From the human T2T-CHM13v2.0 reference genome, Homo sapiens: DNA of 64,000 nucleotides. Positions 1 through 64,000 of this stretch are shown here, one piece after another; the first letter of the stretch is position 1, and each line of letters opens with the position of its first letter. The translations under genes were made by a program, and so were the position numbers. The notes beneath the pieces are model-generated. The model did not search any database. It worked only from the letters and a program-made list of their open reading frames with translations, and was not told the DNA's origin. The DNA lies in assembly GCF_009914755.1 (NCBI RefSeq), contig NC_060925.1; one strand, written 5' to 3'.

Positions 1-18952: not shown

Positions 18953-19470
18953 TTTTTTTCTTTTTTTTATTATTATACTTTAAGTTTTAGGGTACATGTG
19001 CACAATGTGCAGGTTAGTTACATATGTACACATGTGACATGCTGGTGCGCTGCACCCACCAACTCGTCATCTAGCATTAGGCATATCTCCCAATGCTATC
19101 CCTCCCCGATCCTCCCACCCCACAACAGTCCCCAGAGTGTGATGTTCCCCTTCCTGTGTCCATGTGTTCTCATTGTTCAATTCCCACCTATGAGTGAGAA
19201 TATGCGGTGTTTGGTTTTTTGTTCTTGCAATAGTTTACTGAGAATGATGATTTCCAATTTCATCCATGTCCCTACAAAGGACATGAACTCATCATTTTTT
19301 ATGGCTGCATAGTATTCCATGTTGTATATGTGCCACATTTTCTTAATCCAGTCTATCATTGTTGGACATTTGGGTTGGTTCCAAGTCTTTGCTATTGTGA
19401 ATAGTGCCGCAATAAACATATGTGTGCATGTGTCTTTATGGCAGCATGATTTATAGTCCTTTGGGTATAT
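18953..19470 (-). mobile_element. L1PA3-like 3' end, 5'-truncated
   Basis: ORF 19177-19419 is the ORF2 C-terminus (MFIAALFTIAKTWNQPKCP). Young 3' UTR. Confidence 0.93.
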
Positions 19471-21104
19471 TATTAGTCATTCTACAGCTGTTTGCTATAG
19501 AATTATTTGCTATAATTATATAATTTGCTATAATTATTCTGGAACTGCACTCTGCTTGTGCATTAAAAGATATGTTTTCTGGGTATCTACTTTTGGCTGA
19601 TTGTTCTCTATTCTTTCAATTATCATTTTAGTAACTAACTTCTCTTCCTTCATGCTCCCATAGAAATCTGAGCCTATATATTCTTTGCACTAATATTGAA
19701 CTTAATTAATTTGTCGCATGCCTGCCTTTCTTACATAAAGACAAATTTGCTTAGGAATGGAGACTATTTTTAATTCATTGTTCTATCCTAATTGCTTAGT
19801 ATATTGTTAGGTATGTAAAAAGGGACAACACACTTCTTTTGATGAAGTAACTTGAACTGAAATTTTAGTAGGGATAATCTGCAGGGAAAAAGTCAAGATT
19901 TAAAAACTATCTATAGAAAAATGATATAATTATTACCATAGCAAATTGTAACCCCCAAAAATATTTTGGGAGATAAAAGAGTAACAGAATTTGAATAACC
20001 TAGTTCTGTGCAAACATGGAATAGTAATAAACCAACCTAAACTGGTAGAATTAGTTTGATTCTAGATAATGAAATTCACTAAAATGCGTTTCACCTTGGT
20101 CACATTTGTTCTCTTTAACTTTCAATTTCTCTCTTTCAGTCACGCTAGTGAATTAAGTATGTTAAAAAAAAGGTTGGGCAAAGATATGATTTTGAGTGTA
20201 TAGAAGTTTAACATGTCACAATTGTAGAGATTTTTATGTTTGCATTTCAGAGGAAACAAAATATTGGCTAGTAGCAAGAGCATAAAAGACAAAGTTGGCA
20301 GCAGAAAACTATTTAGTAAATTTGCACAAGTGAACATACTGAAGTGAGAAGTTTTAGGATGAAAATATAGGGGAAATTCAACTAAATTATCCTAGTATCA
20401 AGGTATGTAATATTAATTGTATTTTCAATAAATAAGAATGTTGAGATTATTCCTTTAGGCTAAGTTTAAAAATGTATGAATAAGCAAGTTTTCCCTAAGT
20501 TTAAAGTGCCTTTCCAAAAATATAGGATTTGTAGATAGAAATAAATTTAAAAGACAGGGCCTCCTGGCCTAGAACTGAGTAAATTAACTGGGAACACAGC
20601 AGGGTTTTATTATTGAGGAAGAAATTAGCTCACTGCCTTTTTAAACACAATTTGGGAAACTGTGAGTTCACTAGAAGGCAAAGTAAGAAATATATTTGAC
20701 CGTAATGAGATGCATTAATTAACTCCTGTCAAGCTCTCTAATATGTTCTTTAATTTTCTTCCACTCCTCCCCTTTTCTTCCTTTTCTCCTCCCTCCTCTC
20801 CTTTCCTCTCTTGTCCCCTCGTCTCCGCTCTCTTTCTCCTTAATGTTCCTGATTCCTCATATTTTACATTTAGTGCAAAGGACTAGGACCATAGTAGCCA
20901 TTCAAAATGATATAGGAATTATATTTCACTATCTTGTATTCAAGGAATAAATAATTAGTTTGTGAACTAGTTAATTAATGATCCTTCATCTTTCATTCAC
21001 AAACCGTTTTCTTTTTTCTTTGTCAGTTCTACCAAACCTACTCGCTCTACAAAGATGAATAAAGCAAGATATCTTTTTGTCAAGGTGCTCAGGATAACTA
21101 GTAT

Positions 21105-21281
21105 AGTAGCATCGAAGCATATGAAAGAGTATAAAAATCACTTGTGACGTTTTAAAATACAAGTAGTCAAGCCCACCAAGACATACTGAGTCAAAGCCTC
21201 TGGGGGTAGAGTCCAATGTTCATATTTTCTGAAAAGGCTCACAGTTAACTCTAATATTTACCAAGGGATGATGACAGCTGG
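21105..21281. mobile_element. MER5-like DNA transposon fossil
   Basis: aatcacttg...ttaaaatac...tactgagtcaaagcctctggggg...aactctaat. Confidence 0.6.
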
Positions 21282-23656
21282 CAATTGGAGCACAAAAATA
21301 CATAATGGAGTACAAATGGTATAACAGTATTATGAAAAAGGTGGTTCTGATTGAAAATTTTGGTTGAAAATATCTGAATACTTGTTTAAGTGCTTGATTC
21401 AGCTATGACAATACTGGTATTTTCTGCCAATACATTTGCAGCTTCTTTCTATTACAGATGATATGAATGTCCTCTCACTAACACCACGTTGCCAAATGTG
21501 TTTGTGTTTTTGGGGGCGGAGGGTGCCATTTCATCACTTAAAAAGAAACTTACAGTACAGAATACATGGAATTCTAGCAAATTTCAGGAGTTAACACACT
21601 TCTCTTTCTTCTTTCTTCCTTCCTTTTCTCTTTCTTTTGTTACTGTATGACAAATACTGTTTTAAGTATTGATGAATTAGCTGTGAACAAAATACAAAAT
21701 AGGCAAACTTCACTTTCAGGAGGTAACATTTCAGTCTGAGGAGAAAAAAAATAATCATATTAACTACTAAATGAATTAATTTCAGATTCAATAAACAATA
21801 ACATGAAGATAAAATATGTAATCATAGAAAATGACTGAGGGGAAGGCGACACTCTAGCCAAAACAGAAATTATATTTAAATTGTTCCAGAAAAATTCAAA
21901 GTAGGGACCATATGAAGATAGGTGGAAGAATATTTCTCACAGAAGAAAAGCACATATAAAGGTCTAAATATGAAGCACACCCTAATGTATTCATGTAGCT
22001 AAAGATGAAAGGCAAGAGATCTCAATATCAAATAGCTGTAATCTAACTCATTTCAGGTCATGATGAAGATACATTCAGTCTACTTTAGCATGTAATGGTA
22101 ACTAACCAAATTTGTATTTCGATTGGTGGTTAACTTTTAAAACAAAAATTGCACACTTTTCTCACCTTTATAATATTTTTTAACTTTTAATTAAGGTTCA
22201 GGGGTACATGTGAAGGTTTGTTACATGAGTGAACTTCTGTCATAGGGGTTTGTTGCACAATATTTCACCAGACAGGTATTAAGCCCAGTATCCAATAGTT
22301 ATCTATTCTGCTCTTTTCTCTCAATTAGACCCTAGTGTTTGTTATTCCTTCTTTGTTTTCATAAGTTCTCATCATTTAGCTCCCACTTATAATTGAGAAT
22401 ATTCAGTATTTGATTTTCTGTTCCTGCATAGTTAGCTAAAGATAATAGCCTCCAGCTCCATCCCTGTTCCCACAAAAGACATAATCTTGGATTTTTATTG
22501 TTGTATAATATTCCATGTTATAAATGTACCACATTTTCTTTATCTAATATGTCATCGAGGGGCATTTAGGTTGATTCCATGTCTTTGCTATTGTAAACAG
22601 TGCTGCAATGAAGATTTGCATGCATGAGTCTTTATAGTAGAATGGTTTATATTCCTTTGGGTATATACTCAGTAATGGGATTTCTGGGTTGAATGACAGT
22701 TCTGCTTATAGCTCTTTCAGGAATTGCAATACTGTTCTCCACAATGGTTGAACTAATTTTGAACTAATTTTACACTCCCACCAACTGTGTATAAGTGTTC
22801 TGTTTTCTCTGTAACCTCACGAGCATCTGTGATTTTTGATTTTTTAAATAATAGTCATTCTGACTGATGTGAGATGGTATCTCATTGTGGTTTTGATTTG
22901 CATTTCTCTAATGATCAGTGATTTCAGCTTTTTCTCATATGCTTGTTGGCGTGTATTTATTTTTCTTTTAAAAAGTGTCTACTCATTTACTTTGCCCACT
23001 TTTTAATGAGGTTGTTCATTTATTTCTAGTAAATTTCTTAACTTCTTTATAGATTCTGGATATTAGACCTTTGTCAAATGCATAGTTTGCAAAAAAAATT
23101 TTCCATTATGTAGGTTGTCTGTTTACTCCATTGATAGTTTCTTTTGCTGTGCAGAATCTGTTAGGTTTAATCAGTTCTCACTTGTCAATTTTTGCTTTTG
23201 TTGTGATTGCTTTTGGTCTTTTTGTAGTGAAATCTTTGTCCTGAAATTTTTGCCTGGTTCTATGTCCTGTAGTATTACCTAGGTTGTCTTCCAGGGTTTT
23301 TATTCTTTGGGGTTCTATATTTAACTCTTTAGTCCATCTTGACTTGATTTTTGTATATGGTGTAAGGAAGGTATCTGGCTTCTATCTTCTGCATATGGCA
23401 ACTGGTTTTTCCAGAAGTATTTATTGAATAGGGAGTCTTTTCCCCACTGCTTGTTTTTGCAAGCTTTGTCAAAAATCAGTAGGTGTGTGGCCTTATTTCT
23501 GGGCTCTCTATTCTGTTCCACTGAACTATGTGCTTGTTTTTGTACCAGTACCATACTGTGTGGGGTACTGTAGTCCTATAGTATAGTTTGAATTAAGATA
23601 ATGTGATGCCTCTAGCTTTGTTCTTTTGCTTAGGATTACCTTGGCTATTCAGGCTA

Positions 23657-25863
23657 TGATATGGTTAGGCTTTGTGTCCCCACACAAATCTAATCTTGAA
23701 TTGTAATCCTCAGGTATTGAAGAAGTGACCCGGTGGGAGGTGATTGAATCAGGGGGTCAGTTTCCATGCTGGTTTCATGATAATGAGTGAGTTCTCATGA
23801 GATCTGATGGTTTTATAAGGGGCTATCCCCAGTTTGGTCTGTCTCTCTCCTGCTGCCATGTAAGATGTGCCTGCTTCCCCTTCTGCCATAATTGTAAGTT
23901 TCCTGAGGCCTCCCCAGCCATGCACAACTGTGTCAATTAAACCTCTTTCCTTTATAAATTACCCAGAAATACTTGGGTATTTCTTTATAGCAGTATGAGA
24001 ACAGATTAATACAATAAATTGGTACCAGGAGTTTGGGGTACTGCTATAAAAATACCTCAAAATGTGAAAGTGACTTTAGAACTAGGTAATGAGCAGAAGT
24101 TGGAACAGTCCAACTTCTGGAGGCCTCAAAGGAAGACAGGAAGATGTGGGAAAGTTTGGAACTTCCTAGAGACTTGTTGAATGGCCTTGACCAAAATGCT
24201 AATGGTAATATGAACAGTGAAGTCCAGGCTGAAGTGGTCTCAGGTGGAGATGGGAACTTATTGGGAACTGGAGCCAAGGTCACTCTTGCTATGTTTAGCA
24301 AAGAGACTGGTGTCATTTTGCCTCTGCCCTAGAGATCTGTGGAACTTTGAACTTGAGAGAGATGACTTGAAATTTGAACTTATGTTTAAAGGAGAAGCAG
24401 GGCATAACAGTTTGGAAATTTTGCAGCCTGATCACATGGTAGAAAAGAAAAACCCATTTTCTGGGAAGGAATTAAAGCCAGCTGCTAAAATTTGAGTAAG
24501 TAATGAAGAAGCTCATATTATTTGCCAAGACAATAGGGAAAATGTCTCCAGAGCATGTCACAGGTCTTCATGGCAGCACCTCACATCACAGGCTCAGAAG
24601 CCCAGGAGAAAAAAAAAATGGTTTCATGGGCTGGACCCAAGTCTCCCCTTCTGTGTGCAACCTCAGGACTTGGTGCCCTGAGTACCAGATGCTCCAGCTC
24701 CAGCCATGGCTGAAAGGTTCCAAAGTACAGCTCAGGCCATTGTTTCAGAGAGTGCAAGTCCCAAGCTTTGGCAGCTTCCATGTATTGTTGGGCCTGTGGG
24801 TACACAGAATTTAAGAATTGAGGTTTGGAAATTTCTGCCTAGATTTCAGAGGATGTATGAAAACTCCTGGATATCCAGGCAGAAATCTGCTGCTGAAGCA
24901 GAGCTCTCAAGGAGAACCTCTGCTAGGGCAATGTGGAAGGCAAATGTGGGGTTGGAGCCCCCATACAGAGTCCCCACTGAGGCACTGCCTAGTGGAGCTG
25001 TGAGTAGAGGGCCACCATCCTCCAGACCCCAGAATCGTAGATCCACTGACAGCTTACACTGCACATCTGGATAAACCACAGGCACTCAATGCCAGCCTGT
25101 GAAGGAGCTGCCCAAGGTCATGGGAGCCCACCCCTTGCATCATTGTGCCCCAGATGTGAGACATGGAATGAAAGGAGATTTTTGGGGAGCTTTAAGATTT
25201 AATGACTGCTCTGCTGGGTTTTAGATGTGCATGGGGCCTTTAGCCCTTTTGTTTTGGCCAAGTACTCCCATTTTGAATGGAAACATTTACCCGATGCTTG
25301 TACCCCCATTGTATCTTGAAAGTAACTAACTTGCTTTTGACTTTACAGTCTTGTAGGTAGAAGGGACTTGCCTTGTCTCACATGAGAATTTGTACCTGGA
25401 TTTTTGGGTTAATGCTGAAATGAATTAAGATTTGGTGAGACTGTTGGGAAGGCATGATTGGTTTTGAAATATGAAACGGACATGAGATTTCAGAGGGGCT
25501 GTGGCAGAACGGTATGATTAGGCTTTGTGTTCCCACCCAAATCTCATCTTAAATTGTAATCCCCAGGTGTTTAGAGAGAGACCTGACGGGAGGTGATTGG
25601 GTCATGGGGTCAGTTTCCCCCATGCTGTTCTCATGATAGTGAATGAGTTATTATGAGATCTGATGGCTTTATAAGGGGCTCTTCCCTTTTTGGTCTTTCT
25701 CTCACCTGCCACCATGTAAGATGTGCCTGCTTCTCCTTCCTCCATGACTACATTTCCTGAGACCTCCAAGCCATGTGGAACTGTGAGTCAATTAAACCTT
25801 TTTCCTTTACAGATTACTATTCTTGGGTATTTCTTTATGGCAGTGTGAGAAAATACTAACACA
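23657..25863 (+). mobile_element. Full-length THE1 (C/D-like) MaLR: LTR 23657-24013, internal region, LTR 25510-25863
   Basis: Two ~355-bp direct LTRs, internal start taaattggtacc, polypurine tract before the 3' LTR, perfect TSD GGCTA (23652-23656, 25864-25868). Confidence 0.95.
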
Positions 25864-26200
25864 GGCTATTTTTTCGTTTCATATAAATTTTAAGTTAGAT
25901 TTTCTAGTTCTGTAAAAAATATCATTGGTAGTTTGATAGATATAGTATTCAATCTGTAATTGCTTTTGGCTGTATGGCTATTTTAAAATATTGAATCTTT
26001 CTTTCCATGAGCATGGGATGTTTTCCCATTTGATTGTGTCTTCTTAGATTTCTTTGAGCAGTGTTCTGTAATTCTCATTGTAGAGATCTTTCACTTCCCT
26101 ATATTCCTAGGTATTTTACTCTTTATATGCCAATTGTGAATGGGATTGCCTTTCTGATTTGGCTCTTGGCTTGGCTGTTGTGGGTGTACAGGAATGCTAG

Positions 26201-26584
26201 CTGGAGATGATGGAATGACCAGCTGCAGAGAGAAGTACCTTCTCTTCTGAGAGCTGCAGAGATGACCTGCTGGCAGAGAGGAGCTACCCTATCTGCTAAG
26301 AGCTTCAGAGACCTGCAGAGACATCAGAATGACTTGCCTGAGGAGAGCAGCCACCTCCTCCAGGACCTCCTGTCTGCTAAGAGCTAACACTTGACAACCT
26401 GCCTACAGAGAGGAGCTACCCACTCTTCTGAGCTGTTCTAACACTAAATAAAACTCTTTTTCTTCACCCTTCACTTGTCTGTGTAACTCATTCTTCCTAG
26501 ACACAGGACAAGAACCTGGGCAAATGCACTGAGGCCACAGTGGCTTCTGACTAGAAAAATCAACACCCCAGACATCTCGTAACA
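26201..26584 (+). mobile_element. 3' half of an LTR18-like (ERVL) LTR
   Basis: Repeated cagagaggagctaccc units, aataaa, terminal caccccagacatctcgtaaca. Confidence 0.7.
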
Positions 26585-29500
26585 CTAAGGGTAGCATGGG
26601 CATTTCTACTGCAGAGGCAGTAGAGAGAGGCTTTCAGTTTCCCCATGGGCCAGAGCTGCTACTTGCTTGATATCTCTGGTGGTGTGTGGCTGGAGGACCA
26701 GGTATGGAGAACCCTACCAGCAAAGAGATGTAGGAATGGGCACTGATATAGCAGTTTGGCCGTTTTCTGTAGGGCTGCTGTGGTATGCTGGGGGCCTGCT
26801 CTACTCCCTAGTCATCTCAGATTTTCCAGTACCTGGAGGTAACAACAATGAAGGCTGTATAACAGCAAAGATAACTGCCTGCCCCTCTCTGGGAGCTCTG
26901 TCCCAGGGATTTACCAAACTGCTGCCAGCCCAAATGCACCTGTAGAAGGTGGCTGAAGACTTCGGTTGGGAGGTCACCTCCAGTGAGGAGAAATGGGACC
27001 AGAGACTCACTTAAAAAAGAAGTTTGGCCATGTTTTCATAAAGCAGCTGTGCTGTGCTGAAGAACCACTTCTGCCACTGGTTGGCTTGGACTCTACAAAG
27101 CCCAATAGCTGGAATAGCTAAGTTGCCCAAACAGCAAAGATGGTGGCCCACCCCTCCCTCTGGGAGCTCCATCCCAGGGAAGTTTTAAATCTCTGTCAGC
27201 TACAGAACACTGATGGGGTGGCTGGCAGCAACCTTGGTTAAGAGGCCCTGCCCAGTGAGCAAGAATAGGATTGGGGACTGGCTTAAAAAAAACAGTATGG
27301 CCATGTTTTCATAGAGCAACTGTGCTGTGCCTGAGGATTGCTTCTGTCCCTGGTAGACTTGGACTATCCAAAGCCCAAAAGCTGGAACAAGTAAGTCCAC
27401 TAAACAGCAAAGATGGTAGCTTCTCTCCCTGAGAACTTCATCTCAGACAGGTGCAATGGTGCTAGTGGTGGCTGACTGGAGTCTTAAACCATTGTGTCTT
27501 ACCTGTGAGGCACCATAGAAGTGGGGCCTTCAGACTGTTACTACTCAGCCTCTTGGATTCAGCCTTTCCTAGGGGTATATACAGGGTTTAACATTCCTCT
27601 TTGGTGGAGTTGCAGCTACTTTTGCTGGAAAGCCCAGAAAGCCTTGGTATCTCGGTTTCCTGTATCTCTGTGTATGCCTGAGTGACTGCTCTGTCAAGAC
27701 TCCATGTAGCTCTGTTAGACTGAAGGCCCTGGTGGAGTGGGTTCACGAAGAGATCTGACCTGAGGGTTGCAAAGATCTGTGGGCGAAGTGTGGTTTCCCG
27801 GGGTCACACATTCACTGACTGCTCCCCTGGACAGGGGAGGTTCCCCTGGCTCTATATTGCTCCCAGACGGGCCACCATCCTACCTTGCTTTTTTCCATTC
27901 TCTGTGGGTCACATTGTTTCCTTGATTAGTCTCAATGCTTGTACCTGGATGTTCCAATTGAAGGTGTGGTATTTACTTGCCCCTTTTATTCTTCTCCATG
28001 AGAACCGTGCACACTAGCTGCTTCTAGTCAGCCATTGTGGCCACACCTCTGATCTTTTATAATTTTGAATGTAAGAGATGATTTGGGTTTTTTCCATTTC
28101 TTTAACCAAAGAAGACTAATTGATAAGGTACATGTTTATTACAGCCTCTATCCCTGCTGTAAGATTTCTGATACAAATATCTCACTGAATTTATCTTTTC
28201 GGTTTAATTTACAGTATATGATTGACTATACATGTAACTATTTTTAATAATATAATCCATATCTATATTTTTATTAATAGGTGTACCAGAAACAATACAA
28301 CTTGACTAACTTTTTCTGTTTCACATAGTTATAAGCCAATATAATTAGCTACTTTGCTATAGGCCTCTTTAAACTTATTGTTGATCACTCAGGTGTGTGT
28401 TGCAGTGATAGCTCATCATACTCTACGAAAACAACTCAAAGTGCATGTAACCCTAATGAAAAAAGTGACGGACTCTGTAATTAGAGAGCATAAAAAATAT
28501 GTTTGAACATAAGTTTGAAACAGCATAATCTAGCGGTAATATAACAGCCAGTACCAGAAGACGTGACTTTGAAAAAAAGTATGTGACTTTTAAAATACAC
28601 ACTATGAAATTGGTTGAATTAAGACATATTTTAAGCTATTTTTTGTGTAGAGGTAAAAATAGAAATTTAAAATATGGAAATTAAAAAGTCTGATTTTCCT
28701 CCTAGGTATATTATTTCTCTAGCTAACATTATATTTCATGGATTTTTTTCTCTGTCATGTTGGCATAGATTCATATTCCTGTTAACTGTATAAATTATAA
28801 TGTAATGTTCTTTTTTAAAAAAAATTGTGTCAGGGTGGTTGCTTTTGTGCCCAGAGCAATATGACAAGTGTATGGCCAAATAAGCTAAACAAACAAGAAA
28901 TTAAAAACATGAATCTGATCAAGAACAATTTTAGAAGAGATTTTAATACATTTTACTGAGTTATACATGTTTCCAAATATAATAGGATTATAACACATAA
29001 AGTAAGGCTCTAAAAAGTTAAAATTAAACCATTGCTATGCATAGTATATTGTGCATGCCATTATAATGGAAAAAAAGCAAACAACTCCTCAAGGTCACAA
29101 TTACTCTGTAATAAACAATTGTTAACAAGTTTGTTAAAGTGTTTACCATTGTTCTGATTTCCAAGCAAGCAGAAACTTTATTATACTAAAGGCAATTAAT
29201 TTTAAAATGCTTCAAATTGCACCTAATGAGCCTACAGGATTCATTACCAGTGAAGGTCACAGAACCAACTAGATCCCTGAATTTATCTTTATCTCTGGTT
29301 GTATGAATGACTAAGCTGAGTATTGGGAGGTCTATCACAGAGCAATCAATCAGACTGCCACCCAGCAATAGGTCTACAGTAAGGCACTCTGTAAGAAGAA
29401 TGTCAGAGGGAATCATATGGACTATGTGCACTACTGTAAGCCCCAATTTTTTTAACGATTTAACTCTAATTTTGTAAAAAAGCTTACTTGAAGTGTCTTA

Positions 29501-29976
29501 TGCTTCTTAACATAAGAAAATAATTAAACATCTTATATTATAGCTAACACATTTATATGGTCTTAAAAATCTACTTGGAATAAAATATTTTATTTTCATA
29601 GGTCAATAAAGTTTCATTGCTAAAGGAGATTATAGCAATGAATAGTAGACAGAATATGACATATCAAAGTCAGTAAATAAGCACCACATAAACCACCTTT
29701 TGGCCACACTGGCTGAGATTGCATTGAAAAGTATTTTTAATTATATTTTGGCATTTATTTGCTTATTCCATCATTAATTTTTATATTTATTTATTTGTCT
29801 CATTATTAATTATTATTTATTTGTTTCATTTTTCATTTTTGAATGATTATTTGTCAAACAACTACTGAACAATAAGTATTAAATAGGGCTGTAGGAATAA
29901 GAAACTAAAAACAAAATGGATTATTCTGTAAAGAAATTTGGACCCTACTGAATAGTGTAAAGTATCCTTTCTAAAT

Positions 29977-30341
29977 TGATATGGTTTGGCTGTGTCCCCT
30001 CCCAAATCTCACCTTAAATCGTAACTCTCACAATTCCCACGTGTTGTGGGAAGAGCCCAGTGGGAGGTGATTGAATTATGAAGGCAAGAATTTCCTATGC
30101 TGTTCTCATGATTGTGAGTAAGTCTCATGGCATCTGATGGTTTTAAAAGTGGGAGTTTTCTTGCACAAGCTGTCTCTCTCTTCGCCTGCTGACATTCTTG
30201 TAAGATGTGACTTGCTCCTCCTTGTCTTCCTCCATGATTGTGAAGCCTCCTCAGCCATGTGGAACTGTAAGTCCATTAAACCTCTTTTTCTTCCCAGTCT
30301 CAGGTATGTCTTTATCAGCAGCATGAAAATGGACTAATACA
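29977..30341 (+). mobile_element. THE1 (A/B-like) solo LTR
   Basis: tgatatggtttggctgtgtcccc...ggactaataca termini. TSD taaat/caaat. Confidence 0.93.
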
Positions 30342-30449
30342 CAAATATAATAATGTATCATTATAGCTGCTACCATAGAAACCCTCTAGCATACATTGGA
30401 ACAACTAATATTTGGTCAATGTAACTAATCCTTAGAAAAATTTTATTTT

Positions 30450-30737
30450 AGCCAGGTGCGGTGGCTCATGCCTGTAATCCCAGCACTTTGGGAGGCCAAG
30501 GCGGGTGGATAACCTGAGGTCAGGAGTTTGAGACCAGCCTGGCCAACATGGCGAAACCCTGTCTCTATTAAAAATATAAAAACTAGCCAGGCTTGGTGGT
30601 TGGCACCTGTAATCCCAGCTACTCAGGAAGCTGAGGCAGGACAATTGCTCGAACCCAGGAGACAGGGGTAGCAGTGAGCCAACATGGTGCCACTGAACTC
30701 CAGCCTCAGTGACAGAGTGAGACTCTGTTTAAATAAA
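30450..30737 (+). mobile_element. AluS (Sx/Sz-like)
   Basis: Full Alu. TSD agaaaaattttatttt / agaaaaatgttatttt. Confidence 0.92.
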
Positions 30738-30761
30738 AGAAAAATGTTATTTTAAAAATCT

Positions 30762-31061
30762 GGCTGGGTGCAGTGGCTCACGCCTATAATCCCAGCACTT
30801 TGGGAGGCCGAAGGGGACAGATCTCTTGAGGCCAGGAATTCAAGACCAGCCTGACCAACATGGTGAAACCCCATCTCTACTAAAAATATAAAAATTAGCC
30901 AGTTGTGATGGTGCACACCTGTAATCTTAGCAACTCAGTAGGCTGAGGCAGGTGAATCTCTTGAACCCAGGAGGTGGAGGTTGCAGTGAGCTGAGATAAC
31001 ACCACTGTACTCCAGCCTAGGTGACAGAGTGAGATCCTGTCTCAAGACAGAATAAAAATAA
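30762..31061 (+). mobile_element. AluS/J (Sz-like)
   Basis: Full Alu. TSD aaaaatct at 30754-30761 and 31062-31069. Confidence 0.9.
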
Positions 31062-32206
31062 AAAAATCTATCCTCATCCAGTAGTATTTTTAAGGAAACA
31101 TTGGTCTGCCTTGATGATGCCAGAAGATTGATTGCAAGTAGTAAAAGAATATGTGAGAATGGAGTTCATGGTAAAGATATTTGGTCAGCATTTTCCATCT
31201 TTAATTAGAGACAATGAAACAATTTTGTAAATTACAAATCATAAATTAGTATTTTTTTGTTTCAGTGACTATCTTCATTCAGTGTAACTTAAAAAAATTA
31301 AAATTTTCTTGTTTAAAATTTACAAAACTAGGTGGAAAAATATAAATAATTCAGCTTTCAAATATATATATTTTTCAGTTTATAGCATGTATTTATACTT
31401 CTGAAGTTATGAAAGCTTAAAATTAGGCTAAAATTTATAGGCACCCTCTGCTCAAATGTGGCCTGAAAAAGAATCATTTAATGCACAATGATTAGGTACA
31501 GGAGAAAAAATAAAGGAAGAAGATTATTTGTAGAGAGGACAAAAGAAAAAGTATTTAAATGAATAAATAAATGGTTCAAATGATTTATTTTGGTAAAATT
31601 AGAATGGGACTGAACAATTCAATGTACATTTTACATCAAGGAGGAGATCATTATTTTATTTGAATGTTGCAAGTAGAAGTAAGTTTCCCAAATGGTATAT
31701 AGGACATGAAAAAATAAAGACAGAGATGGTAATTCACACCATAAAGATGAGAAAGGACAGAAATTGGGGAGTAGCTAGGAGAGTTCAAAGTTAAGTAATG
31801 AATTTTACTTTTGGTGTTTGTGTATAGTTTTTAGTATATTTCAAATATGAACAGACTTTTCAGCTGATAATGAAGGATCCAATGAAATGGAAGTGAAAGA
31901 TTACAAACATAGAAGATAAATAATTGAGCAAAATTCTGAAGTAAATGAAAGTGACCAAATCAGGATCTGAAGTAAAGGACAAAGCCTTAAAAGTAGATTA
32001 GAGGACAAAAAGATAGATTTGTAGGTTTATAGGCATAACTCTTTTATATTGTTTGCTAAGCAAATTATATTTTTAAGCCATTCTTGTATTTTCTATTTAT
32101 ATCAGACATGGCATGAAATTCAGAATTATTCAAGTTCAAATTCTAGCGACTACCTATTAGCTGAGGGATGGTAGAGCAAATAACATTCATGAAAAATTGG
32201 TTCTCT

Positions 32207-32652
32207 TGTAGCAGGACCAGTCTCAGACAAAACCTTTCAGACACCACTTTTAGGAAGGAAGAGGCTTTAATCAGCTGGGAGCATTGGTAGACTCGCATCT
32301 CAAGATCCGAGCTCCTTGATGTAAAGATTCCTCTCCCTTTAGGGCTTACAACTCTAAGGGGTCCAAATGAAAGGGTCGTGATACATTGTGCAAGCAGAGG
32401 CTACATGACTGAGGGCTACATGTCTCAGTGATGGGGGCTAGCAGAATAGAACAGAAAGTTTCACAATGCTTCCTCATACAATGTCTAAAATCTATAGATA
32501 ACACAAGCGGTTAGGTCAGGAGCTGATCTTTAACTACCAGGCCTGGTTCTTGGCACCAAGCCATCTGGCTGTTGATCTCACTTCTGCTTCTTTTTAACTT
32601 TTTGCTTCCTTTTTGAAACAGGAGACAATGGGAGAGGTGGTCTCCTTCCTTA
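32207..32652 (-). repeat. 3' LTR (LTR2 family)
   Basis: Minus strand TAAGGAAGGAGACCACC...CCTGCTACA, preceded by polypurine tract AAGTGGGGGAA (32653-32663). Confidence 0.95.
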
Positions 32653-32677
32653 TTCCCCCACTTGAGAATCTCACTTA

Positions 32678-34736
32678 TTAGTGGGAATTCTCACTTTCAT
32701 CCTCACTATCTACATCTTTCTGCGAGACAGACCGATAGTGATTCATGTAATACACTTGTGCTGAACTATTTTGGTGAACCAAGGTAGTGACAAAGCTTTT
32801 CATTATTTGAAGGAGCAAGGGCAGCAAGCAGGAGAGCAATAAACAGGTTCCTATCACTATTATTACCCCTATTATAAGAGTTTTAAATCCTCCTAATGCT
32901 GGGAACCATTTTCCAAATACAGACCTAGGATCAAATCTATGCCAAACCTGCACAGGCACATGTGCTAGCTTTGTCATATCTCTGACTATGTTTTTGACTA
33001 CTTGCCCTTGGTCATCTATATGCAGACAGTAATTGGTCAGGTTGAATTTTCCACAGACCCCTCCTTCAGCTGCTAGCAAGTAGCCTAGGGCCAATCTATT
33101 TTGATAAATAGCATTTCTCATCTGGGCTTCTTGCCGGTCTAGAATAGTCAAAGCTCTGCCAGTTTCATTAGTGATTATTTCTAACACAGCTTGTAACCAT
33201 ATAATCCAGTTGAGCATGTAAATGGGGGTTCGGTATCCCCACGAAAAGTTTTGTGCCCATGTGGCAGGCCCATAGTACTGTATCATTCTTTCAAGGGACC
33301 ACTAGTCAACTTTCCAATTGCCTATGGCTATGCCCCTCTTTTCTTAGGAAGCATAGACAGGGAAGCCTAGGAGCTCACCTGTTTTTACCGGCAGCAGGAA
33401 AAAAGGATGTTTTAATGGTGCCAATAACAAAAACTGCCTGCCCATTGATCAGGTAGCTTGGCATGGGCTCTGTGTCCACATATCCAGTATAGCCCAGCTG
33501 GAGCTGTCCAGTCCTGATTAAACCCTGGATGGGCCCAAACAGTTTGCAACTTACTAAACTTACTAAATGGGTTTTTCTCAGTATGGTTTAGACCTCACCA
33601 GGTGACTGTTCTTGTGCTGTTATACAGCTTTTGCCCTAGGCAATTGAGTCTTCCTATGGGGATGGTGAAGTCTTTTCTTCTCTAGCTATGCAGTATTGTC
33701 CAATAATTGAGGTTTCGAAGACCCAAAAGTTACCAGTGTGGGCCTTCTGGACTGGAATTATATCAGGAACTGGATCCATGGGCACTAATTCTCGGGCCTC
33801 CCAAGGCCATTGGTCTCCCACAGTGGTTCCCCTGTATACATAATAGGAAGTAACATTGAGGAAATGGGCTTCATTTTCTGCTAACTGCAGGAACAAATTT
33901 TTTGTCTTCCTTCAGAGTTCTGGTACTGGCACATTCAGTTCATCATAAAAGGTGTGGAATACTGGTTTGGGACTGCACTTGTGGATCTCCCCTTGGACTA
34001 AAAAGTTGACTCGGGGGTCAAGCACAGTTCCATCAATTCCTAGGTTTACATTTTCCCCTGTCTTCCATTGGGGGTCCAGGAAGTTAGCAATTATTAATTC
34101 TAATGGGTTACAGTTACTGGAGGTGCAAGACGAATTACTTTTTCTTTTTGTAGGTGAGCAGCGTCTTTTTTGTCCTTTTTCAGGTAGCCCAAATGACACA
34201 GGACCAATAACTACATTCAATACCACATAGTCCTAATTCATGACAAATGTACTTATTTTCTGCCTTATAGCTTTTTTCCCAACTGAGAGAACCACATCCC
34301 ATCCCTAGCTTGTTACTATTAATGACTGCACAGGCATCAGATCTTAAGGTGACTTGTTTGGGAACCCCTTTTTCTTCTGTTCTGGTTAATACTTTACTTG
34401 TAACTTTCACGGGTCCCCACCAGTCCTCAGTTCTTAATCTTATTTCAAAAAACTGTGGTCATAGGAGGCTCAGACGGGTTGTAACACACATCAGGTTGGT
34501 CATTCCCTGTGCCACATACTTTATACTTCAGTGGCATTATATAAGCAAGTCCCTTTCAAAGTTCCTAGACATTCTTAATATCTATAAAACAGAAAGATTG
34601 TTTTAATTTGTTCCCTTACCTCAGTAACTTGATTAATACACTGGGTACAGTCCTCCCTGTGGGGAAAATCAGCTGAAGTTTTTATTGTACAAGTCCAAAT
34701 TCTAAAGAGAATGAGTCCCACAATGAGTTTCCTCGT
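32678..34736 (-). pseudogene. env: HERV-E env, disrupted; TM portion open for 202 aa (32678-33286)
   Basis: Signal-peptide-like (T)RKLIVGLIL with ACG at the expected start. SU is fragmented. Furin site reads *EKR/GIAIGNW. Immunosuppressive domain [18 protein letters not shown], then a hydrophobic anchor. Confidence 0.9.
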
Positions 34737-34759
34737 GTTTTGGCGGTGGGTAGACAAGT

Positions 34760-37700
34760 GAGCTTCCGGGTGTGACTGGAGCAGGTCTTGTCGTCTTCTT
34801 CAGGATCACTTTGCAGGGATTTTCCGGGCTTGGTTTTACCTCCCAGGCTTCAGGTGCTGCAGGTTTCAGGCGGCTGTGGTGGATCCAGGCCGGAATTCCT
34901 TCTACCTTCATGGCGGTGGGTGTGGTCAGGATGACACTCTGGGGTCCTTTCCACCGCGGCTGCAAAGGGGCTACATTCCAGTCTTTGATCCACACTCGAT
35001 CACCTGGGGAGAAAGGGTGAACTGGGGAGAATAAGCTAACGGGGCATTTTTCATTTACCCAGGCCAAAATTGTTCATGTAACTTTTCCTAAAACCTGCAG
35101 CTGTCGCTGTAACTCAATTTCTCCTAGCTCTCAAGGAGTGCCTGGAAGCCCCCATAATATGGGAGGGGGTCTATGATACAATATCTCACAAGGAGAATAT
35201 CCTGTTCTTTTAGAAGGGGTGCACCTGATCTTAAACAGTACTATGGGGAGAGCCTGTGCCCACTTTAAACATGTTTGTTGACACACTTTCCTTAAACTAC
35301 TTTTGATAGTCCATTTGCTCCACCTTTCTGGAACTCTGAGGTCAGTAGGTGGCATGCAGTTTCCATGTGATCCCCAATACCTTCTGTGTCTTCTGTACCG
35401 AGTCAGCCACAAACACCAGCCTGTTGTGTGAGCCGATCTGTAAGGGCAGTCCAAATCTAGGGATGAAATCTTGGAGAAGCACACGGGTTACTTCACGAGC
35501 TTTTTCAGTTCGTGTTGGATAGGCCTCTACCCATCCAGAGTAGGTACACACTAGACCTAGCAGATACTTGTTACCTCCACACTTAGGCATCTCAGTGAAA
35601 TCCACTTGGAGATCTTCAAAGAGGGCTGATCCATAAGCTTGTATGCCAGGCGGGACAGTTGGACCCTGCCTAACATTGTGCTGCCGGCAGGTGACACCTT
35701 GCTCTGTTACCGTTTTGGCAAGGGCCGACAGACGTGAAATGTAGAAGTACCAGCCTAACAACTTTTCAAGTGACTCTTGGCCTAGATAGGTGGTCTCATG
35801 CACAGCCAGCACAGCTGCAGCTCCCAGTAGCTGTGGCACGGCTACTCTTCCGTCTGGTAACTGGATCCTTCCTTCCTTTATCGCTTGCTCCCCCTCTGCC
35901 TGGAAAAAGTCTCTTTCCTCTTTAGAATAAGCAGGCACTAGATCAGGTGCCTGAGGGAGCAAGGCGGCTGTGACTGATGCTCGGTATTGGGTGGATGCTG
36001 CTTTGTAAGCTTCTGAGTCTGCTTGAGAATTTCCTAAGGCAACAGAAGTGGTGGCTTGCTGATGTCCTTTACAATGCATGACGGCCACCCTCCGAGGCTT
36101 TCATACTGCTTTTAATAACTGTAAAATTTCTTGCTGGTATTTAATGTCCTTTCCCCCTGAGTTCAACAGGCCTTTTTCTTTGTATAATGCCCCATGCACT
36201 TGGAGGGTTAAAAAGGCATACCGAGAGTCCATACAAATGTTTACAGTCTTACCTTCACTTAGCTCTAAGGCCCAAGTTAAAACAGTGAGTTTGGCGTTTT
36301 AGGCTGAAGTTCTGTGAGGCAGCGGTTTGGCTTCAATAACAGTGTCCAAGGTTACCATTGCCTATCCAGCGCACCTCTCTCCTTGTGGGTTAATGAAGCT
36401 GCTTCCGTCCACATATAGCTCCCAGTCTACAAATGTCCAAGGTTGGTCCCGGAGGTTGGGTCTGCTAGAATAAACTGAGTCCAACACCTCTATACAGTTA
36501 TGCTCAACTGGACTCTCTGATACCGGGAGCAAGGTGGTGGGGTTCAAAGTGTTGCAAACTTCAATGGTTATGCGGGGATTTTCACAGAGCAAGCTTTGGT
36601 ATTTAACCTGGCATTTGTTAGCCAATGATATCCTTTGGTATTCATTAAAGTTACCACAGCATGGGGGGCCTTTATGTTCAAGTTTTGCCCAAGGGTTAGT
36701 TTATCTGCTTCTTGCGCTACCAGGGCAGTTGCTGCCAAGGCTCTCAAACGCGGGGGCCACCCTTTAGAAACCCCATCTAGCTGTTTGGAGAGATATGCCA
36801 CTGGTCTTGGCCAGGGCCCTACAGTCTGGGTTAAAACTCCAGCTGCCATCTTTTCTCTCTCTGACACATACAGTGTAAAAAGCTTTGTCAGATCCAGTAG
36901 TCCAAGGGCTGGGGCTGACATAAGCTTTTTCCTTTAACTTATGAAAAGCTCACTGTTGTTCGGATCCCCAATTAAAAGGTTCCGTGTTGCCCCCCTTTGT
37001 AACTTGGTACAGAGATTTGGCCAGTACTTCAAAGCTTGGGATCCATAACCTGCAGAACCCCACATCTCCTAAGAATTCTGTTACCTGCCTCCTGGTCTTA
37101 GGTTCTGGTAGACTGGAAATGACCTGCTTTCGTTCTGATCCTAGGCTGCACTCCCCGTGTTGGATAGTGAATCCCAGGTAGCGTACCTGCTGTCTGCAGA
37201 TCTGAGCTTTCTTCTTGGACACGTTATATCCACAGTCCTCTAGGTGCCGAAGCAGGGTGTCCATTCCTTTAGCGCATCCAACTGCCGTGGGGTGTCCCAG
37301 CAGAAGGTCATAAATGTTCTGGAGCAAGATGCAGCCTAGGTCTCTAGTGGGGAACTTTTGGAGGCCTGGAGGTCTCAAGCCAGTGCCTCCCCAAAGATGG
37401 TGGGGGAGTTCTTGAACCCTTGGGGAAGCCGGGTCCAAGTATACTGAGTGGTGACACCTGACCCCAATCCTCCCACTGAAAGGCAAACAGTTTCTAGCTC
37501 TCTGAAGCTAATCTGATGCTAAAGAAGGCATCCTTCGGGTCTAGGCAGGTGAACCAGCTGTCCTCAGCTGGCAGTAACCCCAACAATGTGTACGGGTTAG
37601 GTACTGTTGGATGTAAAGTCACTGTGGCTTGATTGACCAAGTGCAAGTCCTGCACTGGTCTGTAGTCCTTGGTCCCTGGCTTGGGAACAGGCAGGAGGGG

Positions 37701-38349
37701 AGTGTTCCATGGAGACTGACAAGGCACTATAATTCCAAAAGTCCTCAGGCACTTAAGATGAACCTGGATACCTTCCAGGGCTTCTCTGGGGATTGGATAC
37801 TGTTTTTTCCTGACTGACTGGTTCACTGGCTTAACTTCTATGAGTATGGGAGCTTGATTGACTGCCAATCTGGGGGGGATTGTCTTCTGCCCAGATTTTT
37901 GGCCACCACTGGGCCAGAGCTGGCCCTATCTCTTTGCCTGGTTCAGTTAGGAAGAGTCGCCACTCTTCCTCTCAGGGAACCATCAGGACCATGATAACTC
38001 CTGTTCCAGGCAACTTCAGTTGTAAAGAGCCTTGGTTTGTAAAGGAGATAGTAGCTCTCAGCTTGCTAAGCAGGTCCCTTCCTAACAAAGGCAAGGGGCA
38101 GTCAGGCATGTACAGGAACTGGTGAATCACTTCATGTCCCCGCACTCAGCAGGTCCGGGGCAAACAGAAAGCCTGCTTTGTTGAAACTCCTGTTGCTCTG
38201 ATTATATCAATAGACTTTTTAGATAAGGGGGTGACTGGGGTGGTCACTACTGAATGTTCAGCACCAGTATCAACCAGAAAGTTAATGTCCTTGCTCCCAG
38301 CTGTCATTCTGACCATAGGCTCCTTGGGGGCACTTGAGCCGGGTCCCCT
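34760..38349 (-). pseudogene. pol: HERV-E pro-pol (PR, RT, RNase H, IN), multiply disrupted
   Basis: Protease FLVDTGA and LLGRDLL. RT SPWNTPLLPV and KDAFF, with YxDD decayed to NIYD. RNase H YVDGSS. Integrase LQVDFTEM and WKGP. Confidence 0.93.
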
Positions 38350-40016
38350 TCAGTCCAGCAACCACTCGGCCAGATTGAACAAGCTTCCTTCGTCCTTGTC
38401 TGGGGACTTTTGCTCCAAGCCACGTTGCTTTTCTTTTAGCTGAGGGCACTTATCTTTCCAATGTCCTATTTCTTTACAATAGGCACACTGGTTACATTGC
38501 AAGCATGGACAGTCAGACTGGGTATTCTTCCCGGAGCCCCCCTTCCCTTGTCCTTTTGGGGAGACCCCTCTAATAGCTGCAGCTAGTAGGTCAGCATTTT
38601 GTCGGGCTTGGCGTTCACCTTCTTTGCGGCTCTTTCTGCGGCTCGCTGCATCTCTGTTTACAAACACTTGGCTAGCTATTTCCAGTAATTGCGACACATT
38701 CATACCCACAAACCCAGCCTGTTTCTGCAGCTTTCTCCTAATATCCTATGCACTTTGGCTAACTAAGGCCATGTTAATCATGAGCTGACTCTCATGGCTG
38801 TCAAAGGGAGTGTACATGCAGTAGGCCTCACACAGTCACTCACAAAATTGCGTTGGACTTTCTTCCTTTCCTTGGATAACCTCAGAGACCTTGTTTAAGT
38901 TTGCGTCCTTTTGGGCTCCTCTCCCCAACCCTTCTAAGAGTGCTTCCCTATACCGATTTAGCCTTTGCATGCCCTCTGTCTTGTTTGGATCCCACTGAGG
39001 GTCAGTTCCTGGTAGCTGGATTCTCACATACTCTTGGGAGTTGTGATAATCAGCTGGAACATGCTCTTCCAGCCACTTAGTTGCTGCCTGGACCACTCTC
39101 CTTCTCTCATCCGTGTTAAAGAGGTACATGAGCAACTTGTGGCAATCAGCCCAAGTGGGGTTATGAGTTTGGATAACAGTTTGCAGCAAGTCATTAAGAG
39201 CTTGTGGCTTTTCGGTACAGGATGGGGTGTTATTTTTCCAATTGAAGAGATTGGCAGAAGTAAAAGGTTGATACACAAAGACACACCTTTCTACCATATG
39301 TCCCTCCTCGTTTACCCCAGTATACCATTGTTCTCTTAAGGGCATTTGTATCCCAGTTTTAGGTTGCAAGCGAGCTGCCAAGGGAGGGGTTTCTCCCGAG
39401 ATTTCACATCTTCTTCTGTCTATTCTAGGCGGTCTTGGGGTGTGCGTACCTTGTAGAGGCTCAGGTGCTGCGGGCTACGTGACTGAGGGGTACATGCATC
39501 AGTGATGAGGACTAGCAGAACAGACAGAAGGTTTCACAATGCTTCCTCATACAATGTGGGGAACCTCTCTTCTTGGTAAGGGCAGGGCACCACTGGTGCC
39601 ATTTCCTGCCATGCATCCTCTGATGTGGAGTCAGACAGAACCGTAGGAGCTGACTTCCCTTGGCGGGCAGAGTAAGATTTTTCCTTGGCTGTCTGTCCCT
39701 TTGCTACTAGCACTGCTGCTGCCTGTACTCTTAGCCACTGTGGGGGTTCTAAAACCAGCTGCAACCAAGTATCTATGTATAGAAACTGATCTGAGTGTCC
39801 TGATTTACCCGTTACTTTGTGCCATACCTTTGAAACTAGGGACCTGTCTAGGCTTCCTTCTGATGGCCATCCCACTTCTAATGCTGGCCAATTTATCTCA
39901 CACAAAGCCTTAAGCTTTCCAGGTGTCATAGCAGTTCCATAGTCTCCATTGAATCCTTTCTTGAAACTCTTTAACGTAGTTCCTAATGGGGTAGGCTTAC
40001 TCTGTGTTTTACCCAT
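38350..40016 (-). pseudogene. gag: HERV-E gag (MA-p12-CA-NC) with two nonsense codons and one frameshifting insertion
   Basis: MGKTQSKPTPLG myristoylation start, GWPSEGS MA motif, MHR-like VIQGKEESP, zinc knuckle CAYCKEIGHWKDKC. Confidence 0.93.
39472..39557 (-). repeat. 86-bp exact copy of 5' LTR U3 (40819-40904) embedded in gag
   Basis: Base-by-base comparison gives 86/86 identity. Confidence 0.97.
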
Positions 40017-40109
40017 TTTCCTCTCTCAGGGGACAAAACAACACTCTTACCACAAAGAGGGAAGGGAAAAGGGGTAAAAAGTCACTCACTCACCAAGCAA
40101 TTCACACCA

Positions 40110-40280
40110 GATCAAAATTAAAACTAAAACCAAACGACGGATAAGGAGTTACTCATTCATCAAGCAATTTGAGCCAAATCAGAACCGAAATCAAAACCAA
40201 AACAATTCAAATCCAAAAGTCAGAACTGAAATCAAAACCAAAACAGTGCAAATCCAGTCAAAATCAAAACCAAAACCAAA
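40110..40280. repeat. Imperfect tandem repeats (aaatcaaaaccaaaac core, ~41-bp unit) in the proviral leader
   Basis: tcagaaccgaaatcaaaaccaaaaca and tcagaactgaaatcaaaaccaaaaca repeated. Confidence 0.85.
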
Positions 40281-40602
40281 GTGCCGGTAAAGGCATGCTG
40301 TGGGTGATCAGGCCACACTTCCACTAAGATGGAGTGGGCAAATTCCAAGACCAGCCTTACCGTGTTCCAGATGTCCAGACTCTAAGCACCAATTCTTCCC
40401 AGTGTTCAGCTGCTGTGTTAATCCTCTGCGGGGGTCTGCCGCACACTCCTCTGGCAAGGCATTCCAGGGAGGCAATTGCCTATGCTGGAGCACTCTCAGG
40501 AACCATGTCGCTTAAGCTGGCCGGAGTCCCCTCCAGAGATGCTCCACAGGGCAGGCTTAAGCTGCCTAAGGGGCTGCCTCCACTCTCCATTAATCACCTT
40601 GC

Positions 40603-40620
40603 TTCCCGGCCAGGGAGCCA
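40603..40620 (-). promoter_or_regulatory. Primer-binding site, tRNA-Glu
   Basis: TGGCTCCCTGGCCGGGAA versus tRNA-Glu complement TGGTTCCCTGACCGGGAA (16/18), 5 nt after the LTR. Confidence 0.9.
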
Positions 40621-40625
40621 AGAAA

Positions 40626-41073
40626 TGTAGCAGGACCAGTGGCAGACAAAACCTCTCAGACACTGGTTTTAGGAAGGAAGAGGCTTTAATCAGCTGGGAG
40701 CATTGGTAGACTCACATCTCAAGATCCAGGCTCCCCAAAGTAAAGATTCCTGTCCTTTTTAAGGGCTTACAACACTGAGGGGTCCACAAGAAAGGGTCAT
40801 GATACATTGTGCAAGCGGGGGCTACGTGACTGAGGGGTACATGCATCAGTGATGAGGACTAGCAGAACAGACAGAAGGTTTCACAATGCTTCCTCATACA
40901 ATGTCTGGAATCTATAGATAACACAAGCGGTTAGGTCAGGAGTTGATCTTTAACTACGAGGCCTGGTTCTGGGCACCAAGCTGTCTGGCTATTGATCTCA
41001 CTTCTGCTTCTTTTGAACTTTTTTGCTTCCTTTTTGAAACAGAAGACAATGGGAGAGGTGGTCTCCTTCCTTA
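40626..41073 (-). promoter_or_regulatory. 5' LTR (LTR2 family) with TATA-like CTTAAAAA, ATTAAA poly(A) signal and a TACGTG HRE core at 40823-40828
   Basis: Direct repeat of the 3' LTR (~90% identical), adjacent to the PBS. Confidence 0.93.
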
Positions 41074-41200
41074 CTCTCATTTTAAAATGTAGACAATAAT
41101 TTCTATCTTAAAGTGTTCCTGTAATAAATAAATGAGACAAGGTTTTCAAAAATATGTAGTAGAGTATCTGGCAAAATGGAAGATGCTGAGCTAATGTGTT
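41074..41200 (+). mobile_element. MIR, right half (left half at ~32105-32206), split by the provirus
   Basis: The rejoined site ggttctctcattttaaaatgtagacaataat...aaatgaga resembles the MIR core gtttcctcatctgtaaaatggggataata. Confidence 0.7.
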
Positions 41201-42099
41201 TCCTAGTTGACACACAAGCGAACAAAGTTCTTGCTTTATTATTTTCAATGAATTGATCTTATTGCTAATGAACATACTTTCTGAGACTTTGGTTATAAAA
41301 CAGTCTTTTACTCATATTAAACTGCATTTAAATGAAAAACAAAACCCTTTCGTTTCAGCAACTCTCCAGGATAATGGAACAATAATTTACACAAAATAAT
41401 AAATGTGTTTTTAATTACTTATTTTTCAATATTCTATCCATGGTTATGATGGATAGTGCAACACAAGAATGCTTTCTAAATTATACCTAAAACAATATTA
41501 ACGGAAATTTTGCTGCATCAATCTTTTTCAAAAAAAGCTGGTTGGAATTATACAGTCTCTTCATTTCCTATATTCCTGTATTTTAATTCTATTTAAAGGG
41601 AAACTGATAAAAACAAAACAAAAAGAACATTAGTTGTGCATTCCTGGCAAGATTTTTCAAATGATGGCAACAAGGAATAAAAGTTGAATTTTTGGAATAT
41701 TGTTTAAACTGCATAGATTTTTGGTGGCCTTGTGAGTTTCAGATATACTGTATTTTTATGCTGGTTCTCCCTCAACGTTTTAGGAAATAAATTCTACATG
41801 AAACATGAACTCTTTTGTCCTCCCCTGTGTCTAAAACTATAAAAACAAAGACAGAAAAAAAAATTAGGAAAAAGATTACTTCAAAGTAATGAAATTGATA
41901 GAAAGCTAAACATCCTATCAAATCACCATACTTTTTGCACATTAGTTTATCTTAATGAAATTCATTTAACTTTATCTCTGTCTCCAAAGTTATCATCTAT
42001 ACCTCCCCATTATTCTACTCTTGCCTCCAAAATAACAAAAATAACCAAGGAAATAGTTCAAAACACCATATTTTATTTTAATCCATATTTTGGTCAAAA

Positions 42100-42760
42100 C
42101 AGCTCTATTTAGCTAATCACCTACATCTTGGATTTATTCTGAAATATTTCCTGTTCTTACTCCCGTATGTCAATATCCATGTCCTCTAAATAAGACATTA
42201 AGTCCTACTAATTTTCTAAATACTTAGCATATTTTTTTCTATTTTTTTGCCCAATAACAAATTACTGAAATACCCTTGAGTATTTCTCACCTGGACTACT
42301 ACACCATGTCTCTAACTGGACTCAACTGCAATCTTGTCTCTGACCAAATCATTATTTACACTATCTGTAATATCAGCTTCCTAAAATCCTCCAATATCTT
42401 CTCATGGACTATTAAATACAATATATATCTCTTAGCATTTTATATCTGGACTTTCTTGACTGATGTACTCTAACCATTCAGTTCTTGCCATTTCTCACCT
42501 ATATACACTTTACTGCAGCAGTGAAGAACAATTTGCTATTCTCCAAATTTGTTTTGCAGTCTCTATGTGTTCCCTTGACATCAAGTTCATTGTTATTTGA
42601 ATGTTCTCCACTGTATAACTGCTTGGTTTCCTAACTAACAAAGCAAATTAACAGTTTCTTGAAGACAATGATTTTTCTCATTTTTTTATTTCTCCGTGTA
42701 CCCTTGTTTGACACATTTTTAGTACTTAAAAATATTGAGTTTTTGCTAATTGAATGAAAT
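42100..42760 (+). mobile_element. L2 3' region
   Basis: ttctcacctggactactac...ctaactgg; ends ttgctaattgaatgaa. Confidence 0.6.
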
Positions 42761-43029
42761 AATAAACATATGGATAAGTATGTTTATGAATTAATAACAG
42801 TAACCAATATCCAAGGTTATAATGAAGTTATGCTACTATGTCATACTAGGTCATATATTTTCTATCCTATTTTTGCTTAACTAAAATTTATTTTTAGCAG
42901 TTGTCACCATTAACTTCTCTAAACAAAAACTTCTATGAAATCATAACTCATTTATGAAATGTTTTGAATTTCAAGTAGAAAAATACATCTGTTTCTCTCT
43001 AACACAAACATTTTCTGTAGTTCCATGGC

Positions 43030-46000
43030 TGGGATGGTTAATTTTATGTACCATTTTAATTTGACCCAGATACCTGGTTAAACATTATATCTGTGTCTGT
43101 GATGTTGTTTTTGGAAGAGATTAGCTTTTGAATTGGTGGGTGAGTAAAGGAGTTTGCCCTCCCCCATATGCGTAGTTGTTATCCAACCTTATGAGGCTCA
43201 AGTAGAACAAAAGGCAGAGGAAGGTTCAATTATCTCTTTGCTTAAAGCATGCAAGGCCATGATTCTCACCACATCACAATTCAACTTTTAGTGATTCCAA
43301 TTGCAGCTGCTGTACCAGACAGAGCTTTATAACTTGAGCAAATTAATACATCTACTTGTGTCTGATAGACAGCTATTGATTTAATAAATATTTTTTTCTT
43401 TGTTGCTTGGTTTTTGTTTGTTTTTCCCCATCAATAACTGTTAGTAAAGACTACCAGAAGTAGTTTACTTTCTTATGGCAAAGCCACCTTTACTATGCTG
43501 CCTCTGGGGTATATCAGCTCTCCATTCCTATGCCACAATTTAGTTTGTAGGTACCTTGAATAGCTTTCTCTTCCACAAGATATCACACTAATCCATTATA
43601 TTAATGACACTTTGCTGATTGGACCTAGTGAGTTAGAAGTAGCAACTACTCTTGATTTATTGGTAGGACATTTGCTTGTCAGGGGGTAAAAAGTAAAGCT
43701 GACTAATATTCAAGGTCTTTCTATTTCAGTAAAATTTCTAGGGGTCCCTTGGTGTGGGACCCATCAAGATATCCCTTCTAAGGTGAAGGATAAGTTATTA
43801 TATCTGGCTTCTCCTATAACCAAAAAAGAGGCACAATGCCTAGTGGACCTCTTTGGATTTTGGAGGCAACATATTCCTTGTTTTCTATGTTACTCCTGTG
43901 CATTTAGTGACTTACACTAAAAGGTGCTAAATTTGAATGGGGCTGAAAACAAGAGAAGACTCTCCAATAGGTAAATCTGCTATGAAAGCTGCTCTGCTAC
44001 TTGGACCACACAATCACACAGATCTAGTGGTTCTTAAAGTCTTAGTGGCAGACAGGGATAAAATTAGAAACTTTTGTCTGGTCAGTATATGTAAATCACA
44101 GCACAGGACCTTACACTTTTGGAGTAAAGGCCTGACATCCTCCAGATATAACTATTCTCCTTTTGAGAAACAGCATTAGGCCTGCTCTTGAGCTTTGATT
44201 CAGACTGAATGCATAGGCCACCAAGCTACCATGCAACCTGAGCTGCCCTTCATAAACTGGCTGTTATCTGACCTGCCAAATCATAAAGTTGGGAATGCAG
44301 AGCAGCACTCCATCATCAAATGGAAGTGATATATATATGACTGGGCCCAAACAGTCCCTGAAGGCATGAGTAAGTTAAATGAAAAAGTTGTCCAAATGCC
44401 TATTGTCCCCACTCCTGTTATGATATCTTGTCTCTCTCAGGCTACATATATAGTTTTATGTGAAGATTTTTATAATCATTAGACAGAGGAAGAGAAGACC
44501 CAGAACTGGCTTAAAAGCAGTTCTGAAAAATATGCCTGCCCCACACAAAAGTAGAAAATTGCAGCATTGTACCCCTTTTTCAGGACATCCCTGAAGGACA
44601 GTGGTGAAGCCAAATCCTCCTCCTAGTGAGAAGGACTTCAGGAATTGTGCCTGTTTTTGCACTTTGCTTAGAAGAAACAGCTAGTCATATGATTGTACAC
44701 CAATTCACAGGCTGTGGGCCATGGTTTAGTTACATGGTCAGAGACTTGGAAGAAAGATGATTGGAAAATTGGTGACAAGGAAACTTGGAAAAGAAATCTG
44801 CTTCTCTCAATAGGCAAAATATGTGAAGATATCTGTATTACTTATAAATGCTCACCAAAATGTGACCTCCATGGAAGAGGATTTTAATAAGCAGTGGATA
44901 GGATAACACATGCTGTGGATATCAGTAAGCCTCTTTCCCCAGCCTCTCGCGTCATTGTCCAGTGGACTCATGAATAAAGTGCCATGGTGGCAGGGATGCA
45001 GGTTATTCATGCGCTTAGCAACATAAATGTCCACTTACCAAAGCTGACCTGAATATGGCCACTGCTGATTACATAATCCAGCTGCAGTAGAGACCAAAAA
45101 ATATTGCCTTCCTGTTATAGCACCATACCAGGGTGTGAGCAGCCAGCTATCTGGTGGCTGGTAGATTATATTGGACCATGTTCATAATGAGAAGAGCAGC
45201 ACATTGTCCTTACTAGCATAGACACTTTGGCTATGGATTTGCCTTTCCTGAGTGCAACACTTCTGCCAAAACTATCATCTGTGGAATTACAGAATGCCTT
45301 ACCTATTGTCGTGGTATTCCACACAGCATGACTTCTGATGGAGGAACTCACTTTATAGCACATGAATTGCAGCAATGGGCCCATGCTCAAGAAATTCACT
45401 GGTCTTACCATGTTCTTCAACGTCCTGAAGCAGTTGACTTGATAAAATGGTAGAATAGCCTTTTGAATACTCAGTTACAGTACTAGCTAGATAGCAAAAA
45501 TCTGTAGGGCTGGAGTGAGGTTCTTCAAAAAGCTGTATGTGCTCTGAACCAGAATCCAAAATGTTTCTTCCATAGCTGATTCAAGGGCCCAGAAATCGAG
45601 TGGTCAAAGAAGGAGTGATAACGCTCGCTATTACCTCTGGTAACTCATTAACAACATGTTTTCTTTCTGATTCCATGATTTAATGGTCTGCTGGTCTAGA
45701 GGTTTTAGTTCTGGAGAGAGGAATATTTTCACCAGCAGGAACAGTAACAGTTCGATTGAACTGGAAGTTAAGACCGCCACATGACTTTGGGCTCCTCATG
45801 TCTCTGAATCAACAGGAAAGGCATTACTGTGCTGGCTGGGGTGATTGGTCCTGACTACCAAGGGGAAATTAGACTACTGTTTCACAATGGAGGTAAGAAA
45901 CAGTATATCTTAAATATTAGGGTGTTTTCTACTATTACCATGCCCTGTGATTAAGGCCAATGAAAAACGGCTACAATACAATTTAAACAGGACTACTAAT

Positions 46001-47230
46001 GGCTCAGATCCTTCAGGAATAAAGTTTTCAATCACCCTACCAGGTACAGAATTACAACTTGCTAAGGTGCTTGCTGAAGGCAAGGGGAATACAGAATGGT
46101 TAGAAGAAGTCATAAATATCACCTATGACCATGCATATGTATATGTTTGTGTGTCACTGTGTGTAAACTATCTTCATTCTTTTCTCTCCTATTTTATTAT
46201 CATGCAATGTAAGATGTATTGACTTTATGTCATAATACTTAAGCATTGTTAATTTTATATCATAGAATTTAAGTTATGGGATATGGCTATGGCCTAAATG
46301 TTTGTCTCTTCAGAATTTAAAGGTTGAAAGCTAATCTGCACCTTTATCATACCAAGAGGTGAGGCCTTTGAGATGTGACTAGGTCATAAGGACAGATCCC
46401 TCATGAATGGAATTAATGCCCATATAAAAGGGGCTTGGGAGAGCTTGTTTGACCCTTTTATCATGTGAAGACTGAGCAAGAAGTCACTGTCAGTGAAGAA
46501 AGGGTACTCACCAGACATTGAATACTTAGCTTATTAACTACCCAGTTTATGGTATTTTTGTTATATCACCTAAACAGACTAAAACAGATATCAAGGAGAA
46601 AAGTAAACATCACTGAAAAACTTTACCTTCTCTTCTGAGGAAGGGATTTGTGTGTATTTGTTTGTATACAGCATAGTTATATTAGTAATAATTTTGTCTT
46701 GTTATTATATTTATTTGGAGATTAAGTATGGTTTGTAGAGATGTGTATGGATTCCAAGTTGATAAGGGGTAGACTTGTGAGGGTTAATTTTTTGTGTTAA
46801 CTTGATTGGGCCACAGGATGCCCAGATATATACCTAGTTATTTCTGGGTGTGTCCATGATGTTGTTATCAGAATAAATTAACACTTGATAAACTGAGTAA
46901 AGTACATTGCCTTCTCCAGTGTGGGTAGACATCATCTAACTTGTTGAGGGATAGAATAGAAAAAAAACACAGAAGAAAACTTAATTATCCCCTTCTTCTT
47001 GACTGTGCTGAATCATCAGCCTTCTCTTGCCTTTGAACTGGGACTTACATTAAGAATCCTGATAATAAGGCTGTTGAACTTAGACTAGAATTTTTACCAC
47101 TGAATTACCTGGGTCTCTAGCTTACAGGCAGCAGAGTGTAGGCCTTCTTAGCCTCCATAATTGCGTGAGCTGATTCCTTAGAATTACTCATATATAGGAT
47201 ATATTTATTTTGTTTTTCTTGAGGACTCTC
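43030..47230 (+). mobile_element. ERVL/MLT2 provirus remnant: partial 5' LTR (43030-~43245), pol-dUTPase, 3' LTR from 46776; gag-pro deleted
   Basis: [19 protein letters not shown] (RT YIDD), VDYIGP (IN) and GVIGPDYQGEI (dUTPase). Polypurine tract aaggggtagac before the 3' LTR. Confidence 0.88.
46285..46586 (+). mobile_element. MLT1A-like MaLR LTR nested in the ERVL
   Basis: gctatggcctaaatgtttgt...aacagactaaaaca termini. Perfect TSD GATAT. Confidence 0.85.
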
Positions 47231-48589
47231 TTTGTTGGTTTATCTAATTCTGTAAAGAAAATAGGAAACTTTAGTTTGCCTGTCTCCTGAAGTATAATCT
47301 GCTCTCAAATTCCAAACATTTGTTTTATATTTCTTTACCTTGGACTATGCTGCATTATAATGATTTCTTCCCCTGCTCTTTTCCATTTCTTCCATTCCTT
47401 CTCTGTATACAACCAATGACTACACCAAAATTAATTAGTATCTGAATTTTGAGGGGATGTGGTGCAAGTGGGGAGGCTGGCAAGAAAAATATGCTTTAGT
47501 TTAATCTTTTTATACCCTCTTAAATGTGTATGAAATACAACAAAACAATTTGGAACCACCATTGAATCAAATAACTATTTTATATTACAGAAAAAATAAG
47601 CAACATTTAACTATTACTTTATTACTCTAAAAGTATAAAATATAAAGTTTTGTTTACACTGTTTTAGTGTTTTACAATTTGTCTCACATGGCGTTAAAAA
47701 TATACTTTGGAAAATGATCTATTTCAGAAAAATGTAAGTCTAGATGCAAATTTGTAGCAGATGAGATCACTGTGATAAGAACTACATGGCTTATCAATGT
47801 CCTTTCATTCAAAAGTTATTTGCATTTCATTACTTTGTAACTCATTAGCATCTCCAAATCATATAATAATTCCAGAAGATATAAACTAGAAGTTGACTTG
47901 TGATTAATTTTTGAAACATAGAATATTCATGAGTTATTTTGTTACTATTCTTATGTATTTAAAACTGTCTTAATAACTGCTTTGGGAAAAATAATTGATT
48001 CAGTCATTCAATCTGAACATGCATTTGATGGTTATTAAACTCAGACACATGTCTACAGAATTCAAATAAACAATCTCCATTAAAATTAAAATATGACATC
48101 AACCTCTTATTCATAACATAATTGTACTATGTTTTGACAAGTGTATCATCATAATTTGAGCATCCAGTTTGAATGTGCAACTGTTTTTTTCAATAGCTAG
48201 GAACATGTTTGTCCCTTTATCAGATAATGTGCTTATTACAAATTTTCTATGTGCTTACAATGCTCTCATAAATTCAAAAAAATTCCAAACAACTTGAAAA
48301 TGTGGTTCCAGTACTGAATATACAATTTTTTTTAATGATTGGGGTACTCCTCATGGGTGAGGCTATTGCTAATATATTGATTACTGGCAGATAAAGTGAT
48401 ATGGGGCCTAGTAATGGGGCTGATAGATTGGGAAGAGAATGTTGGAAAGGAGGTTCTCACCTTGCAAGACACCATCCTGCTGTTATGAGGGAAATGTGGG
48501 GATGAGACGTGACTACAAGAATGTCCTTTTGGCTCATTAATTATAAAACTCCAATTTTCATTTGAAGAATTAACTTACAACGAGCTAGT

Positions 48590-49140
48590 TCACTCACTCA
48601 TTTATTCATTTATTCAACACATATTTTGGAGTACAAATAATGAATAAACACAGTGCTAGATAATGTAAATGCCATAGCGAAAAATGGATGAGCTAAAAAT
48701 GATTCATGCCTCATGGGCTTCATTCCAAAAAGAGAGACACAGGGAACACTTATACAACTAATTACATGATGATAAGAAAAATGAAAAAGTACAGAAAGCT
48801 GTGACAGCATTAGAAAAGAGCCCTGATGTGGTCTGTGAAAGAAAGGGAGGTTTCTTTGTGGTAGTATTATTCAATCTGACATTTAAACAATGAATAAGGG
48901 TGAGTTATGTGAGAAATGGAAGAAAAGTAGAGAGAGATACAGGTTGAGGAACATTTCCTACAAGGACCCCAAAACTAGATGAGATATCTGAAAAACTGAA
49001 AGGATAGTCTTTGTGGCTGGATTACTGAAAATTGAGGAAAGAATAGTTGAAGATTATGCTTTAAGAAACGGAGAAGCCAGATAGCACAGGTCCTTCTAGG
49101 CCACATTAAGCATTTTGGATTTTATCCTAAGAAAAATTAA
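48590..49140 (-). mobile_element. L2 3' region
   Basis: cattttattcatttattcaacacatatt antisense tail; aggccacattaagcattttggattttatcc. Confidence 0.7.
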
Positions 49141-49677
49141 AATGTTTTAATGAAGCCTAGCTGTATCATACTTATGAAATACATATGACCCATTAATTGT
49201 CTTTATTTCTTTCATTGTTAGCAATTGAGTTTTTGTCCAGAGCAGTGTTGATGGATGGCCAGAGCAGGGTGTATGACACTCACCAATTTAAGAATGGAAA
49301 TTCTGCAGGTTTATGGAAGGCAGTAAAATCCAGAACAATGGTCAACATTATGCAAATATGCTTCTGCTCTCTACATAATGGAAGGATTCTGATAAAATCC
49401 TCTTCCACCATGTAGATGACTGGTCTTCAGGATTATAGTACTGGAGAATGAGCACTGGTAGTAACATGGCAAGTCAGTGAGAGGAGGGCCTGGTGGTTGA
49501 GTCTCTGTACAATCTGCACCCCTGGAACTAGTATTTCTTTCTTTTATACTTACCTGAAGAAAAATGCTGATCTATTTTACAAAATAATCTTTTCATATTT
49601 TCTTATTACAAGCTTTCTCTGACTTAACACTTAGTTAAGTTAACCTAAGACTGTATACATGAGACACAAATATCCTT

Positions 49678-50113
49678 TTTTAATGTTTATTATACTTTAA
49701 GTTCTGGGATACATGTGCAGAACGTGCAGGTTTGCTACATAGGTGTACATGTGCCATGGTGGTTTGCTGCACCCATCAACCTGTCATCTACATTAGGTAT
49801 TTCTCCTAATGTCATCCCTCCCCTAGCTCCCCACCCCCCAACAGGCCCCAGTGTGTGATGTTCCCCTCCCCGTGTCTATGTATTCTCATTGTTCAACTCC
49901 CACCTATGAGTGAGAACATGCAGTGTTTGGTTTTCTGTTCTTGTTCTAGTTTGCTGAGAATGATGATTTCCAGCTTCATCCATGTCCTTTCAAAGGACAT
50001 GAACACATCCCTTTTTATGGCTGCATAGTATTCTATGGTGTATATGTGCCACATTTTCTTTACCCAGTCTATCATTGATGGGCATTTGGGTTAGTTCCAA
50101 GACTTTGCTATTG
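49678..50113 (-). mobile_element. L1PA (6-8-like) 3' end
   Basis: ORF 49893-50075 is the ORF2 C-terminus. TSD tgagacacaaatatcctt / tgagacacaaatattctt. Confidence 0.93.
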
Positions 50114-51100
50114 TGAGACACAAATATTCTTATCTGGTCACAAATTAGGAGGTCCATTAACATATGTCTTCTTCAACTTCTTATTAACGCTTCTATTTTT
50201 TTTTCAATGCCTGATTATCCTTTCAAAGCATTATTCATAGATATCTCACCCCAGGTGCTCTCTCCTTTGAGATAATGCTAAAAATTTAATTGTACCAGTT
50301 GGTGTTCTAACTCCTAATATTAGTTGTACTTTCTTCACTTTCATTTAGGATTATGCAAAAGTGGGATTTCAATACTGTTGTACACTTCTGGTCAGTGCAA
50401 AGATATTGTAGAGTGTTATCTGTAAATCAGGCTTGGATATTTTTCTCATCAGAACACTGATCACAGAGCTTATTAATGGTGCCATATATGAGTTTTGAGG
50501 TAAGACATAGTGGGGCAGTTGAAAACAAGCTGTGTTAATCAATTTCTCATGCAACTTGCTTGTGCTGGTTGGGACCTGCTTGAAACAATCTCACATATAC
50601 TACCTTTCTTCATCATAAAGTACTGCTGGGAATGTCTAAATTTATTGCTAAAGAGAATGTAATAAAACCTAAGACACTGTGTGTAACTCAGGTTGGACAA
50701 ACTTCTCATACCCAATGGTTAAGCATTTTAGTTTGCATCATCATCCAGAAATAGGAAAAAAAAATTTCTTGAAAAGGAATATAGTTAATTATTAAGAGAA
50801 CACAGCCTTTCTTCCATTTCTTTGGGGGGTACCTCCGTGCCTCTTGCGTTGGGCCTTGTTATGCAGTTAAACCAAATATGTCTCTACTGTAAATACTTAT
50901 GTAACACTAGACTTGTGGGTTTATGAGATAGTAAATCTGTATACACTGTAGAAACCAATAAGCTTTCTGGGCTACTTCAAAGTTATCCTTCCATAACTCA
51001 AAATGGGTTAAGAGGAGTGCCACATAGAAATGTTGCTTCCAAATTTGTGTCAAACCTAGGAAGCAATGACTGCTTGTTTTATTGTTCTGAAAAGTAACGT

Positions 51101-51405
51101 GGCCAGGTGGAGTGACTCACCCCTGTAGTAATCCCAGCATTTTGGGAGGCTGATGTGGGAGAATCGCTTGAGCCCAGGAGTTTCAGACCAGCCTAGGCAG
51201 CATGGCAGGACCCTGTCTCCACCAAAAATAAAATAAACAAAATTATCTGGGCTTAACGGTGCATGCCTGTGGTCCCACCTCCTTGGGAGGTTGAGGCAGG
51301 CGGATCACTTGAGTCCAGAAAGTCGAGGCTGCAGCGAGCCATGTTAGCACGACTTTACTTCATTCTGGGAGAAAGAGTGAGATCTTGTCTCAAAAATAAG
51401 TAAGT
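51101..51405 (+). mobile_element. AluJ
   Basis: cgcttgagcccaggagttt and gaggctgcagcgagcc J-type arms; diverged. Confidence 0.88.
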
Positions 51406-52164
51406 AAATACAATTTAAATTAAAAACATGCAGAACCCTGCTATTTACTGTGGAGCTGATGTCTCAAACTTTCTAAGATGACTAGATTCCTAGTTATTTC
51501 ATTGGCTTGGCAAATACCAGTTTTCACGAGAATGATCTCCTGTCCTCTGAAATGTAAATGAATTACCACAGCATCTAAGACACCTGCTATCCTCTCCTTT
51601 TCAGGTGCCATTGTGATAAGAATATTTGTGTAACTTGGGGATGACCTTTGAAAGAGTGAGATTGTCAAGGTCTTTCCTTGACTATAAGATGGTCAAGTTC
51701 CTTAAAAACTTAATGTTTGTTCAGAACCTAAAATTTAATGCTAAAGTAACATGTTGTAGGTAGAGCACTGCTGATTTTGCCAGATAAAACAGAACTGTTT
51801 CCAATTTTAATGACTTCTGGAAAATAATTTTGTTTATTATGAAATCAGAAACTGCACCAAGGGTTTTGCTTCATTATTCATCTTAAGATAATTGCCACAA
51901 AACTTTTACATCTTTATTAATTTTTAAGAGAATATATATAAAATAGCAGTGACAAAGTCAATTAAAGCAGTGATTTTGAAAAGTGATAATCAACTCATTT
52001 TTATCACCCATTTGTTTTGTCCCCCGGGAATAACTGATAACTAAAAGAGGATATGAGTATTCAATCAAACACCATTTTACAAAACTACTTAGGTCAGCTC
52101 CTTTTGTTTCCTACCTCTTGTATAATATCACCATCATATAGCCCCAGTAATGAAGGGTCGAGAA

Positions 52165-52750
52165 GGGCATATCACCTCTGTAGTAGTCTTCCCTAAAATG
52201 AATAAGGTGAATATAATAATGAGAAAGCGTCAAGCATGAATTGTGGGACATTCTACAAAGTTATTGATCAATGCCCTTCAGAAAACGTCAAAGTCATGAA
52301 AAACAAGGAAAGACTGAAGAACTGCCGCAGATTGGCTGAATCTAAGGAGAAATAATTGAATGTGGAATCTGAATTGTATCCTAGAACAACAACAAAAAAC
52401 GGACATTGATAGAAAAAATGGTAAAATTTAAATAACATCTATAGAGAGTATTGTATCTATATTAGCTTTAATTGTACTATGCTTACATAAGATGTTAATA
52501 TTAGGGGAAGCTGGATGAAGGATACAAAGGACCTCTTTTTACTACCCTTAATTGAAAATTTTATTGAAATAATTGTAGATTCACATGTGTTTGTAAAAAA
52601 TAATATAGATGCTACTTTTACATTTTTTTCCAGTTTCCTCCAATAGTAACGTTTTTGAAAGTTGGGTATAATATCCCAACCAAAATTTGTACTGATACAA
52701 TCTGCTTACCTTCTTTATTTTACTTTCACCCATTTGTGTGTTTGTGAATT
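52165..52750. mobile_element. L1MC/ME 3'-end fragments (plus strand ~52165-52550, minus strand ~52550-52750)
   Basis: gggacattctacaaa...gtcatgaaaaacaaggaaagactga; then ttgaaataattgtagattcaca. Confidence 0.65.
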
Positions 52751-53759
52751 CCGACTTCTAATTCTTCGGGTATTGTTCTAATTGTAAAAAATATTTATTC
52801 CTTAACTAGAAATCTAGAAAATTGTGTAAGAATAGTAGATTAATTTTAGGATAAATCTAGGCTTACATTGAGGAAAACTTCATGCAGTCCTCATTTATCA
52901 CTTAGTGCTTAAGCTACTACCGTGACTAAGGAAAGGAAAGCATGTTGTAGTTTTCAGATTAATGAAACTTAGGACCTCTGTCAACATATACTCAAAAGAT
53001 CTAAGTGTTTCATTCTCCAAATTGCATAGTTATTTCTCTCTTTGGAGAAGGCAAGAAAGAAGATTCTGAGAATGTATTTATCTTGTTGTAGGTCTTTCTG
53101 AGCCTGTAAAATAAAGAGTTTAGAATTAATTTGACAGTAATAATTCTATTACTTCAAATCAAACCCCCGCTTCTGCAGCCTAATTATATTTTATTTTAAA
53201 AATATCTAATAAGTGGATTCTTAGCCGGTTGCCAATCATGTGGTCTAGCTGCTATTGAAGACTCCTGAATATGAGAGATTTCTGATTACCACATTGGCCC
53301 TGCTGTTTATTGTACTCATTTGCCCTGGTCATTGAGTGCCACTACCTGCCCTGAGAACCTCACAGAATTCTGCAATGCCCATTAAAGTAAATGAGCCATT
53401 TTCAACTGAAGTGTATTTCAAGAGCATCAATATATTAAATAATTTATGGCATATATATTTATTATTGGCCACTATTGAGATTGGTTCCCAATGTACCAAG
53501 CAAACAATTAATAGTTTATTCTGATGATTGACTAGGAACCAAAAGAAGGAAAAAATATGCAAGTATAGATAACAAAGAAACGGAGAAGTTGGAGTGGATT
53601 TATAATTTGTAAATCGCCCATTTTGCATCTATAACACCTTTTAAGACCCCGAAGACATGTACTTCACAAACACATTGAAAAATGCATTGGTAAATAATGT
53701 GTTGGCATATTTGAAAATAATTTTAATAGCTTTGGAAAGGACTTATTTTATGTGGGTGA

Positions 53760-53930
53760 GAAGGGCAGTGTAGTGTAGTGATTAAAGGAGTAACTCTAAG
53801 CCCTAATGACCTATTTCATACTCACCACCTACTAGCTTTGCAAATGCATAAACACTCAATACTTCTACCCTTTCGCTTGAAAAATGAGTATGAGACTGAT
53901 AAGTATTTAACAGGGTTGCTATTAATGTCA
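53760..53930 (+). mobile_element. MIR
   Basis: gggcagtgtagtgtagtgattaa...cacctactagct...cagggttgct. Confidence 0.6.
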
Positions 53931-55049
53931 CAATTGCACCTTCTGCGATCTGAAACCCTTACTTGGCTTCTTAAAGCCTGGAATCAATGAGTGCCACTCT
54001 CACTGCTTAATGATATACAGTGCTTGACATTAATATTCCTACTTTTGAGATTTTATCATTAATACTAGATTTAAAATTTCTGAGTTTGTTTATTTGTATC
54101 TAATTAGTCATTCCTTGTCCCCATGTTCCTGTTCTAAAAGCCAGAGTAGCCTATTAAGTAAATTTCCCGTCTTTTCAGTTTCTGTAATGAGTTCTGCTTC
54201 CTATCAAGTTTTAAGTTACACATTTTAAATAAAGTTTAGATGATTGTAAGACAAGAAAATGGAACATCTCTCCTTTAAAAATGCAACCAACTGTACTAGC
54301 AGAGTAAATTTCTGATTATATTTTCTCTCCTTTGGTTCATCATTGTATAAAAAATAATTTGTTAGTCAACTTAAAATAAGTATTCCAACCCACATGGCAA
54401 TTAAAAAACATTGTGAAATAGGCTAATGTGACTCCACCTCAAACTGAAAAAATTCTGAGTTATGGAGAAATGTCAAAGTAAATGTCCTTATAATGAAATG
54501 ACTTTCAATTTCTTTCTTTGGTATATTTCTCAACTCAACAGTCACTATCTACTATAGAAACCTGTAGCTATCTATAATTGTTTGTAGGCAAAACAGAGAC
54601 AAGCCAAATGCAGAACTGTGTGTGCCAAGTAAGAACATAATAAATTCATATTAATAAAAGTGTTGCAAATTATTTATATTGAACTTACCTTATGAACTGT
54701 AAGATTTTGTTATTTTCTAGTTTCAGAATGATTAAAGTTTAATAGTACAGATTTTTTAAGTCAAACTTAAAAATTTAAATTAACTGTCCAGATGTATTTT
54801 CAGATGTGCATTCTTGTGCAGCAGATGTGTTCTTTGTTTTATATTCAAATTTGAAGTTATATAATCACAATGTAGATGGTCTGTAGAGAATTGTATATTT
54901 TAATTAAAAATAGTTTCATACAGAAAATAACTATTTCATAATTAAGTTGATTGGTAAATTGTAATTTCTGAAAAAGAGCCTCACCTGTTCTTTCTTTGAT
55001 ATTTCATCTCATATCACCATACAACAATTGCAAAATCACCTGTGATACA

Positions 55050-55730
55050 AATATAAATCCCCTACATGGAATAGAGAACTGTTACCTAACTGATATCCCT
55101 ATTTCCATTCTTGACTCAATACAATCCATCCTCCATACAGAACCAAATTAAGCTTTCAAAATATAAATCAGATCACATTTGTTTCTATTCGATTGTTTTT
55201 CCATTGAAATTAGAATCAAATTCCAGTGTCTTGCTCTGATTCACAAGACCCTCACAGACTTCCCCCTTGCTAGTTTCTCAAGTCTAACTGGTGTAACTCT
55301 TACCATTATTTAATACACTCCTTTCAAATTATTCTCTTTTCAGTTTTTACATTCATTAAATGTTATTAATACACTGTCTTTGCACATATCATTCCCTTTA
55401 CCTAGAAAAAAAACAACGTAACAATTATTTCTATTTTTGTATACCTAGCTCCTTTTCAAACCTCAAGTAGATATAAATATTGCCACTTCTTCCGTCACTC
55501 TATTTTTAAGTTATTGATACCAGTTTCTTTAAATTAATAACACTAAATTAATTTTCTTTAAGTGTTCATTTTCCTAAGATCGCTCTCTAGATTTGAAGTT
55601 TCATGTGATCAGGTACTATTCTCACCATGCTCACAAGTTTATAAGAAGTACCAAGTCAAATATCTGGTACATAACAGATATTATATCAATATTTGTTGAA
55701 TTATTGGGATAAATACATTAATGAATAATG
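55050..55730 (+). mobile_element. L2 3' region
   Basis: caatccatcctccatacag...aaatataaatcagatcac...tcaatatttgttgaat. Confidence 0.7.
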
Positions 55731-56209
55731 CTCCATGATTGAATCCTCTAATTTCTATAAATTTAGATAACATGTATGTATTAATATTAGTCTTACTTTA
55801 GTCATTTCAGTCTCCATAAGTACATCTAATGACTTCACAAACATGTTTTAAATAACAGACTAAATCAGTATTTTCAGTGGTTTCACAAATCTCCAAGAGA
55901 GGGAATTGTGTTCCTGGGAAATCAGGTTGTTCCTTTTTATCAATAGCAGCACATATATATTTAAAATTTGTATTAGTATTTATGTATAGGCATATATAAT
56001 GATACATATGAAGACAGTGAGACATGAAAGGAGAGAGAAAAATGTATTCAAACTTGGTTTACATATGAGTGGATATTGCGTTTACATTTGCAGATAGTGC
56101 TTGAAGTTATAACCTAAAGTGCAATTTTATTAGATGTATAGCATAAATTTACCAATGAAAAATTTTTAATTAAAACTTATATGGTAAAATGACATGGGTG
56201 TAGAGTTAC

Positions 56210-56243
56210 ATATATATGTATACACACACACACAGACATATAC

Positions 56244-56286
<43 letters not shown>
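56210..56286. repeat. (CA)/(TG)/(TA)13 compound microsatellite
   Basis: Read directly from the sequence. Confidence 0.95.
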
Positions 56287-59200
56287 TTCCATTTGGAAAC
56301 ACTTCTTTCTTTTGCTCTGTGCTGTGTGAGGAAAACACAAATAAAAAGGCATTTATATTCTAATATTATAAATACTAAATTATAGTGATGTAGAAAGAAT
56401 AAAAAAGAAGAGAGTATCAAAAAAGACTTGTTTAACCAAATAGTAGGTTCACCTTGAAAAAGACATAGGAATTATTCTGTAAAAGGGAACAAAGGCAAGG
56501 TAAGTCACATATGTTTGGAGGACACAAAATTGTTTGACAGGGTCCTAGTTGTATGTAACAGTTTGTGATTAACAGAATGAACACAAATAAACATACTTTT
56601 GGGTTACATTTTAAAAATACTTCATTTTAAATTAAACTACTTGTATCATTATTAATTATTATAGTAACTTTTAAAAATAGTAAAATATTCCCCTATTCTA
56701 TCACATTTTATGTGTCTAACCACATTAAAAGCTAAATGGTACAGATTATTACTCCTACTTTACATATAAGGAAGAAAAATGTAAATAGAAAATTTACTAT
56801 AAGTCTCTGACAATTTGACAGCTCAGATATTATTCTTCATTAATATTTGCTAAAAGCTATTCAATACCAAAACACATTTTCCTAAAACTCAGTAAAATGT
56901 TAATTTAAAATAATTTTACATTTAAAAAAGGACAAAAGAATAAGCAGTCTGCTTCACTAAAGTTTCAATACAAAAACCTGCAACATATGAAGAAACATAA
57001 TTTACCTTGACACAACATCATTATTTGTTAAGATAAATTAATAAACAGCACGTTTGGCTGCAACCAGTCTATTCAATTGTTGTCATAGTTGATTAGAATA
57101 TCTGTCTAGACTGTAATAAACTGTGAATGTGTTAATATATGATAGTGCCTTTTGTTTATTTAATGTGAAACAATTACCACTTATTCATTCCACCAATCAC
57201 GATTTTCCATGAGTGATTCTACCTCTTGCTTACAGTGTTCAAATGAACAAGACCATTAGTCACATTTTATTGTTGCCCAAAGCTATTATTTATTCTGAGT
57301 TAGAGATACTGAGGTGATTTAAATAGGTAATGTGCAATCTCACTAATCAGGTTTTTTCTAGAGATGTATGTTTAATAATTTCAGAAAGCAAAAGTATCAC
57401 AAAGGAAGATAGCATACATGGAATCTTAGTGTATTATATTGCCTAACTGCAACAATATTCAATTCAAATTTTCCATGAATATTATTTCTAATAATATTAT
57501 TCTGTACCTTATTTTAATTATTTGTTATTATAGGAACTTCTCTTTCACAAGTCAGTTGTGGTCAAGCTAATTGAATGTAAATTGTATGAATAAGATTATC
57601 ACATTAATTATAAAATCCATTCTTACTCTGTATTAATTTATCACTCTTTAGAATTCATTTTCTCTCATTACTTGTTTGGTTATTTGTTTTTATTTTCTGA
57701 AGGCTAGGTATTTTCACTTTTTATTAAATAATTATATCTACTATGACTAAATTAATTTTCTTATATCTATTTTTATGGATAGTTTTGAATTACACAATTG
57801 TTTGTTACTTTTCAGATTTTGAATTTACATATTATGTTTTCTTCATAAACTCTATGCTATAGGAATGTATTTCTTTCATTCCATAATTATAAAGGATTTC
57901 AAATATTTTGGTAATAGATGTGGAACAGTTACTAACATAGAAGGAAACATGCTGCAGAGGAGGTAAACATCTTGCTTTCTTCAGGTAATTGTCATAGTTT
58001 TCCAGTTGTAGCTCCTCCAATACATTCAGAAATAAGGCTGCTCATTAAAGTGCTTTTAATCTTTTTGAGCAAAAAGGTAAAGTCAAACTAAGATATTTTG
58101 GAAACATTGATATGTAGAATATTATCTTTTTAGGTATGAGGCTACAAATGATATACCATGGCAATAGGTCCTTTAAGAAATAGACTGAATTGTGTAGAAA
58201 TGTTTTCATCAAAAGTATTTGCCTTTTTGCCTAGTATTATTAAAATCAAATGTAAGTACAAAGGCTCTGTTACTGAAACAAGTCTACAGTTATCTACAGA
58301 ATACAAACTAGTAGTGAATATGAGGAGATATTCATTGACACCACATATTTTGCATATTTTTTCTCTGTAAATTAACATGTCCCAAAACTTGTGATTTTAA
58401 CATGCTGTTGATACGAACAAAACGCAGTAATACTTTTTTATTCCTATCAAGATTCCTATTATATGTTATTATTACTTATTCACAGAGCAAATTCAGTGTT
58501 TTCAAAGAAAAAAATCTGTTTTAAAGAGGGCTTTAAACATATATGTCTATTGTGAAAACATACAGGAACAAAGAATACCACAATGAATTTTAACAAGAGT
58601 GCTTTTTGAAACTAGATTTGTTAGAGCATATTTTTAATAAAATTTTTATTGTGTGAAATAAATATGTGATGTTAGTGACTTTTATTGTTTAAATCTGATG
58701 GCTTTTAAGAATTGAGATAGTGTAATGCTTTAGTATTTTTAATTATTATTATTATTAATAATAGATTTTCACTCGTCTTTACTCACACACACACCTAACC
58801 CCTTATCATTTTCAAATGCAGTATTTCACATTTGTGATATAACTTTCTTAGTTGGGTTATGCCATCTTGCAATAATTTACAAATGTTTTAAAGAATAAAC
58901 AGATCAATCAATGGTATGTCACTAGTTCATACACATTGGATTTAAACCCTAACATGAACCTAATATATTAAATTAGACATATTCCTAATATCATTGATAG
59001 CATTCTTGATTTCTATATACCACACTCAGTTTGTTTTGCTTTGAGCTGCATTATCATTTCTCTGAGCTTCATGTCTTATGTTTTTGCTTCTTAAATTAGT
59101 AAATACATTGAAACAATTGTTCCTACAACAAGCATACTGAGTAGATTTGCACTTGCTTTTAAAAATAATCTAGACATGAGTTATCCTACAAATAGAAGGG

Positions 59201-59718
59201 TGACCATTCCAGGTCTAGAGTTAATCGGAAAGTCCAATATATATACAATTCATTTTTTCTAGAATTTTAATTAATTAAATGCTTCCTAAGAACATAATAA
59301 GAGTAATATGTTTCAAAAAATATTGAAATAGAAATGTACTTTGATGTCTTATTTAAAATATCAAAGAAAGTAAAGAAGAAAAAAGAAACACATGGTATCA
59401 GACAATGTTTACATGAAACTACAATGTGAGAGTACATTGCCAATTAACTATTCATCCGATTCTCAAGAAAAATAATAATGGAGTGTCCTACAGAAGGCTC
59501 ATGTCTACAATATCTTGACTATGCCATATTCTGCTCTTCAGGCACTCACTTTCCTGATATTTAGCATACTGACACTTTAAATTGTATATTCTTCGGGGCT
59601 TTACTAAGAATATCATGTAAAGTGTTGAGAAAAATTTATGAAAAATATTGATATTCTAATAGCCTCATCCAACCTGGGAATTTCAGACCCGTCTTTTTGT
59701 AAGAAAGCAAGGCTACCA

Positions 59719-60186
59719 TGTTGGTGTGCTGGACCCATTAACTCGTCACTTACATTAGGTATATCTCCTAATGCTTTCTCTCCGCCCACCCCAGCCCACC
59801 CCAGGACAGGCCCTGGTGTGTGATGTTCCCCTTCCTGTGTCCAAGTGTTCTCATTGTTCAATTCCTACCTATGACTGAGAACATGCAGTGTTTGATTTTT
59901 TGTTCTTGCAATAGTTTGCTGAGAATGATGGTTTCCAGCTTCATCCATGTCCCTACAAAGGACATGAACTCATCCTTTTTTATGGCTGCATAGTATTCCA
60001 TCGTGTATATGTGCCACATTTTCCTAATCCAGTCTATCGCATGTATACATATGTAACAAGCCTGCATGTTGTGCACATGTACCCCAGAACTTAAAGTATA
60101 ATAATTAAAAAAAAAGAAATTAAAAGGAATAAGAAAAAGAAAAAGGAAATAAAATAAAATCATTGGCTTCAACAAAAAAAAAAAAA
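59719..60186 (+). mobile_element. Twin-primed L1PA4/5-like element: inverted part 59719-60038, sense part 60039-60115, extra 3' segment to 60186
   Basis: Perfect 18-bp TSD aagaaagcaaggctacca (59701-59718, 60187-60204); the antisense and sense L1 3' pieces abut. Confidence 0.93.
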
Positions 60187-60589
60187 AAGAAAGCAAGGCT
60201 ACCACCAAGTAGTTCATAAAAGAATATGCAGAGAGACTCAGAGAGCCCTGGTTCAGTCACCGTTACATTTGCTTCTACACCACCATCAGTGTTGATAATA
60301 TGACTTGTCTACCAAGGCCCTATATGGTCCTATGTCACTGTCACTGCTGTAATTGAAAATCAGTGCCATGATTTCTACGTTTCAAAAATCTTTCTCCTTT
60401 CCCTTACAACTCTGCAGAAAACTCAGAACCTTGCCAGACAGTGATCATTAAAGATAATTCCAACATGTTTGAATTTCTGTTTAATTTTAAAGGAAATACA
60501 TGCCTTAAAACTTGATAGAAAGCTGAACTCATTATAGAAACTGAAAACACTGGAAATTTCCTTAATAGGCTACTATGGCTTTTAGAACA

Positions 60590-63500
60590 GTGTACATGGA
60601 AGGAGTATTTAGGCCAGTCCTAGCCTGAGGCAAATCACCAATCCCAGTGGTAGGAGCCTGAGTTCTGGCAAGCACCGCCATGTGCTAAAGTACTCTGCGG
60701 TACCAAATAAAGTTGAAAGGCAGTCTAGGTCAAAAGGACTGAAATTCTTAGGGAAGTCTAAGTGCCATGCCCAAGAGCCAGTGGACAGTGTGTATGCAAT
60801 CTACAGAGATACCAGCTTGAGCAGCCAAGAGAGACTTGCATCACCCTTCCCTCAACCAGAGGCAGCACAAGTTGTAGCTCCAGGAGAGAATCCTTCTTCT
60901 CAACTGAGGAAAGGAGAGAGGAGTATAAAGACGACCTTGTGTTGAAACTTGGATGCCAGCTAAGCCACAATAGAATAGGCCACCAGGCAGAGTCCTGAGG
61001 CCTGCTATTCCAAGCCTTAGCATTTAGAAGGCATTTCTTAACACACCTTGTGAAATGCCTAACCTTGTTTTCACTCTAACTCGTTACTTTGAATTTTATC
61101 CTGCTTGTCTCTTTAATCACCTATCCTTGCTTCTCATGTAAATAAGACTCTCTCTAGCTGGGAAAGCCAGACAAACTCCAATTGACCCCTTAATTTACAA
61201 GACACTAAGGGCTCCTTACCCAACCTCCTTCTGTAAGGAGTTGACCTGTGTAAACAGAACCTCAGCATTTCAAAGGAGCCCAATTAACTGATAAGGTACT
61301 AGCACCAACAAGGTATGAAGTTCCCAGGATTTTTCTCAAGGAGGTAACAACATAGAGGTTTGAGTTCCTGCCCGGCATAGTCCCTATATCTAATTATAAT
61401 GAAAGATTTAGATCCCTGCACGTGGTACCCTTGCTCTTTTTGTAACCATTTGTCTTTTAAATTGTTTATCTCTCTGTAACCATTTTGCTTCTTTTGATTC
61501 TTGCATGTTTTTACTTCTGTAGAATTATTGCATTTGAGTTCCCCTCCCCTTCCTAAACCTAGGTATAAAAGTTAATCAAGCCTCTTCCTCGGGGCCGAGA
61601 GAATTTTGAGCGTTAGCAGTCTCTTTGGCCTCCGGCTTAATAAAGGACTCTTAATTCGTCTCAAAGTGTGGTGTTTTCTCTAACTCCTGTGGTTACAACA
61701 CTTGGGCCAAAAGGATACCCATTGCCTTAAAAAGAAAGACCTAGCCCTGGTAGAATTCATCACCTGCTGACTAAAGACTCCTTGGCCCCTGATCAGCAGT
61801 GGTAGCCAGGCAGTACTCACCATGGGCCTTGGGTGAGACTCAGAGTCATGCTGGCTTTAGGTGTGACACAGTGCTTTCCCAACTGTAGGGGTTATTGGGA
61901 GAGACCCCTTCTGCTTGAGAAAAGGAGAAGGAAGAATAAAAGCAACATCATCTTGCAGCTTGGGTACCAGCTTGGCCAAAATGGGTTAGAACACCAAACA
62001 GAATCCTGAGTTTCCTGATTCTAGGCCTTGATTCCTGGATGGCACTTCTAAACCCAGCCTAGGCCATAGGGGAGCCCAGTTTCTGAAAGGAGAAACTCAG
62101 AACTGTCAGCATTCACCACAAGCTGAAGGAAGAGCTCTTGGATTGGAGTGAATATCAGTGGCAGCAAGGCAGTACTTGCCATAGACCAGGGGTGATGACC
62201 ACAAGGCGATACTCCTCTGCTTGAGACAGGGGAAAGAAGAGTAGGAGAGGCTTTTGTCTTGCAGCTTTGGTAACAGCTTAGCTTCAGCAGAATAGAACAC
62301 CAAGTAGATTACAAGGGTTCCTGACTCCAGGCCTGTCTCTTGAACAGCATCTCTGGACCCACCTGGTGACAAGGGAAATTCACCACCCTAAAGGGAAGAA
62401 CACAAGCCTGGCTGGATTGACCACTTACTGATTGTAGACCCCTTGGTTTTTGAGTGAACATAGGTGGTAGCTGGGTACTGGTCATTGTGGGCATTGGATG
62501 AGACTCAGTACTGTGCTGGCTTAAGGTCTGACCCAACAAAGTTACAGTGGTGGTGGCCCCTGTGAGTATCATTCCTGCCCCAACTCCTGGAAGCTCAGAC
62601 AGAGAAAGAGACTCTTTTTTGGGGAGTGTGGAAGGGGAGAAGGAAGGAAAGAGAATAATATCTGCCTGATCATGTAAGGAATTAGCTGGGATCCTACCCA
62701 AGACCACCAAGAGTACATCTACGACTCTGCAAGAGCCACAGTGTTACTAGACTTGAGGTGCCCCTTAAAGCAGATATAGCTTCAGTGACCAAAGACTTGC
62801 ATTACAACACTCAAGCCCATTCAAACACCTGGAAAGCCTTCTCGAAAAGAATAAGCACAAATAAGCACAGACTAAGAAGACCACAATAAACACCTAACTC
62901 TTCAATGCCAGCACACTGACATCCACAAGCATCAAGACCATCCGGGAAAAAATGACCTTACTAAGAAAACTGAATAAAACCAATGACTAATTAGGGAGAG
63001 ACAGAGTATTCAAAATAGCTGTCTTGAGGAAGCTTTATTCAAGATAACACAGAAAAGAAATTCAGAACCTATGAGAAATTGAACAAAGAGATCAAAATAA
63101 TTAAAAAGAAACAAGAAGAAATTCTAGAGTGAAAAAACGTAATTGACATTCTAAAGAATGCATCAGAGTCTCTTAACAGCAGAATTGATCAAACAGAAAA
63201 AATAATTAGTGAACTTGAAGACAGACTATTTGAAAATATACAGTAAGAGGAGACAAAAGGAAAAAAAGAAAAAAATAACGAATGAAGTATGCCTGAAAGA
63301 TTTAGAAAATAGCCTCAAGAGCACAAATCTAAGAGTTATTGGCCTTAAAGAGGAAGAAGAGGGAGAGAGATTAGGGTAGAATGTTTATTCAAAGGGACAA
63401 TAATGAATAACTTATCAAATCTACAGAAAGTTATCAATATTCAAGCACAAGAAGGTTATAGAACATGCATCAGTTTAGCCCAAAGAAGAATACCTCAAGG

Positions 63501-64000
63501 CATTTAATAATAAAACTCTCAAAGTTCAAAGATAAATAAAGGGTCCTAAAAGCAGCAAGAGAAAATAAACAACATACAAAAGAGCTCCAATATGTCTGCC
63601 AGCAGACTTTCAGTGGAAATCTTATAGGCCAGAAGAGAGTCGCATGAAATATTTAAAGTGATGAAAGAAAAAACGTTTATTGCAGAATAGTGTACCTGCT
63701 GAAAATATCCTTCAAACACAAAGAAATAAATACTTTTCCAGACAAACAAAAGCTGAGAAATTTCATCAATGCCGGCCTGTCTATGAGAAATGATAAAGGA
63801 AGTTCTTCAATCTGAAATAAAAATTATGTTAACAAGTAAAAAAATCATCTGAAGGTACAGAACTCAGTTAACAGCAAGTACACAAAAACAGTAAGTATAC
63901 AGAATATTATAACACTGTGATTGTGATGTGTAAAATACTTGTATATTCAGTAGAAAGGCTAAAAGATGAATATATCAAAAACAATTACAACTTTCAAAAC
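60590..64000 (+). mobile_element. L1MA-era element: repetitive 5' UTR and decayed ORF1 (~62950-63830), running off the window
   Basis: UTR units (ctgcttgaga...gtcttgcagcttgggtaccagc) and ORF1-like agaattgatcaaacagaa, cctaaaagcagcaagaga, gcagacttt. Confidence 0.85.
61051..61700 (+). mobile_element. ERV1 solo LTR, LTR6-like (HERV-T/S71)
   Basis: TG...CA termini, 4-bp TSD CTTG, TATAAAA at 61564-61570, AATAAA at 61639-61644. Confidence 0.85.

What the first reader, a model, noticed from the sequence alone, without database searches (positions are those of the whole stretch)
39472..39557. Exact 86-bp copy of the 5' LTR U3 pasted into gag long after integration
Seen: 39472-39557 equals 40819-40904 at 86/86 bases, in the same orientation and 1.35 kb away. 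The matching part of the 3' LTR differs by about 9 substitutions and 1 indel, and the copy carries the 5'-LTR base at every one. Known: LTRs are identical at integration, so a reverse-transcription error would predate all LTR differences. Inference: this is a much later, locally templated insertion (polymerase-theta end joining or template switching), with microhomology at both junctions (gggct on the left, gt on the right) and a few gag bases lost. It may be human-specific or polymorphic.
Basis: partly seen in the sequence, partly recalled or inferred. Interest (0 to 1): 0.8.

Follow-up and report, generated by a model that had tools for sequence, protein, structure and literature searches.

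The report
LTR piece copied into HERV-E gag
A dead HERV-E provirus on human chromosome 1 carries an exact 86-base copy of its own upstream LTR inside gag, a late DNA-repair or replication scar of a known kind that the LTRs' own mutations allow us to date.

Summary
Window 39472-39557 equals 40819-40904 at 86 of 86 bases.

The setting is a gammaretrovirus-like HERV-E-type provirus on the minus strand, about 32207-41079. The copy lies in gag between the MA and CA domains.

The gag site was aligned in 26 other distinct loci and none has the insert. In the two closest relatives the flanks are 3 nt apart. So 77 nt of LTR replaced 3 nt, a net gain of 74 nt. Microhomology is GGGCT on one side and probably ATGT on the other.

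The two LTRs differ at 10 columns inside the segment, and the copy has the 5'-LTR state at all 10. Polarised with 8 related LTRs, 4 of these are clearly derived in the 5' LTR, 1 is ambiguous, and 5 are derived in the 3' LTR. The copy was therefore made late: within the last ~30% of the provirus's life (95% bound), median ~7-8%.

No other place in the assembly spans the junctions or matches better than the provirus's own 5' LTR.

This is a microhomology-mediated templated insertion, a new member of a known kind. Its single 77-nt tract copied from 1.35 kb away does not fit typical polymerase-theta scars. Whether it is human-specific or polymorphic could not be tested here.

The parts
39472..39557 (.). 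86-bp copy of 5'-LTR U3 inside gag. 39477-39553 (77 nt) comes only from the LTR. 39472-39476 (GGGCT) and 39554-39557 (ATGT) are shared with the gag flanks and count as microhomology.
   Evidence: 86 of 86 identity to 40819-40904. Absent from the gag site in 26 other distinct loci. Only the window's own locus spans both junctions in the assembly.
40819..40904 (.). Donor segment in the U3 of the 5' LTR. It is intact, so the event was copy-and-paste.
   Evidence: It is colinear with 8 to 21 related LTRs. It is the best match to the insert in the whole assembly; every other LTR scored is at most 90% identical.
40626..41079 (-). 5' LTR of the provirus
   Evidence: Alignment with the other LTR. It reads TG...CA on the minus strand and is followed by a PBS-like stretch.
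32207..32660 (-). 3' LTR of the provirus. Its segment at about 32398-32484 is the homologue of the copied piece.
   Evidence: 41 substitutions in 448 aligned columns against the 5' LTR, K2P 0.0986, 4 indel columns. Sequence read.
40603..40620 (-). PBS-like 18-mer four bases after the 5' LTR
   Evidence: Read. Its likeness to the 3' end of tRNA-Glu (16 of 18) rests on a recalled tRNA sequence, not on a call. PMC4379568 states that HERV-E uses tRNA-Glu.
39534..40025 (-). Open frame with the gag matrix domain. It ends at a stop codon that lies inside the insert (39534-39536).
   Evidence: Pfam Gag_MA, E 7.7e-15. Translation through the insert.
38836..39474 (-). Open frame with the gag capsid (p30) domain, in a different frame from the MA piece
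   Evidence: Pfam Gag_p30, E 9.3e-30. Frames.
39413..39426 (.). 14-nt stretch, 46-59 nt left of the insertion point, that is 13 of 14 complementary to 40864-40877 inside the donor. A possible helper of the template switch; this is a lead only.
   Evidence: I2. 3 of 1000 dinucleotide shuffles of the two 100-nt flanks reach 13 of 14. The 3' LTR gives 10 of 14, and 8 other proviruses give 9-11 of 14.

Best explanation
Long after a HERV-E-type provirus integrated, a DNA end or a nascent strand stopped in gag at ...GGGCT. It re-paired by that 5-nt microhomology with the provirus's own 5' LTR 1.35 kb away (same chromatid, sister or homologue) and copied one continuous tract of 77 nt or slightly more. 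It then returned to gag through a second microhomology (ATGT) and synthesis or joining was completed. The result is a dispersed direct duplication in which 77 nt of U3 replace 3 nt of gag, a net gain of 74 nt. This adds a frame break and a stop codon to an already defective gag. Shown: the identity, the direction of transfer (LTR to gag), the microhomologies, the intact donor, and the late date relative to integration. Inferred: that a break or stalled fork started it, and which polymerase did the copying. I favour a replicative or gap-filling template switch (FoSTeS/MMBIR or SD-MMEJ class) over classical polymerase-theta end joining. No function is expected. It is a neutral scar in a gene desert.
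For: The match is exact at 86 of 86 and both copies are direct. Transfer went from LTR to gag. All related LTRs carry the segment, while 0 of 26 other distinct gag loci do, and none of the 76 matches other than self covers query positions 181-252. In the two closest relatives the flanks read GGGCT + 3 nt + ATGT, giving 5-nt and 4-nt microhomologies with chance values of about 1e-3 and 4e-3. The insert shares 4 clearly derived 5'-LTR states (40837 G, 40855 A, 40858 A, and a 1-nt deletion after 40870) plus 1 ambiguous state (40877 G), and shows zero differences since the copy was made. The posterior for the copy's age as a fraction of the provirus's age has median 0.07-0.08 and 95% bound 0.28-0.31. 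The own 5' LTR is the best donor in the assembly; of 77 candidates 40 were scored, and all other LTRs are at most 90% identical. 0 of 10 other HERV-E-type loci fetched show an LTR fragment inside the internal region at 95% identity or more. Microhomology-flanked templated insertions are an established germline class in humans (PMC8421209 and PMC6902434, passages).
Against: No second human or ape assembly could be consulted, so neither the age nor the reality of the insert outside this one assembly is independently checked. The clock rests on only 4-5 events in 86 bp, assumes a constant rate, and uses a flat prior. The right-hand microhomology depends on which relative stands in for the lost pre-insertion sequence: 2 nt with distant copies, 4 with the C6 provirus, 6 with the C1:217.98 Mb provirus. 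The event fits neither operational definition in print. TMEJ insertions are 3-30 bp with short local tracts. MMB-TIs as searched by MMBSearch are inverted and lie within 100 bp of their template.
Confidence: 0.85

Rival explanations
1. The LTR piece entered gag early, at reverse transcription or soon after integration, and a recent gene conversion between the 86-bp copy and the 5' LTR made the two identical again.
For: Direct repeats 1.35 kb apart on one chromosome can in principle exchange sequence. It would also yield 86 of 86 identity and shared derived states.
Against: It needs two events instead of one. The conversion would have to cover the whole 86 bp of a short, already diverged homology; the usual minimum homology for efficient mammalian recombination is above 100 bp (recalled, not tested). 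None of the 26 other gag loci has an old version of the insert, so it was not a feature of the infecting lineage.
Confidence: 0.06
2. The insert is a classical polymerase-theta (TMEJ) scar of a double-strand break in gag. After long resection, the left 3' tail annealed to the exposed minus strand of the LTR on the other end, was extended, fell off, and re-annealed near the break. This is a special case of the best explanation, differing only in the enzyme and route named.
For: The geometry works: a direct copy, a template on the far side of the break within resection range, and microhomology at both joins. Direct-repeat templated insertions that use the second resected end as template are described for Pol theta (PMC7165422, passages).
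Against: The same paper gives 3-30 bp for such insertions, single tracts rarely above 10 bp, and local templates. Here there is one uninterrupted tract of 77 nt or more copied from 1347 bp away, which suggests a more processive polymerase. Sequence alone cannot name the enzyme.
Confidence: 0.25
3. The insert is not a germline variant of the species. It is an assembly artefact or a change private to the sequenced cell line.
For: Zero divergence is compatible with an age of zero. The posterior gives 0.09-0.21 for an age under 0.5 My. Only one assembly could be examined.
Against: The junctions are clean and microhomology-bounded, and the donor is intact. That looks like biology rather than misassembly. 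An error in a finished telomere-to-telomere assembly at a non-repetitive junction is unlikely; this is a judgement, not a test.
Confidence: 0.04
4. The piece was copied from an RNA (transcript-templated repair), or by reverse transcriptase during the original infection.
For: Proviral transcripts carry U3 sequence at their 3' end, and reverse transcriptase switches templates readily (general knowledge).
Against: The insert matches the 5' LTR, not the 3' LTR, at all 10 differing columns, including 4 clearly derived ones. Normal proviral RNA contains the U3 of the 3' LTR only. A reverse-transcription-time copy would predate all LTR differences: P(0 differences) is about 2e-4.
Confidence: 0.02

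Closest known systems
FoSTeS/MMBIR-type template switching and its templated insertions (PMC8421209 and PMC6902434; passages read)
   Same: An insertion copied from nearby sequence, with microhomology at both joins. One search reports an average of 3.7 bp and a range of 2-12 bp; here the values are 5 and about 4. Such events are present as germline variants in normal humans. The donor is left intact.
   Different: The signature used by MMBSearch is an inverted copy of a template within 100 bp. Here the copy is direct and the template is 1347 bp away. No larger rearrangement is attached.
Polymerase-theta end joining templated insertions (TINS) (PMC7165422; passages read) and SD-MMEJ (PMC2943611; search listing only)
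   Same: Prime at a microhomology, synthesise, dissociate, and re-anneal at a second microhomology. The direct-repeat class uses the other resected end as template.
   Different: TINS are 3-30 bp with tracts rarely above 10 bp and templates close to the break. Here there is a single tract of 77 nt or more from 1.35 kb away.
HERV-E proviruses, closest to the 8792-bp provirus at C6:89870589-89879380, which matches in size and rough position the 6q15 'CT-RCC HERV-E' of PMC4379568 Table 1
   Same: LTRs 88-90% identical and gag 87-92% identical in the 100-nt flanks of the site. Same domain order on Pfam.
   Different: That provirus and all other copies examined lack the LTR piece in gag. The provirus here is not among the 46 elements of that table. 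Equating the C6 locus with the named provirus is my inference from size and position.
Non-allelic gene conversion between LTRs or repeats
   Same: Non-reciprocal copying of a short tract between nearby sequences on one chromosome.
   Different: Gene conversion needs homology already present at the recipient. Here the recipient site had only 3 unrelated nucleotides between the microhomologies.

Membership tests
HERV-E (class I, gammaretrovirus-like endogenous retrovirus) | LTR-gag-pol-(env)-LTR layout with gammaretroviral domains | tested here: met
   Gag_MA, Gag_p30, zf-CCHC (weak), RVT_1 (below cut-off), RT_RNaseH, rve and MLVIN_C lie in order on the minus strand between two 450-bp LTRs. No env domain was found by Pfam in 4 ORFs at 32678-34458.
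HERV-E (class I, gammaretrovirus-like endogenous retrovirus) | Primer binding site for tRNA-Glu (PMC4379568) | tested here: inconclusive
   An 18-mer at 40603-40620 (minus strand) follows the 5' LTR. Its 16 of 18 likeness to tRNA-Glu is judged against a recalled sequence only.
HERV-E (class I, gammaretrovirus-like endogenous retrovirus) | Sequence similarity to named HERV-E elements | tested here: met
   88-90% LTR identity to the provirus at C6:89870589-89879380. Its length of 8792 bp equals that of the 6q15 CT-RCC HERV-E in Table 1 of PMC4379568. The LTR subgroup (LTR2, 2B or 2C) was not determined.
Polymerase-theta templated insertion (TINS) | Inserted bases identical to flanking DNA, with microhomology at the priming site | tested here: met
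   86 of 86 identity; GGGCT and ATGT at the joins.
Polymerase-theta templated insertion (TINS) | Size 3-30 bp, single tracts rarely above 10 bp, template local to the break (PMC7165422) | tested here: not met
   One tract of 77-86 nt with the template 1347 bp away.
Polymerase-theta templated insertion (TINS) | Dependence on POLQ | not testable with these tools
   This needs genetics or biochemistry.
MMBIR templated insertion (MMB-TI as defined for MMBSearch, PMC8421209) | At least 10 bp, with microhomology of 2-12 bp at the junctions | tested here: met
   77 nt; 5 nt and 2-6 nt of microhomology.
MMBIR templated insertion (MMB-TI as defined for MMBSearch, PMC8421209) | Inverted copy of a template within 100 bp | tested here: not met
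   Direct copy, 1347 bp away.
Non-allelic gene conversion | Homologous sequence already present at the recipient site | tested here: not met
   0 of 26 other gag loci have LTR-like sequence there. In the two closest relatives, 3 nt lie between the flanks.
Reverse-transcription-time rearrangement | The copy predates all differences between the two LTRs | tested here: not met
   The insert carries 4 clearly derived 5'-LTR states plus 1 ambiguous state. P(identity if copied at integration) is about 2e-4.

The most novel reading that the evidence does not exclude
The donor site was not picked at random. A 14-nt stretch of gag, 46-59 nt from the insertion point, is 13 of 14 complementary to the middle of the copied LTR piece. 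This match exists only because of the 5' LTR's own late mutations. It may have held the two places together in single-stranded DNA, or held the donor duplex open, and so directed a long (77 nt or more) template switch over 1.35 kb. If the insert is also human-specific or still polymorphic, it would be a naturally dated germline example of structure-guided donor choice in templated insertion.
Probability: 0.15. Interest if true: 0.45.

Novelty: new member of a known kind. Interest (0 to 1): 0.27.

Why it matters
This is a clean, single-tract, kilobase-range templated insertion in the human germline. It comes with a built-in clock: the two LTRs were identical at integration, so their private mutations date the copy relative to the provirus without any other genome. 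That makes it a neat teaching case and a useful calibration point. Tools that mine such scars currently look for short or inverted local templates and would miss this one. It has no expected biological effect. The provirus is long dead and lies in a gene desert, with no gene annotated within 100 kb according to the hub's annotation.

Tried and rejected

(2) I looked for a cleaner donor elsewhere in the assembly. A junction-spanning 151-bp query found only the window's own locus across both joins, and no LTR above 90% other than the provirus's own 5' LTR. Of 77 candidates, 40 were scored.

(3) I looked for the same insert in other copies. 0 of 26 distinct loci have it in the aligned gag site. 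Three loci (L010, L016, L030) dropped out of that alignment because my script found no paired flank hits. Their matches also leave query positions 181-252 uncovered.

(4) I surveyed 10 other HERV-E-type loci for LTR fragments inside the internal region. None appears at 95% identity or more. My L067 stretch showed no LTR pair and probably missed the provirus's limits. L070 has no 3' LTR.

(5) The target-site duplication is not clean. The four bases outside the LTRs read AAAA and AGAG on the minus strand. I did not pursue this.

(6) I tested the idea that the copied tract ran further right, with patchy repair. Gag 39563 is A here and G in all 32 aligned rows, and the LTR has A in register at 40910. 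However, the two bases between (39558-39559) are gag-like, so an independent G-to-A change is simpler.

(7) An RNA template and a reverse-transcriptase origin are rejected on the LTR-state argument.

(8) Literature searches were aimed at mechanisms and at HERV-E in general. I made no search for this specific locus beyond reading Table 1 of PMC4379568, which does not list it.

Full report
**Observation.** Window 39472-39557 and 40819-40904 are identical at 86 of 86 bases, in the same orientation and 1347 bases apart. The exact match stops at both ends. The next nine bases agree at 6 of 9 (D6).

**Setting.**
- Two 450-bp repeats at 32207-32660 and 40626-41079 are the LTRs of one element.
- Stop-to-stop frames on the minus strand carry, from high to low coordinates, Gag_MA (39534-40025, E 7.7e-15) and Gag_p30 (38836-39474, E 9.3e-30).
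- These are followed by a weak zinc knuckle, two RVT_1 pieces (below Pfam's cut-off), RT_RNaseH, rve and MLVIN_C.
- The provirus therefore reads on the minus strand. The LTR at 40626-41079 is the 5' LTR, and the insert lies in gag between matrix and capsid.
- Four bases after the 5' LTR comes an 18-mer (40620-40603 on the minus strand) that looks like a tRNA-Glu primer binding site. That comparison is against a recalled tRNA sequence, so I count it as inconclusive.
- Family placement rests on similarity. The closest relatives in the same assembly are 88-90% identical in the LTR and 87-92% identical in the 100-nt flanks of the gag site.
- One of them, C6:89870589-89879380, is 8792 bp long. This is exactly the size that PMC4379568 Table 1 gives for the 6q15 'CT-RCC HERV-E' (section 5 read). 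Equating the two is my inference from size and position.
- The provirus studied here is not among the 46 elements of that table.
- The copied piece is LTR positions about 176-261, upstream of the U3/R boundary that the paper places at 298-337. 'U3' is therefore right.

**Direction of transfer and junctions.** Every related LTR examined carries the segment in place: 21 and 8 over the full length. The LTR is therefore the source, and it is intact.

The gag site was aligned in 32 rows, which represent 26 distinct other loci, and none has the insert. Three further loci (L010, L016, L030) fell out of my script for lack of paired flank hits. In one search itself, none of the 76 matches other than self covers query positions 181-252.

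In the two closest relatives the flanks read GGGCT, then three bases, then ATGT. So 77 nt that can only come from the LTR (39477-39553) replaced 3 nt, a net gain of 74 nt. GGGCT (5 nt) is shared on one side and ATGT (4 nt) on the other. With more distant relatives as the stand-in, the right-hand overlap shrinks to GT. With the C1:217.98 Mb provirus it grows to 6 nt.

The matrix reading frame runs into a stop codon inside the insert at 39534-39536. The provirus is broken in many other places too; pol is split over several frames.

**Timing.**
- The two LTRs differ at 41 substitutions in 448 aligned columns (28 transitions, 13 transversions; K2P 0.0986) plus 4 indel columns.
- With the 0.3% per million years used in PMC4379568, this gives about 30-33 My. 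Other commonly used rates give 21-49 My.
- Inside the 86 bp the LTRs differ at 9 substitutions and 1 indel, and the insert has the 5'-LTR state at all ten.
- That alone would not prove lateness, because all ten could have arisen on the 3' LTR. I therefore polarised each difference with 8 LTRs of the same subfamily.
- Five changes are derived on the 3' LTR (40819, 40826, 40844, 40845, 40868).
- Four are derived on the 5' LTR (40837 G, 40855 A, 40858 A, and a one-base deletion after 40870). For each of these, 8 of 8 outgroups side with the 3' LTR.
- One is ambiguous (40877 G; 2 of 8 outgroups have G).
- One caveat: at 40855 and 40858, more distant LTR subfamilies show A. They differ throughout that stretch, and the 3' LTR plus all 8 close relatives show G, so G at integration is the parsimonious reading.
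- The insert therefore inherited 4 or 5 mutations that the 5' LTR acquired after integration, and neither copy has changed since.
- Taking the LTR-wide rate (4.2 expected changes per lineage per 86 bp over the provirus's life), a copy made at integration would be identical to today's 5' LTR with probability of about 2e-4.
- With a flat prior, the copy's age as a fraction of the provirus's age has median 0.07-0.08 and 95% bound 0.28-0.31.
- In years, P(younger than 6.5 My) is 0.70-0.96 and P(younger than 0.5 My) is 0.09-0.21, depending on the assumed age.
- These figures rest on few events and a constant rate. The hominoid slowdown would push the age up somewhat.

**Uniqueness.** A 151-bp query spanning both junctions finds only the window's own locus across the joins. 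The next best match is the provirus's own 5' LTR. All other LTRs scored are at most 90% identical; 40 of 77 candidates were scored. In 10 other HERV-E-type loci fetched as controls, self-comparison shows LTR-LTR pairs and some unrelated repeats, but no LTR fragment inside the internal region at 95% identity or more. Two of those stretches were imperfect controls: L067 showed no LTR pair and L070 lacks a 3' LTR.

**Mechanism.** The anatomy is that of a microhomology-mediated templated insertion:
1. A 3' end stops at GGGCT.
2. It pairs with the same five bases in the LTR.
3. It is extended for 77 nt or a little more.
4. It lets go and re-pairs through ATGT at the original site.

Two concrete routes fit. 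In the first, a double-strand break in gag with resection beyond 1.4 kb exposes the minus strand of the LTR on the far end. The left 3' tail anneals there, is extended, and snaps back. In the second, a nascent strand at a stalled fork, or during gap filling, switches template and returns.

Both routes give a direct copy and leave the donor intact. The sequence cannot tell them apart or name the polymerase.

Set against what is in print, the event sits between categories. Polymerase-theta templated insertions are described as 3-30 bp, with tracts rarely over 10 bp and local templates (PMC7165422, passages). The MMBIR insertions mined in human genomes average 3.7 bp of microhomology but are defined as inverted copies within 100 bp (PMC8421209, passages). 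Iterative template switches with small templated insertions are well known at human germline rearrangement junctions (PMC6902434, passages). I therefore file this as a template-switch insertion and treat the polymerase-theta label as a less likely special case.

**A lead noticed on the way.**
- Gag 39413-39426, which lies 46-59 nt from the insertion point, is 13 of 14 complementary to 40864-40877 in the middle of the donor.
- Only 3 of 1000 dinucleotide shuffles of the two 100-nt flanks reach that level.
- The 3' LTR reaches 10 of 14, and 8 other proviruses reach 9-11 of 14 with their own LTRs.
- The match exists because of the 5' LTR's private one-base deletion and the G at 40877.
- It could have brought the two sites together in single-stranded DNA, or held the displaced strand of the donor open.
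I give it low odds.

**Rivals.**
- *Early insertion followed by recent gene conversion.* This explains the same data with two events and a short, diverged homology. An ape orthologue carrying a diverged insert would favour it.
- *RNA template or reverse-transcriptase origin.* This fails because the insert follows the 5' LTR rather than the 3' LTR, and normal proviral RNA carries only the 3' U3.
- *Assembly artefact or cell-line-private change.* This cannot be excluded from one assembly, but it is unlikely given the clean, microhomology-bounded joins.

**Verdict.** My additions are the outgroup polarisation, the exact junction anatomy, a quantitative date, and the caution that the event does not look like a typical polymerase-theta scar. 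It is an ordinary kind of mutation in a dead provirus in a gene desert. It is interesting mainly as a self-dating example and for its unusually long single tract and distant donor. Whether it is human-specific or polymorphic remains the open and easily answered question.

Noticed in passing
window 39413-39426 and 40864-40877: A 14-nt inverted complementarity (13 of 14) links the gag flank and the middle of the LTR donor. It is private to this provirus's 5' LTR. 3 of 1000 flank shuffles reach this level. The 3' LTR gives 10 of 14, and 8 other proviruses give 9-11 of 14.
   Followed up: partly
window 39563: Gag has A here where all 32 aligned rows of other copies have G. The LTR has A in register at 40910, six bases beyond the exact match. 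This is either an independent G-to-A change or a trace of a longer copied tract.
   Followed up: partly
window 40072-40280: The leader between the PBS and gag holds degenerate tandem copies of an A-rich unit of about 40-67 nt (D7 at 90% identity; D1 at 62-73%). I did not check whether other HERV-E copies share it.
   Followed up: no
window 41080-41083 and 32203-32206: The four bases just outside the two LTRs (AAAA and AGAG on the minus strand) do not form a clean target-site duplication.
   Followed up: no
window 30455-31056 and 51128-51236: Alu-like repeats lie next to the provirus: two copies 312 bp apart at 78% identity, with a third related piece at 51.1 kb (D1, D2).
   Followed up: no
window 32678-34458: Four minus-strand open frames where env should lie gave no Pfam match at E up to 0.01. 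The state of env was not examined.
   Followed up: no
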